Assembly (NCBI GenBank): GCA_963833985.1 | Contig: CAWIAD010000002.1 | Coordinates: forward strand, 4,704,001-4,768,000 | Direction of reading: 5' to 3' | DNA length: 64,000 bases | Origin: an uncultured Planctomycetaceae bacterium | Lineage (GTDB): Bacteria > Planctomycetota > Planctomycetia > Isosphaerales > Isosphaeraceae | In this document: positions 1 through 64,000 of the stretch, in pieces | How positions within the stretch are numbered: the first letter of the stretch is position 1 | Layout: each line of letters opens with the position of its first letter | Program-made: the position numbers and the translations under genes | The notes under the pieces: model-generated | Seen by the model: only the letters and a program-made list of their open reading frames with translations | Databases searched by the model: none | Told to the model about the DNA's origin: nothing

Positions 1-2
1 AG

Positions 3-1446
3 GCGAGCATCTTCCGGGTTCGCCCGGTGGCCGTGCAGATGGCCATCGAGCAGGCCGAGTTGATGCTCCAGCAGGCCACCGAGATCAACGGCCGCCTGAA
101 CGCTGACGGGCAGACCCTGATCACCGACGTCGAGGTGAAGCGGCGCGCCGCCGCCGGCATCCTCACCCGGCCGACCGATGAGCGCGACCTGCTGGCCAAG
201 GCCGATGCGTTCATCAAGTCCGCCCGGGACGCGCGCGACCGCGAGGACTTCGCACTGGCCTGGGCCGAGGCCCGCCGCGCCGGCCGGCCCCTGCGCACGC
301 TCATGTTCGCTCACTGGATCAAGGCCTGGGGAGTTCTGGCCAACGCGGCCGGCACGTCGTTCAAGGACCCGGTGGAACTGCCGGCCAGCACGCCGCCGGA
401 GCGCCGGCCCAGGCCAATTCCCGTGCTCATCAAGCCGGTCTGCTGTGCACCCGTGCTGTCGTTCAACACCCTGCCCGAGCTCTATTTCTGGATCGACTGG
501 ATCAGCGGCAAGACCGGCTACAAGTTCGGGGCCAACCGCATTCCCAGCGGCAGCTTCGACGACCCGCAAGAAATGAACGAGGCTGGATGGATGAATGTGG
601 GCTACGAGATCGACCGCATCAAGACGAGCATCAAGCCAGTGCCGCGAGAGGCAAAAGACACCTCCGGCGACCGCGCCCTCCGGCTCAGCGTGGAACCCAC
701 GAAGAAGGAAGAGCTCGACGCCAACCTGCCTTATTTTGACTTCCCGGTTGCCGCAATCCGCACCCCGCCCATCAAGGTGGAGGCCAAGAACCTGATCCGG
801 ATCTCGGTACAGGTGAAGCGGGCGATCGCCAGCGCCGGGGATGGGGGGGATCATCGTCCGGGATTCCCTGGGCGGCGAAGCACTCCAGTTCCGTACCTCG
901 GACCCGATTCCGACGTACTCACGAGTGGTCATCTACCGCAAGGCCCCCGCGGACGGCACGTTCACCGTCACGCTCGGGCTTGCCGGCTATGGCGAAGCCT
1001 TCTTCGACGATCTGCGCGTGGAGCTGGTCGAGGCCGATGAGGCGCCCCGGGATACGAATATCGCCCGGGCACCCGCAACCCGCGGCAATCGCCGGCCGAC
1101 AGCCGCTTCGCCTTCCCCCCCACTCCCCTCCACGGCCACGATTCCCGAGGGTCCCCGCGTGCGCCGGCGCGTAAACGAGCCGTACCATGCGCGCTCTTCC
1201 GGGGGTTTCCAACGCGGGGAGGGCGGTCGCCGCCGCCTGGCAGAGGGTCCGATCATCCCGACTATGCGGGCTCTGGCCGCGATCAGGCGGCATGCTTTCG
1301 TGGGCGGCGTGTTAAACTGGAGAATGCAGGAACGCTGGCTTGGCGGCCGCATCTCGGCCCGGGAGTGTCCGGGGCCGTACAGGCCACGTGAAAACCGACC
1401 TGCCCCGGGGAACTTTTCGTCCATCGCCAGCATCCAAAGTCTGTAG
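3..1446 (+). CDS. C-terminal part of a large hypothetical protein (5'-truncated by the window edge, apparent frameshift near 840)
   Basis: The frame is open from position 3 with GC-rich codon usage. The protein-like sequence (…RAIASAG) switches frame at the G-run near 836-849 into ORF 841..1446 (GGIIVRDSLGGEALQFR…GEAFFDDLRVELVE). The true stop may lie earlier, near 1174. Confidence 0.6.
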
Positions 1447-1735
1447 GACCGCAAGGACCGAGCAAGATCAAGGTCAGCAGCCGTTCAGCCTTGCATCATC
1501 GCATCTCGCCTCGAGGTTGTGTTTCTTCCTCAAAGAATGAATTCAGCGAAGTTGCGGGATGTTTCTCGCTTGCGGCCATCCGTTTGTTTCTGATTGAATT
1601 TGTTGGGTCTGCTCGGGTGCCATCGTTTGTTCAGCCCGCGTGTCACATGCGGGCGAACAGGGATGTGGCGGCGTGACGATTGCCATCGGGACCATGCGCA
1701 TCCTCTGATCGCTCGTTCGACAGGAGTTTAACGGT

Positions 1736-4240
1736 ATGCCGAAGATCCAGGCCACCTGGGCAGTCGATATCGGCCAGGCCGCGCTCAAGGCATTGAAGCT
1801 CGTACCGGGTCCCAATCCGGACGAGGTTGTGGCCGAGGCCTTCGACTTCATCGAGTATCCCAAGATCCTGAGCCAGCCGGACGCCGATCCCGAGGAGCTC
1901 GTCCGCGAGGCGCTGGCCACCTTCACCGACCGTAACGATGTCGAGGGGTGCAAGGTGGCGATCGCGGTCCCCGGCCAGGCGGGGCTCGTGAAGTTCATCA
2001 AGCTTCCTCCGGTCGAGAAGAAGCGGATCCCCGACATCGTCAAGTTCGAGGCCAAGCAGCAGATCCCCTTCGCGCTCGACGAGGTCGTCTGGTCGTACCA
2101 GCAGATCGGCGGCGACGACGAGGCGAGCGACGAAGAGTTCACCATGGCGGAGGTGGGCCTGTTCGCGATGAAACGCGACCAGATCACCCGCGCCATCCTC
2201 CCCTTGACCGTGGCGGGCATCGAGGTCGACATCGTCCAGATGAGCCCGATCGCCCTGTACAACTACATCTGCTTCGACCAGCTCAAGGCGAGCGGCTCGA
2301 AAGACTCGGTCGTGGTGCTGGACATCGGGGCGGACAACACCGACCTGATCATTACCGACGGCACCCGGATCTGGCAGCGCAACGTGCCCATTGGCGGCAA
2401 CCACTTCACCCGTGCCCTGACCAAGGAGCTCAAGCTCACCTTCGCCAAGGCCGAGCACCTGAAGCGCAACGCCACCAAGGCACCCGATCCACGGGCCATC
2501 TTCACGGCCATGCGGGGCGTCTTCAACGACTTCACCAGCGAGGTGAACCGCTCGATCGGCTTCTACATGAGCATCAACCGGACCGCGAAGATCCGTAAGG
2601 TGCTCGGTCTGGGCAACGGGTTCAAGCTGCCCGGCCTTCAGAAGTTTCTCCAGCAGAACCTCAACCAGGAGATCGAGAAGGTTGACAGCTTCGCCAAGCT
2701 GGCCGGCGACGAGGTGAAGGCCGCCCCGCAGTTCCAGGACAACATGGCGTCATTCGCGGTGGCTTACGGGCTGGGCTTGCAGGGTCTGGGCAAGAGCGGA
2801 CTGGCCACCAACCTGCTGCCGCCGGAGATCGAGCGGATCCGGCTGGTCCGGGCCAAGAAGCCCTGGGCGCTGGCGGCCTCGGCCCTGGTGATGCTGGGCC
2901 TGAGCTCGCTCTTCCTGCTGGGACCCTACCGGCTTCTGGCCAAGGTCTCCACGCCCCAGTTCAAGACGGCCGTGGAGCGGGCGACGTCGGTGACCAAGAA
3001 GGGCAACGAAATCAAGACGCAGCTCGACGCGGCCAAGGGCGAGTGGCAGAACAAGTACGATGAGGGCACGGCGCTGATCATCGACCCGACGAACAAGGCG
3101 CTCTGGCCCGCCTTCCTGAAGACCGTGAGCGGTTACTTCCCCGATCCGGTCACCGAGTACAAGCTCAACCCGGACGAACCGGCGAACCAGGAAGTCCTCG
3201 AGAAGCTGCGCGTGCACATCGACCTGATCAAGCCGGTCTGGCGGACGGACGTGGCCGCCGGCTGGTTCGACCTGCTCGACCCGAAGTTCAAGCGGCTCAT
3301 GCATCCCTTCGACGCGGACACGGCGAACGCGCCCTCCGGCGAGGGCTGGATCGTCCAGATTGCCTGCCATCATTACAACCCGTATCCCTCGCGGGAACAG
3401 ATGGCCTTGCCGCTTACGGACCCGCGCCGCACCGAGTACGGGCCCTACCAGTTCATCACCGCGAAGGTGCTGCACAGGCTGAACTCCCCGTCCCTGCGGC
3501 TCTATGGCGTGAGCCACGTGGCCCTCGCCTGGATGTCGATCGACCGCGAGTGGACGAGCGAGAAAGGGAGCAGCAACAACAACCTCGCGAGCAGCACGGT
3601 GCCCGTTCTGGACCGCGCCCCGCCGCCGGCTTCGGACGCTTCCGGGGGTGCCTCCGGGGCGAGTGCCAGCGCCATGGGCAACAGCCAGATGGCCGGCTAC
3701 GCCTCGCGGATGCAGGGCGGTGCGGGCATGGGGGCCGGTTACGCCTCATCCGTCGGTGGCATGAGCCAGATGGCGCGCGGCATGATGGGCCCCCGCGGTG
3801 CCGGCATGATGGGTGGCTCGATGGGCGGCTCGCGGGCGGCCGCCGAGGCCAAGAAGGACCTCAAGACGCTGACGCGAACCGATTTCCTCATCCAGTTCCT
3901 GTGGAAGCCCACACCGCCGGAGGACCTGCCCGAGGATCCCGAGCAGCGCAAGGCCAAGCTGGAGGAACAGGCCGCCAAGGTGAAGGACTGGTTTGAGAAG
4001 ATGGGTCAGGCCGAGAAGGCCAAGAACAACGCGGCCGTGACGATTCCCAGCGCCGAGGAAATCGAGAAGGCCTCCAAGCAAAAGACAACGGAACTCGACG
4101 CCGCCATCTCCAAGGCGCTCAGCGCGATCGCCGCCCCTGGCGACGCGGCCGCCGGAGTGGGCGGGGCTCCGGCCGCACCCGGATTGCCCGGCGCGGTTGC
4201 CCCACCGGCCGCACCCGCGGCGGGCGCGACACCGAAGTAA
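1736..4240 (+). CDS. pilM: Type IV pilus assembly protein PilM with a C-terminal TM and PilN-like extension
   Basis: Actin-like PilM motifs (WAVDIGQAALKALKL, VVLDIGADNTDL, IGGNHFTRAL, TNLLPPE) are followed by a TM helix and a periplasmic region. RBS CAGGAG lies upstream. Confidence 0.85.
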   Translation: MPKIQATWAVDIGQAALKALKLVPGPNPDEVVAEAFDFIEYPKILSQPDADPEELVREALATFTDRNDVEGCKVAIAVPGQAGLVKFIKLPPVEKKRIPDIVKFEAKQQIPFALDEVVWSYQQIGGDDEASDEEFTMAEVGLFAMKRDQITRAILPLTVAGIEVDIVQMSPIALYNYICFDQLKASGSKDSVVVLDIGADNTDLIITDGTRIWQRNVPIGGNHFTRALTKELKLTFAKAEHLKRNATKAPDPRAIFTAMRGVFNDFTSEVNRSIGFYMSINRTAKIRKVLGLGNGFKLPGLQKFLQQNLNQEIEKVDSFAKLAGDEVKAAPQFQDNMASFAVAYGLGLQGLGKSGLATNLLPPEIERIRLVRAKKPWALAASALVMLGLSSLFLLGPYRLLAKVSTPQFKTAVERATSVTKKGNEIKTQLDAAKGEWQNKYDEGTALIIDPTNKALWPAFLKTVSGYFPDPVTEYKLNPDEPANQEVLEKLRVHIDLIKPVWRTDVAAGWFDLLDPKFKRLMHPFDADTANAPSGEGWIVQIACHHYNPYPSREQMALPLTDPRRTEYGPYQFITAKVLHRLNSPSLRLYGVSHVALAWMSIDREWTSEKGSSNNNLASSTVPVLDRAPPPASDASGGASGASASAMGNSQMAGYASRMQGGAGMGAGYASSVGGMSQMARGMMGPRGAGMMGGSMGGSRAAAEAKKDLKTLTRTDFLIQFLWKPTPPEDLPEDPEQRKAKLEEQAAKVKDWFEKMGQAEKAKNNAAVTIPSAEEIEKASKQKTTELDAAISKALSAIAAPGDAAAGVGGAPAAPGLPGAVAPPAAPAAGATPK

Positions 4241-4418
4241 CCTGGCCGCTCAGCCAGCGCGCCGCGGCATGGGGACCGGCTCGCTCGGGCCCACCTGCCG
4301 CGGCGATCGGCTCGCCGCGGCTTGACCGGCTCGCTTGACTCTGCTCGCTCCCGGCGGACCTCGACACAGGAACTCTTGCCCAATCAGCGATCCACAGGAT
4401 CGAAGGTGGAAATCACCC

Positions 4419-6182
4419 ATGGATACGGCGCAGGTGATGGATCAGATCAAGGTCTTCATTCGCCTCTGCATCAAGTATCGCTTCTGGATCTCGCTCGGCG
4501 TCGCGGCCCTCTTCGCCATCATCGCCTACGCGGTGGGCGCAGGGCCGGTCCAGGCCAAGGCGGATCAGCAGACCGCCGCGATCACCAAGGCCGCCAACGA
4601 CGTGAAGCAGTTCTCCGCGCCGGGAGTTCCCAACGACCAGTACAAGCCGATCGTCGACGAGAAAACCGGGGTCATGGGCAAGGACGTCAACACAGCCTGG
4701 AAAACGCTCTACGACCGCCAGGCGCCCCTGCTGACCTGGCCCGGCCCCGTGCAAAAGCGGTTCCGCGAGTGGGGACGGAAGTGGCCCGAGAACGTTGCCG
4801 AGAACGCCGTGGAACTGGCCAAGGTGGACTACATCGAGGCCTATCCGAAGTACGTCGACGAGGTTTACCAGACCTGCCACCCTTTTGACTACGAGACCGG
4901 CACCGGCATCGTCGCGACACCGCCCAAGGAGGTGTTGCTCCGTCCTCTCGTATTCGAGCCCACCAAGCTGCCGGAGCTGGGGACGATCTGGGCCGGTCAG
5001 GAGCGGCTCTGGATCCAGCGCACCATGCTCGAAGTGGTCGCCGAGGTAAACAAGAAGGCCAAGGACTGGGATTCGGCGATCATCAAGCAGATCAACCTGC
5101 TGGAAGTCGGCAGCCCCGTCGCACAGGACCAGCGGTCCATCGCCAAGGGCGAGCAGCTCGCGGAGTCCGAGGCGATCAAGGCCCCCGGGGCCGAAGCTGC
5201 CGAGGAAGCGCAGGCCGCGGCGCCGGCCGCCGGAGGTATGGAAAGCATGCGCGGGCGGTTCGGGGGCGGCGGCGGACCCGGCGGCGCCGCGGCTGCCAGC
5301 GAGACGATCTATTTCGTCACGCCCGAGAAGGACAAGGGCCAGTACAAGATCCTCCCCGTCATGATGTCCGTGCTCATCGACCAGGATAACGTACAAGACC
5401 TCCTGGTCGCGCTCGAGAACTCGCCCATGTCCATCCAGGTCATGGACTTCGAGCTTTCCCGTCCGGCCGCGCGCGTGACCAAGCCGGAAAAGGGAACATC
5501 GGCCTCGGTCTCGGGCTACGCGGAGTCCATGATGGGCGGCATGATGAAGTACCGGATGGGTAACATGGGGATGGCGGGTTATGGCGGCAGCTACGGCTCG
5601 ATGATGTCCCAGATGGCCGGCCAGATGCGCGGACCGAGTGGCGCTGGCATGATGGGAGGCATGATGGGAGGTGCGGCTGCCGCTCCGGAAAAGAAGGGCG
5701 TCGACAAGCGGTCCACCAACCGCGGCGTGCAGCGCAAGGAAGAAACGAAGGCTGCCGAGTCCGCCAAGGGCCCATCGCTCTTCGATCCGTACTTCGACAT
5801 CGTGGAAGTCAAGATCTACGGCCAGGGCCGGTTCTACAACCCGCCGCCGGCAGACGCCGAGTACGAAAGCCTCGGCGACGCCGCGGCCAAGGAGGCCGGT
5901 GAACAGGGCGCGGCCAAGGACGAGTCGTCGGCCGCATCCGATGCGGCCAAGACCGCGCCGGCCGCGGCGAACCCGCCAGCGGCGGCCGAGCCCGCCAAGG
6001 ACGCGGCCAAGCCGGATGAGCCCGCCAAGGACGCCACGCAAACCAGTCCACCGGCCAAGGCGCCGGCGGAGGCCGGAGAGCCGAAGTCGCCGGCAGAAAA
6101 CAAGGAGCCGGCCAAGGCCGCCCCCGCGCCGCCCGAACCGGCCAAGCAGTCCCAGCCACAGCCGGCCGTTCCGAAGTCCTGA
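4419..6182 (+). CDS. Membrane-anchored hypothetical protein of the pilM cluster (occupies the PilO-like position)
   Basis: Long ORF with an N-terminal TM (FWISLGVAALFAIIAYAVG), an M/G-rich tract and an A/P/K/E-rich tail. It lies directly after pilM. The ATG at 4419 is chosen as the likely start. Confidence 0.7.
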   Translation: MDTAQVMDQIKVFIRLCIKYRFWISLGVAALFAIIAYAVGAGPVQAKADQQTAAITKAANDVKQFSAPGVPNDQYKPIVDEKTGVMGKDVNTAWKTLYDRQAPLLTWPGPVQKRFREWGRKWPENVAENAVELAKVDYIEAYPKYVDEVYQTCHPFDYETGTGIVATPPKEVLLRPLVFEPTKLPELGTIWAGQERLWIQRTMLEVVAEVNKKAKDWDSAIIKQINLLEVGSPVAQDQRSIAKGEQLAESEAIKAPGAEAAEEAQAAAPAAGGMESMRGRFGGGGGPGGAAAASETIYFVTPEKDKGQYKILPVMMSVLIDQDNVQDLLVALENSPMSIQVMDFELSRPAARVTKPEKGTSASVSGYAESMMGGMMKYRMGNMGMAGYGGSYGSMMSQMAGQMRGPSGAGMMGGMMGGAAAAPEKKGVDKRSTNRGVQRKEETKAAESAKGPSLFDPYFDIVEVKIYGQGRFYNPPPADAEYESLGDAAAKEAGEQGAAKDESSAASDAAKTAPAAANPPAAAEPAKDAAKPDEPAKDATQTSPPAKAPAEAGEPKSPAENKEPAKAAPAPPEPAKQSQPQPAVPKS

Positions 6183-6308
6183 GTTCGCCGCCCGGCCAGC
6201 GCCGCGGCGTCACCGGCCGGGCCGCATCGCACACGACAGCCGCGGCCAGAAACCCGCGCCGCCCCCGTTTCCGGACAGGTTGCAGAGTAAAGTACAGGAG
6301 ACGCCCGC

Positions 6309-8348
6309 ATGGCCCACCCCATGGTCGAGAAACTGAAAGATTTTGGCTTGCTCTACGGCGATAAGGTTGCCGTGGGGCTCACCTCGCTCCTCTTCGTGGT
6401 CTGTCTGGGAGCGGCGCTTTCCAAGAAGTCCATCGAGCTCACGCCGGACGAGGTCAAGAAGCGGGCCGAGGCCGCGGAGACCAATCTCAACCGGCGGCAG
6501 GACCGCGAGGAGATCGTCAAGGTCCTCGAGGATGGCGGCATCAAGCCCACCGATTTCTCGAAGGAGGTTCAGGATGCCGCCAAGACGGTGCTCGTCGCCG
6601 ATAACTACAAGCCCGAGCGCGAATGGGTGACTCCCGAGCCCGGTGCCGGCTTGATCCGCGACACTCCCGATCTGATCGCGCCGACGGATCTGTATGCCTA
6701 CCCCGGACGTGGCGGGGCGCTCGTCTTTGCTCTCGACGAGCAGGGCAACCGGATTCCCGATACGGAGAAGAAAGACACGCCCAAGGAAGAGCCGAAACCG
6801 CGCCGGCGGCGCCGGCGTGCGCAGGGCGGCATGGGCGGCATGGGCGGCATGATGGGCGGGCGAACCAAGAAGAAGGCCAGGCCCAAGAGTCAGGCCGAGA
6901 TCGACAAGGAACAGAAGGAAGAGCTCGAGGAAAAGAAGAAGGAACTCGCGGCCAAGCTGGTGAACACCGGCGATGAGGCGCCGGCCGCCAAGGAAGACGA
7001 GACCAAGAAGGATGCCGCGGCCGCGGGCGGCCAGAAGCAGGATTTCAAGGAAATCACCAAGGGACTACGCTGGGTCGCCATCACGGGCGTTCTCGATCAT
7101 GGCAAGATGGTCAGCAACTACCGAGCGGCCCTCAAGAACCCCGCGGCCGCCAACCCCCACTATGCACGGCTCGACCTGGAGCGGCAAACGCGCCAGAATG
7201 ACGGCTCATGGTCGAAGTGGGAAGCCGTCGACTCCGACGAGAACCTGAAGGTGCTCGACAACCTGCCCGAGGAAGACGATGAGCTGACCCCGGAGACGGT
7301 CCGACCGGATAACCTCAACGATCCTCTCCCATTCCTCAAGGCCGGACTCTGGGAGAAGGTTCACATCGCCAGCCTGGTGCCCGAGGAGAAGAAGAAGATC
7401 GAAGCACCTGCCGGCGGCATGGGCGGACCCGGTGGAATGGGCAGAGGAGGCATGATGAGCATGCCCGGCGGGGGCGGCATGGGAGGCGGCTACGGCGGGA
7501 TGGGGGGCGGCTACGGTCGAGCCATGGCCGGAGGCGGCATGGGCGAGCGCGGCATGGGCGGCATGGCTGGTGGTGCGGGCGGGCCTGCGGCAGGGGCGGA
7601 CGCCGGCAAGTTCTGGCGCTCCACCGAGAAACGCGTGATGATCCGGGCGCTCGATTTCACCGTCCGGCCCGATACCAGCTATCGCTATCGCCTGCGGATC
7701 GTGGTTTTCAACCCGAACCACAACCGTGACGACGTGGCTTATGGTGTGGACACCAAGTCCCCGGAGTTATTTGGTCCCTGGAGCGAGCCCACCGACGAGG
7801 TCGACATGCCCGCGGACGTCTCGGCCTATGCCATGGGAACACTTCCCTCGGCCAAGTCCGACGCCGTCGTGAACTTCCAGGTGGTGCGGTTCCATGATAC
7901 CGACGGCGTGACGATCCCCCGCAAGTTCGCCGCCAGCCCGGGCGAGGTGATCGGGGATGTCAGCAACGCGGATATCCCCACCTCCGAGGGTACGGGCAAG
8001 AAGCCCAAACCCGTGGATTTCAATACTCACCAGATTGTGCTCGACGCCTCAGGCGGAGCCCAGCCTCTGCCCGCCGGATTCCTGGGAGGCGCGCTCGATC
8101 GCCCGGCCCTGGCCCTGCTCTTGAGGCCCGACGGCAGCGTGCTGGCCCGGAGCGAGGCCGAGGACGTGAACAACGAGGTCCGCAGGGACATCGAGCGTAA
8201 TTACGCTCGCGAGATCAAGGATTCCAACAAGAAGCGCGAGAGCTCGGCGGGCTCCGGCTACGGCGGCATGATGGGCGGCGGCGGCTACGGCGGGATGGGG
8301 GGCGGCTATGGCGGCATGATGGGCGGAATGGGTGGCGGGAAACGCTGA
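6309..8348 (+). CDS. Membrane-anchored hypothetical protein of the pilM cluster
   Basis: N-terminal TM, RBS CAGGAG, a beta-rich YRYRLRIVVFNPN segment and three M/G/Y-rich tracts. Confidence 0.75.
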   Translation: MAHPMVEKLKDFGLLYGDKVAVGLTSLLFVVCLGAALSKKSIELTPDEVKKRAEAAETNLNRRQDREEIVKVLEDGGIKPTDFSKEVQDAAKTVLVADNYKPEREWVTPEPGAGLIRDTPDLIAPTDLYAYPGRGGALVFALDEQGNRIPDTEKKDTPKEEPKPRRRRRRAQGGMGGMGGMMGGRTKKKARPKSQAEIDKEQKEELEEKKKELAAKLVNTGDEAPAAKEDETKKDAAAAGGQKQDFKEITKGLRWVAITGVLDHGKMVSNYRAALKNPAAANPHYARLDLERQTRQNDGSWSKWEAVDSDENLKVLDNLPEEDDELTPETVRPDNLNDPLPFLKAGLWEKVHIASLVPEEKKKIEAPAGGMGGPGGMGRGGMMSMPGGGGMGGGYGGMGGGYGRAMAGGGMGERGMGGMAGGAGGPAAGADAGKFWRSTEKRVMIRALDFTVRPDTSYRYRLRIVVFNPNHNRDDVAYGVDTKSPELFGPWSEPTDEVDMPADVSAYAMGTLPSAKSDAVVNFQVVRFHDTDGVTIPRKFAASPGEVIGDVSNADIPTSEGTGKKPKPVDFNTHQIVLDASGGAQPLPAGFLGGALDRPALALLLRPDGSVLARSEAEDVNNEVRRDIERNYAREIKDSNKKRESSAGSGYGGMMGGGGYGGMGGGYGGMMGGMGGGKR

Positions 8349-8409
8349 GCGATCGGCTCGCACCCGAAGGGCCTGGCACTCCCGCTGCCAGGCCGCTTGA
8401 TCACGCTGC

Positions 8410-8436
8410 AAACCCCCACCTCGCGTGGGGGTTTTT
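8410..8436 (+). terminator. Intrinsic terminator after the three-gene pilM unit
   Basis: AAACCCCCAC-CTCGC-GTGGGGGTTT followed by TT: a perfect 10-bp stem with a U-tract. Confidence 0.8.
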
Positions 8437-8888
8437 CATGCGCCAATGCTTCTGGCCCGTCAGCCCCGCACCATGGAAAGAGCGCTGACCGGAACGAGCC
8501 AGGTGGTCTGCGACAGAACTGTTCCCCCGCTCTCCGCGAAAACGAGGAACGAACCTCTCATTCCGCCCAGCCGATCGTTTTTTCCAGGGGAATTGCCCGG
8601 AATGCGGCTGGCGGATGCACCGGGAAACCGATCCGGAAGCTTTTTAGATAAACATAAGTGGACAGGGTCGCGTCATGCCCTTGCGTGCACCGGATTTGAA
8701 AATATTGCTCACCTCGCCTTGACCTGAACTGAATCTAAGGGTACATCCCCCGGCACCTAACTTCTCCCCGTTCACGGCGCGCCTTTCTCGAGCCGGCCTC
8801 TCTGATTTGAGCTGCCCAGGGTTCGGCTGGGTGGAGCGGCCCTATGTGGGGATCGAGTGCTAGGGGCATCAGCACCGGGTAACGTGTC

Positions 8889-8957
8889 CCGCCGTAAGGC
8901 ATTACCAAGGCAACCACCAAGGATTTCGGTGGTTGTCCTTGCGGCGGCGAAAGGAGG
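8889..8957 (+). promoter_or_regulatory. Strong leader hairpin directly upstream of the secretin RBS
   Basis: CAACCACC pairs with GGTGGTTG around the loop AAGGATTTC. CCGCCGTAAGG (8889-8899) pairs with CCTTGCGGCGG (8937-8947). RBS AAGGAGG is at 8951-8957. Confidence 0.55.
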
Positions 8958-8962
8958 TCGCG

Positions 8963-11900
8963 TTGGCAAGGCTCAGTTCGCTCACTGTCATCTTGATTCT
9001 CGGCGCATGGGGAGCGGCGGCGGAGGGTGCATCGCCCGATGACGCGGTCTCAGCGCCGGCCACAACGGCTCGCAAGCCTGCACCGGTACCACCAATCCGG
9101 TATCTCGAAGCGGGTTCACGACTGTTTAACAGCGGCAACTTCGAGCTGGCCGCGAAGTATCTCGACGCTGCTCAGATGTATCGGGATCAGCTCCAGCCGG
9201 ATGAACAGACCACGCTGGAGGCCTACCTGAAGGAACTGTCCAAGGTCAAGGCAACGGCCGTCCCTGAGGCGGCTGCCCCCACAGCGGCCGCACCCACAGC
9301 GGCCGCACCGACGACCGCCTCTGCGCCAGCGCCTGCTCCCGCCCCGGTCCCGGCGCAGGCCGTCCCGCAGCCAACCCAGGCCCTGCCGGCCGCGGACCCC
9401 GCCCGCGGGGGCAATGGCGATGTGGCCTTCACCCCGGACGTCAAGCAGCACGCTGTCTGGGTCTTGCACCAGGCCAGGGAGCAGCTTGGTCTGCGCAATT
9501 TCGACGCGGCCGAGAAGAAGCTGGCCGAGGTCGAGAGCATGGACGTGAAGTGGGGCCTGTTTGACGACACCCCCGCCAAGGTCCGCGCAGACATGGAGAA
9601 GGAGCGGCCCCACAACCTCGCGACGATGAGCAAGCCCGCGGAGACGCTGCCGCACAATCGCGAGACGGCCCGCAACCTGCTTCGCGAAGCTCGTACCGCG
9701 CTGGCGAAGCACGAGATCGATCAGGCCGAAGCACTCGCCCGGCAAGTCAAGGGCTGGAACCTGAGCTACAGCCTCTTCGGCGAGAACCCCGACAAGGTCC
9801 TGGCCGCGGCCCACGCCCTGCGCAAGCGTGACAAGATCCGAGACACGCCCGCGCGGGAGCGCCCCAGCCAGGGGGTTTATGACGTCCTGGTCCAGGAATC
9901 ACGGCAGCTCGTGAGGATGGGCAAGCTGGACGAGGCCGAGGCCAAGGCCATTCAGGCCCAGCGCATGAACGTCGTTCCCGCGCTTTCCACCGATCGTGCG
10001 GAAGCGGTACTCCACGACATCGCCATGGCCAAGGGTCGCCAGCAGCTCGCCGCGCCGGGCTCGATTCAGGGCGCTGAACCACCGTCGGCCCTGGTTGAAC
10101 GCGAGGCGAACAACCTTCTGGACAAGGGCGATCAGGCTCGTGCCGCCACCAAGTTCGCCGAGGCGGAGAAGCTCCGGGCCAGGGAAGCCGTGGCCTCCGC
10201 TGCCCCGGCGCTGGCCTCCGCAACTCCGGTTCTGGACCCGTCGCTCCAGAGGAGCTCGAGCCGTCCCGCCGAAGCAGCGGGTGAGCTGGCGCAGCCTGCC
10301 GCCGGGCCCGCGGCGCCTGGCCTGCCGGCCGAGCCCGCGGCAGCCGCGGCTGCCCCGCCCGTACTTGCTACCCAGCCCGGGCTTGAGGCTCCCGCCCCAG
10401 GCAACGCGCCCGTCGCACTGGCACCGGCCGACCCGCCGAAGGACGCTCCGACGGCGCCCACCCAGAACAAGCCCGACGCCCTCGTCGCACTGGCACCGGC
10501 CGACCCGCCGAAGGACGCCCCGACGGCGCCCGCCCAGAACAAGCCCGATGCCCCCGTTGCGCTGGCACCCGCCGAACCACCCGCTGACGCGGCCGCGCCC
10601 GCCGCGGACGCTCCCGCCCCGGCACCCGGCACCAAGGGTCAACAACTCCTCTCCGAGGCCAGGGCGCTGTACACCAGCGGAAACTATCCCGCGGCCCGAC
10701 AGTTGGCCGACGAAGCCAGGGCCAAGCATCTCGGCGTCGACGCCCAGGCCGACGAGCTGCTGGCACAGATTGGTCTGGTGGAACAGGGCGGGGCCCTGAG
10801 CCTCTACGAGTCCGCCCTGGCGGCGATGCGGGCGGGCGACAACCGCCGCGCCCGCGCTCTCTTGACCGAGGTTGCCGCGGCCGGCTCCTCGCTCGACGAG
10901 AACCTGCTGGCCAAGGTGCAGGAACTGCTCAAGTCGCTCGCGGCCACGAGCTCTCCCAAGGGCAAGGCCGTCGTCGGTGACAGAGCCGCGGCAATTCCCG
11001 ACGCCGATGCGCTCGCTGCCCAGAAGCTCAACGCCGATGTCGGCACCAGGATCGCCGAGGCCCGGCGGTACCAGGAAACGGACCCGGACAAGGCGATCGG
11101 CATGTACGAACAGACGATGAAGACTGTTCAGGCCGCCGAGCTCTCGCCCACGCTCAAGCGCCCCATGCTTCGGCGGCTGGAAGTCGCCCTCGAGCTGGCC
11201 AAGAAGGACAAGGTCTCCTACGAGCACAAGATGCAGAACAAGCAGGAGCGCGCCGAGATCGAGCTCAAGCGGCTGCGCATCCTCGAGGCCGACAAGGCGA
11301 AGAAGACCCGCCTCAAGGACCTGCTGGAGAAGGCCCAGAGGGCGTACGCCGAAGGGAAGCTGGAGGACGCCGAGGCCTACGCCAAGCGGGCCGCCGAGGT
11401 CGACCCCGACGAGGTGACCGCCACCGTGCTCGTGTTCAAGTCGCGCACCGAGCGGCACTACAAGCAAGACCTGGCAATCCGCGGGGCCAAGGACGAGGGA
11501 GCCCAGACCGCGTTCCAGGAAGTCGACCTCGCGAGCGTGGCCGACCCCGAGGTTCAGCTCAACAACATCAAGATGCCCAGGAACTTCAAGGAGCTGACTC
11601 GCGAGCGGCTGCGGATGAACGCCAGGCTGGAAATCAAGAAAGACCCGAAAGTGCTGGCCATCGAGGCCAAGCTCAAGGACTCGATCTCGCTGAACGTCGA
11701 CAAGCAGCCGCTCAGCGAGGCGATCACCTTCTTGCAGAACTACACCGGGCTGAACATCGTGCTGGACCCGAAGGCGCTCAGCGACGAGGGACTCACGTTT
11801 GCCTCACCGGTGTCGCTGACGGTGAACAACGTGCAGCTCAAGACCGCACTGAAGCTGCTGCTGCGGCCCCTGGGGCTGACGTACCGGGTTGAGGACGAGG

Positions 11901-13693
11901 TGCTGCTGATCACCAGCCCGAGCTCCGGCACGGCCCAGATGTATCCCAAGACGTACTACGTGGGCGACCTGATCATGCCGGTGAGCAAGGGCCCGGGGAA
12001 CGCACTGGCCCCGGTCTCCAGCCAGATCGGTGCCGGGCCAGGCTCCGCCGACGTGGCCGGCGCCATGGCCCAGGTGAGTGCCCTGGGCAACCCCACCCAG
12101 GGACCCGCATCGCCGAACATGAGCATTGCCACGGGCGAACGCCCACAGGTGGACATGACGCCGCTGATCCAGCTCATCACCACCTCGATCGCTCCGGGCA
12201 CCTGGCGCGTGCAGGACTCCGCGGGCCAGGACATCTCGCCGGCGTACGGCCTGGGCCAGGGCTTTGGTGCACCGGCCGGCGGCGGTGGCGGAGCAGGCGG
12301 AGGACTGGGAGACGCCACGGAACGGCCGCCCGGTGCGATCATTCCGTTCTTCCTGAGCATCAGCTTGATCATTCGCCATACGGCCGAGGTCCATGAGCAG
12401 GTTGCCGACCTGCTCCGCCAGCTCCGCCGGCTCCAGGACCTTCAGGTCGCCATCGAGGTGCGGTTCATCACCGTGAGCGACAACTTCTTCGAGCAGATCG
12501 GCGTCGACTTCGACTTCCAGATCCTCTCGAAATCCGTTGGCAAGCACTCCACGTGGGCCTTCCCCAACCCTGCGGCTGAGCTCATCGGCGTGCCGGGCAC
12601 GCCCACGGCCGGTGGCACGGCCGGCACCACGGGCGGCGGCGTCGGCGGCGCCGGCGGTGCCGCGGGTGGAACCACCGGTGGCCTCGGCGGCGGTGCCGCG
12701 GGCGGCGGCCTCGGCGGCGGCGGCGGCGGCGGACTCGGCGGCGGTGCCGCGGGCGGCACCATCGGCGGTACCGGAGGCGTGGCGGGAGCAGGCGGTGCCG
12801 CGGGCGGTGCCGCCGGCGGCGCCGCCGGCGGCGGCGGCGCCGGGGGTACCTCGACCCCGGCTTACCTGGTCAATCCGGTCCGCGATTACGCCTATGGCAA
12901 CCGAACCCCGATCGTCGTCGGCACGGCGGGAGGCGGGTTGCAGAACTTCTCCAACAATCTGGCGATCCCCTTCAATAACACGAATGCCTCGCTGATCGCG
13001 CCCACCAATGCCATCCCCGGCTCGGGCGCCACGCTCGGCCTGGCCTTCCTGAGCGACCTGGAGGTCTACTTCTTCCTCACGGCCGCGCAGGGCGATACCC
13101 GCGCCAACGTGCTGCAAGCGCCGAAGATCACCACGTTCAATGGTGCCTCGGCCACCATCCTGAACGCCCAGTTGCAGTGGTACATCTCGACCCTGACGCC
13201 GGTCGTCGGTCCCGGATCGGTGGCCTTCGTGCCATCGCCGGCACCGCTGCCCAACGGCGTGGTCTTGACCGTCACGCCGGTCGTTTCGGCTGACCGCCGC
13301 TACGTCCGCATGACGCTCTCGCCGACGTTCAACACGATCTCGGGCTTCACCACGATCCAGGTTCCAGCGGCCGTCGGCGGTAGCGGTCTGGGTGGTGGCG
13401 CCGCAAGCATCAACGCCACGCTCCAGCTGCCCCAGACGAACACCACCCTGGTGACCACGACCGTCACGGTCCCCGACGGCGGCACGGTGCTCCTGGGCGG
13501 CGTCAAGCAGCTCAACGAGCAGCGCCTGGAGTACGGCGTGCCGGTTCTCTCCAAGGTGCCCTGGATTGACCGCCTCTTCCGGAATGTCGGGATCGGCCGG
13601 ATCACCACCAGCCTGATGCTCATGGTCACGCCCCGCATCATCATCCTGGAGGAGGAAGAGGAAAAACTCGGCATCCCGTCCACCGCCCTCTGA
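8963..13693 (+). CDS. Very large secretin (GspD/PilQ family) with an N-terminal TPR-like/helical region
   Basis: The TTG start lies 5 nt after AAGGAGG and gives a signal peptide. An STN-like segment (PLSEAITFL…NIVLD), an N3-like segment (HEQVADLLRQLRRLQDLQVAIEVRFITV) and the secretin C domain (LQAPKITTFNG, VTVPDGGTVLLGG, VPVLSKVPWIDRLF, LMLMVTPRII) are present. Confidence 0.9.
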   Translation: MARLSSLTVILILGAWGAAAEGASPDDAVSAPATTARKPAPVPPIRYLEAGSRLFNSGNFELAAKYLDAAQMYRDQLQPDEQTTLEAYLKELSKVKATAVPEAAAPTAAAPTAAAPTTASAPAPAPAPVPAQAVPQPTQALPAADPARGGNGDVAFTPDVKQHAVWVLHQAREQLGLRNFDAAEKKLAEVESMDVKWGLFDDTPAKVRADMEKERPHNLATMSKPAETLPHNRETARNLLREARTALAKHEIDQAEALARQVKGWNLSYSLFGENPDKVLAAAHALRKRDKIRDTPARERPSQGVYDVLVQESRQLVRMGKLDEAEAKAIQAQRMNVVPALSTDRAEAVLHDIAMAKGRQQLAAPGSIQGAEPPSALVEREANNLLDKGDQARAATKFAEAEKLRAREAVASAAPALASATPVLDPSLQRSSSRPAEAAGELAQPAAGPAAPGLPAEPAAAAAAPPVLATQPGLEAPAPGNAPVALAPADPPKDAPTAPTQNKPDALVALAPADPPKDAPTAPAQNKPDAPVALAPAEPPADAAAPAADAPAPAPGTKGQQLLSEARALYTSGNYPAARQLADEARAKHLGVDAQADELLAQIGLVEQGGALSLYESALAAMRAGDNRRARALLTEVAAAGSSLDENLLAKVQELLKSLAATSSPKGKAVVGDRAAAIPDADALAAQKLNADVGTRIAEARRYQETDPDKAIGMYEQTMKTVQAAELSPTLKRPMLRRLEVALELAKKDKVSYEHKMQNKQERAEIELKRLRILEADKAKKTRLKDLLEKAQRAYAEGKLEDAEAYAKRAAEVDPDEVTATVLVFKSRTERHYKQDLAIRGAKDEGAQTAFQEVDLASVADPEVQLNNIKMPRNFKELTRERLRMNARLEIKKDPKVLAIEAKLKDSISLNVDKQPLSEAITFLQNYTGLNIVLDPKALSDEGLTFASPVSLTVNNVQLKTALKLLLRPLGLTYRVEDEVLLITSPSSGTAQMYPKTYYVGDLIMPVSKGPGNALAPVSSQIGAGPGSADVAGAMAQVSALGNPTQGPASPNMSIATGERPQVDMTPLIQLITTSIAPGTWRVQDSAGQDISPAYGLGQGFGAPAGGGGGAGGGLGDATERPPGAIIPFFLSISLIIRHTAEVHEQVADLLRQLRRLQDLQVAIEVRFITVSDNFFEQIGVDFDFQILSKSVGKHSTWAFPNPAAELIGVPGTPTAGGTAGTTGGGVGGAGGAAGGTTGGLGGGAAGGGLGGGGGGGLGGGAAGGTIGGTGGVAGAGGAAGGAAGGAAGGGGAGGTSTPAYLVNPVRDYAYGNRTPIVVGTAGGGLQNFSNNLAIPFNNTNASLIAPTNAIPGSGATLGLAFLSDLEVYFFLTAAQGDTRANVLQAPKITTFNGASATILNAQLQWYISTLTPVVGPGSVAFVPSPAPLPNGVVLTVTPVVSADRRYVRMTLSPTFNTISGFTTIQVPAAVGGSGLGGGAASINATLQLPQTNTTLVTTTVTVPDGGTVLLGGVKQLNEQRLEYGVPVLSKVPWIDRLFRNVGIGRITTSLMLMVTPRIIILEEEEEKLGIPSTAL
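10406..10580 (+). repeat. 72-bp intragenic tandem repeat (~2.4 copies; VALAPADPPKDAPTAPxQNKPDA)
   Basis: GTCGCACTGGCACCGGCCGACCCGCCGAAGGACGC occurs at 10412 and 10484, with a degenerate third copy at 10556. Confidence 0.9.
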
Positions 13694-13897
13694 GCCTCGC
13701 GGCCAACGAGGTGGACCTTCGCTGACGTTGCTGGGCCGCCGGAGATTCCCTCCGGCGGCCCATCGTCGTTCCCCGGCGCAGCGATTTCTCTTGAACAATC
13801 CCGAGCGCTCGATGATGCTACGAGCAGACCCCTGCCGGGATCCCCCCCGCCGCGACGAGCCCGGGCGATCCGGCCGGAACGAAATCGCGAGAGCTCC

Positions 13898-14590
13898 ATG
13901 GCCATCTTGCTTTGCTTCCTGTGCCTGCTGAACGTGGGCGGCCCGCTGCCCCGGGACGAGCCCTCCCAGCGCCCCGGCGCCACCATGATGGAACCCGACC
14001 CGCACTGGAAGTCGCTCGGGCGCAGCCTCTGGTTCGACCCGGAAAAGAAGCAGCTCATCATCCGCGCACGGGTCGTGCTACGCGAGGGGCAACTGGAACA
14101 CCTGCTGAGCATCAAGGGATTCAAGGATCACGAGTCGATCCTGGGGACCGACGCCGAGCCCTGGCAGATCCACACCGGCTTGCTCCTGACCGGCGCCGAG
14201 CCGGGACACCCTGCCCGGTTCGAGCCAAAGTTCGAGGCCCCCACCGGCGCGCCCATCACGATCGAACTGCTCTGGATCGCCGCGGGGAAACCCGCTCTCA
14301 CCGACGCGCGGACCTGGGTCAAGGATGAGAAGACCGGCAAGCCGCTGGCGCGGCGGTGGGTGTTCGCCGGCAGCGACTTCTATGACGACCCGATCCGCAA
14401 GAAGCGGGTCTACGCCGCCGAGGATGGCAACCTCATCACTGTCGCCAATTTCGGCAGCTCCATCCTCGACCTGCCCCTGGCAAGCTCGTCGGATAACGCG
14501 GAGCGGGTTTATTCCGCCAACACGGCGCAAGTGCCGGCGCTGGGCACCGAGGTGTTTTTGCGACTTGGCCCCGCGCGCCGGAACCGGTGA
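13898..14590 (+). CDS. YdjY-domain protein
   Basis: Motif pattern LREGQLEHLL…KDHESIL…IHTGLLLTGAEPG…WVFAGS…GNLITVANF, with a signal-like N-terminus. Confidence 0.7.
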   Translation: MAILLCFLCLLNVGGPLPRDEPSQRPGATMMEPDPHWKSLGRSLWFDPEKKQLIIRARVVLREGQLEHLLSIKGFKDHESILGTDAEPWQIHTGLLLTGAEPGHPARFEPKFEAPTGAPITIELLWIAAGKPALTDARTWVKDEKTGKPLARRWVFAGSDFYDDPIRKKRVYAAEDGNLITVANFGSSILDLPLASSSDNAERVYSANTAQVPALGTEVFLRLGPARRNR

Positions 14591-14622
14591 AGCAAACGCC
14601 GTAGCCGACGTCACCACTTTGT

Positions 14623-14847
14623 CTATTCGCACCGCAGGGCGCACCAGAGCCCCAGAGGGTGAAACTGGGCGTCCGCGGGACGCTCCTTGAGTCGCTCCCA
14701 TTCCTCAACGGACCAGATTAACAACGTGGCCGGAAATCCATTGATCCGCCACCGCAACGTCGGGGTCGCGGGTTGCTCATCCCTGAAGACATGCAGGTGG
14801 ACTGCGTGATGACGAGTCGGCATGCACGCACACGGAATCTTGCTCAT
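14623..14847 (-). CDS. Small hypothetical protein (74 aa)
   Basis: Strong RBS (GAGGAGG) upstream of the ATG, an intergenic position, and a non-repetitive Trp-rich sequence. Confidence 0.55.
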   Translation of the reverse strand: MSKIPCACMPTRHHAVHLHVFRDEQPATPTLRWRINGFPATLLIWSVEEWERLKERPADAQFHPLGLWCALRCE

Positions 14848-15248
14848 CGCGTGTTCCTCCTCGAACTCGATGGGTCCTCATTGACCATGGTCGATCGCCG
14901 GGCATGGGTCAGGCGGGGTTCATGAAATGAGCGGTGTCATGGTCACGGAATCGTTCGACTGCCCGCGCTGGCGTCCTCCAGACCGGACCGCCACTCGTCA
15001 AGACTCAACGCCAATCCATCATCGATTCACGACTGAGCCGACGAACCTACGCATGCATGCAGCTTGTTCCGTACTCCAGGCAGGGAAAGATCGAATGTGC
15101 TGGCTCCCATGAACGCTCATTCCATGTAGCCTCTATTCTATTGCTTTATAAAACAGGTTCGTCAAGTGATGAGTGCTTGTTTTTCTTGATCTGGCGGTAA
15201 GTACGCCAACGCGGCCGATACAACTGTTGTGTCCGGAGTGCTCGTCGG

Positions 15249-16166
15249 ATGCTGCCATCGGGATTGCTTTCCACCAGGGAGTTGACCAAGGCTTATGGAG
15301 ACTTCATCGCGTTGCGGCAGCTTTCGCTGGACGTGAGGCAAGGCGAAGTTTTCGGGCTGCTTGGTCCCAACGGCTCGGGCAAGACGACGACGATCCGGCT
15401 GCTCCTGGGGCTCTTGCGTCCCACGCAGGGCTCCGCGAGCATTTTTGGGCTCGACTGCTGGCGGCAGAGTGTGCAGGTCCGCCGGCTGGTCTCGTACCTG
15501 CCTGGCGAATTGCGGATGTACGGATCGATGACGGGACTGGCCGTCTTGCGCTTCCTTTCCGACCTCCGCGACGGCGACGGTATCGACAGGGCGGTCGCCA
15601 TCGCCGAGCAGGTGATGGCGCTGAATCTGAACAAGAAGGTGCGTGCCTATTCCACGGGCATGAAGCAGAAACTGGCACTCGCCCTGGCGTTCTCTGACCC
15701 TGTGGACATCCTCATTCTCGATGAACCGACCTCGGCGCTGGACCCGTCGGCCCGCGGAGACGTGCTGCGACTGGTACGCGAGGCGCGATCGCAGGGGCAG
15801 ACCGTGATCTTCTCCGGCCACGTCCTCTCGGAGGTGGAGGCGGTCGCTGATCGCGTGGCCATCCTGCGCCGGGGTCGCCTCATGCACATCGAGGACATGC
15901 ACGCCCGGCGCAGCCTGCGGATGCTCTTGATCCGGTTCGCCAACGAGGTCCCGGCCGCGCTCCCGGCGGAACTCGATCTCGCGATCCGGGAACAGAACGG
16001 CACGACCCTCTTGCTGGAGCATCGCGGTCCGCTCGGTCCCCTGCTGCACTGGCTGAGCGTCGAGCCGGTCGCCGACCTCGCCATCGGCACCGAGGACCTG
16101 TCGAGCCTTTACAACCAGTATCACGGGGCCGAGGCTAAAGACGACGACATGGAGCCGCTGCTGTGA
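15249..16166 (+). CDS. ABC transporter ATP-binding protein
   Basis: Walker A GPNGSGKTT, signature YSTGMKQKL, Walker B ILILDEPT, H-loop SGH. Confidence 0.95.
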   Translation: MLPSGLLSTRELTKAYGDFIALRQLSLDVRQGEVFGLLGPNGSGKTTTIRLLLGLLRPTQGSASIFGLDCWRQSVQVRRLVSYLPGELRMYGSMTGLAVLRFLSDLRDGDGIDRAVAIAEQVMALNLNKKVRAYSTGMKQKLALALAFSDPVDILILDEPTSALDPSARGDVLRLVREARSQGQTVIFSGHVLSEVEAVADRVAILRRGRLMHIEDMHARRSLRMLLIRFANEVPAALPAELDLAIREQNGTTLLLEHRGPLGPLLHWLSVEPVADLAIGTEDLSSLYNQYHGAEAKDDDMEPLL

Positions 16167-16999
16167 GACCTTTCTTCGCGTTATTGCGCAAGCACCTGCA
16201 CGACACGCGCGGCACCCTGGCCCTCTCCGGGGCCGTGCTCTTTGCCCTCGGCTGGCTGTTCGTCTTCGTGACCTCGCTGAACGAGGCCGAGATCCTCAAG
16301 GCGCTCGCCTCGGAGGGTGAAGAAAGCCGCTTCCGGTGGATCCGGAACCTGGGCCTGGCCGAGCAGCCGTCGTCCGTCTCGATCATGATGAGCTTCTGGG
16401 CCCATCCCTTCATCATCGCGATCATCGGCTTCTGGGCCATCGGGCGCGGCTCGATTGCCGTCGGTGCCGAGGTGGAGCGCGGCACGCTCGACCTGATCCT
16501 CTCCCGGCCGGTCTCGCGCAGCTCGTACCTGCTGAGCCACGTGCTGATGGCCATTTGCGGACTGCTGGTGCTGGGCCTTGCCCTGGCCTGCGGAGCCCGC
16601 GTTGGCGCCCACTACAACTTCCTCCGCGTTCCCATCGATACCTGGACGCTCGTCAAGCCCGCGTTCAACCTGGCCGTGCTGGGCCTGCCGATCTACGGCT
16701 ACACGCTGCTGGCGTCGTCGCTCGATCACGTCCGCTGGCGTCCCATGATGTTCGGATCCGCGCTGACGATGGCCATGTTCATCGCCTGGGTGGTCTCGGT
16801 GATCCCGGTCCTCCAGAAGTACACCTGGCGAAGCTATCTCGAGCGAGTGACGATCTTCAAGCTTTACAACCCCGTCGACGCCGTCACCACCGCCGAGAAG
16901 CTCAACTTCAACCTTGCCGTCCTCGCCGCCCTCGGCCTGGCCTGCGTCATCCTCGCCTTCCTTGCCTTCGTGCGCCGCGACCTGCCGGCGAACGGATAA
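16163..16999 (+). CDS. ABC-2 type transporter permease
   Basis: About six TM segments, the motif EVERGTLDLILSRPVSR, a C-terminal FVRRDL, and a 4-bp overlap with the ATPase. Confidence 0.9.
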   Translation: MRPFFALLRKHLHDTRGTLALSGAVLFALGWLFVFVTSLNEAEILKALASEGEESRFRWIRNLGLAEQPSSVSIMMSFWAHPFIIAIIGFWAIGRGSIAVGAEVERGTLDLILSRPVSRSSYLLSHVLMAICGLLVLGLALACGARVGAHYNFLRVPIDTWTLVKPAFNLAVLGLPIYGYTLLASSLDHVRWRPMMFGSALTMAMFIAWVVSVIPVLQKYTWRSYLERVTIFKLYNPVDAVTTAEKLNFNLAVLAALGLACVILAFLAFVRRDLPANG

Positions 17000-17060
17000 A
17001 CGAAGGCGACGGCGCGCTTTGGCTCACGCAATTCCCGGGAAATCCGTACCGAGGGGCGGA

Positions 17061-17120
17061 CGGGGTCAGACCCCGCGAAGCAGGTCTGACCCCGCAAAGC
17101 AGACTCCGCGAAGCAGGGGT
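17061..17120. repeat. REP-like palindrome (family A: GGGGTCAGACC…GGTCTGACCCC) with three GAC(C/T)CCGC(G/A)AAGCA units
   Basis: Inverted pair at 17062-17072 and 17083-17093. Direct units end in AAGCA at 17082, 17101 and 17115. Confidence 0.7.
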
Positions 17121-17385
17121 GCGGTGCCGGAATGAGAATGGACTTGCGTCGCTGATCCTCGTTTTGCGTTTTGGTACACTGAATAGGTTGGATCGGAGAT
17201 TGAACTTCGAGTTTCGTCATGGGGCGCGCTTTGCGCTGCAAGGAAATCGCCATCCGGACCGACCGGTACCATCATCACGTCCAATGGACCGACCCGCGTA
17301 TTCATGAGCAGAAAAGGAAGGCGCTTTGGCGACCCGGCTCGATAGGGACAACTGAGACGGCCCGAGAATCGAGGAGGCAAGCGAG

Positions 17386-17826
17386 ATGGCAACAGGGGAT
17401 GTCAGGGCGACGGACCTGCCGCCGGAGGTCGACAACTGGCTGGAGCTACTGAATGGTTTAGTAGATAACGTCAAGACATGGGCGGAGGCAGCCGGTTGGG
17501 AGACCCGCCTGACCGGCAGGGACGTTCACGAAAACGGTGTCGTCCGATACGAGGTCCCGGTCCTGGTGCTGAACCGCGACGAAGCCGAGGTCTCGCTGGT
17601 CCCCGTTGCCCGCAAGGTTCCCGGGGCCGATGGCCTGGTCGACTTCTATTTGATGCCAGACTTCGACGACGTGGCCAGCCTCTACCGGGAAACAGGCCAG
17701 TGGTTCTTTCACTACGCTTTCCACCCCGACCCGAGGGAGACCCATTCGGTGATCGAGACCGAACGGTTCCTCCTGGACGAAGCAAGCCTCATTCGCGTGC
17801 TGAACGACATCGCCGCCCATGCCTAA
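17386..17826 (+). CDS. Hypothetical protein, acidic, coupled to the downstream HEPN-like gene
   Basis: RBS GAGGAGG. The stop codon overlaps the next start (ATGCCTAA). No family motif recognised. Confidence 0.8.
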   Translation: MATGDVRATDLPPEVDNWLELLNGLVDNVKTWAEAAGWETRLTGRDVHENGVVRYEVPVLVLNRDEAEVSLVPVARKVPGADGLVDFYLMPDFDDVASLYRETGQWFFHYAFHPDPRETHSVIETERFLLDEASLIRVLNDIAAHA

Positions 17827-18301
17827 CCTCTACAGCGTGCGGTTCAAAATCGACGAGGCGTTCGCCGAGTACAAGGTTGCTTTGACGGCGCTGACCCGCT
17901 TCCAGGCGGGCGTCCAGAGCGCCCAGCCGGATTTCTCGTTGCCCAAAGGGACGCAGCCGCACCACCTCGACCGGGCTGTCGAGGAACTGGAAGGCACGTA
18001 CCTGATCCGGATGTGGGCTGTTTTCGAAGCGGCCTGGGTGTCGTTCTGGCGGCACCACTCCGGCCGTCTGGGCACAATCAAGGCGATGCATCTGATCCAG
18101 TGGGCGCAAGGTGTCGAGGAGGGCCACAAGGCTGCCGACGATGTCACGGACGACGTCGACCGGGTCCGCCTGTACCGGAACTTCCTGGTTCACGGCGATA
18201 ACCTGGCACCGCGCGTGGCTATCGGGGACGCCAAGAAGTACCTCAACAGGCACCTTGTCAAGCTACCCGACCACTGGCCCGGGGCGGACGACGACGACTG
18301 A
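17819..18301 (+). CDS. Putative HEPN-superfamily RNase
   Basis: Helical 160-aa protein with YLIRMWAVFE (conserved Glu helix) and RNFLVH (R-x4-H). Confidence 0.65.
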   Translation: MPNLYSVRFKIDEAFAEYKVALTALTRFQAGVQSAQPDFSLPKGTQPHHLDRAVEELEGTYLIRMWAVFEAAWVSFWRHHSGRLGTIKAMHLIQWAQGVEEGHKAADDVTDDVDRVRLYRNFLVHGDNLAPRVAIGDAKKYLNRHLVKLPDHWPGADDDD

Positions 18302-18391
18302 TCTCCCGGTTGACACACGTCAAGAGACGCAACCCTTCGCCCGCATTTCTCACTCATATCATTCGGACTGAGTTGAGGCAGTGCGGCAGAT

Positions 18392-18426
18392 GGGGTCTGG
18401 CAGATATGGTCTGACCCCGTGAAGCA
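18392..18426. repeat. REP-like element (family A), a direct copy of the 17083-17101 motif
   Basis: GGGGTC…GACCCC stem. GGTCTGACCCCGTGAAGCA matches GGTCTGACCCCGCAAAGCA at 17 of 19 positions. Confidence 0.7.
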
Positions 18427-18430
18427 TTAA

Positions 18431-18506
18431 TCTCCGCGTACCTGGCGGAGAAAGAACTTGTCCATGCGGAGGATAGGTGCTATTATGTCCGCAGAGAATG
18501 CGGAGA
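18431..18506 (+). promoter_or_regulatory. Sigma70 promoter of fic flanked by two palindromic operators
   Basis: -35 TTGTCC (18458-18463), 17-bp spacer, extended -10 TGcTATTAT (hexamer at 18481-18486). Operators are TCTCCGC-N7-GCGGAGA (18431-18451) and TGTCCGC-N7-GCGGAGA (18486-18506). Confidence 0.7.
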
Positions 18507-18512
18507 ATAGCG

Positions 18513-19637
18513 ATGTACATCCACCAAAGAGACGATTGGCCCAGGTTCCACTGGGATCCAGAAGGGCTGGCAAACCTGCTTGCGGCGGTTCGTCATCGCC
18601 AGGGCCGGCTCATCGGTCGGATGGAAGGGCTCGGCTTTCAACTCCGCGAGGAGGCGGTGTTGAGCACCCTGACGCAGGACGTCCTGAAATCGAGCGAGAT
18701 CGAAGGCGAAATCCTCGACGTCGAGCAGGTTCGCTCATCCCTCGCCCGCCGACTTGGACTCGATATTGGCGCACTGACGCCCGCCGATCGTCATGTCGAA
18801 GGCGTGGTCGAGTTGATGCTCGATGCCACCCGGCGATACGAAGAACCACTGAGCGAGGAACGTCTATGCGGCTGGCACGCCGCCCTCTTCCCGACCAGGC
18901 GCAGCGGGATGCAGAAAATCCGGGTCGGTGACTGGCGGGACGACGCTGCTGGCCCGATGCAGGTCGTCTCAGGCGCAATCGGCAAGGAACGGGTCCATTA
19001 CCAGGCGCCGCCAGCCGACCGGCTGTCGGCCGAGATGTCGCAGTTCCTGGAATGGTTCAATGACTCGGGGACGATCGACCCGGTCCTCAAAGCCGCCGAG
19101 GCTCATCTCTGGTTCGTCACCATTCACCCTTTCGACGACGGAAATGGGCGCATCGCCCGAGCCATCGCCGATCTGGCCCTGGCACGGTCGGAGCAAAGTC
19201 CGAATCGCTTCTACAGCATGTCTGCGCAGATCCGGCTGGAGCGAGGCGATTATTACGGCATCCTGGAACAGACCCAGAAAGGTTCGCTCGATATCACGGC
19301 GTGGATGCGGTGGTTCCTCGGCTGCCTCGATCGCGCATTCGACGGAGCGGAGGCCACGCTCGGCCACGTGCTCCGAAAAGCGCGGTTCTGGGAAGTTCAC
19401 GCCGGGGAATCGTTCAACGACCGGCAGCGGAAAATCGTCAATCGGCTGATGAACGGATTCGAGGGCAAGCTCACGTCGTCGAAGTGGGCAAAACTGGCCA
19501 GGTGCTCACAGGATACAGCCAGCCGCGATATCAACGACCTGATCAAACGCCGAGTGCTCGCGAAGAATGATGCCGGTGGCCGGAGCACCAGCTATTCGCT
19601 CATCGAGCCGGCCGCGAAGAGCGAACCAGGGCCATGA
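18513..19637 (+). CDS. Fic-family protein (N-terminal DUF4172-like region, C-terminal HTH)
   Basis: Catalytic HPFDDGNGRIAR. The N-terminus is YIHQRDDWPRF, with an SSEIEGE inhibitory-type motif. The C-terminus has SQDTASRDINDL…GGRSTSY. Confidence 0.95.
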   Translation: MYIHQRDDWPRFHWDPEGLANLLAAVRHRQGRLIGRMEGLGFQLREEAVLSTLTQDVLKSSEIEGEILDVEQVRSSLARRLGLDIGALTPADRHVEGVVELMLDATRRYEEPLSEERLCGWHAALFPTRRSGMQKIRVGDWRDDAAGPMQVVSGAIGKERVHYQAPPADRLSAEMSQFLEWFNDSGTIDPVLKAAEAHLWFVTIHPFDDGNGRIARAIADLALARSEQSPNRFYSMSAQIRLERGDYYGILEQTQKGSLDITAWMRWFLGCLDRAFDGAEATLGHVLRKARFWEVHAGESFNDRQRKIVNRLMNGFEGKLTSSKWAKLARCSQDTASRDINDLIKRRVLAKNDAGGRSTSYSLIEPAAKSEPGP

Positions 19638-20400
19638 TCACCGGAATGACATATGGGGCGTATGGGGTCCGGGCGGATCGGGTCCGGGGCGGATGCTCCC
19701 GCGGTTCATCGCGTGGTACACCAGACCGTCGTCGGTGGCACGAGGAAGACGTCTCATGATGCCCGTGTTACGGCGAGATGCGGGCTTGCGTCAAGAAAAA
19801 TGAACTGACACGAATTCCTCCCATGATCACCGGAATGACATATGGGGCGTATGGGGTCCGGGCGGATCGGGTCCGGGGCGGATGCTCCCGCGGTTCATCG
19901 CGTGGTACACCAGACCGTCGTCGGTGGCACGAGGAAGACGTCTCATGATGCCCGTGTTACGGCGAGATGCGGGCTTGCGTCAAGAAAAATGAACTGACAC
20001 GAATTCCTCCCCGGCGAGATGCGGGCTTGCGTCAAGAAAAATGAACTGACACGAATTCCTCCCCGTCAAGAAAAATGAACTGACACGAATTCCTCCGTGG
20101 GGCGTATGGGGTCCGGGCGGATCGGGTCCGGGGCGGATGCTCCCGCGGTTCATCGCGTGGTACACCAGACCGTCGTCGGTGGCACGAGGAAGACGTCTCA
20201 TGATGCCCGTGTTACGGCGAGATGCGGGCTTGCGTCAAGAAAAATGAACTGACACGAATTCCTCCCCGGCGAGATGCGGGCTTGCGTCAAGAAAAATGAA
20301 CTGACACGAATTCCTCCCCGTCAAGAAAAATGAACTGACACGAATTCCTCCGTCAAGAAAAATGAACTGACACGAATTCCTCCCGACACGAATTCCTCCC
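19632..20400. repeat. Nested tandem array with 8 full copies and 1 partial copy of GTCAAGAAAAATGAACTGACACGAATTCCTCC (REP-like family B)
   Basis: Copies start at 19790, 19979, 20031, 20065, 20234, 20286, 20320 and 20352, with a partial copy at 20385. Duplication periods are 189, 52, 34, 255, 32 and ~16 bp. Confidence 0.95.
19698..20201 (-). pseudogene. Three copies of a 5' fragment of a REP-associated tyrosine (Y1/HUH) transposase
   Basis: MRRLPRATDDGLVYHAMNRG starts at 19757, 19946 and 20201. It matches the typical RAYT N-terminus (MPRxxR…G.xYH.xNRG) and is truncated right after NRG. Confidence 0.7.
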
Positions 20401-20474
20401 GTTACGGCTAGGAAACGGCTCTGCACAAAGGGGATTATTTCCCCCTATCTTTCCTTGCCTAGGCTCTGGCGGCC

Positions 20475-20515
20475 TTGTCAAAGGCCCCGGAGCATGTTAG
20501 CATTGAATTCGATGC
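20475..20515 (+). promoter_or_regulatory. TA operon promoter with an overlapping palindromic operator
   Basis: -35 TTGTCA (20475-20480), 17-bp spacer, -10 TAGCAT (20498-20503) with an upstream TG. The palindrome GCATTGAATTCGATGC (20500-20515) matches at 14 of 16 positions. Confidence 0.65.
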
Positions 20516-20545
20516 GTTGACGATGCGACTTAGCAGAAGGTATTT

Positions 20546-20842
20546 ATGGACATTGACCGCGACATTCATCCACTCACCGATTTCAAGCGAAACACCTCCC
20601 ATTTCGTTTCACAACTGAAGGAAACCGGCCAACCCCTCGTCCTCACCATCAACGGCAAGGCGGAGCTGGTCGTGCAGGATGCCGCTTCCTATCAAAAATT
20701 GGCTGACCTCGCCGAGCGGCTGGAGACCATCCAGGCCGTCAAAGACAGCCTGGCCTCCATTGACCGGGGTGAAGGCACAGCGATGGACGAAGTATTCGAC
20801 GCACTGGAGAAGCGGATCAGACAGCCAAAGGCCCGTCCGTGA
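20546..20842 (+). CDS. Phd/YefM-family antitoxin
   Basis: IHPLTDFKRNT…LKETGQPLVLTINGKAELVVQDAASYQ. Confidence 0.9.
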   Translation: MDIDRDIHPLTDFKRNTSHFVSQLKETGQPLVLTINGKAELVVQDAASYQKLADLAERLETIQAVKDSLASIDRGEGTAMDEVFDALEKRIRQPKARP

Positions 20843-21189
20843 GCTTCCGCGTCGTCGTCCAGCCGCGTGCGGAAAAGGACCTACTCGACGCCGCCAGTTT
20901 CCTGCTCGACCGCAGCAAGTGATCGACCATCGCTCTTCGGTGGTAACGCGGCATCCGGGGGAAAATCAACACTCTTAAGACCAGCCCGCACCGCTGCCCG
21001 GTCGATCCCGACTCGGCGGCCTACGGCTCAGAGGTTCGTGTGCCGCTCTACGGCAAACGGCAAGGCGTCTATCGCGTTCTCTTCACGATACGTGGCAACA
21101 CCGTCTTTGTCCTGACCGTGCGGCATTCAGCCCAGCGTCGCCTTACAGACGACATCGACCAGGACGACGAGCAAGGCACGCCGCATTGA
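20839..21189 (+). pseudogene. ParE/RelE-family toxin pseudogene (two in-frame stops)
   Basis: GTGA overlap with the antitoxin. It reads MSFRVVVQPRAEKDL…SK*STIALRW*RGIRGKINTLKTSPHRCP…GVYRVLFTIRGNTVFVLTVRHSA, with stops at 20920-20922 (TGA) and 20944-20946 (TAA). Confidence 0.85.
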
Positions 21190-21504
21190 CGTAGGGGCTC
21201 TCACTGAGCAGTCAACGGACTGACTCTCCCCTAGCAGAACCCGCTTCTGCCATTGCTGGCACCCCGCCATCCAGGCGGCCGCGTGCTCACGGGGTACGCT
21301 TCGCTTCCGTCCCTGCGGGACCGGCTACGCCGCCCTTCCGCCCGCTGGTGCGTGGTCGTTCACCGGCGACCGCCACGCCCGGCCCCGGCGTACCGTGGCC
21401 GTTCATGCCGGCCGCTTATCGGTTCACTGAAGGAAGCGTGTCGTTTTTTGCTCGTCCCGGCCCCATTGAACATGGGGGGCCGGTCCGGCAAAGAGGGAAA
21501 TTGG

Positions 21505-23520
21505 GCCGGGTCGCCCTGGGGGATTGCTCCCCCGGGGCTCCCACAGATCCAGACGTGCGGATTTCCCGCATCTGGCTCGTCACCTCATGTCGCTGCGCGG
21601 CCCAGCAGACTGTGAACCACACGGGCCGGGGGCAGGCAGTATTGCCGTTCCAAGCGCACGAAGTCCGACCACGGTAGCGGTTTCCCCCGGCGACGCCGGG
21701 ACAGCCATCGTTTCCAGATCGCTCGCGCTCCCCGAAGGAAGTTTTGGAGACTCGCAAAGTTACCGATGATCCCGTAGTACCCGTAGTGGCCTTGCAGCTT
21801 CTGTTTGAGTGTCTGGTGCTGAACCGGAATCGGTTGATGCCGATTGACTCGGCACCACTCCGACAACGCTTGAAACGCTCGCTTGAGTCGGTTCCTCGCC
21901 GTCTTGCGCTTGATCACCCAGCCGCCTTTCCGACTTCGACCCCAGTAATGGGTGAAGCCCAGGAAGTCGAATGTCTTGGGCAAGGAGGATTCTCCTGCCT
22001 TCGTTTCGGAGTCGTCAGGATCATCCGGGTGGAACCGAACGAGCCGTGTCTTCTCCGGGTGAGCGGTCAAGCCGTACTTGCTCATCCGCTTGGGTAACAC
22101 GTCCATGATTCGCCGGGCGTCGTCTTCTCGGACTGTCCCGATCACGAAGTCGTCCGCATAGCGGATCACGAAAGCCTCCCCCTTCAGACGAGGTCGAACC
22201 TCCTGGTCGAACCATTCGTCGAGCACGTAGTGCAAGAACAGATTCGAAATCAAGGGGCTGAGAACCCCGCCTTGTGGCGCACCGTGTTCGGGAGTCGTGT
22301 GGACTCCGTCCTCCAGCACTCCAGCATTGAGCCATTTACCGATCAATCGCAGGATCACACCATCGCGCACCCGTCGCTTGAGGAACTCCCGTAGATGGCC
22401 ATGGTCAATCGTGTCGAAAAACTTTCGAAGATCAACGTCCACGATCCAGCGGCATCCCAGGTTCATCGCCCGCTTCCACAGAGAATCCAGGGCTCCGTGA
22501 GCGCCCCGTCCGGGACGGAAGCCGTGTGAGGCGTCCAAGAAGTCCGCCTCGTACACCGGCTCCAACACCATCAGGACCGCACGCTGGAGGATCTTGTCCT
22601 CGAACGTGGGAATCCCCAGCGGGCGGGTCTCGCCAGGCGAGCCTGCCTTGGGAATATTCACTCGTCGCACGGGCGGGGCCACGTACGTGCCGGACTTCGC
22701 GCGGTTGAGGAGGTCCTGAAGGTTGCCCTTCAGGTTGGTCTCGTAATCCTCCGCGGTCTGTCCGTCCACGCCGACGGCTCCATCCTTGCGGGTTAGAGCA
22801 TAGGCCTTGCGTAGCCAGAGGATGTCGATGTGATGCGCCAGGTTCGTGAAGGACATGTCCGGAGCGTTCCTGGCGAGTTCCGCGATCCGTTGTTGTTTTG
22901 TGTACACGGTCTCAGGTCTCGGCGTACCTGGCATGTTTCCCTCCAACGGTTCATGAGACGGCGTCCCCTTCCCTCCCCGGGGTCCATTCGGGCTAGTTCC
23001 CCCGGTTCCTCGGTACTATGAGACGCTCCGACTCCCTGCCGTCCATCTCGCCGCACTTCGTTTCCTTCGCTTGGCGATACCATCGTTTCGTCCCCGGTTC
23101 GTCCCCACAGCTTGGGACCTAGCTATGGATCATCCTGGAGTTGGTAAGCCGGGCTCCCGCCGGCACTTTACGATGGAGACGACAGGGTCTCCCAAGTTCC
23201 CAGAGGATCCCTTGTGATCATTCGCCCTGTTCTCCGACCCCGGCGTGACCAGGCAGGCTGAGTGGACCACGGGTTAGTTGCCTGGCGCGGCCCCCGCGTC
23301 TGACAAGGACGAGGGCTCACCACGAGGAGATTTCGGGGCTCAATCGCACGGCGTTTGATCTGGCTGTCTACGCTTCGCAGGGGTGGTTGCCCACCACCAC
23401 GCAAGACTCGCTTCCGGCTGCTGGTCCAGCTCTGCCGGACGGGATTGGCTACCCGCAGGGTTCCCTACGAAAGGGTTCAAGTTTGTGGCTATCCTCCCTT
23501 CCTGAGCTTCCTTGGCGCAA
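21505..23520 (-). mobile_element. Complete group II intron (IIB-like ribozyme, 2016 nt)
   Basis: The 5' end is TTGCGCC at 23520. Domain V is GAGCCAGATGCGGGAAATCCGCACGTCTGGATC (21578-21546). Domain VI has a bulged A and ends CGACCCGGC at 21505. The EBS1 loop is at 23300-23305. Removing the element restores a palindrome. Confidence 0.9.
21585..22946 (-). CDS. ltrA: Group II intron reverse transcriptase/maturase (no endonuclease domain)
   Basis: GVDG, IPK…RPLGIPTFEDKILQ, SHGFRPGR, PQGGVLSPLISNLFLH, RYADDF, FDFLGF, X-domain LQGHYGYY. 453 aa with no HNH. Confidence 0.97.
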   Translation of the reverse strand: MEGNMPGTPRPETVYTKQQRIAELARNAPDMSFTNLAHHIDILWLRKAYALTRKDGAVGVDGQTAEDYETNLKGNLQDLLNRAKSGTYVAPPVRRVNIPKAGSPGETRPLGIPTFEDKILQRAVLMVLEPVYEADFLDASHGFRPGRGAHGALDSLWKRAMNLGCRWIVDVDLRKFFDTIDHGHLREFLKRRVRDGVILRLIGKWLNAGVLEDGVHTTPEHGAPQGGVLSPLISNLFLHYVLDEWFDQEVRPRLKGEAFVIRYADDFVIGTVREDDARRIMDVLPKRMSKYGLTAHPEKTRLVRFHPDDPDDSETKAGESSLPKTFDFLGFTHYWGRSRKGGWVIKRKTARNRLKRAFQALSEWCRVNRHQPIPVQHQTLKQKLQGHYGYYGIIGNFASLQNFLRGARAIWKRWLSRRRRGKPLPWSDFVRLERQYCLPPARVVHSLLGRAAT

Positions 23521-23580
23521 TGTCAGTTCACTTTTCGTAGGATAAATGAACTGACACCGGTTTCTTGACACCGGTTTCTT
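23521..23580. repeat. REP-like inverted doublet (family B), left arm cut by the intron, with a 14-bp end duplication
   Basis: TGTCAGTTCA-N16-TGAACTGACACCGGTTTCT is followed by a second TGACACCGGTTTCT. Confidence 0.85.
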
Positions 23581-23624
23581 GCGGCGCAACGCGAATGAGT
23601 CGGGTTCTCCGGAGACGGGCAAAC

Positions 23625-24077
23625 TCACTGGGGATAGATGACGGACAGACCTTGTAGCCTGGCGACTTCGCAGAGCCTTTCGTCGGCACATACGAAGCAA
23701 TCCATCGCTACGGGATCCCGGATCGACAACGCCACGGCAAGCTGTATCGCGTCAAGCGAATGAATCTGTCTCACTTTCCCATGAACGGCGATCAATTCGC
23801 CCGCCGACTCAAAGTGCGAGTTGAGTATCCGGATGGGCACGAACACGCGGTCTCGGATATCGGCGAAAAACCGCGCCGCCAGCCGATCGAATTCCGTGTC
23901 GGAAATCAGTCCAGTCCGTACCTTCTTCGCGAAGACCGAGAGCACCTCGGTCAGCGTCAACCTTGAGCCTGAGTAGGTTGATGTGGGTTCCCGGAGCAAT
24001 TGAGCCACCGTGTGTGATCCCGGCTCATCGTGGTACCGCTTCACCACAGCGCTCGCGTCGAAGAAGAAATCTGGCAT
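23625..24077 (-). CDS. vapC: VapC/PIN-domain toxin
   Basis: FFDASAVVKRY…E…LTEV…SLDAIQLAVA…FVCADERL, the acidic PIN motifs. Confidence 0.92.
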   Translation of the reverse strand: MPDFFFDASAVVKRYHDEPGSHTVAQLLREPTSTYSGSRLTLTEVLSVFAKKVRTGLISDTEFDRLAARFFADIRDRVFVPIRILNSHFESAGELIAVHGKVRQIHSLDAIQLAVALSIRDPVAMDCFVCADERLCEVARLQGLSVIYPQ

Positions 24078-24386
24078 CTACGATCGGTACTCTCTCTCTT
24101 CGATGACAGCCTGGCTCATTGAACCGGGGATCTTCGAGAGCATTCGGCGGACTTCCTCGACCGAGGGTATCTCCCGGCCTTCCAGTTCGCGAGTGCAATA
24201 GGCTATGGCCTCGTGATCCACGGCGGCTTTCGATTCGGATCCCAAGCCCGTGTCAGTTCCGCGCTGATCCTCCCGGCAAAAACGGCGCAAGGCTTCTTGA
24301 AGCACAGCCTCTTCAGTGGGGAAATCGCCGCTCTGAACCTTGCGGCGAACAAATTCCCGTAGCTCGATGGTCAAGGTCACATCCAC
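24078..24386 (-). CDS. Ribbon-helix-helix antitoxin (ParD/CC2985-like N-terminus)
   Basis: VTLTIELREFVRRKVQSGDFPTEEAVLQEALR. The stop abuts the vapC start. Confidence 0.8.
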   Translation of the reverse strand: MDVTLTIELREFVRRKVQSGDFPTEEAVLQEALRRFCREDQRGTDTGLGSESKAAVDHEAIAYCTRELEGREIPSVEEVRRMLSKIPGSMSQAVIEEREYRS

Positions 24387-24658
24387 TGGTCAGCTCCTTG
24401 CTTTTCAAACCAGGCGCCTTGCACGCCCATTTCCAGGATACGAGGCGAGGCAAGGGACCGAATAGTAACCCTGCTCGCGGTCCGCCCCCAGGTCTGGCCA
24501 CATCCCCACCTTCCGCTTCATCCTCTTGATTCAGCAGCGGCGCTGGTTCAGACTGGAATGGTAGACCGCGCTGCCACGGCGCAGCACGGCGATCCTCCCG
24601 GCCGCTCCCTTGCTCACGAGGCGGAGGGCGACCCTCACCGTGGAGGTCCAGTGCGACG

Positions 24659-25191
24659 ATGGCCGAGATCTCTCGGAAAGCAACGTCGGCCGAGAGCAAT
24701 GGGGCGCATCCCAGCGGCGATAACCGCTTCAAGATGCTCGACGCCACCATGAAGCGGCAACGCTTTCAGCCAGACGCCCTGATCGAGGTGCTGCACACCG
24801 CGCAGGAGCTTTTTGGCTACCTTCAGGACGACATCCTTTTGTACGTCGCCCACGGGCTCAAGCTGCCGCCCAGCCGGGTCTACGGCGTGGCCACGTTTTA
24901 TCACTTCTTCACGTTCACGCCCAAGGGCAAGCACACCTGCGTCGTCTGCATGGGCACCGCCTGCTACGTGAAGGGGGGAGAGACGCTGCTGGCCACTGTG
25001 CGTGCCTGCGCGGGGCGGGAGAATCGTGATTCCGCCGGCGATGTGCCTTTCGTCTCGGTCGATACGGCGCGCTGCCTGGCGCTTGCGGCCTGGCGCCGGT
25101 GGTTGTCTTCGACGGCGAGGTTTGCGGCACGGTCTCGCCGCGGGTGGCCGAGGCCCGCATGAAGGGATGGCTGGACCATGGACCTGATTGA
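24659..25191 (+). CDS. hoxE: Bidirectional hydrogenase subunit HoxE (apparent 1-bp frameshift near 25080)
   Basis: [39 protein letters not shown] continues as (G)[12 protein letters not shown] in another frame ending at 25191. Confidence 0.88.
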
Positions 25192-26824
25192 ACTCCAGGA
25201 GATCGCCGAGAAAGAAGTGGCGGCACGGAAGCCCACGGCGATTCGCGTCTGCACCGCGGCGGGCTGCCTCTCCTCAGGCGCTCAGGACGTGCAGGCGCGG
25301 CTGACCGATGCCGTCGCCCAGGCGAACCAGGGAGACAGGGTCCAGGTCTGCTCCGTGGGCTGCATGCGGCTTTGCTGCGAGGGGCCGCTTGTCCAGGTAG
25401 ATCCTGCCGGCATCCTCTACGAACGGGTCCGGCCAGAGCAGGCCGCGTCGATCGTGCTCAGCCTGGGCGGCGGTGCGGCCAGCGCGCGGAAGGGTGCTCT
25501 CGACCGGCCCTTCTTCAGCCGCCAGAAATCGGTGGTGCTGGAAAACAGCGGGAAGATCGAGCCGGAGCGGATCGAGTCGTACATCGCCGCCAGCGGCTAC
25601 CGGGCGCTCTACGATGTCGTCCGGGAAATGAACCCGGCCGACGTGGTCGACATGGTCACACGCAGCGGACTACGCGGCCGGGGCGGCGCGGGCTACCCCA
25701 CGGGGCTGAAATGGGGGATGGTCGCGAAGAACCAGGGCGGGCCGCACAAATACGTCGTGTGCAACGCGGACGAGGGGGACCCCGGCGCGTTCATGGACCG
25801 CAGCGTCCTGGAGAGCGACCCGCACCGGGTGCTCGAAGGCATGGCGATCGCCGCTTACGCCGTGGGTGCCGACACGGGCTATATTTACGTGCGCGGCGAG
25901 TATCCCCTGGCCATCCGCCGGCTCGAGGTCGGCATTCGCCAGGCCCGGCGGCTGGGGCTCCTCGGCACCCAGATCTTCGAGTCGCCGTTCAATTTCCGGG
26001 TCGATCTCCGGATCGGCGCCGGGGCGTTCGTGTGCGGCGAGGAGACTGCGCTGCTGGCATCCATCGAGGGCCGGCGCGGCACACCCCGGCCGCGTCCCCC
26101 CTACCCCGCCGAGGCCGGGCTGTGGCGCAGCCCCACTCTCATCAACAACGTGGAGACGTTCGCGAATGTTCCGGCGATTATCCGCAACGGCCCGGAGTGG
26201 TTCGCCTCGATCGGCACCGAGAAAAGCAAGGGGACGAAGGTCTTCGCCCTGGCCGGCAAGATCCGCCACACGGGTCTGGTCGAGGTGCCCATGGGGACGT
26301 CGCTGCGCGAGATCGTGGAGGAGATCGGCGGCGGGGCGCCGGACGGCGGCACGATCAAGGCCGTGCAGACCGGCGGCCCCTCCGGCGGCTGCATCCCCGC
26401 CGAGGCGCTCGATACGCCCGTGGATTACGAATCGCTTCTGCGGCTGGGTTCGATCATGGGCTCGGGCGGAATGATCGTGATGGACCAGACCACCAACATG
26501 GTCAACGTGGCGAAGTTCTTCATGGAGTTCTGCATGGACGAGTCGTGCGGCAAGTGCATTCCCTGCCGCTCGGGGACGGTCCAGCTCCATCGTCTGCTCA
26601 CGAAGATCACCCAGCGGCAGGCGACGGCCGCCGACCTGACTCGCCTGGAATCGCTCTGCGAGATGGTCAAGCACACGAGCCTGTGCGGCCTGGGCCAGTC
26701 CGCCCCCAACCCCGTGCTGAGCACCCTGCGGTATTTTCGCAAGGAGTACGAAGAGCTGCTGTGCGCGGACCCCGCGGCGACTGGCCCGGTCACGGCAGTC
26801 CCTTTTGAGAAGGCGGGAACCTGA
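25178..26824 (+). CDS. hoxF: HoxF diaphorase large subunit (NuoF-like)
   Basis: [51 protein letters not shown], and an N-terminal 2Fe-2S domain. Confidence 0.95.
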
Positions 26825-26826
26825 TC

Positions 26827-27546
26827 ATGGCGGCCGTGAAGACACTCTCGATCGACGGCAAGCTGATCAACGCGCGAGGCGACCAGACGATCCTCCAGGC
26901 CGCCTCCGAGGCGGGAATCTCCATTCCCACGTTGTGCCACCTGGAAGGCGTTTCCGACGTGGGAGCCTGCCGGATGTGCCTGGTCGAGGTCGGCGATCCT
27001 CCCAGGCTGCTGCCGGCCTGCACCACGCAGGTCTTCGAGGAGATGAAAGTGCAGACCGCCACGGAGCGGCTGGCCAGCTACCGGAAGATGATCATCGAGC
27101 TGCTCTTCGCCGAGCGGAACCACGTCTGCTCCGTGTGCGTGGCCAACGGCAACTGCGAGCTCCAGGAACTGGCCGTACGGGTGGGCATGGACCACGTGCG
27201 GTTTGATTATCTCAGCCCCCAGCTGCCGGTGGACATCAGCCACAAGCTCTTCGGCATCGATCACAACCGTTGCGTCCTCTGCACCCGGTGCGTGCGAGTC
27301 TGCGACCAGGTCGAGGGAGCGCACACCTGGGACGTGGCGAACCGCGGCGTCAACGCGCGCGTCATCACCGACATGCACCAGCCCTGGGGGACGTCGCCCA
27401 CGTGCACGTCGTGCGGCAAGTGCATGCAAGCCTGCCCGACCGGGGCCATCTTCGCCCAGGGATCGACGGTCTCCGAACTGCGCCACGACCGATCGATCGT
27501 CGCCTTCCTCGTGAGCGCCCGGGAGAAGAAGCAATGGAACGTCTGA
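26827..27546 (+). CDS. hoxU: HoxU diaphorase small subunit
   Basis: IPTLCH…GACRMCLVE…AC, HVCSVC…C, RCVLCTRCVRVC, CTSCGKCMQACP. Confidence 0.95.
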   Translation: MAAVKTLSIDGKLINARGDQTILQAASEAGISIPTLCHLEGVSDVGACRMCLVEVGDPPRLLPACTTQVFEEMKVQTATERLASYRKMIIELLFAERNHVCSVCVANGNCELQELAVRVGMDHVRFDYLSPQLPVDISHKLFGIDHNRCVLCTRCVRVCDQVEGAHTWDVANRGVNARVITDMHQPWGTSPTCTSCGKCMQACPTGAIFAQGSTVSELRHDRSIVAFLVSAREKKQWNV

Positions 27547-28076
27547 AGCTGGCGACCATGTGGCTGGCGGGCTGTTCCGGCTGCCACATGTCATTCCTGG
27601 ACCTCGACGAGTTCCTCATTGACCTGGAGAAGCTGGTCGACTTCGTTTACACGCCCCTGATCGACGCGAAGACCTTCCCCGAGCATGTCGACGTGACCCT
27701 GCTGGAAGGGGCGGTAGCCAATCGAGACAACCTCGAGTTCGTGCGGATGGTACGATCGCGGACGAAGACTCTGGTCTCCTTCGGCGATTGCGCGGTGACG
27801 GGCAACGTCACGGCCATGCGGAACCCGCTGGGCGGTCCCGATGTCGTGCTCCGGCGGTCCTACCTGGAGAACGGCGATCTGGGGGCCCAGGTTCCCGTGA
27901 GCCCGGGCATATTGCCCGTGCTCCTGGACCGGGTCGTCCCTGTGCACCACGTCGTGCCTGTCGATGTTTTCATTCCCGGCTGCCCGCCCCCGGCCGAGCG
28001 CATCCGCGAGGTGCTCGAGCAGCTCGTTGGCCGACACGCCGCGGGGCTGGCGGGAGATGAGATCAAATTCGGCTGA
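27534..28076 (+). CDS. hoxY: HoxY hydrogenase small subunit
   Basis: WLAGCSGCHMS, FGDCA, IPGCPP. The start overlaps the end of hoxU. Confidence 0.93.
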   Translation: MERLKLATMWLAGCSGCHMSFLDLDEFLIDLEKLVDFVYTPLIDAKTFPEHVDVTLLEGAVANRDNLEFVRMVRSRTKTLVSFGDCAVTGNVTAMRNPLGGPDVVLRRSYLENGDLGAQVPVSPGILPVLLDRVVPVHHVVPVDVFIPGCPPPAERIREVLEQLVGRHAAGLAGDEIKFG

Positions 28077-28528
28077 ACAGTCACCGTAGATCGCACCACA
28101 AAGGGCGCGAAGGAACGCACGAGTTGCGATGCGACCGAGGAATGCAAGGAAGAGATGATCGAGACCACTGAGGAGGGGATCGGGTGAACCACGAAGGGCT
28201 CAAAGATCACCAAGGAAAGAAGAAATCGGGAAATCAATGAGGAATCTGGCGGGGCGTGAGGAAATCATGTGATCAAATCAACGAGTCTCATGGTCACTCC
28301 ATCGCGATCTGTTTTGCTGATCGAAATCCGGGTGCCGGATCACCAGGATAGAGGGAATCTGCCGAATCGAATCTCAGGGATCGCCGGGTTTGAGCGTTCT
28401 TCGTACTTTCTGTGGTGCAACGTGATTGCTGATTGAAGAACCGCTGAAGGTGCCTTGTGGTCCGCGAACTTTCCTACGGCTGGATCTGGGATGTGCAACG
28501 AAAAACGGAACGAAAGCTGGCTTGAACC

Positions 28529-29953
28529 ATGACCCAGCAAATCATCATCGACCCCGTGACGCGGATCGAGGGGCATGCCCGGATCACGATCCAGCTCGAT
28601 GACGCCGGCAAGGTGAGCGGGGCGCGGTTCCACGTGTCCGAGTTCCGCGGGTTCGAGAAGTTCTGCGAGGGACGCCCGCTCTGGGAGATGCCGGGCATCA
28701 CCGCCCGCATCTGCGGCATCTGCCCGGTCAGCCACCTGCTGGCCTCGGCGAAGGCGGGAGACCGGATCCTCTCGGTGACCATACCTCCGGCGGCCGAATC
28801 GCTCAGGAGGCTGATGAACCTGGGGCAGATCGTGCAGTCGCACGCGCTCTCGTTCTTTCATATGAGTTGTCCGGACCTGCTGCTGGGGCTGGATAGCGAC
28901 CCAGCGCGGCGGAACATCTTCGGGCTCATCGCCGCCGATCCGGAGTTCGCCCGCAAGGGCATCCGACTGCGGCAGTTCGGCCAGCAGATCATCGAGATCC
29001 TGGGCGGCAAGAAGATCCATCCGGCGTGGTCGGTCCCCGGCGGCGTGCGCGCCGGTCTGAGCCCCGAGGGCCGCGAGCAGATCCGCGCCCGCCTGCCGGA
29101 GGCCATGGAAACCGCGCACCTGGCACTCCGCCGGTTCAAGGCAATCTTCGATCAGTTCCATGAAGAGGCCATCCACTTCGGCGATTTCCCGTCGCTCTTC
29201 CTGGGCCTGGTCTCCCGGGAGGGGAACTGGGAGCACTACGACGGCAACCTGCGGATTGTTGACTCCGACGGTGAGATCGTGGCCGACCAGGTCGATCCCG
29301 CCCGCTACCAGGAGTACATCGGCGAGGCGATCCAGCCCGACTCGTACCTGAAGTCGCCCTACTACAAGCCGGCAGGGCCGGAGCAGGGAATCTACCGGGT
29401 GGGACCGCTGGCACGGCTCAACGTCTGCACGCACATGGGTGTGCCGCAGGCCGACCAGGAACTGCGCGAGTACCGCTACCGGTTTCGTGGAACCGCCTGC
29501 TCGGCGTTCCTGTACCATTACGCGCGGCTCATCGAGATCCTCGCCGCCATCGAGCTGATCAAGCGAATGATCGACGATCCCGAACTCGGGTCGGATCATC
29601 TGCGGGCCCTGGCCGGGATCAACCGGCTCGAGGGCGTGGGCGTCAGCGAGGCGCCCCGGGGCACGTTGTTCCACCACTACCGGGTGGACAGGTACGGGTT
29701 GATCACCTGGGTGAACCTGGTCATCGCCACCGGCCAGAACAACCTCGCGATGAACCGGACCGTGGCCCAGATCGCACGCCACTACATCACCGGTCCAGAG
29801 ATCCCCGAAGGCGTGCTCAACCGGATCGAAGCGGGCATCCGCGCGTTCGACCCGTGCCTGAGCTGCTCGACGCACGCCGTCGGATCGATGCCACTGCACG
29901 TCCGCCTGATCGCGGCCGACGGTGCCGTCCTGCACGAACTCTGGCGCGACTGA
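28529..29953 (+). CDS. hoxH: HoxH [NiFe] hydrogenase large subunit (group 3d)
   Basis: TRIEGH, L1 [22 protein letters not shown]2 DPCLSCSTH and a cleavable C-terminal tail. Confidence 0.96.
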
Positions 29954-29963
29954 GGCAGGGACC

Positions 29964-30512
29964 ATGCCCGACCAGCCCGCGGCTTGCATCCTCGTGATCG
30001 GCTACGGCAACACCCTCCGCCGGGACGACGCCCTGGGACCGCTCATCGCCGACGAGGTGGAGCGGTGGCACTGCCCGGGCGTCCGCTGCCTGAGCCTGGC
30101 GCAGCTCACCACCGACATGGCAGCCGACCTGGCCGTCGCAGAACAGGTCTACTTTGTGGACGCCCGCAGGTGCTCGCCGGCAGAGGCGATTGACGTCCGC
30201 GCGGAGCCGGTCTTGCCTGGCGAGACCCTCGGGGTAGCTCTTGTGCACGCGATCAGCCCGCAGGCCGTTCTGAACCTCTGCCTGCTGCTTTACGGTTGCC
30301 GGCCCCAGGCGGCGCTGATTTCCGTACCTGGTCTCGATTTCTCGTTCGGCGAGGGGCTCTCGGGACTGGCCCTGCACGGGAAGCAGCAGGCGCTGGGGAT
30401 GATGGCGCGGCTCTTCATGCAGCGCGACGGCGGCGAACCCGTAGAATTGCGCTCGTGTCCCAGGTCTGTTGCCGCCAGATCTTCCTCCTCGTACCGAGAG
30501 AACCGCACTTGA
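29964..30512 (+). CDS. hoxW: Hydrogenase maturation protease
   Basis: LVIGYGNTLRRDDALG, VYFVDA, H..SP. Lies directly after hoxH. Confidence 0.88.
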   Translation: MPDQPAACILVIGYGNTLRRDDALGPLIADEVERWHCPGVRCLSLAQLTTDMAADLAVAEQVYFVDARRCSPAEAIDVRAEPVLPGETLGVALVHAISPQAVLNLCLLLYGCRPQAALISVPGLDFSFGEGLSGLALHGKQQALGMMARLFMQRDGGEPVELRSCPRSVAARSSSSYRENRT

Positions 30513-31327
30513 GCACGCGCATCATTCAGGTTGATTCCTTCAGCGACCGCCCGTTCGCGGGCAACCCCGCGGCCGTTTGCCTTCTTGATTCTCCCGCACC
30601 CGACCGATGGATGCAGCAGGTCGCCGCCGAGATGAACCTGTCGGAGACGGCCTTCCTCCATCCCCTTGAACCGGGCAGCCTGTTCCGCCTGCGCTGGTTC
30701 ACCCCGCAGGTGGAAGTGGACCTCTGCGGTCACGCCACGCTGGCGGCCGCGCACGTGCTCTGGGAAGAGGGAGTACTGGACCGGCAAGCTCCGGCGCTGT
30801 TCGAGACTCGAAGCGGTCGGCTGGGCGCCAGTCGGCAGGGTGACTGGATCGCCATGGATTTCCCCGCCGAGCCCATGCAGGCCCCGGTGGAGGACGCGCG
30901 GGAACTGGGCCGGATCATCTCCGCGCTGGGAGCGACGGTGGTCTCGGCGGGCCGAAACCGTCTTGATCTGCTGGTGGAGCTTGCCGATGAGAACACCGTT
31001 TGCAAGCTCCGGCCGGATTATCGGCTGCTCGCGGCCATACCGGTGCGGGGCGTGATTGCCACCAGTCGTTCCAGCACACCCGAGTTCGACTTCGTGTCGC
31101 GGTTCTTCGCCCCGAACGTCGGCGTGGACGAGGACCCGGTGTGCGGATCGGCGCACTGTTTTCTGGGCCCGTTCTGGGGAGCACGGCTGGGCCGCTCCGA
31201 GCTGACCGGCCACCAGGTCTCGCCGCGGGGGGGCGTCGTGAAGGTCCGTCTGCAAGACCGCCGGGTCGCACTGATCGGCAAGGCGGTGACGGTGCTGCGT
31301 GGTCACCTGCTCGACGGCCCCGGGTGA
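30509..31327 (+). CDS. PhzF-family isomerase/epimerase
   Basis: QVDSF…FAGNPAAV, EMNLSETAF, EVDLCGHATLA, EDPVCGSAH. The TTG start overlaps the hoxW stop. Confidence 0.92.
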   Translation: MSTRIIQVDSFSDRPFAGNPAAVCLLDSPAPDRWMQQVAAEMNLSETAFLHPLEPGSLFRLRWFTPQVEVDLCGHATLAAAHVLWEEGVLDRQAPALFETRSGRLGASRQGDWIAMDFPAEPMQAPVEDARELGRIISALGATVVSAGRNRLDLLVELADENTVCKLRPDYRLLAAIPVRGVIATSRSSTPEFDFVSRFFAPNVGVDEDPVCGSAHCFLGPFWGARLGRSELTGHQVSPRGGVVKVRLQDRRVALIGKAVTVLRGHLLDGPG

Positions 31328-31637
31328 TCCTTCGGGGCGCTTGCATTCACGTCACGCGCGGGTGGCGATGCGCCGGCACCGCTCGCATTGGACCGCCGCG
31401 TGGGATCCGCCCGCCGACCGTGTCGCGGCGGACGCGCAGCGCACGACTGGACTCTTGAGCCGCTCGTCCCGCCGTCACGGCGCGTGGAAAACGACATCGT
31501 CCCGCCTACGGATTAATTGATTTTTAGAATTCAATCCTGGATCGACACCCTCCGGCCACGCCCTTTAGGATGAACCGCTCAGGATCGCCGGCCAGGCGCG
31601 GCAACGCATTTATCAGAGAGCACAGGATGGTTTGAGC

Positions 31638-35019
<3,382 letters not shown>

Positions 35020-35025
35020 CCGGCC

Positions 35026-36243
35026 CTATCCGGCGTCTGGCCCATCGCCGATTTCCAGGGCTTGCTGAAGGTCGTCCCAAAGATCTTGCGGGTCTTCCAG
35101 GCCGACGGAAAGACGGATCAGCCCCGGCGTGATGCCGAGACGCCGCAGCATCTCCGGGTCCTGGCCGCGGTGGCTGGTGGAGCAGGGATGGCTGAGGGTC
35201 GTCTGGACGTCGCCCAGGCTGGGAGCGAAGGGGATGTGACGGAGGCCCCGGATCAGGCGGTCGGCCTGGTCGCGACCGCCGACATCGAACGTGATCATGG
35301 CCCCGAAGCGACCGCCCAGGAGCCGCGTGGCCAGCGCGAAGTCCGGGTGCGATGGCAGCCCGGGATAGAACACCCGGCTGACCCGGCCGTGCTGTTCCAG
35401 ACGGGATGCCAGCTCGAAGGCCGTGCCGCTGGCGCGGTCCCCCCGCAAGCTCAAGGTCGCCAGCCCGCGCAGAGCCAGCCAGCACTCGAACGGGTTGCCG
35501 GTCTGTCCGAAGGTCGAGGCGACCGATCGGATGCGATCGATGGCGTCAGCCGGTCCCAGCACCGCGCCCAGGGTGAGGTCGCTGTGGCCGCCGATCAGCT
35601 TGGTGACCGAATGCATCACGAACGTTGCACCCAGATCGATGGGCCGGCAGAGCAGCGGGGCGAACGTATGATCGACCAGCAGAGGAACGCCGGCCGCCCG
35701 CACGACCCGGCCAATTTCGGCCAGGTCGGCCACGCGCAGCAGCGGGTTGGAGATCGTCTCGACCAGGACCAGCCGGGTGCGCGCGGTCACCAGCGGCTCC
35801 AGAGAGGAAGGACAGGCAGGATCGAAGCTGTCGTGGGTAATGCCGAACCGCAACAATTCACGAGCCACGAGCGTTGTCGTCTTGCCATAGAGACCCTCGG
35901 AGATGATGAGGTGGTCACCTCCGGCGCACAGCGAGAGCAAGCTTGCGGCGATGGCCGCCATCCCCGAGGCGCAGATGACCCCTGCCTCGGCGTGCTCCAG
36001 AGCACTCAACTTGGCGGCAAGCTGCACGGCATTGGGATGAGCGTCACGCGCGTAGGAGAACCCGCTTTCCTCACCATTGGAGATGGCGTCGATCTGGTCC
36101 AGGCTGGCGATCTCGTAGACCACGCTGAGGTCAAGCGAGGGCACCAGGGGCAGGCTGACGGACCTGGCCGGAGCGGCGGCGCGGGCACACAGGGTGGCTT
36201 CGCCGGGAGTCGGGGCGGCGGACATCTCGGCCTCGTCGTTCAA
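35026..36243 (-). CDS. PLP-dependent trans-sulfuration enzyme (Cys/Met metabolism family)
   Basis: YAR..HPN, ASGMAAI, ETISNP, VDHTFA, HSVTKLIGGHSD, SLGDVQT, RLSVGLE. Confidence 0.92.
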   Translation of the reverse strand: MNDEAEMSAAPTPGEATLCARAAAPARSVSLPLVPSLDLSVVYEIASLDQIDAISNGEESGFSYARDAHPNAVQLAAKLSALEHAEAGVICASGMAAIAASLLSLCAGGDHLIISEGLYGKTTTLVARELLRFGITHDSFDPACPSSLEPLVTARTRLVLVETISNPLLRVADLAEIGRVVRAAGVPLLVDHTFAPLLCRPIDLGATFVMHSVTKLIGGHSDLTLGAVLGPADAIDRIRSVASTFGQTGNPFECWLALRGLATLSLRGDRASGTAFELASRLEQHGRVSRVFYPGLPSHPDFALATRLLGGRFGAMITFDVGGRDQADRLIRGLRHIPFAPSLGDVQTTLSHPCSTSHRGQDPEMLRRLGITPGLIRLSVGLEDPQDLWDDLQQALEIGDGPDAG

Positions 36244-37415
36244 TGGACGCTGGGTGCTCCGGAGCCCTTGCGATGGAACCGGGCGGCCTGGCCGAGCATG
36301 GCGATGATTTCACCAAGCTCGCGGAGTGACAGCCAGTTGCGCTGCGCCGCCCGGGCCTCGGCCAGCTTGCGGCGATGGCTGGCCAGCTCCGTCCAGTCGA
36401 TCGACCAGGCCTGTTCGATGGCCGCCTCGCGGACGCGCTCGGTCAGTTCCGAGAAGCGGCCGATCAGGGACTCTTCGATCGGACACGCCGTCGAGCGATA
36501 GCGGTGTTCCTGCTCCGGCGGCAATGTCGAAGGGGCTTTCTTGGCACCTTTGAAGACGCCCAGCAAACGGTCGCGCCAGGACGCGGGGCTCGACCCGTTG
36601 CGCTGGCGCTTGCCGGTGGTATCCTGGTGGGAGGTCTCGGCGGAATCCGGATCGACCCAGGGGCCAATCCGCACGATCAGCACGGTGACATTGTCGAGCC
36701 CCCCCCGCAGGTTGGCCAGATTCACGAGATAGCGGCAGGCGTTGCGAGGATGAAAGTTGCCCGCGAACGCGCCGATCTCCAGGTCGGTGACCGGGCCGGA
36801 GAGACCGTCGGAACAGAGCAGGTAGACGTCGGCCAGCTCGACGGCCAGGGGGCCCTCGAGGTCCACCTCGATGGTCGGCTCGGGACCGAGGCTGCGGGTG
36901 ATGACGTTCTTGGGCACCGACAGGTTTGCCTGCTCGGGCGTCAGATGGTTGCGGCGAACCAGCTCCCAGACCAAGCTGTGATCGAACGAGAGCTGGTCGA
37001 TCTGCCCGGCCCGAACCCGGTAGACGCGTGAATCGCCAACGTGCGCGACCAGCACACCCTCGGGTAAGACCAGAAGGGACGAGCAGGTGGTGCCCATCCC
37101 CTGGAACTCGCGATTGGCCGCGGCCCGGCTGTGGATCAGGGCACTGACTTCATGAAATGCCTTGACGATGGCCTCGGACGGAGTGCCCAGCTTGGCTTTC
37201 ATGTAGTTGTGCGGAATCAGATCGCAGGCCATCTTGCTCGCGAGCTCGCCGACCGCGTGCGCACCCATGCCGTCGGCAACCATGAAGACATGGCCGCGGC
37301 TGCGCCAGACTTCCATGTTCGGAGCCCGGACGGACGCGTGGCTGTCCTGATTGTTCGACCGCCGCATGCCGGTGTCGGACTGCGCCGCGTCGATGATGAC
37401 GTCATCCCAGTTCAC
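36240..37415 (-). CDS. PP2C-family Ser/Thr phosphatase with a C-terminal helical extension
   Basis: G.RRSNNQD, VADGMGAH, MGTT, HVGDSR, DHS, LLCSDGL, GGLDNVT. Confidence 0.93.
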   Translation of the reverse strand: MNWDDVIIDAAQSDTGMRRSNNQDSHASVRAPNMEVWRSRGHVFMVADGMGAHAVGELASKMACDLIPHNYMKAKLGTPSEAIVKAFHEVSALIHSRAAANREFQGMGTTCSSLLVLPEGVLVAHVGDSRVYRVRAGQIDQLSFDHSLVWELVRRNHLTPEQANLSVPKNVITRSLGPEPTIEVDLEGPLAVELADVYLLCSDGLSGPVTDLEIGAFAGNFHPRNACRYLVNLANLRGGLDNVTVLIVRIGPWVDPDSAETSHQDTTGKRQRNGSSPASWRDRLLGVFKGAKKAPSTLPPEQEHRYRSTACPIEESLIGRFSELTERVREAAIEQAWSIDWTELASHRRKLAEARAAQRNWLSLRELGEIIAMLGQAARFHRKGSGAPSVH

Positions 37416-37816
37416 GGTCTAACCTTGGCGTATGAATTCCGCCTGCGGACTGCCCGCTGATCGCCGGGCAAGGCCCGCGATCACGCCCTGTGCTCTGCTT
37501 ATCATGACCGGCCGGCCACCACGATCCGGCAAGACACTCTTCGTGAGAACGTCAATCGTTAGCGTTTCTTCAGCTCACGCTATTTTTCGCAACCCGTCCA
37601 CCCGGTAGCGTATTGTACTCGACCAGGACCACGGCGAGTATTTTTTCCTTTAAATCCTTCGAACGGATCGACCCGCGGGACGCTTTGACCCACGCGTGGC
37701 CGAAAAGTATAAGCGGTATCGCTCAGTATTCAATACTACTTGATTCGCTTCTTCATTGTGACCCCACGACTCCGGCGTTGCAAAAACCACGCCATATTCC
37801 CGAAACGACCCAGCCC

Positions 37817-40472
37817 ATGCATTTGCCAGAAATTGACTACTCGAAGTTCACCCTGGATAACGGCCTGGACGTGCTGCTGAGGTACCAGCCAGGACTTCCG
37901 CTCGTGGCCACAAATCTCTGGTACCACGTCGGTTCGAAGAACGAGGAGAGAAGCCAGCGGGGTTACGCTCATCTCTTCGAGCATCTCATGTTCGAGGGCT
38001 CCGCGCACTTCCCGGGCGACTTCTTCAAACGCCTGCAACCACTCGGTGCGAACATCAACGGATCGACCTCGTCGGACCGCACGAATTACTTCGTGGACAT
38101 CCCTGCTGCGCACCTCGAACTGGTCCTGGCGATGGAGTCGGACCGGATGGCCTTCCTGGTTCCCGCCCTGGACGACTCCAAGCTGAACATCCAGAAAGGA
38201 GTCGTCAAGAATGAGTATCGGCAGAATTACGCCAACCGGCCTTACGGCATGGTCTGGCCGGTCCTCTCCGAGGCGCTCTATCCGCCGCACCACCCCTATA
38301 GCTGGTTGACCATCGGCGACATGGAGGACCTGGAGGCCGCCTCGCTGGGGGACGTTTCGGCTTTCTTCCAGCGCTATTATGTACCCGCGAACACCAGCCT
38401 CGCGATCGTGGGCGATATCGATCCGGAGCGAACGCTCACCCTGGTGGAACGGTACTTCGGGTCGATCGGCTCCGGCAGCAAGCCGCTCCTGCCCTGGACG
38501 CCAGACCCCGCATTCGGGGGCAGCCGCGAGATCGTGCTTCAGGATCGGGTGGAGCTGAATCGCTACTACCTGGTCTGGCATTCCGTGCCGCACTTCCACG
38601 CTGCCGACGCGGCCCTGAGCGTGCTCGGCGACATACTTGCCCGCGGCCGCGCCAGCCGGCTCTATCAGCACCTTGTGGTCGATCGTCAGATTGCCCAGGA
38701 CATCTCCGCTTACCAGTCCGGCCGGGAGCTCGCGGGCACCTTCGGCATCATCGCCACCTTGCGTCCGTTGCGTTCCATCGACGAGCTACGCGATCATCTC
38801 GACGCAGAGATTGGCCGGATTGCCAGCGAGGGTGTGTCCGAGACCGAGCTCCAGCGCGTGCTCACCATGAGGACGGCCAGCCTCGTCTTTGCACTCGAGC
38901 ACATGGGAGGCTTTGGCGGAGTGGCCGACCGGCTCAACGCCTACAACGTCTTCCGCGGTGACCCGTCTCTGGTGACCTCTGACCTGGAGCGGTACCTGAG
39001 CCTGACTCCTGAGGCCATTCGAGAAGTGGCCGCCGGCTACGTCGCGGGCAAACCCAGGGTGGGCCTCTCCGTCCTGGGGCGGAAGCCCGCAAGTTCCTCG
39101 GTGCCGCTGGACCGCAAGATTCCTCCTGCCAGCAAGCCGCCCGCGGTCTACCATGCGCCACGGCCGGAGATGCGGACCCTTGGCAACGGCACCCCGCTCT
39201 GGGTGCTTCCCCGGCGCGATTTGCCGGCAGTTGCCCTGGCAATCACGCTGCCGGGCGGCAGCAGCTTGCAGCCGCCGGCACGCGCCGGTGTGGCACAGCT
39301 TGCCGTCGCGATGCTCGACGAGGGGACAGCGAGCCGGTCCGCCGCGGAGATTGCCCTGGCGGCCGAGGCCATGGGAACAGCTCTCTCGGCGAGCTGTGGG
39401 TGGGATGGCGCCTTCGTCACGGCGCGGTTTCTCAAAGCGTTCCTGGAGCCCAGCCTCGCGCTTGCCGTCGAGATCCTCCGGCATCCCACGTTTCCCGAGG
39501 CCGAGTGGAACCGGATCCATGCCCAGACACTCGCGGCGCTGCGGTCGCAGCGCGATCACGCGGAGTCGCGCGCCCACCGGGAACTCCTGCGCTCGCTCTA
39601 CGGCCCCGAGCATCCGTACGGGCACCCGCTCGATGGAGCGGAATCGATCGTCGCGGGACTGTCGCGTGCCGAGGCGATCGCATTCCATGGCCGACATCTC
39701 GGGCCTTCCGGCGCGGCCGTGGTGATCGCCGGGGACGTCGATCCCGACGAGGTTGCCCGCATCCTCGACGCCCACCTGGCGGGCTGGGAAGGCCCCCCGC
39801 CGAACGGCCCGTGATCCCCGATGCCCCGCCCGCTGCCGCGCCCAGGATTCGACTGCTCCACCGCCCTGGAGCCGCCCAGGCCGTGCTGCGGATCGGACAT
39901 GTCGGTGTCGCGCGCGGAGATTCCGGGTTCGAGCACCTGTTGCTGGGCAACCAGATCCTGGGCGGTCAGTTCACATCACGCCTGAATGAGAAGTTGCGCG
40001 AGCAGCGCGGTCTCACCTACGGCGTACGCAGCCATTTCGATGGCCGGCTCGGCCGTGGTCCGTTCTCCATCGCCACGTCCGTTCAGTCGGACAGGGTGGC
40101 CGAGGCCCTGGAAGACATCCGGCACGAGCTGCTTGCACTGCTCGGCGACTGCCCCCCCACCGAGGCCGAGCTTTGCGACGCGCGCCGTTCCCTGGTCGAA
40201 GGGCAGACCCGACAATTCGAGACCCCGTCCGCGATGGTGGGCCGGTATGCCCACCTGTTCGTCCACGGTCTGCCGCCAGACCATTACGCTGGCTTTGCCG
40301 ACCGCCTCGCCGCGATTGACCTGCAAGCCCTGCGTGGCGTGCTCGAACAGCGCATCCACCCAGAAGAACTGGTTGCCGTCGTGGTGGCCGACGCTGCCAG
40401 GCGCAAGCACAGCTTGAGCGGCTCGACTGGGCCGAACTGGACATCGTCCAGGACCCCTCCGCATCCGACTGA
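37817..40472 (+). CDS. M16 (insulinase/pitrilysin) zinc peptidase; apparent frameshifts near 39790 and 40400
   Basis: HVGSKNE…GYAHLFEHLMFEGS (HxxEH). A second M16 half with SRLNEKLREQRGLTY lies in another frame. Confidence 0.9.
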
Positions 40473-40556
40473 GAGGGAAGAAATTCGGACCTGGTGGGCT
40501 TTCTGCTGGTTGTCGAAGTCAAGGTCGACATAGAATGGGAGAGTTCGCAGACGCTC

Positions 40557-42211
40557 ATGGCGTCGACGAGTCGCCGATCACCTCCGAGAATCTCATGGAT
40601 GCACAACCGCCAACCGAACCGCGGGCAGGGCGACTTCAGCGCCTGGTTGCGCCCTGATCGTGCAGCGCTACGACCCTGACACGCTGCGCCTCGGTTCCTT
40701 CCTGGGGCCTGAGCTTCTTGCTGCATGCGCTTTTGCTCCTGTTGCTGGCCCTGCTCATTCGGGTGGGGAATTCCGGCTCCGCGACGCGGGTGATCGAGAG
40801 CCGGCTGCCGGGCGATCTCGGCGACCTGACCTCGCTGGTCGATGCACCCCAGTCCGGGGATCCCTTCACCAAGGAGCAGAGCCTCGATCCCCCTTCGCTT
40901 GGGCTCGAGACCAACGATCCGGCGATCAAGTTCTCGGCCCAGCCCGAGATCGCCGGCCTGGCGCGATTCGGTCCCGACCTGGCCGGTCCGTCGGGATCCG
41001 ATTCGGGCGGGACAAATCTGCTGGCCAACCTGTCGATCTCCGGCAGCGGCAAGTCCGGCCCGCGATTCCCCGGCCTGGCGGACCAGATCGTGGCACCGTT
41101 CTCGGGCCGGACGGGGCTGGACCGCGCGCGGCTGGTGCGCCGCGAGGGCGGCACCGTGCACTCCGAGAAGGCCGTCGAGGACGGGCTGGCCTGGATTGTG
41201 CGGCACCAGCGGGCCAATGGCTCCTGGTCGCTCAACTTCCAGGACCAGTGCCAGGCCGGCGCCTGCCCTCCCCATCACGTGCTCGATTCCGACACCGCGG
41301 CCACGGGGCTGGCGCTCTTGCCGCTTCTGGGCGCCGGATACATCCACACGGTGAAATGCCGGCATCAGGATGCAGTGCGCCGCGGTCTCGAGGCGCTGGT
41401 TCAGCATCAGCAGCCCAACGGCGACCTGTTCACGGGAGGTCCGGGCATCGCCTACATGTACAGCCATGCCATCGGCACCATGGCCCTGTGCGAGGCGTAC
41501 GGCCTGTCTCATGACTCGAACCTCAAGCAGCCGGCCCAGCGCGCGCTCGACTTCATTATCGAGGCCCAGAATCCGTCGACGGGCGGCTGGCGGTACTCGC
41601 CGGGGCAAGCGGGCGACACGTCGGTTTTCGGCTGGCAGATCTTCGCGCTGCGGAGCGGCCACCTGGCAGGACTGAAGGTCCCCCGCACCACGGTGCGCGG
41701 CTGCGCCGATTATCTCAACCTGGCTGCCGCCGACCCGAAGAAGATCACCTACTCGTATATGCCGGGACGCGACGTCTCGCCGGTGATGACCGCCGAGGCG
41801 CTGGTGAGCCGGCAGTTGCTGGGCTGGCCGCGCAACCACCCGTCGCTGGTCAAGGGTGCCGGCCGCGTGGCCGCCCACCTCGAAAGCAGTCGCGACCGCA
41901 ACATCTATTACTGGTACTACGCCACCCAGCTCCTGCACAACCTCAAGAACAAGGACTGGGAACGGTGGAACCCGCAGGTCCGCGAGGCGCTGATCAAGAC
42001 CCAGGTCAAGGATGATAGCTGCGCCAGCGGAAGCTGGGACCCCTTTCAGCCCATCCAGGACCGCTGGGGCGGGACCGCCGGACGGCTCTTTGAGACCTCG
42101 CTCTCGGTGCTCACCCTCGAGGTCTACTACCGCTACCTGCCTCTCTACCGCACCGCCGATTCCGAGGCCATGGAAGCCGCGGCCGCGGAGCCAGAGAACA
42201 AGAAGAAATAA
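40557..42211 (+). CDS. Membrane-anchored prenyltransferase/squalene-cyclase-repeat protein (5' end uncertain, probably frameshifted)
   Basis: QW-like repeats (WIVRHQRANGSW, HQQPNGDL, AQNPSTGGWRY), YYWYYATQ and LEVYYRYLP. The TM lies near 40718. Confidence 0.82.
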
Positions 42212-42254
42212 TCATGGTGGCGACATCTCCCGTGAGGGCCTCCAGACCTGCCTG

Positions 42255-42785
42255 TCAGGTTCCCGGCTCTTTCTCGATCAGGAGCTGCATGTAGATCACA
42301 TCCAGCCAGCGGCCGAACTTGTAGCCCACCTCCTTCAGCCGGGCAGCCTGCTTGAACCCGACTGATTCCTGCAAGGCAAGGCTCGCGGACTGCTCGGCGC
42401 ACGTGCCGCCGAGAATCGCGTGCAGACCGGCTTTTCTGGCCCGGTCAATCAGATCGAGCAGGAGTGCCCGCCCGAGCCCTTTGCGGTGCATGTCGTGGCG
42501 CACGTAGATCGACGCCTCCGCCGTGAACGCGTAGCCGCGCCGCGAGTTCCAGGGCGACAGCGCAGCCCAGCCAACGACCTCGCCGGCGGTCTCCGCGACG
42601 ATGACCGGGTGGCTCGCGGACCGGCCCTGAAACCACGCGCGCCGTTGAGCCTCCGTCTCCGGCTCGAGCTGGAAGGTGCAAGTGGACCGCTCCACGTAGT
42701 GATTGTAGATCTCCCGGATCGCGCCGAGGTCGGCCTCGGTCGCCGGCCGAAGCGTGTGTTTCACTGTAGGTTCTCCCTTCTCCAT
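42255..42785 (-). CDS. GNAT N-acetyltransferase (phosphinothricin/methionine-sulfoximine type)
   Basis: IREIYNHYV…TF, SIYV…GLGRALL, ASLAL…GF, VGYKFGRWLD. Confidence 0.9.
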   Translation of the reverse strand: MEKGEPTVKHTLRPATEADLGAIREIYNHYVERSTCTFQLEPETEAQRRAWFQGRSASHPVIVAETAGEVVGWAALSPWNSRRGYAFTAEASIYVRHDMHRKGLGRALLLDLIDRARKAGLHAILGGTCAEQSASLALQESVGFKQAARLKEVGYKFGRWLDVIYMQLLIEKEPGT

Positions 42786-43031
42786 CGCGCGGTTCTCTCC
42801 ACTGGCCCGTTGTCATCGGGCGGATTGTGGCGACCTGCCCTCGCATTTGCCAGACCCAGGCGCACTTCCCGCCCGACCTGAAGGCGGGGCACGCGTTCCC
42901 AAGCTCCGCATCGACGCCTGAAAGCGGAGCGTGGCAACCAGTGAACCAACTTTGCGGCCGCCTCTCCTTTCGCGCGCTCTGGGCATGTATGCTGGGGTTC
43001 CAGTTATTCAGGTCCGGACCAGGAGCCGACG

Positions 43032-44915
43032 ATGCGCTTCGCCCTCTCTGTTGCCTCGTGTCTGATCGCACTGAGCGTTGTTGCCGCGGGAGAGCCGCAT
43101 CGTCATGTGGACTGGCCGGCCGTGGGTGCCGATCCCGGCTGCATGCGGTACTCGCCCCTCGATCAGATTCACCGCGACAACGTCATGCGGCTCAAGCCGG
43201 CCTGGACGTACCACACGGGCGAGCTCGCGGGTCGCGAGGGGAAGACGATCGAATGCACGCCGATCGTGATCGACGGCGTGATGTACATCACGACAGGTTA
43301 CCTGCGCGTGGTCGCGCTCGATGCGGCCACGGGGCGCGTGCTCTGGCAGTTCGACCCGCTCAAGGACCATCCCTTCGAGCACAAGCCAAATTCCGGTGGC
43401 GTGAACCGCGGCTGTGCTTACTGGTCCGACGGCCGGCCCGACGGCCAGCGGCGGATCCTCCACGGCACGTCGGATGGCCGCCTCTTCTCGCTCGACGCTC
43501 GGACCGGCAAGCTTGACCCGAAATTCGGCAGCGGGGGCATTCGCAACCTCCGCGACGAGCTGGACCCCCAGGTCGCCACGCTGGGCTACGGGCCAACCTC
43601 CGCCCCCTCCATCTGGAAAGACTCGGTTCTCGTGGGCGTCTCCTGCGGCGAAGGTCCCGGCGCGGCCGCACCCGGAGACATCCGCGCCTTCGATGTCCGC
43701 ACGGGCAAGCAGCTCTGGCGGTTCCATACCGTCCCCCGCGCGGGAGAGTCTGGCAATGAGACCTGGCAGGGAGATTCCTGGAAGGGCCGCGGCGGAGCGA
43801 ACGCCTGGGGCGGACTGAGCGTTGATGTGAATCGCGGCCTCGTCTTTGCCGGCCTGGGCTCGGCCGCTTTCGACTTTTTCGGAGGCGATCGGAAGGGAGA
43901 CAACCTGTTCGCCAACTGTGTGGTCGCGCTGGACGCAGCGACCGGCCAGCGCGTCTGGCATTTTCAGACGCTCCATCACGACCTCTGGGACCACGACCTG
44001 CCGGTCTATCCCAACCTGGTGACGGTCGTCCATGACGGCAAATCGATCGACGCCGTGGCCCAGGTGACGAAGACGGGATACGTGTTCCTGTTCGATCGGC
44101 AGACGGGCAAGCCGCTCTTCGACGTCGAGGAACGCGTGGTACCGGGATCGGACGTGCCCGGCGAACAGGCCGCGCGCACGCAGCCCGTCCCGGTCAAGCC
44201 CCCTCCTTTCAGCGCGCAGTTTCTCGACGAGACGAACATCACCAGCATCGGCAAGGCGAACCGCGAGGCGGTTCTGAAGCAGCTTTCGGCCATCCGGTCG
44301 GGTCGAGCCTTCACGCCGCCAAGTACGCGGGGAAGCGTGGTCATCCCCGGCTTCCACGGAGGTGCGAACTGGTCGGGCGCCTCGTTCGACCCGTCCACGG
44401 GGCTGCTCTACGTGAACGCGAACAATGTGCCCAATATCCTGACTCTGGTCGCGACGAAGCCGGCCGACCGTGCAAGATATGGACCCTATATCATCAAGGG
44501 CTACGTGCAATTCCTTGATCATGAAGGCTACCCGGCAATCCGGCCGCCCTGGGGCGTCTTGACGGCGATCAATCTGAACGCCGGCACAATCGCCTGGCAA
44601 GTTCCGCTGGGCGAACATGCGGAGCTGACGGCCCGCGGCATTCCGCGCACGGGCACGGAGACGTTCGGGGGCTCGATCGTGACCGCGGGGGGTCTGGTGT
44701 TCATTGCCGGCACCAAGGACGAGCGCATCCACGCCTTCGACAAGACGAACGGAAAGCTGCTCTGGGAGCACCCGCTGCCCGCCGGCGGCTATGCCACGCC
44801 GGCGACTTACGAGGTCGGAGGCAAGCAGTACGTCGTGATTGCCGCGGGCGGCGCCGGCAAGCTGCGCACCCCGCCCGGCGACGCATTCGTCGCCTTCGCT
44901 CTGCCCGCTCAGTGA
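43032..44915 (+). CDS. PQQ-dependent (quinoprotein glucose-type) dehydrogenase
   Basis: Signal peptide, RYSPLDQI, TPIVIDG, GVNRG, HHDLWDHD, GGANW, PPWG. Confidence 0.9.
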   Translation: MRFALSVASCLIALSVVAAGEPHRHVDWPAVGADPGCMRYSPLDQIHRDNVMRLKPAWTYHTGELAGREGKTIECTPIVIDGVMYITTGYLRVVALDAATGRVLWQFDPLKDHPFEHKPNSGGVNRGCAYWSDGRPDGQRRILHGTSDGRLFSLDARTGKLDPKFGSGGIRNLRDELDPQVATLGYGPTSAPSIWKDSVLVGVSCGEGPGAAAPGDIRAFDVRTGKQLWRFHTVPRAGESGNETWQGDSWKGRGGANAWGGLSVDVNRGLVFAGLGSAAFDFFGGDRKGDNLFANCVVALDAATGQRVWHFQTLHHDLWDHDLPVYPNLVTVVHDGKSIDAVAQVTKTGYVFLFDRQTGKPLFDVEERVVPGSDVPGEQAARTQPVPVKPPPFSAQFLDETNITSIGKANREAVLKQLSAIRSGRAFTPPSTRGSVVIPGFHGGANWSGASFDPSTGLLYVNANNVPNILTLVATKPADRARYGPYIIKGYVQFLDHEGYPAIRPPWGVLTAINLNAGTIAWQVPLGEHAELTARGIPRTGTETFGGSIVTAGGLVFIAGTKDERIHAFDKTNGKLLWEHPLPAGGYATPATYEVGGKQYVVIAAGGAGKLRTPPGDAFVAFALPAQ

Positions 44916-44951
44916 CTCTGACCGCACTCTGCCGACCGGGAGGAAGCCGTC

Positions 44952-45889
44952 ATGAAGCGCATCGCAGTGACTGTTTTGCTGCTTCTCCATGCACAGGCGG
45001 TGGCGGCAACCTCCGCGCTCGCCGCCGATCCGCCCGTCGTCACTCTCTGGCCCGGGAAGACGCCCGCCGACGCCGGCATCCGGGAAGCGGAAACCAGCAA
45101 GGTCCTTCAGTCGCCGCTGGTTGGCCCGACGCGGTTGATCACCAACGTCAGCAGCCCGTCGATCTCGGTGCACCTTCCCTCCGGGGAGACCAACACGGGC
45201 ACTGCCATGGTGATCTGTCCGGGAGGAGGTTACTGGAACCTGTACTGGGAGCTGGAGGGCGAGGAGGTCGCGGCCTGGCTGAACAGGCACGGCATGGCCG
45301 GCATCATCCTCAAGTACCGCTGCCCCAGGCGCCGGGTGAGGTGACCAGTGAGCCGCCGCCGGGCCCACTGCTCGACGCCCAGCGCGCCATCAGCCTGGTG
45401 CGGAGCCGGGCAAAGGAGTGGCGGATCAACCCGACTCGGATCGGCATCATTGGCTTCTCGGCCGGCGGGCACCTGGCGCTGGCGGCCGCGACCAGCTTCC
45501 CCAGGCGCCGCTACGACCCGATCGACGCCGTCGACGCGGTCAGTTGCCGCCCGGATTTCGCGGTGCTTTGCTATCCCGGCTACCTGAAAGTGAAGGACAA
45601 GGACGAGCTTCGCGCCGACCTGCGCATCCCGGCCGACACGCCGCCAATCTTCATGGCGCATACCTCCGACGACAATGAAAGCTACGGCGGCTCATCCTCC
45701 GAGAACAGCGCGATCGCCTACCTGGCCCTGAAGCGCGCGGGCGTGTCCGCCGAGCTGCACGTTTACGCCAGCGGCGATCATGACTTCGGAGTCCGCCAGA
45801 ACGAAAAGCTGCCGTCGAGCTGGCCGCAGCTCTGCATCAACTGGCTGCGGAGCCGAAACCTGCTGGTGAAGCCGAGTACCGACCGGTGA
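44952..45889 (+). CDS. Secreted alpha/beta hydrolase (esterase/xylanase-like); apparent frameshift near 45335
   Basis: Signal peptide and ICPGGGY in one frame. GFSAGGHLA, RPDF and HDFG lie in the next frame. Confidence 0.85.
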
Positions 45890-46296
45890 GTCGCGCCGCG
45901 GCACTCCGCGAGGTTCCGCGGAGATGCACGCCGCGAGCCGGCATGACCGCTGCGGATCAGGAGGCGGCAGCCGGCCCCTGCCCTGCGTAAAGAATCCACG
46001 CCAGCGCTGCCAGGTGGTACAGGCCGATTCCCAGGAAGAGGAGTGGCAAGCCCAGCCGCAAACTGCGGCTCTTCCAGGTGGGTCAAGTGCCGCAAAGCCG
46101 CTGAGCCACCGGCTTGCCGGCGCCGCCGACAATGCCTTGCCTCAGCCCCCAGAGTTTCAGGCACCCGAGCACGGTGAATGTTGCCCCGACGAGCGCGGAA
46201 GGTAACCAATCGGCAAGCGGAATCATGGTGCGGTCTCCACATCCAGAGTTGCTGCACAGAATGCGCCGGCTCGGGTCGGGCCGAGTTCAGCAGTCG

Positions 46297-49200
46297 TCAT
46301 GCACTTCCCGTGGCCTCCAGCCGTTCCGTTCGTCTGGCCGGGGCTGCGTCGCCATCCAGGGCCGTGATGGACGCAGAGCCCGGCCGCTCCTCCGCCAGCA
46401 TCGCCTGGAGTGCCGCGGGATCCACGGGCTTGACGAGATGGCGGTCGATGCCCGCCTCTTTCGAGCGCAGGCGGTCGGCATCCTGACCCCAGCCCGTGAG
46501 GGCGACGATCAGGACCGGTTCGCTCCAGTCGCGCTGGCGGATCAGCGCGGCCACCTCGTAGCCGCTCATGACGGGCAAGCCGATGTCCAGCAGGATCACG
46601 TCCGGGCGAAACGCGTCGGCGCAGGCAACGGCTTCGGCGCCGTCGAAGGCCGTGCGCGTCTCGTGGCCCAAAAGATCGAGGAGCTGCGCGAGCGTCTCGG
46701 CGGAATCTCGGTTATCGTCCACCACCAGCACGCGCCTGGACGCCGTGGGAATCGAGGCGACGGGCTCGGGCTCGGGGGACAAGGTGAGAGGATCCAGGGC
46801 TTCCACGACCGGCAGACGGATCAGGAACTCGCTTCCCGAACCATGGCCTGCGCTGCGTGCCTCCACCGAACCGCCATGCATCTCCACGAGCTTGCGCACC
46901 AGCGTCAGCCCGATGCCCAGGCCGCCCTGGGACTTCCCGAGCGACCCATCGACCTGGGTGAACATATCGAAGATCTGCGGCAGCATCTCTGGCGGGATGC
47001 CAATTCCGTTGTCCCGCACACTCACCGCAACCGCCGTCGCCTGGCACTCGACCGTCAGTGCGATGACGCCACCTGGCTCGGTGTACTTGGCGGCATTGTT
47101 GAGCAGGTTCGAGAGCACCTGCGCCAGCCGGGTCGGGTCCGCGTCCACCACAACGGGCGCCTCCGGCAGGGTGACTGTCAACCGGTGGCCGAGGGACTCG
47201 ACGAGCGGCCGGCTGGTTTCCACGGCGGCATGGATGACCGAGGCGATCTTAACCTTCTCCCTGCGCAGCTCCAGCTTGCCGCGGGTGATGCGCGACACGT
47301 CCATCAGGTCGTCGATGAGCCGTACCATGTGCGCGACCTGGCGCTCCATCAGCTTGCGGGCATCGTCGATCGCCTGCGGCTCGCCGGCAGCCAGCCGCAT
47401 GATTTGCAGGCCGTTGCGTAATGGGGCCAGCGGGTTGCGCAGCTCGTGGGCCAGGGTTGCCAGAAACTCATCCTTGCGGCGGTCGGCATCGCGCAACGCG
47501 GCCTCCAGACGCTTCACGTCCTCGATATCGGTGCAGGTACCGAACCAGTAGATGATCCTTCCGTGCTCGTCGCGCATGGGCACGCCGCGGGTCTTGAACC
47601 AGTGATATTCGCCGTCGTGGCGGCGGATCCGGTATTCGAGGTCGTAATCGGCGCGGTCCTCGCAGGCCGCCTTCCAGCAGGCGAGGGTGCGCTCGCGGTC
47701 GTCCGGGTGGAGGACCGTTTCCAGCCAGCGCAGGCCGAGCAGCTCGTGCTCCGGAATGCCGGTGTACCGGCCCCACTGAGTGCTCAACCAATCACACTGG
47801 CCGTCGGGCAGATCGGTCCAGAGCAAGTTGGGTAACGCCTCGGCCATAGTTCGCCACCTCTGCTCGCTCTGTGCGAGCGCCTCGACCGCTTGCTTGCGAT
47901 CCGTCACGTCGGTGGCCCCGGCGTAGATCAGGCCCTCGGCAGGATACGGCCGCGCCTTCCAGCTCAGCCAGCGGTACGACCCGTCCCGATGCCGGTAGCG
48001 ATTCACGAACGAGAGGACTTCCCTCCCCTGCATGACCTCGCGATCGAGCCTGAGCGTGGCCTCGCGATCGTCCGGGTGCAGGAAGTTCAGCCAGGGGCGC
48101 GAGGTGAGCTCCTCGGGGGTCCAGCCGAGCGTGCTCTCGCAGGTTGGGCTGGCCTTCTTGAAGTAGCCGTCGAATCCGACGACCACGAGCAAGTCCGCCC
48201 CGACGGCGAAGAATCGTTCGCGTTCCGTCTCGGCACGCTTGCGGTCGGTGATGTCCGTTCCCGTGGGAGCCAGGAAGAGCACGTTGCCGGATTCATCCTT
48301 GATCGGCAAGATGATCAGGTCGACCGTCCGTTCGCTGCCATCGGCCACGTAATAGGGCATCTCCGCACGGAACGTCTCGCCGGAGGCAGCCCGGCGCACG
48401 CCTCCCGGATGCGCCCGGCCACCCACCCCGATCGGTTCCACCACGGGCATTCCCAGAATCGCTTGCCCACCACCTGGTCTTGCGTGTAACCACAGGCCTC
48501 CAGAGAAAGCCGGTTTGGTTGCAGGACGGTTCCGTCCAGCGTCATGATGCCGGCGAAGATGGCGCCTTGCTCGAAAAACGCGCGGAACCGGGCGTTGGCG
48601 GTGGCTGCTTCGGCCAGCAGCGCCCGCTCGCGTTCCTCGGCCCGCACGCGCTCGGTGACGTCGCGGAAATAGATCGACAGGCCTTCACTCGACGGGTAGT
48701 TGTTCACCTCGTACCAGCGGTCGTGGTCCGGGTAGTAGGCCGTGGCTGAAGTCGCAACTCCATCCGCCAGCGACCGGCGGTAAGCGCGCTCGATCTCGCT
48801 GCCGAGGAGGCCGGGGTACTCCTGCCACAAGACCTTCCCGAGCAGGTCGGCTGGCGCGCGTTCGAGGAGTTGCCCGGCGCGCTGGTTCACGTAGGTGAAG
48901 CACCACGAGTGGTCAACGGCGAGGAACGCGTCGGAGATACTCTCAAGGATCGCGCGGCTCCGCTCCTCGCCGCGCCTCCGCTCCCATTCCGCCTGACGCC
49001 GCAGCCGCGCCAGGTCGAGCTGCGAGGTCACGCGGGCAAGCAGCTCGCGCGCGTGGAAAGGCTTGGTAATGTAGTCGTCCGCGCCGGACTCCAGGCCTCC
49101 AACCCGGGCATCTTCGTCGGCGCGGGCCGACAGCAGCAGCACCGGCACTTCCCGCGTCAGCGGGTCGCTGCGCAGGGCTCGCACCAGCCCGTACCCATCC

Positions 49201-51308
49201 AGCAGGGGCATCATCACGTCGCTCAGCACCAGCTCGGGTGCACGCGTTCTGGCCAGCTCCAGAGCCGCCTGGCCGTCGCGCGCCAGCTCCACGCGAAAAC
49301 GCGTGGAGAGCAGTCGAGAGATGTATCTCCGCATGTCGGCGTTGTCGTCAGCCACGAGGATCAGCGGTCGATCGTCGCCTTCACCCGCGGCCGGCATGCC
49401 GTCGGGCTCCGGCGGAATCACGTCTGCCGAGGTCTCCCCGGATGCATTGACGTTGCCAATGGTCTCGGTTTCCGGCAGCCACCGCAGCGCATCCTCGGCA
49501 TGGGGTACCGCCGCGGCTCCCAGCCTGGGCGGTGCATGCCCCTGTCCCACCCGGTCGGCGGGCAGGTGCGCGCGGCCCGTCGGCACGGCAACCGTGAACG
49601 TGCTGCCCTGCCCCGGAACACTCTCCGCACTCACGGATCCGCCGTGCAGGCGGACGAGCTCCTGCACCAGGGCCAGTCCGATGCCGCTCCCCTCGTGCGT
49701 GCGGCCAAGAGCACCCTCGACCCGGTGAAAGCGGTCGAACAGGCGGGACATCTCCTCGGCGGGGATGCCGGTTCCGGTGTCATGCACTCGCAATTCCACC
49801 GATGGACCGGCCAGACGCAACGACACCTCGATCTGCCCTTCGAAGGTGAATTTGAACGCGTTGGAGATGAGATTCAGGACGACATTCTCCCACATCCATC
49901 GGTCCACGAAGACCATTTCCGGCAGCGGCGGGCAATGGACCACAAGTTCCAGGCCCGCGTGCTCGCAGGCCGATCGGAATACGCTGGCAATGTCCGAGGT
50001 GAAGGCGGCCAGGTCCGTCGGCTCGTAGAGCGCCTGCACCCGGCCCGCCTCGATGCGCGAAAAGTCCAGCAGAGTGTTCACCAGCCGCAAGAGACGCTGA
50101 GCGTTGCGGCCGACGATCTCCAGCGATTGCCGGCTGGCCGCAACACGCGCATCGGCGGGCGCGGAAAGGAGGTCTTCGATCGGACCGAGCATGAGAGTCA
50201 ACGGCGTGCGGAACTCGTGGCTGACGTTGGAAAAGAAGGCGGTCTTGGCCCGGTCCAGCTCGGCCAGCTTTTCGGCCCGGCGGCGCTCCTGCTCGTAGGC
50301 CCGCGCACTGCCGACTGCCGCGGCGATGTGCCCTGCCAGAAGGTCCAGAAATCCCCTGTAATCATCGTTGAACGGCAGCCGAGGGCTGACGCCGGCCACC
50401 ACGAACCCCGCCGCTAATGCCTGTCCCGGGCTGGCCATGGGAAGCACGCAGGCACGATGCGGCAGCCCAGGGCAGGCGCTTCCCGAGAGTCGGCCGATCC
50501 TGGCCGCCAGGTCGGACACCTCCTCCGCCTGACCGGTCTCCACAACCTGGCGGAACGGCCACGGGGCTTGCGGATCATCCAGTGACACCTGGCCCGGGCA
50601 TGCCGGGCTGCTCACGCTCAATCCCGTCCAGCCAGCCAGCCGGGCCTGCCGGCTGTCCGCGTCGAGCAAGTAAAGCCCCAGAAATGGCAGGTCATCACCG
50701 TGCTGGCCCAGGATCTGGGCCGCGGTCTGGCAGGCTTCCTCGACCGATCGCGCCGATCCGGTGGTTCCGGCCGCCAGTTCCCTCAGCGCGCGCAGCCGGC
50801 GCTGGTTCAGCACCCGATGGGTCTCTTCGGTGCAGACGCCGAGAAGCCCGCCCACCGCGCCGTGCTCGTCCGGGATCGGGCTATAAGAAAAGGTGAAGTA
50901 GGTCTCCTCGATGAAACCGTTGCGATCGGTGATGAGCATCCGCTCCTCGTTCCACGACGACTTCCCGGCGTTCATCACGTCTTCCGTCTGCGGGCCGACC
51001 ACGTCCCAGACATCGGACCAGATCTCGGAGGCGGGCATGCCCAGGGCGGCGGGGTGCCGCTGGCCGAGGATCGGGATATACGCGTCGTTGTAGAGGTTCG
51101 TCAGGTTGCTGCCCCACCACACGAACATCGGGTACCGATTGCAGAGCATGAGTTGCACGGCCGTTCTCAGGCTCGGCGGCCATCCCGTGATCGGACCGAT
51201 CGGCGTGCGGCTCCAGTCGAAAGCTGGGATCCGCTCTCCCATCTCTCCGCCTCTGGCGTGATGCGAGATCCCGTGAAGGTTTGTGTCGCCACCGCGCTCC
51301 GGTTGCAT
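46297..51308 (-). CDS. Large hybrid sensor kinase (PAS-like/GAF-HK-REC-PAS x4-HK-REC); apparent frameshift near 48390
   Basis: Two H-boxes (SNVSHEFRTPLT, ATLAHELRNPL), two HATPase domains and two REC domains (DVMMP, DIGLP). The two ORFs overlap within one PAS domain. Confidence 0.88.
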
Positions 51309-51709
51309 GCGTTGGTCGGCCCTCGCAAAGGGGATCAGAGAACGTCAGAACCGCGCGGGGCGGCAAGCCCGAGCAATGACGAACTTGCGATTCGAGGACG
51401 GCAGCGGTTTGGAAACCGCGGCAGGCTCCTCGTTCCTCGCATTGCTCCAGTTCCGAACAAGCATTGATTGTAATCAAACTCGGGCACGGATGAGCCCGGG
51501 TTGTTGCCGGGTGCGCGCTCGATTTGACTCGGAACGCCAACTTGGATGGTCCCTCAGCGGTCTGGAACGAGGCCGCGTGCACAGCCTGGCGGCGAGGCTC
51601 TCCAGGCTTCAGGCTCTTGCCTGGCCATTTTGCGAAAAATTTGAAAAGAAACGCGGGCGGGCGGCACTATACACTGGCGAGAACCTACTGACGCCGGGAG
51701 CCGAAGAAC

Positions 51710-53831
51710 ATGGACCCCGCCACTCGAAGTACCGTCCGCGGCTCGATTCAAGTGCTTCTCACTTCCGGGGCTGCCTCGGGGCTGCCGGATTCCCAGCTCC
51801 TCGAGCGGTTCCTGGTCGAAGACGGCGAGATCGCCCAGGGGGCCTTCGAGGCGCTCGAGTTGCGCCACGGGCCCATGGTCCTCCACACCTGTCACAATCT
51901 ACTGCCAAGTGAGCATGACGTCCAGGACGCGTTCCAGTCCACGTTTCTGGTCCTCGCGGTGCGTGCGGGGTCGATCCGGCGCCGCGCCTCGCTGCCAAGC
52001 TGGCTGCACGGAGTGGCCCTGAAGGTGGCTGCGCGCACGGAACCAGGCGGCCAGGCGGCGGCAACGGGAGCGACGGATCGCGGCATGCGATGCCCCCGCG
52101 ACCGACGGCAGTCTCCTCGAGGACCGCGAGACCACTGGAATGCTGCATCAGGAAATTGAACGTCTGCCGCAAAAGCACCGCGACGCCATCGTGCTCTTCT
52201 ACCTGGAAGGATTGACCCTGGAGACAGCCGCACAGCAGCTCCAGTGCCCATCCGCAACTCTTGGCGTTCGCCTGATGCGGGCCCGCGACAAGCTGAGGCG
52301 GCGGTTGAGCCGCCGGGGTGTGACCGCCCCGGCCGCAGTCCTGTCCGCGCTCGGGCTCGCCCGGCCGTCGGCAGCCGCGGTCTTGCCGTACGCCATGGTC
52401 CGTTCCACCGCGGCCAGGGGGTTGCAGCTCGCAGGTGCCCGGACGATCAGCCTGGTGACAACCGAGCTCATCGGTCATGTGGTCCGCCGCCTGATCCTGG
52501 TTCGGCTAGCCCGGGTGTCGGTCGTGCTCGTCCTGGCCGTGGCACTCACCACGTCGTCCCGGGCCCTGCTCTCCGGGTCGGGGCTTTCTGCCGAGGAGCG
52601 TCCCGCGCCCACTGCCCAGCCGGAGCCTCCCGGGCGCGCCGGATCGCCTTCGCCAGGCCACCTCCCCCAGCATCCGGTGGTGCTCTGGAAATTCCCAACG
52701 TTTGGAGACCCGGGGACCTTGCTCTTCGCGGATGGTGTCATCTATGTTGGCGATCGCCTGGAGAACTTCTATGCCATCTCGCTGAAAGACCGGGGCTTCC
52801 TGTGGCGAGCGCGCGGGCTCGGACACATCTATCTTCCCGCGGCCCGGCAGGGCGACACGGTCTACGTGACGTCGCGCGAGGGTCTGACCGCCCTGTCCGC
52901 GCAGGACGGCAAGGTTCGCTGGAACGACCGGCTGCGCGGCGACCCGATGTCGGCCTCGCCCCTCGTTGTCAAGGACCGGGTCGTGGCCGCCGACGACGCC
53001 GGTCGTGTCTACGCGCTCAGCCTGGATGGAAAACGGATCTGGGAGCACGACCTGATGGACACCGAGGACTTGCAGAGGGAACGAGACATGCTCACGGCGA
53101 TCCGCGCCCAGCTGAAACGGCCCGGCATTCATGGAGCCACCAATCCACGGCCGCCCGTGAGCGACGGCACCACCGTCTTCCTGCCGCTCTTCGACAAGTC
53201 CCATCGCCTGCTGGCGATCGATGTCGCCAGGGGATTTCGCCGCTGGACGTTCCATGCCGCGGGCATGATTTACGGGCAGCCCACGCTGGCCGACGACATG
53301 CTCTTCTTCGGCTGCTACGAGGGGGACGCCGAAGCGAAGACCGGCCGCTTCTATGGACTGAACACGAAGAGAAGGGTGCTCTGGGAGTTCCCCACCACAG
53401 CCCGCATCGACGCCAATTCCGCGTACCGCGACGGCTCGATCTATTTTGGCACCAGCGGAGGACAGTTCTTTCGCCTGGACGCCCGGACCGGGAAGGAAGT
53501 CTGGAGCTACCAGATCCCCGACGCGAAGGGAACGAAGAGCGCCATCTACTGCACGCCTCTGTGCACGGCCGATGCAGTCTACTTCAACTCCTTTGACGGC
53601 CATCTCTACTGCCTGGACAGAGCCACTGGCGCGTTCAAGTGGCGTTTCCAGCCGATCGCCGGCTCGGAGCTCGACCTGTCTCTGGCCACCGACGGCGAGC
53701 GCATCATCGTGGGGGCGCGGCGGAACACCGACGCGCAGACCGGCGAGAATGCCATCGTCGCGATTGGAGAGGCGCAGGAACAAGTACCGGGCCGGCGTCA
53801 TCGAAGAAATAAGAGCGGCAGGCTTCCTTGA
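51710..53831 (+). CDS. ECF sigma factor with a TM and a C-terminal PQQ-like beta-propeller; apparent frameshift at 52040-52140
   Basis: Region 2 (DSQLLERF…RHGPMV…DAFQSTFLVL…SWLHGVA), region 4 (LHQEIERLP…IVLFYLEG…RLMRARDKL), a TM, and repeated W-x-F propeller blades. Confidence 0.85.
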
Positions 53832-54015
53832 TTTCGACTCCCCTCCCCGCGCCAGATCCGCCCGGCACTGGCCGCGATCGCACCATCTCACGCGATACGT
53901 TCCCTATCGAGTTCGCCGAGGCCAGAGTACGATAAAGTTTAGCCGCGCCGCCGTCGCCACAACAAAAGACCGCGGTGCACCCGTCCGGAACGCAGAGAAG
54001 AGCAAGGCATCCCGC

Positions 54016-54850
54016 ATGGCCGGTCTTTTTCCAGGAATGGATCCCTACCTCGAATTCCAGTCGGCCGGGGCCGATTTTCACAACGGCCTGATCGCGGCGC
54101 TACGCAATGAGCTCGGGACGCGGCTCCCTGATGCTTATGTCGCACGAATCGATGAACGGATCGAGGTAATCTCCGCGAAGTTCGATCCGCCGGTTGCCTT
54201 CCGCCCCGATGTACTGGTCGGACGCCTGGCGGAGGAAGACCCCAGACCGGGCGTGCAGCGTCACAGGCCCGGAGCGGCTGTGCTGGAACCGCAACTGATG
54301 GAGATTGTCCGATCCGAGCCGGCAGACATCCACCTGACATGGGTTGAGATTCGCGCGCTGCCGGACCTCGAGCTTGTCACGGCGATCGAAGTGCTTTCTC
54401 CCGTCAACAAGTCCTGGCGAGGGCGCGGAGCGTACCTGGAAAAGCGCGAGCAGCTCCATGCCGCGAGCGTGAACCTGGTGGAGATCGATCTGCTGCTTGT
54501 CGGCGCTCCATTGCCAATGAATCCGCGTCTGGAACCTGGAAGTTATCACGCCATCATCTCGCGCCCGGCACGTTTCCCCGTGGCGGAGGTTTATCGCTGG
54601 AGCGTACGCGACCCGCTGCCCATGGTTCCCATCCCCCTGCGCAGGCGACGCCGACATCCCGATCGATCTGAACGATCTGGCGACCCAGGTGTACAACCTG
54701 GGCCGCTATGCCCGCACCCTGCGCCGCGCGGCTCTTCCCCCGTCTGCACCGTTCAGCCCGGACGATCGGGCGTGGGTCGAAGCCGATCTTGGTCATGCCA
54801 TGCACAACGCGGCGACGGATTCTCCGGAAACACCGCCCGCGGCGACGTGA
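54016..54850 (+). CDS. DUF4058-family protein (PD-(D/E)xK-like); apparent frameshift near 54640
   Basis: FPGMDPYLE, PDV, TAIEVLSPVNK, VNLVEIDLL, IPLR, continuing as D..IDL…Y in another frame. Confidence 0.8.
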
Positions 54851-54958
54851 ACCGACCTTGCAAACCCGGGAAACCCGATTGGAAAACCACGCGCAGTCCG
54901 GTAGTTTATCTTTTGTTTCACCAGGAAGACACGCCGCAAAGAACCTCTTGGACCCACC

Positions 54959-57900
54959 ATGCGACCGAGACTGTGCGTGATGATGGCTGGCTCTCTGGCC
55001 ATGTCGTGGGCCTGCGTTCCGGTCGCCGCGCAGGACCAGGCGGCATCTCACGCGGACGCTCCTTCCCTGCTGGAGTCCCGTTTCCGCGAGCAGGTACGGC
55101 CGTTCCTGGAAGGGCACTGCCTGGGCTGCCACGGCGCGCAGAAACCCAAGGGCGACACGAACCTGAGCGTGTTCACCACGGCGGCTGCTGTCGCCGGGGA
55201 CCTGCCGCGCTGGGAGCTGGTGCAGGAGCAGCTCGAGAACAGGACCATGCCGCCGGCCAAGGCAAAGACGCAGCCGTCGGCGGACGCCCGCGCCGCAATC
55301 CTGTCATGGATCAGCGAGTTGCGCAGGGCCGAGGCGGCGCGGAGCGCGGGCGATCCCGGTCCGGTGCCTGTACGCCGGTTGAGCAACGCCGAATACGACA
55401 ACACAATCCGCGACCTGACGGGCGTCGACATCCGGCCCACCCGGGAGTTTCCTGTCGACCCGGCGAACGCCGCCGGCTTCGACAACTCGGCAGAATCGCT
55501 GGCCATGTCGCCGGCGTTGATGAAGAAATACCTGGAAGCGGCGCACGATGTCGCCGAACATCTGGTGCTCACGCCCGACGGACTGAGCTTCGCGCCGCAC
55601 CCGATGCTCGCCGACACCGATCGTGACAAGTACTGCGTACGTCGCATCATCGAGTTCTACGCACGCCAGCAGACCGATCTCGCCGCCTACTTCTTCGCGG
55701 CCTGGACATGCCAGCACCGCGCCCGTACGGGCCATGGCGATCAGGTCCTGGAGCAGGTTGCCCGCGAGCAAGGGCTGAGCCGCAAATACCTGGCGACGGT
55801 CTGGAGCGCTCTCACGGATCGTGCTGAAGAAACCGGGCCCATCGCCGCGGTGCAGGTGCTGTGGAATGAGCTGCCGGCCCCCGCGAACGAAAAGGGCGCC
55901 GAGGTTCGTGCCACCTGCGGTCGGATCCGCGACTTCGTGGTCACGCTCCGCGGCCGGCTCACCCCCGAGGTCAAGAACCTGACCGCGCGGCGGATCAGCA
56001 ACGGCACCCAGCCGTTCGTGCTCTGGAAGAATCGCCAGCTCGCCGCCAACCGCATGCGCTACGCCGGGAACGCCGCACAGTTGAAAACGGAAGACCTGGG
56101 TCTGCCCGGCGCAGCCGCACAGGCACTGGCCGTCCCGCGCGATGAGGGCAAGCGGCAACCGTTCGAGGATTCGTTCGCGCGCTTCTGCCGCATCTTCCCC
56201 GACACGTTCTATATCTCGGAGCGGGCCCGGATCTATCTGGATGCGAAGTCCGAAAAGGGGAACGCCGGCCGGCTGCTGAGCGCCGGGTTTCACAGCATGA
56301 CCGGTTACTTCCGTGACGACGGCCCGCTCTACGAGCTGGTGCTGGACGAGACGGGACAGCAGCAGCTCGACCGGCTCTGGCAGGAGTTCGACTTCATCAC
56401 CGCGGCGCCTCTGCGGCAATACTCCAGCTACCTCTGGTACGAGCGCGCCGAGACGGGCTTCCTGCGGGGCGATGCGGATTTCGACTTCGTCCGCGCCGAG
56501 GATCCGGACGCCGCTTCCGAGGCCAAGATGGGTCGATTCGCGGCCGTCTACCTGGCGAAGGCCCGGCGCGTGGGTGCCAGTGAGCTGGCGATCCGGGCCA
56601 TCGAGGACCAGTTCCGGATCATCGGCGCGACGATCCGCCGCGTGGAGCGGGAACGGCGGCAAGCCGAGCCGCGGCACATCGAGGCGCTTCAGCGGTTCGC
56701 CGAGCGCGCCGACCGCCGCCCCCTCGCGGAAAGCGATCGCCGCAGCGTGGCCGTGTTCTACGGCTCGCTTCGCTCCGAGGACGGGCTGTCGCATGAGGAC
56801 GCCGTGCGCGACACGGTCACCAGCATCCTCCTCTCGCCGCGCTTCCTCTACCGCGTGGACCTATCCGGCCCTGGCGGCGACGGCACTGCCCTCGCGGCCG
56901 GCTCGGTCACACCGCTCTCCGACACCGACCTGGCAAGCCGGCTGAGCTATTTCGTCTGGGCAAGCATGCCCGATGAGGAGCTGCTGGCCCATGCCCGTAT
57001 CGGCGACCTGCACGATCCGGAAGTTCTGCTCTCCCAGGCGCGGCGGATGCTGCGTGACGGCCGCGTGCGCGGGCTGGCCACCGAGTTCGCCGGCAACTGG
57101 CTCGACTTCCGGCGCTTCGACGAGCATAACAGCGTTGATCGCGGACGATTCCCGGCCTTCAACGACGAGCTCCGCCGTGCAATGTTCGAGGAGCCGATCC
57201 GCTTCTTCCTGGACATGGTCCAGCACGACCGCCCCGTGGACGAGCTGCTGGACGGCCGGCACACGTTCGTGAACCGCGCGCTGGCCCGGCATTACGGCAT
57301 GCCCGTTCCCGCGGGAGCGGTCGACACCTGGGTGCGCATCGACGACGCGGTGCCGTACGGCCGGGGCGGGCTCTTGCCGATGGCCGTGTTCCTGACCAAG
57401 AATGCGCAGGGTTGCGCACCAGCCCGGTGAAGCGCGGCTACTGGGTGGTCAAGCGGCTGCTGGGCGAGAACATCCCGGCGCCCCGCCGAATGTCCCCGAG
57501 CTTCCCGCCGACGAGGCGAAGCTGGGCGAACGCAGCCTGCGCGAGACGCTCATTCGCCACCGTGCCGAGAAGAGCTGCGCCGGCTGCCACGAGCGGTTCG
57601 ACCCGATTGGCCTGGCGTTCGAGGGGTACGGGCCGGTGGGCGAGGCCCGCACGGTGGACCTGGCCGGCCATCCCGTGGACACCCACGCCACGTTCCCGCG
57701 CGGGGGCGAAGGCTCGGGCCTGGAAGGGCTGCGGGCGTACCTGAGGAAGCTGCGCCGGGACGAATTCCTGGACAATCTCTGCCGCAAGCTCCTCGCCTAT
57801 GGCCTGGGGCGCACACTCATCCCCTCGGACGATGCGACCATCCAGAGCATGCGTACGCGGCTGGAGGCCGAGGGAGGCCGCTTCGGCTCACTGGTGGACG

Positions 57901-57959
57901 CCATCGTCGGCAGTCCGCAATTCCGGAACAGACGAGTGGAACGCGCGAAATCGGAGTGA
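54959..57959 (+). CDS. DUF1592/DUF1588-family protein with a planctomycete cytochrome c domain; apparent frameshifts near 57410 and 57485
   Basis: CLGCH, RRLSNAEYDNTIRDL, SPRFLYR, LASRLSYF.W.SMPD, RTSPVKRG, CAGCH, KLLAYGLGR. Confidence 0.88.
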
Positions 57960-59329
57960 TGATCATGGCCGATGAGGCAAACAGGCAGCCAGCACAGGGC
58001 CAACAACCGGGGCGGCCGAACCGCCGGTCGTTCCTTCGCGGGGCCGGGGTGACGATGGCCTTGCCCTGGCTGGAATCTCTGGCTCCGCGTGCCAGCCTGG
58101 CGGCCGGCGCGGCCGCGATCGCGCCGCCCAGGCGGTTCGCGGTGCTCTTCATGGGCTGCGGAGTGAACCCGCTCGAGTGGTGGGCCAAAGGCTCGGGCGA
58201 GTCGTTGACGCTGGGCCGCTGCCTTGCGCCGCTGGAGCCGCTCGGGCCGAAGATCAACATCATCAATGGACTGTTCAACAAGCATGCCACGGGCGTGGGC
58301 ATTCATCCCGGCCAGACGGGCAACATCCTCTCCGGCGCAGCGCTTCAGAAAGGGGCCGAGCTGAAAGGCGGCATCAGCGTCGACCAGGTGCTGGCACAGC
58401 GCCTGGGCGAGCAGACGGTGCAGCCAAGCATGGTCCTCGGCTGCGAGCAGCCGATCACCGGCTACCACGAGACCAACTTCTCGATGGCCTACAGCTCGCA
58501 CATCTCGTGGCAGAGCGCGACCTCGCCGGTGCCGATGGAAGTGTACCCGTCGCTCGCGTTCGACGCTCTCTTTGACAACCGCGGCAGCAAGCGCAATCAG
58601 AGCATCCTCGATCGCGTGCGCGAGGAGGCCGCCGGGCTGAGCCGCAAGGTGAGCGCCGGGGATCGCGCCCGGCTCGAGGAATACCTGGCGAGCGTGCGCG
58701 CGGTCGAGCGCCGGGTGGTGCCGATGCGTCAGCATCAGGAAGCAGGCTCGGCCCGCGCCCGCCTTCGCAACCGCCCGGCGCTGACGATGCCGCGACCCGA
58801 GAACGGCCTACCTGAAGACGTCCGCGCGCACATGCGGCTCATGTGCGACCTGCTGGCCATCGGTTTCCAGACGGACAAGACGCGCATCGCCTCATTACTT
58901 CTGTGCCGCGACATCTCGGGCCTGTTCTATCCCTTCCTGAACGTCGCTGCCGCGCACCACGGTGCCTCGCACGACGACCGCTCCGTCTCTTACGAGCGGG
59001 TGACGCGGTTCTACGTCGAGCAGTTTGCCTACCTGGCCGCGCGACTGGATTCCATGCCCGAGGGCGAAGGTTCCGGCACGGTCCTGGACCACTCCTGCCT
59101 GCTCTTCATCAACAGCATGTTCTCCGGCTCGAAGCACGACGCGAGCAGGGTACCGCTGGTCCAGGCCGGCGGCCTGGGCGGCACGATCCGGACCGGCCGC
59201 GTGCTCGACTACGCCGACCGCGGCGACGACAATCGCAAGCTGTGCAGCCTGTACCTCTCGCTCATGGACCGGATGGGCGTGAACCTGCCGCGGTTCGGAG
59301 ATGCCGAGCAGAGACTGGCGGACTTCTGA
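57956..59329 (+). CDS. DUF1552-family protein with a Tat-like signal
   Basis: RRSFLRGAG…LPWLES, ISVDQ, ISW, SILD, D..RL.EYL.SVR..E. Confidence 0.88.
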   Translation: MMIMADEANRQPAQGQQPGRPNRRSFLRGAGVTMALPWLESLAPRASLAAGAAAIAPPRRFAVLFMGCGVNPLEWWAKGSGESLTLGRCLAPLEPLGPKINIINGLFNKHATGVGIHPGQTGNILSGAALQKGAELKGGISVDQVLAQRLGEQTVQPSMVLGCEQPITGYHETNFSMAYSSHISWQSATSPVPMEVYPSLAFDALFDNRGSKRNQSILDRVREEAAGLSRKVSAGDRARLEEYLASVRAVERRVVPMRQHQEAGSARARLRNRPALTMPRPENGLPEDVRAHMRLMCDLLAIGFQTDKTRIASLLLCRDISGLFYPFLNVAAAHHGASHDDRSVSYERVTRFYVEQFAYLAARLDSMPEGEGSGTVLDHSCLLFINSMFSGSKHDASRVPLVQAGGLGGTIRTGRVLDYADRGDDNRKLCSLYLSLMDRMGVNLPRFGDAEQRLADF

Positions 59330-59380
59330 GACAGCCTTCCTCCGCGGAGAAGCGAGGACGAAACGCCGGGAGCAGGCATC

Positions 59381-59575
59381 ATGGCCATGGAAGAAAAGAC
59401 CGTTCGCAAGCTGGAGAAGCACCTCGAGCAAGCGATCATCGCGGAGATTCTGGATATGGGACTGAAGTCCTTGCCACTGCTTCCCTCCGGCCGGACGATG
59501 CACCTGATGGCGATGGCCGCAGTCACGGTTTACGAGGCGGCCGTGGAGAACCTTGAGCCAGGCCGGCGACCATGA
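59381..59575 (+). CDS. Small hypothetical protein (64 aa)
   Basis: Fills the gap between two genes, overlaps the next start (ATGA) and has normal codon usage. Confidence 0.65.
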   Translation: MAMEEKTVRKLEKHLEQAIIAEILDMGLKSLPLLPSGRTMHLMAMAAVTVYEAAVENLEPGRRP

Positions 59576-60857
59576 TCCCGCACGACCTCTCACGCCGCTC
59601 GTTCTTGAAGACCACCATGACGCTCGCCGGCTCAGCCGGCTGGATCGGCAGCGCGGCCGCGGCGCGTGCGGCCGTGACGGGCGGGCCGCTCATCGCCTAC
59701 GTGGGGACGTTCAGCTCTCCGCTGCACGACGTCCTGCCGACCCAGGTGGATCGCCCGCCCGGCAACGGGCGCGGGATTCACATCTTCCACGTGTCTCGCG
59801 AGAACGGGGCGATGACGCCCGCGGGTATGGCCGCCCTGGGCACGAGCCCGAGCTGCCTGGCTCTCGATCGCAAGGGACTTCGGCTTTATTCCGCGAACGA
59901 GACGGATGACGCGGGCCCGGACAAGCAGGGCACCGTCAGCGCCTTCGCCATCGACCGGACCAGCGGCAAGCTGGATCTGCTGAACACGGTCCCATCCAGC
60001 GGCGCCGGGCCGACGTACGTGAGCCTTCATCCCTCGGGCCGGTTCCTGCTCGTGGCGAACTATTTCGGGGGCTCCGTCGCAGTCTTGCCGATTGTTGCCG
60101 GGGGCCGCCTCGGCAGAGCGACGGACATCAAGGTCGATGCCGGCAAGATCGGCCCGACCCGGGCGAGCCATGCACCACCGGGAAGCTTTGCCATCAGCGG
60201 CCACGACCGGACCCACGCGCACATGATCCAGGCGGATCTCGCGGGCGCTTCGTGCTGCACGCCGACCTCGGGCTGGATACCATCTTCGTCTGGCGGTTTG
60301 ATGCGGAACAGGGTCTGCTGGGCCCGGCCGCGTTCCCTTCTTTTGCGCTGCCGCCGGGAGACGGCCCGCGCCACTTCTGTTTTCATCCCACGGGCCGCTG
60401 GCTGTATTCGATCCAGGAGGAGGCGTCGACGGTCGTCGTCTTCGACTACGACTCGACCACAGCTCGGCTCCGCGAACGCCAGACCATCTCGACGCTGCCC
60501 CGGGGATTCGCCGGCAGCAACTTTTGCTCCGAGATCCTGGCTTCCGCCGACGGCCGGTTCCTCTACGCCGGCAACCGGCTGCACGACAGCATCGCCATCT
60601 TCTCGATCGGTGCGGACGGCCGCCTGGCCTGGCTCGGAGAGGAATGGACGCGCGGCGACTATCCGCGCAGCTTCGGCTTCGACCCCACCGGCAGGTTCCT
60701 CTTCTGCTGCAACCAGCGCAGCGACCACGTTGCGGTGTTCCGCGTCGCTCGCGACACGGGGGGGCTGGCGTTCACGGGCCACTACGCCGCCGTCGGCAAC
60801 CCCTCGGCGATCGCGTTCCTGGACGCCGTGGACGCGGGTCAAGGCCGTCATTCTTGA
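59572..60857 (+). CDS. Tat-exported lactonase (6-phosphogluconolactonase family); apparent frameshift near 60240
   Basis: SRRSFLK, AYVGT, LYSANE, VANY.GG, HAHMI, then DLGLD, GPRHF, NRLHDSI, PRSF. Confidence 0.88.
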
Positions 60858-60890
60858 AGAGGTTGCCCGCGACGCGATGGCTGCCTTCAC

Positions 60891-63227
60891 TCACTCGCGT
60901 AATCGGGCCGACGCCGAATCGCGCTGCAAGCTCTCGAGAAAGCCGCGGAGGTCCTCGCCTGTTGCGACATCGGGAGCGGCCGGCGCCAGAGCAGGCGAGG
61001 CGGCAGGCGCAAGAGCAGGTGAGGGCGAAGGGGCCGCCATCACGGCGTCCTGCGCGGGCAGTGCAGTGCTTCTCCGGTTCGCCAGGAACACCTCGAGAAC
61101 GAGCACGACGAGCACCGTCGCGAGAAAGTACTCCCAGAGGCCCGTCCCCTCCCGGAGATGGTCGATCGTCGCGCCGAGCGCTCCGGGATCGGCACAGTAG
61201 ACCAGCGGGCGCGTGCCGAAGCGGGAGCGCAGCTCGGCTTCGGAGAGCGCGCCGGGATCGGATTCCGCAGGATCGATGTTCACGGCGAAGGCGAGCTGGC
61301 GGGCCGCCTGCGTGGAAACGGGGCGGACCAGGTAGATGCCGGGCTCGTGCGTGTCGGCGTAGTGCAGATGGTCCGGATCAGGCTCGGCCGTGCGTACCCG
61401 GAAGACCTCGCCGGAGGGGCGGACGACCTCGACCTCCCGAGGCCCGGGCGAGGTGCGTTCCGGTTCCGGGCCCCTGCTCCGGCCCAGGGGCAACGTCACC
61501 GGTGCGCCGGCGAGCGCCGTGGTGCGCTCGGCCTCCGCGCCGGCGAGGTGCAGCGTGAGCCGCACCAGGAGCGGCAAAAAGATCGGCTTCAGCGGCAGGT
61601 TCGTCCAGTCCACATGCACGGCCATCCCCAGCAGCAACACCGAGCCGGAACCGACAGCACGCTGGGCCAGCACCACGTCTCCGCCCTCGAGCGTGATCAG
61701 GGCCGAGGCGCCGGCCTGCGGGTTCCACGTCATGGGGAAGAACCTGTAGACCAGCACCGACTGGTAAAGCGAGGCGGGTTCGGAGAGCGGCGCCAGGGCC
61801 GGGTCGTCCGTGGCCAGGGCGCCGAAATGCCAGCGATCCCTGGCTCCCGTGGTTGGCAGCCTGGGCGCCTCCAGGGGGGCTGGCAGCAACTGGTTCTGGG
61901 CCAGTGCGTTCATGGCGTTGTACGCACCCGGCTCCACGTTCTGGCCGCAGATCCAGACCAGGTGGCCGCCTCCGCGCGCATAGGCCGCAAGCTTCTCGGC
62001 GGCGGGCGGAGCCAGCGCGGGGAGGTTCACGCAGAAGATCACGGCGTGGGCGGAAAGATCTTCGCCAGCGAGCGATTCGGCAGTCAGGACAGTGGTCTTG
62101 AATGCGCCGCCGACCGCGCCGCTGGGTGCGAAGGCGCGCTGGAGATAAAACGCGTCGTCCGCCTGCGGGACCTCGTCGCGGCGAGCCTTGACGATGGCGA
62201 GGGGCACTTGCTGGTCGACGCTGAGGGCGAAATAGAACCGGTTGTCCAGCGGCGAGCCATCGTCCTCGACGAGCCGCAGTTCGCCCCGATGCACGCCTTC
62301 GCGGTCCAGCGTGAACCGGAATGGATACTTGAGCGCGCTGCCCGGCGGCAGGTTGAGATCAGGGCTGACGGCCTGGCGCATGCCGTCGATTTGCAGCTCC
62401 AGGTGCTTCTGCTGCGGAACGCCCGCGGTATTCTGCACCTCGACGTCGGCCTGGAACGCTGCGCCCGCGACCGGGGCCGGGCTCGAGAGAGACACGCCCT
62501 GGAGGGCCACGTTGGGCGCGGGGTCGCCGGCGACGTTCACGAGGACGACGGGCGCTTGTGGCGGTTCCCTGGCCTTTTTCGGATCATCGTCCGGGGCCGG
62601 CTCCTTCAGGCCCTCCCAGGAGAGGGTCTGGTTGTCCGTGAGCACGTAGATCTCCTTGCGGGATGCATCGGAACCTGCAAGCAGGTCGCGGGCTTGCTGG
62701 ATCTTTGCGGCGAGGTCGGCACGCTCCGCGCTGGGGCGGCACGCGTCGAGCGCCTGGTGCACCGTCTCATGGGTCCGGAAGAGCCGGCCGAGCTCGGGGC
62801 CGGGCGGCCCGCTGGTGGGCAAGAGTGCCACCTGGTCGCCCTGGCGGAGCCGCGAGAGTACCTGCTCGGCGGCCTGCCGGGCGGTCTCCAGCCGGGGCCG
62901 GCCGGAGTCGATGACCGCCATGCTGGCCGAGTTGTCGAGCACGACGGCGATCGCCGCGGTGCGGCTGCCGCCCCAGAGCGAGCCGAAATTCGAAAGCGCC
63001 GGGCGGGCCAGGCCCAGGGCAATGAGGATGAGCACGCCAGCCCGCAGGGCCAGCAGGCTGAGATCCTCGATGTATTTCCGGCGCCTTGTCTTCTGCACGC
63101 TCAGCCGCAGAAACCGCAAGGTACTGAAGCGGACCTCCTTCGCCCGGCGACGGTGGATCAGGTGCACGAGCACCGGGATCAGCCCGGCCAGCGCGGCGAG
63201 TAGAAACAGCGGAGCGGCGAAGGTCAT
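60891..63227 (-). CDS. BatA/VWA-domain membrane protein
   Basis: MTFAAPLFL…IPVLVHLI…F.TLRFL…LARP, VLDNSASM, LTD, and a C-terminal TM. Confidence 0.9.
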   Translation of the reverse strand: MTFAAPLFLLAALAGLIPVLVHLIHRRRAKEVRFSTLRFLRLSVQKTRRRKYIEDLSLLALRAGVLILIALGLARPALSNFGSLWGGSRTAAIAVVLDNSASMAVIDSGRPRLETARQAAEQVLSRLRQGDQVALLPTSGPPGPELGRLFRTHETVHQALDACRPSAERADLAAKIQQARDLLAGSDASRKEIYVLTDNQTLSWEGLKEPAPDDDPKKAREPPQAPVVLVNVAGDPAPNVALQGVSLSSPAPVAGAAFQADVEVQNTAGVPQQKHLELQIDGMRQAVSPDLNLPPGSALKYPFRFTLDREGVHRGELRLVEDDGSPLDNRFYFALSVDQQVPLAIVKARRDEVPQADDAFYLQRAFAPSGAVGGAFKTTVLTAESLAGEDLSAHAVIFCVNLPALAPPAAEKLAAYARGGGHLVWICGQNVEPGAYNAMNALAQNQLLPAPLEAPRLPTTGARDRWHFGALATDDPALAPLSEPASLYQSVLVYRFFPMTWNPQAGASALITLEGGDVVLAQRAVGSGSVLLLGMAVHVDWTNLPLKPIFLPLLVRLTLHLAGAEAERTTALAGAPVTLPLGRSRGPEPERTSPGPREVEVVRPSGEVFRVRTAEPDPDHLHYADTHEPGIYLVRPVSTQAARQLAFAVNIDPAESDPGALSEAELRSRFGTRPLVYCADPGALGATIDHLREGTGLWEYFLATVLVVLVLEVFLANRRSTALPAQDAVMAAPSPSPALAPAASPALAPAAPDVATGEDLRGFLESLQRDSASARLRE

Positions 63228-64000
63228 GGGCCTGTCCGTTTCACCAGGTATCGCGAGAGCATCTCGTCGAACGGCGTGGCCGTGTCGGTGAGCACATAAT
63301 CAAACTGGCAATCCGCGCAGATCTTGCGCTGGCGGGCGATGAACGCGTCAAGCTGGCGGCGATACTCGTCGCGCACGTACGCGGGGTCGACCTGGAGCCG
63401 CTCGCCGGTCTCCATGTCCACGAAGCTGGCGGTGTCGCGGAACGGGAAGGTGATCTCGGCATGGTCGAGCACGTGAAAGACGATGACCTCGTGCCGCTTG
63501 TGGTGGAAATGGTGCAACGCTCGGTCCACCGCATCGGGGTCGTCGTAGAGATCGCTGATGAGGAGCACGAGGCAGCGCCTCTTGAACCGGTCGGCCAGGC
63601 GGTGCAGGGTGGCGCCCAGGCTGGTGGCGCGGCCGGGCTTGACGGCCTCGAGCTGGCGCATCATCTCGTCGAAGTGCCGGGGCGAGCTGCGCGCGGGCAG
63701 GTCCAGCCGGACCTTGGTGTCAAAGGTGGTCATCCCCACGGCGTCCTGCTGGCGCATCATGAGGTAAGCCAGGATGGCGGTGAGGAACGAGGCGTACTGG
63801 AGCTTGGTGATTCCCGGCGGCTCGCCGTAGGCCATCGAGGCGCTGCAATCCAGCAAGATCTGGGCGCGGAGGTTGGTCTCCTCCTCGTACTGCTTGATGT
63901 AGAGCCGGTCGGTGCGGCCGAGCACGCGCCAGTCCAGGTGCCGCGGGTTGTCGCCCGGCGTGTACTTGCGGTGCTCGGCGAACTCCACGGAGAACCCCTT
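63224..64000 (-). CDS. DUF58-family protein (5'-truncated by the window edge)
   Basis: G.SVEFAEHRKY.PGD…LDW…YIKQYEEE, LDCSASM, ISD. Confidence 0.93.
   Translation of the reverse strand, partial: KGFSVEFAEHRKYTPGDNPRHLDWRVLGRTDRLYIKQYEEETNLRAQILLDCSASMAYGEPPGITKLQYASFLTAILAYLMMRQQDAVGMTTFDTKVRLDLPARSSPRHFDEMMRQLEAVKPGRATSLGATLHRLADRFKRRCLVLLISDLYDDPDAVDRALHHFHHKRHEVIVFHVLDHAEITFPFRDTASFVDMETGERLQVDPAYVRDEYRRQLDAFIARQRKICADCQFDYVLTDTATPFDEMLSRYLVKRTGP

Follow-up and report, generated by a model that had tools for sequence, protein, structure and literature searches.

TIRtron ends at module joints of a toxin/antitoxin-type gene island between an ABC permease gene and hoxE in an uncultured Planctomycetaceae bacterium

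In the whole stretch examined, a window of 64,000 nucleotides, the interval between an ABC permease gene and hoxE is a 7.4-kb patch of toxin/antitoxin (TA)-type genes. The order and coordinates of its modules, as given in the initial annotation, were borne out by profile matches and ORF checks. The features of the island and its flanks, together with one gene elsewhere in the genome, are as follows.

16163..16999, forward strand: ABC-2 permease (PF12679), left conserved flank
17053..17115, forward strand: TIR-A1, miniature family-A element with overlapping inverted cores and two partial right-end re-copies; hairpin z -2.8
17165..18301, forward strand: module 1, with promoter edge at 17165, ORF1 (17386-17826) and ORF2 (17819-18301)
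18385..18425, forward strand: TIR-A2, second family-A mini element, co-directional with A1; its right tail stops 5 bp before the conserved Fic operator
18431..19637, forward strand: module 2, operator/promoter and fic (DUF4172-Fic, ORF from 18513)
19632..20400, forward strand: family-B stutter array, nine copies with one fixed outer edge; units of 189, 52, 34, 169, 52, 34, 32 and 16 bp
19654..19684, forward strand: TIR-A3, a diverged third A copy, truncated on the right and joined to the TIRYT remnant; 19/24 match to A2
19685..19821, reverse strand: family-B TIRtron, left end only, with TIR, promoter and Y1 codons 1-23
20416..20447, forward strand: res/dif-like site of tyrosine-recombinase type, 11-6-11 layout, left arm diverged; single copy in the island
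20498..21189, forward strand: module 3a, operator, phd (20546-20842) and parE pseudogene (20839-21189)
21258..21493, forward strand: module 3b, conserved non-coding element of plasmid/integrative-element type, ending at a TIR tail
21494..21504, forward strand: left tail of a family-B mini element (the 3' exon of the intron)
21505..23520, reverse strand: group II intron with RT ORF (21585-22946; RVT_1), inserted in the TIR core
23521..23581, forward strand: remainder of the family-B mini element, an inverted doublet with one right-end re-copy; hairpin z -4.3; sister copy at C2:2303k
23625..24386, reverse strand: module 4, vapC (23625-24077) and RHH/ParD-like antitoxin gene (24078-24386)
24519..25162, forward strand: hoxE with its upstream region (PF01257), right conserved flank; homology to relatives resumes at 24519
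C2:2427251-2427970: intact B-type TIRYT gene

Comparison of the interval in eight relatives confirmed that the island is real. Two relatives (G004 and G008) have the permease gene directly followed by hoxE with nothing between, and the other six carry other DNA, which in G010 includes an IS110 element among unrelated DNA and in G009 consists of two TIRtrons, an A array and non-TA genes. Repeats had been reported between all modules; they do lie at five of the six module boundaries, but no TIR was found on the right side of the VapBC module. The statement that no att-type site is visible has to be qualified by the 11-6-11 site at 20416-20447 and the plasmid-type non-coding element at 21258-21493. 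None of the island's ORFs encodes an integron integrase.

Homology to module 1 begins at 17165 in G075 and G060. A fold search predicts a CyaY/frataxin-like fold for ORF1 (Z 9.0, rmsd 2.9, 95 aligned). ORF2 is a candidate, and likely, HEPN-type nuclease because of an R-N-x3-H motif, in which R120, N121 and H125 are invariant in 27 sequences, and an Atlas lead of 0.86 for HEPN; it had no match in Pfam, PADLOC, NCBIfam or PDB sequences, and a fold search on its structural model (pLDDT 46) is uninformative. Module 2 encodes a protein with DUF4172 and Fic domains (PADLOC SoFic, E 3e-44), and in the loci of seven relatives Fic homology begins at 18431-18457. Consistent with the suggestion that at least two modules have their own promoter and operator, sigma70-like promoters precede fic and phd, and the inverted-repeat operators are conserved in relatives. 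Phd-ParE and RHH-VapC are both antitoxin-then-toxin operons with an operator and are predicted type II TA systems, the former (phd, PF02604) with a parE pseudogene that has two in-frame stops and a weak ParE match on its distal piece, the latter with a PIN-domain toxin and an antitoxin matching TIGR02606 below the cut-off.

Near-identical copies of the res/dif-like site occur in 17 of 120 genomes of the family, and among 24 such loci a tyrosine recombinase lies within 1.5 kb in 14 and TA genes in seven; in G110 the order and spacing of site, phd and parE are the same. The non-coding element is 75-84% identical in relatives, where it adjoins integrase, ParA, RepA and TA clusters. The Phd/ParE block, with its resolvase-type site missed in the initial annotation, is a fragment of plasmid stability DNA, and module 3b is cut off at the TIR tail, with three relatives staying weakly alike for ~45 nt beyond. 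The search for TIRs turned up none in the long non-coding stretch that separates parE from this element.

What had been called REPs are terminal inverted repeats (TIRs), which belong to two TIRtron families, A and B. Neither family carries the GTAG tetranucleotide that marks the base of the short hairpin in GTAG-type REPs, and the GTAG REPs of this genome flank other Y1 genes. Di Nocera et al. (2013, PMC3733652) described TIRtrons as a Y1/HUH gene (TIRYT) enclosed by terminal inverted repeats that have a GGGGWSAS-like core; TIRs are also found singly, as dimers or clustered. The elements studied here share all of these traits: the family A core, GGGGTCAG, matches the GGGGWSAS-type core exactly and the family B core, GGTGTCAG, is one base off the published consensus, and a Y1 gene lies between terminal inverted repeats for B at C2:2427k and C2:3099k and for A in G002, the window holding only ends and a 5' remnant. 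Fixed-edge stutter arrays, joints linking accessory modules and TA neighbours, all present in the island, do not appear in the available text of that paper ('toxin', 0 hits).

The repeats were correctly assigned to RAYT-like HUH genes, and for family B the enzyme is available in trans. The search for an intact gene with the same flanking repeats found two copies in this genome (C2:2427k and C2:3099k), both with outward-facing B arrays and both with HFH and Y-x3-NP. The remnant in the island, as reported, retains the 5' codons 1-23 and is 92.8% and 91.6% identical in DNA to these copies. The B-type enzyme (240 aa) matches PF01797 and scores 74 bits against NF047646 (cut-off 80). It gave no HTH match; for TnpA-Y1 subclass 2.1, Quentin et al. 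(2018, PMC6006769), in the part available, give a C-terminal HTH (DnaA_C, HTH_23 or HTH_28); the A-type enzyme of G002 (L471), whose gene lies between inverted A repeats, does share Y1 plus a Bac_DnaA_C HTH with that subclass. REP-B is strongly over-represented, with AATGAACTGACAC occurring 49 times genome-wide against 0.1 expected, but REP-A is not (8 occurrences in this genome against 4.5 expected). Family A has three hits here, every one inside the island, and the search for a cognate A enzyme in this genome found none; the family is found genus-wide, in 10 of 13 genus genomes and 8 of 107 other genomes of the family, and in G010 an A array precedes a Y1 gene. Close TIRYT relatives are present in 77 of 120 genomes of the family, and inverted repeats of at least 14 nt flank 49 of 80 metagenome homologues.

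Homology edges in relatives show that the repeats do, as proposed, join DNAs that are unrelated to each other. On three junction sides the distance to the edge of the relatives' homology is no more than 5 bp. The tight junctions are A2 to Fic (5 bp), the end of Fic homology to A3 (0-20 bp) and the non-coding element to mini-B (0-1 bp). Homology edges are biased to promoter and stop because those are conserved anyway. The remaining junctions are looser: A1 to module 1 (~50 bp), module 1 to A2 (39-64 bp), the B array to the res-like site (15-26 bp) and mini-B to vapC (44 bp). A closer fit of module 3 to the B array, with the module starting no more than 5 bp away, was considered and dropped, the firm homology being the res-like site. 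Homologous modules in relatives usually end at a promoter and stop codon without a TIR: their flanks carry one in 2/75 cases against 1/104 controls by a strict detector that misses A2 and A3 in the window, so that its counts are lower bounds, and ~7 of 38 homologous loci do so by eye.

The third A copy, missed in the initial annotation, directly follows fic (10 sites of such match genome-wide), and a one-ended TIRtron piece has been joined to it. The adjoining array has units of 16-189 bp with a common outer edge, variable inner starts and at most 2 nt of microhomology; its 189-bp unit includes A3 and the 3' end of fic, and so carries non-element DNA. Nine re-copied units sharing a fixed edge suggest cutting and joining by an enzyme at that point. 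Identity between the 255-bp and 189-bp copies is 100%, as would be expected if the array at 19632-20400 were partly an assembly artefact; this is very improbable, since both intact TIRtrons, and many TIRs in relatives, are bordered by similar stutter arrays whose copies have diverged, and the rest of the island would stand in any case. Other TIRtrons have a re-copied 5' end too, namely in G004 (175 bp), G124 (237 bp) and this genome, G000 (557 bp).

The initial annotation saw in the island a dedicated integron-like system. Integrons (IntI/attI/attC) hold small self-contained modules, many of them TA, separated by co-oriented repeats, and the island resembles them in its run of small modules, many TA, with co-oriented spacers. 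TIRs would then be cassette recombination points, at whose edges 'gene + TIR' circles of TA or defence genes were inserted in order. A1, module 1, A2, Fic and A3 are indeed co-oriented with a promoter for each module, and bracketing recurs: in G090 co-directional TIR stutters enclose module 1, in G014 direct TIR-like repeats enclose Fic, and in G003 direct A copies enclose a UPF0175 module. The proposed link between repeats and TA genes is moderate across genomes, with a TA gene at 15 of 86 TIR-motif loci versus 1 of 56 RAYT or IS110 loci (p 0.005; kin genomes are not independent, so all p values given here overstate) and 19/86 versus 3/56 when Uma2 is included. Three of six B loci outside the window are near TA genes versus 78 of 3760 gaps (flanks of 1.8 kb for B loci, 1.5 kb for controls), as are 10 of 73 loci from a genome-wide TIR detector tuned after TA flanks had already been inspected. 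From 80 matched loci, 22 non-planctomycete or doubtful matches and 7 overlapping loci were removed, leaving 51; two coding-region chance hits among 10 B clusters and three duplicate IS110 loci were omitted, A-type loci were partly chosen for clustering and are non-random, 11 of 52 IS110 neighbour ORFs in the controls were unscanned, and genes were called with our own codon model, which may miss small ones. In this genome the link failed a blind re-test, which placed 0 of 19 MazF/HicA/Gp49/MNT genes and 3 of 49 Uma2 genes (p 0.17) near TIR loci (GNAT controls, 0/19). No TA gene is found at 71 of 86 TIR loci and no TIR at 39 of 48 TA loci of this genome; no motif dominated when TA flanks were screened for k-mers without bias, the plain GGKGWSAS motif is not enriched near TA genes (15/48 versus 245/715), and one of 29 intact TIRYT genes in relatives is TA-linked. 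The island also differs from integrons in lacking their integrase and any platform of enzyme plus primary site, in spacers that are TIRtron ends, in modules that elsewhere mostly have no spacer, and in cargo that includes fragments, module 3 being no tidy cassette and the G009 cargo at the same site being non-TA. With these tests mixed to negative, a TA-specific cassette system is not supported, and we regard it as quite unlikely.

An ordinary hot spot, in which plasmid integration, resolvase-site recombination or illegitimate joining brought in the modules and TIR elements merely landed later in the spare non-coding DNA, would account for the unrelated DNA at this site in six of eight relatives, and the res-like site marks such an alternative route for module 3. 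TA loci of this genome are also enriched near GTAG-type REPs (5/48 versus 67/2048, p 0.02) and near major repeat families generally (16/48 versus 287/2048), and TIRtrons hop locally in one direction. The TIRs at five of six boundaries, the three tight junction sides and the DNA on either side of mini-B, which is not continuous with the non-coding element, nevertheless make this explanation unlikely.

Our preferred reading is that the island is a TIRtron landing pad, where a TIRYT HUH nuclease encoded elsewhere probably cut and rejoined DNA without regard to cargo. The enzyme would nick single-stranded DNA not only at the fixed outer edge but also at less strictly defined inner sites, and the freed unit would then be joined to an existing edge; at gene scale, either a 'module + TIR' would be brought in or DNA beside an inserted end deleted. 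Capture and adjacent deletion both fit the present data. TA genes would be common without selection by the enzyme, because the raw material is largely plasmid stability regions and addictive modules resist loss. A PIN gene fragment at C2:6401.7k ends at a TIR tail, as cargo-blind cutting predicts, and the bracketing in G090, G014 and G003 and the TIRtrons with non-TA genes at this site in G009 also favour this reading. Counting against it are the looser junctions, the right side of VapBC without a TIR, the negative search for an A enzyme in this genome and the negative search for a recurrent gene-sized passenger unit. In a related system, TnpAREP cuts DNA over 400 nt away from its site and is recombination-active in vitro, which according to a proposal by Ton-Hoang et al. 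(2012, PMC3333891), in the part available, sequesters flanking genes. REPtrons (TnpAREP-BIME) and the TIRtrons here share local repeat amplification and would have in common HUH nicking and strand transfer in trans and this proposed sequestering, whereas the TIRtrons lack a GTAG-tagged hairpin, their ends are the element's own inverted repeats, and near-identical whole copies lie locally. No TIRYT activity assay was found in the literature searched.

We raise only tentatively the possibility of an undescribed capture route, in which one TIR end would mobilise, in single-stranded form, the DNA lying inward of it, and this unit would insert at another TIR's outer edge. TA and defence modules would then stack into growing arrays without an integrase, with stutter arrays as the smallest products; the route would be to HUH enzymes what the integron is to integrases. 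No gene-sized passenger unit turned up a second time at an identical TIR edge. The sole candidate, a 989-bp tandem duplication with a whole gene at C2:1719809, apparently beginning at a solo TIR, was a false match whose 'TIR' is the start of uvrB in relatives, so the TIR detector has false positives. In G009, G060, G122 and G124 the TIRtron copies that lie in tandem resemble local hops and are no evidence of capture, and a 1.1-kb triplication in G005 that holds a TIR-ended unit has no clean boundary. A RAYT- or TIRYT-TA cassette system is not described in the literature searched (outside subscription papers and supplements).

TIRYTs are very common yet little studied, being named in only two works of the literature searched, and this locus offers a candidate cut site at the fixed outer edge, joints with spliced passenger DNA and, in the same genome, an intact cognate enzyme. 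Should TIRYTs prove able to move neighbouring genes, accessory and defence islands would have a builder that has been overlooked; otherwise this is an ordinary hot spot in which a small transposon has left its scars.

The site at 20416-20447 shares the 11-6-11 layout of the pdif modules of Acinetobacter (PMC6449649, in the part available), and its relatives adjoin TA genes. Its arm sequence differs, it is single in the island rather than flanking a module on both sides, and sites of its kind usually lie singly by their own tyrosine recombinase, more like plasmid resolution sites.

The placement of the intron inside the B doublet was upheld by relatives and by comparison with the sister copy. 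Its RNA scores above the gathering score for RF00029 and RF02005 (Rfam), a domain I loop is complementary to 6 nt of the 5' exon, and intron homologues lie inside TIR-like ends in all four relatives' loci inspected.

The island, a 7.4-kb run of toxin-antitoxin (TA)-type modules, lies in a genome (G000) of 10.2 Mb and 65% GC. Its landmarks, in window positions, are as follows.

ends at 16999: ABC-2 permease gene, left flank of the island
17386-18301: module 1 gene pair (ORF1, ORF2), an unnamed two-gene family with 66 and 36 homologues found
20416-20447: 11-6-11 site, spacer AGGGGA
21258-21493: conserved non-coding element, 235 bp
21505-23520: group II intron, interrupting the core of a terminal inverted repeat (TIR)
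24519: hoxE side, where relatives' homology picks up again; right flank of the island

Comparing the DNA that follows the permease in eight genus relatives, we found hoxE directly after it in G004 and G008, permease and hoxE 19.3 kb apart in G009 with other DNA in between, and other DNA after the permease in G011, G006, G003, G010 and G002 (continuity to hoxE is unestablished in these five). This bears out the initial annotation of an island in this interval and marks the site as a recurring hot spot. Two Y1 genes, both with inverted ends, and one A-type repeat array occupy the G009 insert alongside genes for acyltransferase, ankyrin, OsmC, porin and kinase proteins; none of the 23 ORFs scanned there gave a TA match. 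In the window, hoxE (24659-25162) shows an apparent frame change near its 3' end, where the Pfam match breaks off at position 115 of the 145-position profile; an assembly error may be the cause.

Domain searches found Fic, Phd, PIN and RT domains in island ORFs, and parE carries two in-frame stops, upholding the earlier calls of Fic, Phd, a dead ParE, VapC and the intron. The RHH antitoxin called beside VapC survives as a ParD/RHH-like resemblance of the last ORF, but its score lies below cut-off. In module 1, the predicted fold of ORF1 resembles CyaY/frataxin (pLDDT 86; Z 9.0, rmsd 2.9, 95 aligned). An invariant R-N-x3-H motif and a HEPN lead favour the proposed HEPN reading of ORF2, for which structure prediction gave no confident model; ORF2 is likely a HEPN nuclease, and the two genes are candidates for a new pair of the TA or defence type. 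One ORF2 homologue (L171, G043) is apparently interrupted by a short inverted-repeat element whose core reads GGGAC. Relatives hold each module singly elsewhere, with homology spanning promoter/operator to stop codon, and in two cases read by eye tRNA- and tmRNA-like sequence adjoins Fic homologues.

The repeats had been linked to a Y1 gene as REPs; the link stands, but the repeats are ends of TIRtrons, elements with a Y1/HUH gene (TIRYT) between TIRs. This class is described by Di Nocera et al. (PMC3733652) and is tentatively equated with subclass 2.1 by Quentin et al. (PMC6006769). In G000 the 51 family-B sites fall into 10 clusters; two of these are chance matches, and in two others outward-facing arrays surround an intact 240-aa Y1 gene. 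The window remnant matches the left end of these two elements plus 23 codons at 92% identity. Intact cognates with the same flanking repeats, which the annotation had sought, are present for family B, and for family A in G002, where a gene for Y1 plus a DnaA-type HTH lies between inverted A repeats; a search of G000 gave no A-type cognate. G000 shows no over-representation of family A (three matches, all inside the island), which is present in 10 of the 13 genomes of the genus and in 8 of 107 from the rest of the family. With a diverged third copy after fic counted (19/24 matching; 10 such sites genome-wide), A1-module 1-A2-Fic-A3 are all co-oriented. TIR-B motif matches in named genomes are mostly in Planctomycetota, including Isosphaeraceae and Gemmataceae, and 49 of 80 metagenome homologues have flanking inverted repeats. 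Elsewhere, a 0.8-kb gene-bearing segment lies between two ~400-bp internally deleted A-type TIRtron copies (L472, G002:C38, 3080-4500), and 1.1-kb tandem units, ~91% identical, each carry an A-type TIR at the end and a small unnamed ORF (L467, G005:C33, 3450-5800). A further Y1-like family in G000 (~350 aa, >10 copies, e.g. C2:3955385, C2:3199110, C1:3168050) has its own A-rich stuttering ends.

The intron, whose domain-I loop is complementary to its target, is a later visitor; its homologues lie in TIR-like ends at all four relatives' loci inspected. The family lands in TIRtron cores (L002, L007, L008, L021) and ends in GGC, where AY is usual; a short 5' remnant sits in a sister mini element at C2:2303k.

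Module 3 is a fragment of plasmid origin. Its 11-6-11 site likely serves plasmid resolution, and near-identical sites turn up in 17 of 120 family genomes; within 1.5 kb, these loci carry a tyrosine recombinase in 14 of 24 cases and TA genes in 7, and in G110 the site-phd-parE order and spacing match the window. Loci of this planctomycete site include L427, L428 and L528-L550, and G024:C59 has two same-strand copies 5.6 kb apart, a hint of pdif-like modules. The non-coding element has no Rfam match and might act as an origin of transfer or of replication, or encode an RNA; its copies in many family genomes (L024, L025, L192, L204) adjoin integrase, ParA, RepA and TA clusters. At least one of the 'cassettes' is thus plasmid DNA, cut from a stability region and set between two TIR-B tails.

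The B array has one outer edge shared by nine copies, and its units (189, 52, 34, 169, 52, 34, 32 and 16 bp) begin at differing inner positions, where microhomology never exceeds 2 nt. The 189-bp unit takes in A3 and the 3' end of fic, so DNA from outside the element was duplicated on the spot. Other TIRtrons show similar one-ended duplications, 175, 237 and 557 bp long. We consider it very improbable that the array is partly an assembly artefact. The A2 tail lies 5 bp from the Fic operator, Fic homology ends 0-20 bp from A3, and the non-coding element ends 0-1 bp from the tail of a miniature B element (three relatives are weakly alike for ~45 nt beyond); the remaining junction sides are looser (15-64 bp), and no TIR was detected on the right of VapBC. 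That TIRs hopped late and neutrally into a hot spot is an unlikely account of this arrangement. We favour TIRYT-driven cut-and-join, regardless of cargo, as what probably built the island. TIRYT in trans would nick the tail's outer edge and looser inner sites and join the freed units onto existing TIR edges. With short units the result would be stutters; with whole genes it would be either insertion of 'module + TIR' or deletion of neighbouring DNA. The genomes searched include no close strain and fit both capture and deletion. HUH-driven gene capture by TIRYT is a bolder, somewhat doubtful reading. By analogy, we infer that TIRYT may act as the related TnpAREP does: that enzyme recombines substrates in vitro and nicks DNA >400 nt away from where it binds, and its authors propose sequestering of neighbouring genes by such recombination (PMC3333891). 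In the literature searched (main texts outside subscription papers), two works name TIRtrons and we found no description of them as joints of TA islands; TA systems appear only as background in the relevant part of Bertels et al. (PMC5581495).

The proposed association of repeats with TA genes received mixed support. B loci outside the window lay near PIN/ParE/DUF433/Phd matches in 3 of 6 cases, versus 78/3760 gaps and 6/148 GTAG-REP loci. Across genomes, TA genes lay near 15 of 86 TIR-motif loci (10/51 B, 5/35 A) versus 1 of 56 RAYT and IS110 loci, with a p of 0.005 overstated by kinship among genomes and wider B flanks. Same-direction TIR bracketing of modules also occurs in G090, G014 and G003. 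Against this excess, a blind set of TA families in G000 had none near a TIR (0/19), Uma2 genes were near one in 3 of 49 cases, and TA loci were enriched near GTAG REPs too (5/48 versus 67/2048). Most TIR loci lack a TA gene, 39 of 48 TA loci in G000 lack a TIR, and 1 of 29 intact TIRYT genes has a TA link. TIRs stood at 2 of 75 flanks of module homologues with a strict detector that overlooks some real cases, and at ~7 of 38 loci by eye. We conclude that the link is of moderate strength and non-specific, and regard a dedicated integron-like TA system as improbable. TA modules, being abundant in incoming plasmid DNA and hard to lose, likely dominate the island for those reasons. Uma2-family genes number 61 copies above cut-off in G000, with recent tandem duplications at C2:5676198-5678822, C2:2060839-2063008, C1:2728141-2729674 and C2:3406587-3408038; one duplication unit ends in tRNA-like sequence.

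Follow-up and report, generated by a model that had tools for sequence, protein, structure and literature searches.

Endonuclease-less group II introns of Planctomycetota with guides that match the terminal inverted repeats of Y1 transposase elements

The window, a 64,000-nt stretch of a 10.2-Mb genome (G000), holds an intact group II intron, encoding no detected endonuclease, in one arm of a gene-less head-to-head pair of terminal inverted repeats (TIRs) of the kind that bounds certain Y1 transposase genes. In relatives of the intron the guide EBS1 changes together with the core of the TIRs. Judging from the sequences compared, normal IIB retrohoming into these TIRs is the most likely explanation, and we consider it probable.

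The intron and its class

Excising 21505-23520 brings together two 17-nt arms, identical at 15 of 17 positions and separated by a spacer of 16 nt (Table 1). The initial annotation had given this deletion, the exon ends (GTGAACTGACA closing the 5′ exon and CC opening the 3′ exon) and EBS1 at 23305-23300, and all of its coordinates check; EBS3 (G at 23235) was absent from its account. The boundaries are independently supported because homologous introns begin and finish at the same motifs, because the two introns of the core set that start GTGCG end AC while those starting T end GC, and because EBS3 forms a Watson-Crick pair with exon position +1 in 63 of 65 genomic junctions. The Rfam Intron_gpII match terminates exactly at 21505, and group-II-D1D4-6 spans 23448-23228. 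RNA structure is present for domains 5/6 (RF00029, 42.4 bits) and for domain I (RF02005, 113 bits), and the folds agree. The open reading frame scores 340.6 bits against TIGR04416 (cut-off 300), with RVT_1 and a weak GIIM domain, and a profile search of the 453-aa protein detected no endonuclease domain. The closest homologues belong to Isosphaeraceae or Planctomycetota, which points to a planctomycete host.

Table 1. Coordinates of the intron and of its target in the window
Feature	Position	Strand	Remarks
Group II intron, 2,016 nt	21505..23520	-	Class E/F-like IIB; starts TTGCG, ends ACCCGGC
Intron-encoded RT/maturase, 453 aa	21585..22946	-	YADD at residue 263; ORF intact
EBS1 UGUCAG	23300..23305	-	Pairs with IBS1 CTGACA; co-variation in homologues
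EBS3 G	23235	-	Partner: C at 21504 (+1 of the 3′ exon)
Alpha-prime	23264..23269	-	Terminal loop of Id3 stem-loop; partner alpha 23422-23427
Domain 5	21545..21578	-	AGC triad, 5-nt loop
Domain 6	21508..21542	-	Probable branch A at 21511
Interrupted TIR arm, inner part	23521..23530	-	IBS1 = 23521-23526
Interrupted TIR arm, outer part (3′ exon)	21498..21504	-	
Opposite, empty TIR arm of gene-less dimer	23547..23563	+	Spacer 23531-23546; followed by partial tandem copy
Tandem array, Y1 element upstream end	19634..20400	.	8 TIR copies and 3 transposase 5′ ends (minus strand)

A 6-bp EBS1-IBS1 pairing and an EBS3-IBS3 pairing are both present, as expected of IIB. The alpha-prime at the terminus of the Id3 stem-loop, the 5-nt domain 5 loop and the lack of an En domain are traits of classes E and F (IIE, IIF), for which the terminal-loop alpha-prime and the 5-nt loop have been described (PMC3753933; here and below, statements on cited papers refer to the excerpts of them that were available). 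S.me.I4, Cl.be.I2 and Pe.th.I2 (class E/F; PMC3753933, PMC5894124) share the two loop traits and are endonuclease-less; the boundaries UUGCG...GC set the window intron apart from them. The available excerpts of these two papers contain no mention that we found of repeat targeting by class E/F introns.

The disrupted intron of pRmeGR4b, which we took as the class E intron S.me.I4 (PMC5894124), falls into the same Rfam domain-I family as the window intron (D1D4-6), and RmInt1 into D1D4-2. This candidate also supplies the closest labelled protein, with an RT core identity of 47% vs 39-43% for the other references. The class comparison consists of identities and Rfam families only, the rooting of the tree being distorted by its query-anchored alignment; that tree gave no supported nesting of the window protein with the class E references and held no class F reference. 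We call the window intron a class E/F-like IIB intron, a label in which E and F are not told apart. Class C (IIC) introns are likewise endonuclease-less and have a recurring non-coding target (terminators, attC sites), but their EBS1 is 3-4 bp and follows a stem-loop (PMC7923331), whereas the window intron has an EBS1 of 6 bp and a IIB domain I, and its family has no hairpin requirement. Class C was ruled out by the 6-bp EBS1 and by the strong hairpin missing from 38 of 44 targets.

The target at the window locus and in its genome

The site had been described in the initial annotation as a REP palindrome. It is instead a gene-less head-to-head TIR pair, a dimer of the TIR of a TIRYT-type element without a GTAG foot. 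The recurrence of the target motif, eight times in the nearby array and once in the opposite arm, was confirmed: TGAACTGACAC occurs in the window in eight copies at 19801-20363 and in one at 23547, and G000 as a whole has 51 copies, which are clustered. The window array is ~93% identical over 139 nt to an intact element elsewhere in the genome (L004, G000:C2:2427284).

Two repeat clusters flank PF01797 genes (L002 and L004) on both sides in inverted orientation, and the same is seen in relatives. With NHFH, WQ and YIEANP motifs and a length of ~245 aa, the proteins of L002 and L004 fit TnpA-Y1 subclass 2.1, for which NH[FV]H, WQ, YIE[AL]NP and ~240 aa are given (PMC6006769); this subclass is equated with the TIRYTs of PMC3733652, whose genes are bounded by TIRs carrying a GGGGWSAS motif and not by REP hairpins. 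As in TIRYTs and TIRtrons (PMC3733652, PMC6006769), long TIRs here flank Y1 genes and also occur as dimers and clusters. We found the inverted pair around the Y1 gene and a GGGGWSAS-like core; compared with the GGGGWSAS of TIRtrons (PMC3733652), the local core is often GGTGTCAG. A canonical GTAG REP or REPIN, for which we looked for a GT[AG]G foot, a self-palindromic unit and a RAYT of subclass 2.2, 2.4, 2.5 or 2.7, was rejected, since the unit has no GTAG foot, its intrinsic hairpin is not general and the linked genes carry subclass-2.1 motifs. These linked genes, with the cores found upstream of 35 of 48 Y1 genes (below), identify the target as a TIR and not a GTAG REP. Of the earlier proposal, a IIB-like intron specialised on a RAYT-propagated repeat, what stands is an endonuclease-less intron specialised on a multicopy repeat associated with a Y1 transposase, and the REP/RAYT label is dropped. 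Two 94%-identical elements at separate loci of G000 and many copies in another genome (G009) suggest indirectly that the Y1 enzyme mobilises or amplifies the TIR elements.

The window copy is the only full-length copy of the intron in G000. Mapping of other copies, suggested in the initial annotation, gave stubs at two further loci of the same TIR family. A TIR dimer at C2:2303416 holds a ~20-nt stub of the intron 5′ end in the same register, and a remnant of domain 6 that runs into the predicted 3′ exon has been amplified three times in the TIR array on the downstream side of L004. Both stubs differ in sequence from the window intron; it is therefore probable that three of the nine G000 loci with TIRs of this family were hit independently, apparently by different members of the intron family. 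An ORF-less relative at C2:1024209, with EBS1 GGACAC, sits at GTGTCC^C of another dispersed repeat. A search of sequencing runs for the words of this region brought up no run of this organism; the best run contained 0.12 of the words, and none contained half.

Guides and targets among relatives

A homologue search was positive at E 1e-100 or better in 39 of 121 family genomes. From 77 loci and 40 further regions we kept 78 junctions in 32 genomes, dropping three rows (L121, L129, L150) that are the same sites as L056, L058 and L110; distant relatives (IEP identity ~58% or less) stand outside the junction counts, and ten of them served as outgroups. As an independent replicate, 80 metagenome loci yielded 60 domain I matches.

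With G-U pairs counted, EBS1 matches the last six exon bases at 6/6 in 61 of 74 junctions and at 5/6 in 10 more. Permutation of the 29 distinct EBS1-IBS1 pairs gave 3.42 ± 0.20 with a maximum of 4.24, against an observed 5.34. The metagenome junctions agree, with EBS1 pairing at 5/6 or better in 42 of 45 readable cases and Watson-Crick pairing of EBS3 in 38 of 41. Co-variation thus shows that EBS1 pairs with positions -6 to -1 and EBS3 with +1, and that the guide variants are the variants of the TIR core. The initial annotation had asked whether EBS1 and the repeat co-vary in homologues and where related introns insert; EBS1 tracks the repeat family-wide, and most relatives lie in Y1-associated repeats. 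The refuting conditions it had named (mostly non-repeat sites, or other junctions) did not arise.

TIR-core guides are carried by 51 of 78 genomic introns, by 32 of 60 metagenomic introns and by 35 of 48 genome-guide lineages; TIR targets occur in 27 of the 32 genomes, with at least five guide variants. Other guides were found in 24 of 78 genomic introns (three of the 24 being decayed TIR guides) and in 21 of 60 metagenomic ones, and relatives with other targets make up about a quarter to a third. The TIR cores were taken from a set of 48 Y1 genes in ten relatives and G000 (11 of 56 Y1 loci, mostly fragments, were left unused). A core NTG[AT]C[AC]^C[CT] lies upstream of 35 of the 48 genes, with 31 of these cores placed 39-46 nt before the inferred start, and reads CTGACA in 12, ATGTCC in 7, GTGTCC in 6, CTGACC in 5 and otherwise in five singletons, one of them TTGACA. 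These are the same set as the guide variants of the introns. For example, G120, which has five intron copies, has the TIR TTGACA and the EBS1 UGUCAA. Every insertion has the same register, immediately ahead of the core's CC; this precision and multicopy relatives like those in G120 are indirect signs of splicing and retrohoming activity.

The resemblance to TIRs extends beyond the paired bases. When these are excluded, identity of the flanks to real TIRs reaches at least 11/19 positions for 28 of the 41 junctions with a TIR guide vs 1 of 22 others, and in the metagenome the counts are 12 of 19 vs 0 of 12, with 421 of 6,995 control sites. The remaining 13 of the 41 genomic junctions fall short of 11/19, some of them lying in open reading frames (L116, L138, L145, L147). 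Junctions are closer to the TIRs found in the same genome than to the TIRs of other genomes (16.4 vs 14.7 ± 0.6, p 0.007), a comparison of nine genomes that are kin and not independent, so that p values are overstated. At eight junctions a Y1 coding match is 46-81 nt away, with the intron in the upstream TIR in seven cases and in the downstream TIR in one; beside the other-guide junctions there is no such match (0 of 34). In the protein tree, TIR guides are scattered over both sister subclades, whose proteins share 62-85% identity with that of the window, and by eye the tree reads as several switches between core variants and about five escapes, including one to an IS3 site.

Upstream of the guide-paired bases, an A-tract marks the targets. 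G000 has 617 CTGACAC sites, 52 in TIRs and 565 outside them; of the 46 such sites with at least three A at -16 to -13, 40 are TIRs. A match to EBS1 and EBS3 plus the upstream A-tract would thus already pick out TIRs in G000. The mean number of A at -13 to -16 is 2.5/4 in TIR targets, 2.4/4 in non-TIR targets and 0.7 in the background; as the A-tract is common to both kinds of target, the TIR score partly reflects a lineage-wide preference. The A-tract is no strict rule: of 51 TIR-guide exons, 13 have none or one A there. EBS2 pairing, for a region placed by alignment, shows a signal in non-TIR lineages (p 0.0008, 10 groups) and none in TIR lineages (p 0.12, 29 groups).

Some further observations concern repetition and orientation at these sites. 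A degenerate TIR pattern, run over five genomes, picked out arrays in G115 alone and is too strict for copy counts. The junction 12-mer is locally repeated at 11 of 44 TIR-guide sites and 4 of 19 other sites, vs 5 of 300 controls; we rejected local repetition as a TIR-specific trait because the two kinds of site are not separated. A complementarity of 9-10 nt between the dimer spacer and the 5′ region of the intron is lost in four related dimers and was treated as chance. Use of the TIR on the opposite strand by a sublineage with a TGACAC guide is suggestive for L106 (p 0.007) and L287 among 35 rows tested and is not indicated for L123, L264 and L283; in the same 35 rows L044 scored p 0.013.

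Readings of the homing mechanism and related systems

In the reading to which the sequence comparisons lead us with good confidence, a class E/F group II intron without an endonuclease follows the usual IIB route of retrohoming. Its target in these genomes would almost always be a TIR of a subclass-2.1 Y1 (TIRYT) element, or a gene-less dimer or array of such TIRs. By analogy with RmInt1 and RmInt2 (PMC5894124, PMC4615759), the A-tract may be read by the protein, EBS2 pairing may be relaxed and priming may occur on the lagging strand; GC skew in G000 gave no clear origin. TIRs are non-coding and harmless, occur in both orientations and are probably replenished by the spread of the Y1 element and by tandem amplification. 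These properties have probably let selection hold the intron lineage on TIRs while EBS1 switched several times, although some introns have escaped to IS genes or to repeats of other kinds.

A reading that we consider unlikely gives the Y1 enzyme a part in homing, the intron using DNA that the HUH transposase has opened or nicked at the end of its element. HUH cleavage chemistry is established. A sense-strand cut at the left end would leave an inward 3′-OH on the flank, ~6-11 nt past the insertion site, a geometry that resembles the +9/+10 cut made by introns with their own endonuclease (PMC4424553). The conservation of the TIR stops at just that distance past the insertion point, the intron is without an endonuclease, and, of the eight insertions next to a gene, seven occupy the upstream TIR and face outwards. 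The 7:1 ratio, however, is not significant (two-sided binomial ~0.07) and is biased, as N-terminal fragments are more easily detected. Moreover, a gene adjoins only 7 of the 64 TIR-guide junctions with at least 150 nt of exon, most insertions being in gene-less TIRs, and sister lineages whose protein has the same architecture target IS genes and repeats of other kinds. We are similarly doubtful of a long-lived hyperparasitic coupling in which the lineage would track HUH Y1 ends throughout a bacterial family and borrow a transposase nick ~10 nt outside the insertion as its RT primer, while tandem amplification and deletion would erase introns and leave the 20-35 nt stubs at two TIR loci. Priming of reverse transcription at a transposase nick, if it takes place, would newly explain how introns without an endonuclease complete homing.

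Guidance by a hairpin, in the fashion of class C, seems very improbable. The TIR dimer would extrude a stem-loop recognised by the particle, and the initial annotation had similarly suggested that hairpin single-stranded DNA might be exploited. The window site and five others do fold at -14 kcal/mol or lower, and further dimers are visible in metagenome exons, but with 6 of 44 TIR-type targets reaching this value a long hairpin was rejected as a general requirement, and single gene-adjacent TIRs are also used. The insertion lies inside a stem arm and not after the stem, and EBS1 is a full 6-mer. A small intrinsic TIR hairpin with IBS1 in its loop was likewise rejected as general (2.88 at junctions vs 2.51 in the background, permutation p 0.03 with kinship uncorrected; p 0.54 for TIR flanks). 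Just as little can be said for survivorship alone, whereby insertion would occur at any 7-nt match and insertions in TIRs would merely escape purging. Some insertions do lie in genes with a guide match alone (L116, L138, L147), and the bulk of the CTGACAC sites of the genome (565 of 617) are outside TIRs. Yet purging leaves unexplained the repeated changes of EBS1 among precisely the TIR core variants, the match to the TIRs of the host itself and the A-tract common to non-TIR targets. Survivorship probably contributes and is insufficient.

Ordinary IIB retrohoming into TIRs has a close precedent. Homing into the inverted repeats of another element is already known from RmInt2 of Sinorhizobium meliloti GR4 (class D, IIB; PMC4615759), and the safe-harbour idea of the initial annotation is in that sense not new in kind. 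RmInt2, like the window intron, is endonuclease-less; all its copies are in the inverted repeats of the mobile element ISRm17, with two target orientations per element as here, and its relaxed EBS2 pairing and the reading of the distal 5′ exon by its protein may have counterparts in the window intron (PMC4615759). RmInt2 is of class D, known from one strain and one IS, and is 39-40% identical to the window protein in the RT core, whereas the window family has HUH Y1 TIRs as targets, in 27 of 32 genomes and with at least five guide variants. This family-wide tracking of Y1 TIRs by the guide is the distinctive part, and no prior report of it was found in the literature searched.

IS1397, IS621 and ISPpu9 (PMC1525189) likewise land in the small repeats of another element, but they are DNA transposases acting on GTAG REPs, and here an RNA-guided retroelement acts on Y1 TIRs. 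Two of nine Pseudomonas putida group II introns are tabulated as REP-associated (PMC1525189), and Thermosynechococcus introns have been described with diverged guides and with insertions into mobile elements (PMC2882425). The word intron occurs nowhere in the main text of the TIRYT/TIRtron paper (PMC3733652), and our search, which mostly covered literature other than subscription papers such as the original class E/F descriptions, found no link between group II introns and TIRYT or RAYT repeats.

The family amounts to a natural retargeting experiment, in which one lineage, seen at more than 130 junctions, has shifted a six-base guide with the variants of a single target class. Rules of target choice in class E/F introns can be read from its co-variation; the excerpts consulted give self-splicing data only on these introns. 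The family further links group II introns with the Y1 elements of subclass 2.1, the second-largest TnpA-Y1 group, for which ends and activity are described as undefined (PMC6006769); the intron junctions mark the TIRs of these elements at one fixed register.

A second intron family and its palindromic repeat

The genome carries a second intron family, unrelated to the window intron, at 12–13 loci (for example, C2:1391320 and C1:773979 on two of its contigs). These introns start with GTGCG (intron-encoded protein, IEP, 36–39% identical), and most copies have an insertion of ~2 kb within the ORF. The family occupies one dispersed palindromic repeat, and 11 of the 12 5′ junctions match GGGACACGATTCC-like exons. 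We counted 37 copies of this repeat in the genome, and it is also present in three other genomes of the genus; no Y1 gene linked to it was found. An ORF-less intron of the window intron's own lineage (796 nt, C2:1024209–1025004; EBS1, the six-base guide pairing with the 5′ exon, GGACAC) is inserted in this same repeat, on the opposite strand.

Guide strand and interruptions among relatives

One sublineage of relatives (loci L123, L264 and L268–L287, with TGACAC guides, together with L106) mostly starts with TAGCG. Its guides are complementary to the other strand of the core of the terminal inverted repeat (TIR) of Y1 elements (GTGTCA^G), which suggests a strand flip; the flanks match a TIR in only some of six cases.

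Many relatives (L066, L110, L120, L126, L130, L147 and L151) are interrupted by an insertion of ~2 kb in an almost constant position, either within domain I or close to IEP residue 226–231. One Bryobacterales genome holds a multi-copy relative (L089–L103) that includes head-to-tail and nested introns, and whose 5′ end bears a second, short intron.

TIR ends and the surrounding genes

TIR ends have been amplified recurrently in several genomes, as nested tandem copies of variable length anchored on the TIR (sites in the table). At the Y1 element L004, the amplification is later than the intron insertion. At the relative L070, the 5′ part of the intron has given way to a Y1 element's upstream end, the TIR of which adjoins domain I; this structure is consistent with rearrangement at TIR ends. 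The upstream TIRs of Y1 genes usually have TTGAC at their inner end, on the gene's strand and ~25–30 nt before the start, resembling a −35 box. The window intron is itself surrounded by an island of toxin-antitoxin-type genes (window 17386–24386).

Genes of the island around the window intron, and sites of TIR-end amplification
Feature	Window position	Remark
Fic/DUF4172 gene	18477–19637	island
Phd antitoxin gene	20546–20842	island
ParE-like gene	20839–21189	island; broken
PIN gene	23625–24077	island
Small partner		island
Tandem array of Y1 element upstream end	19634–20400	TIR-end amplification
Flanks of L002, L004, L196 and L201		TIR-end amplification
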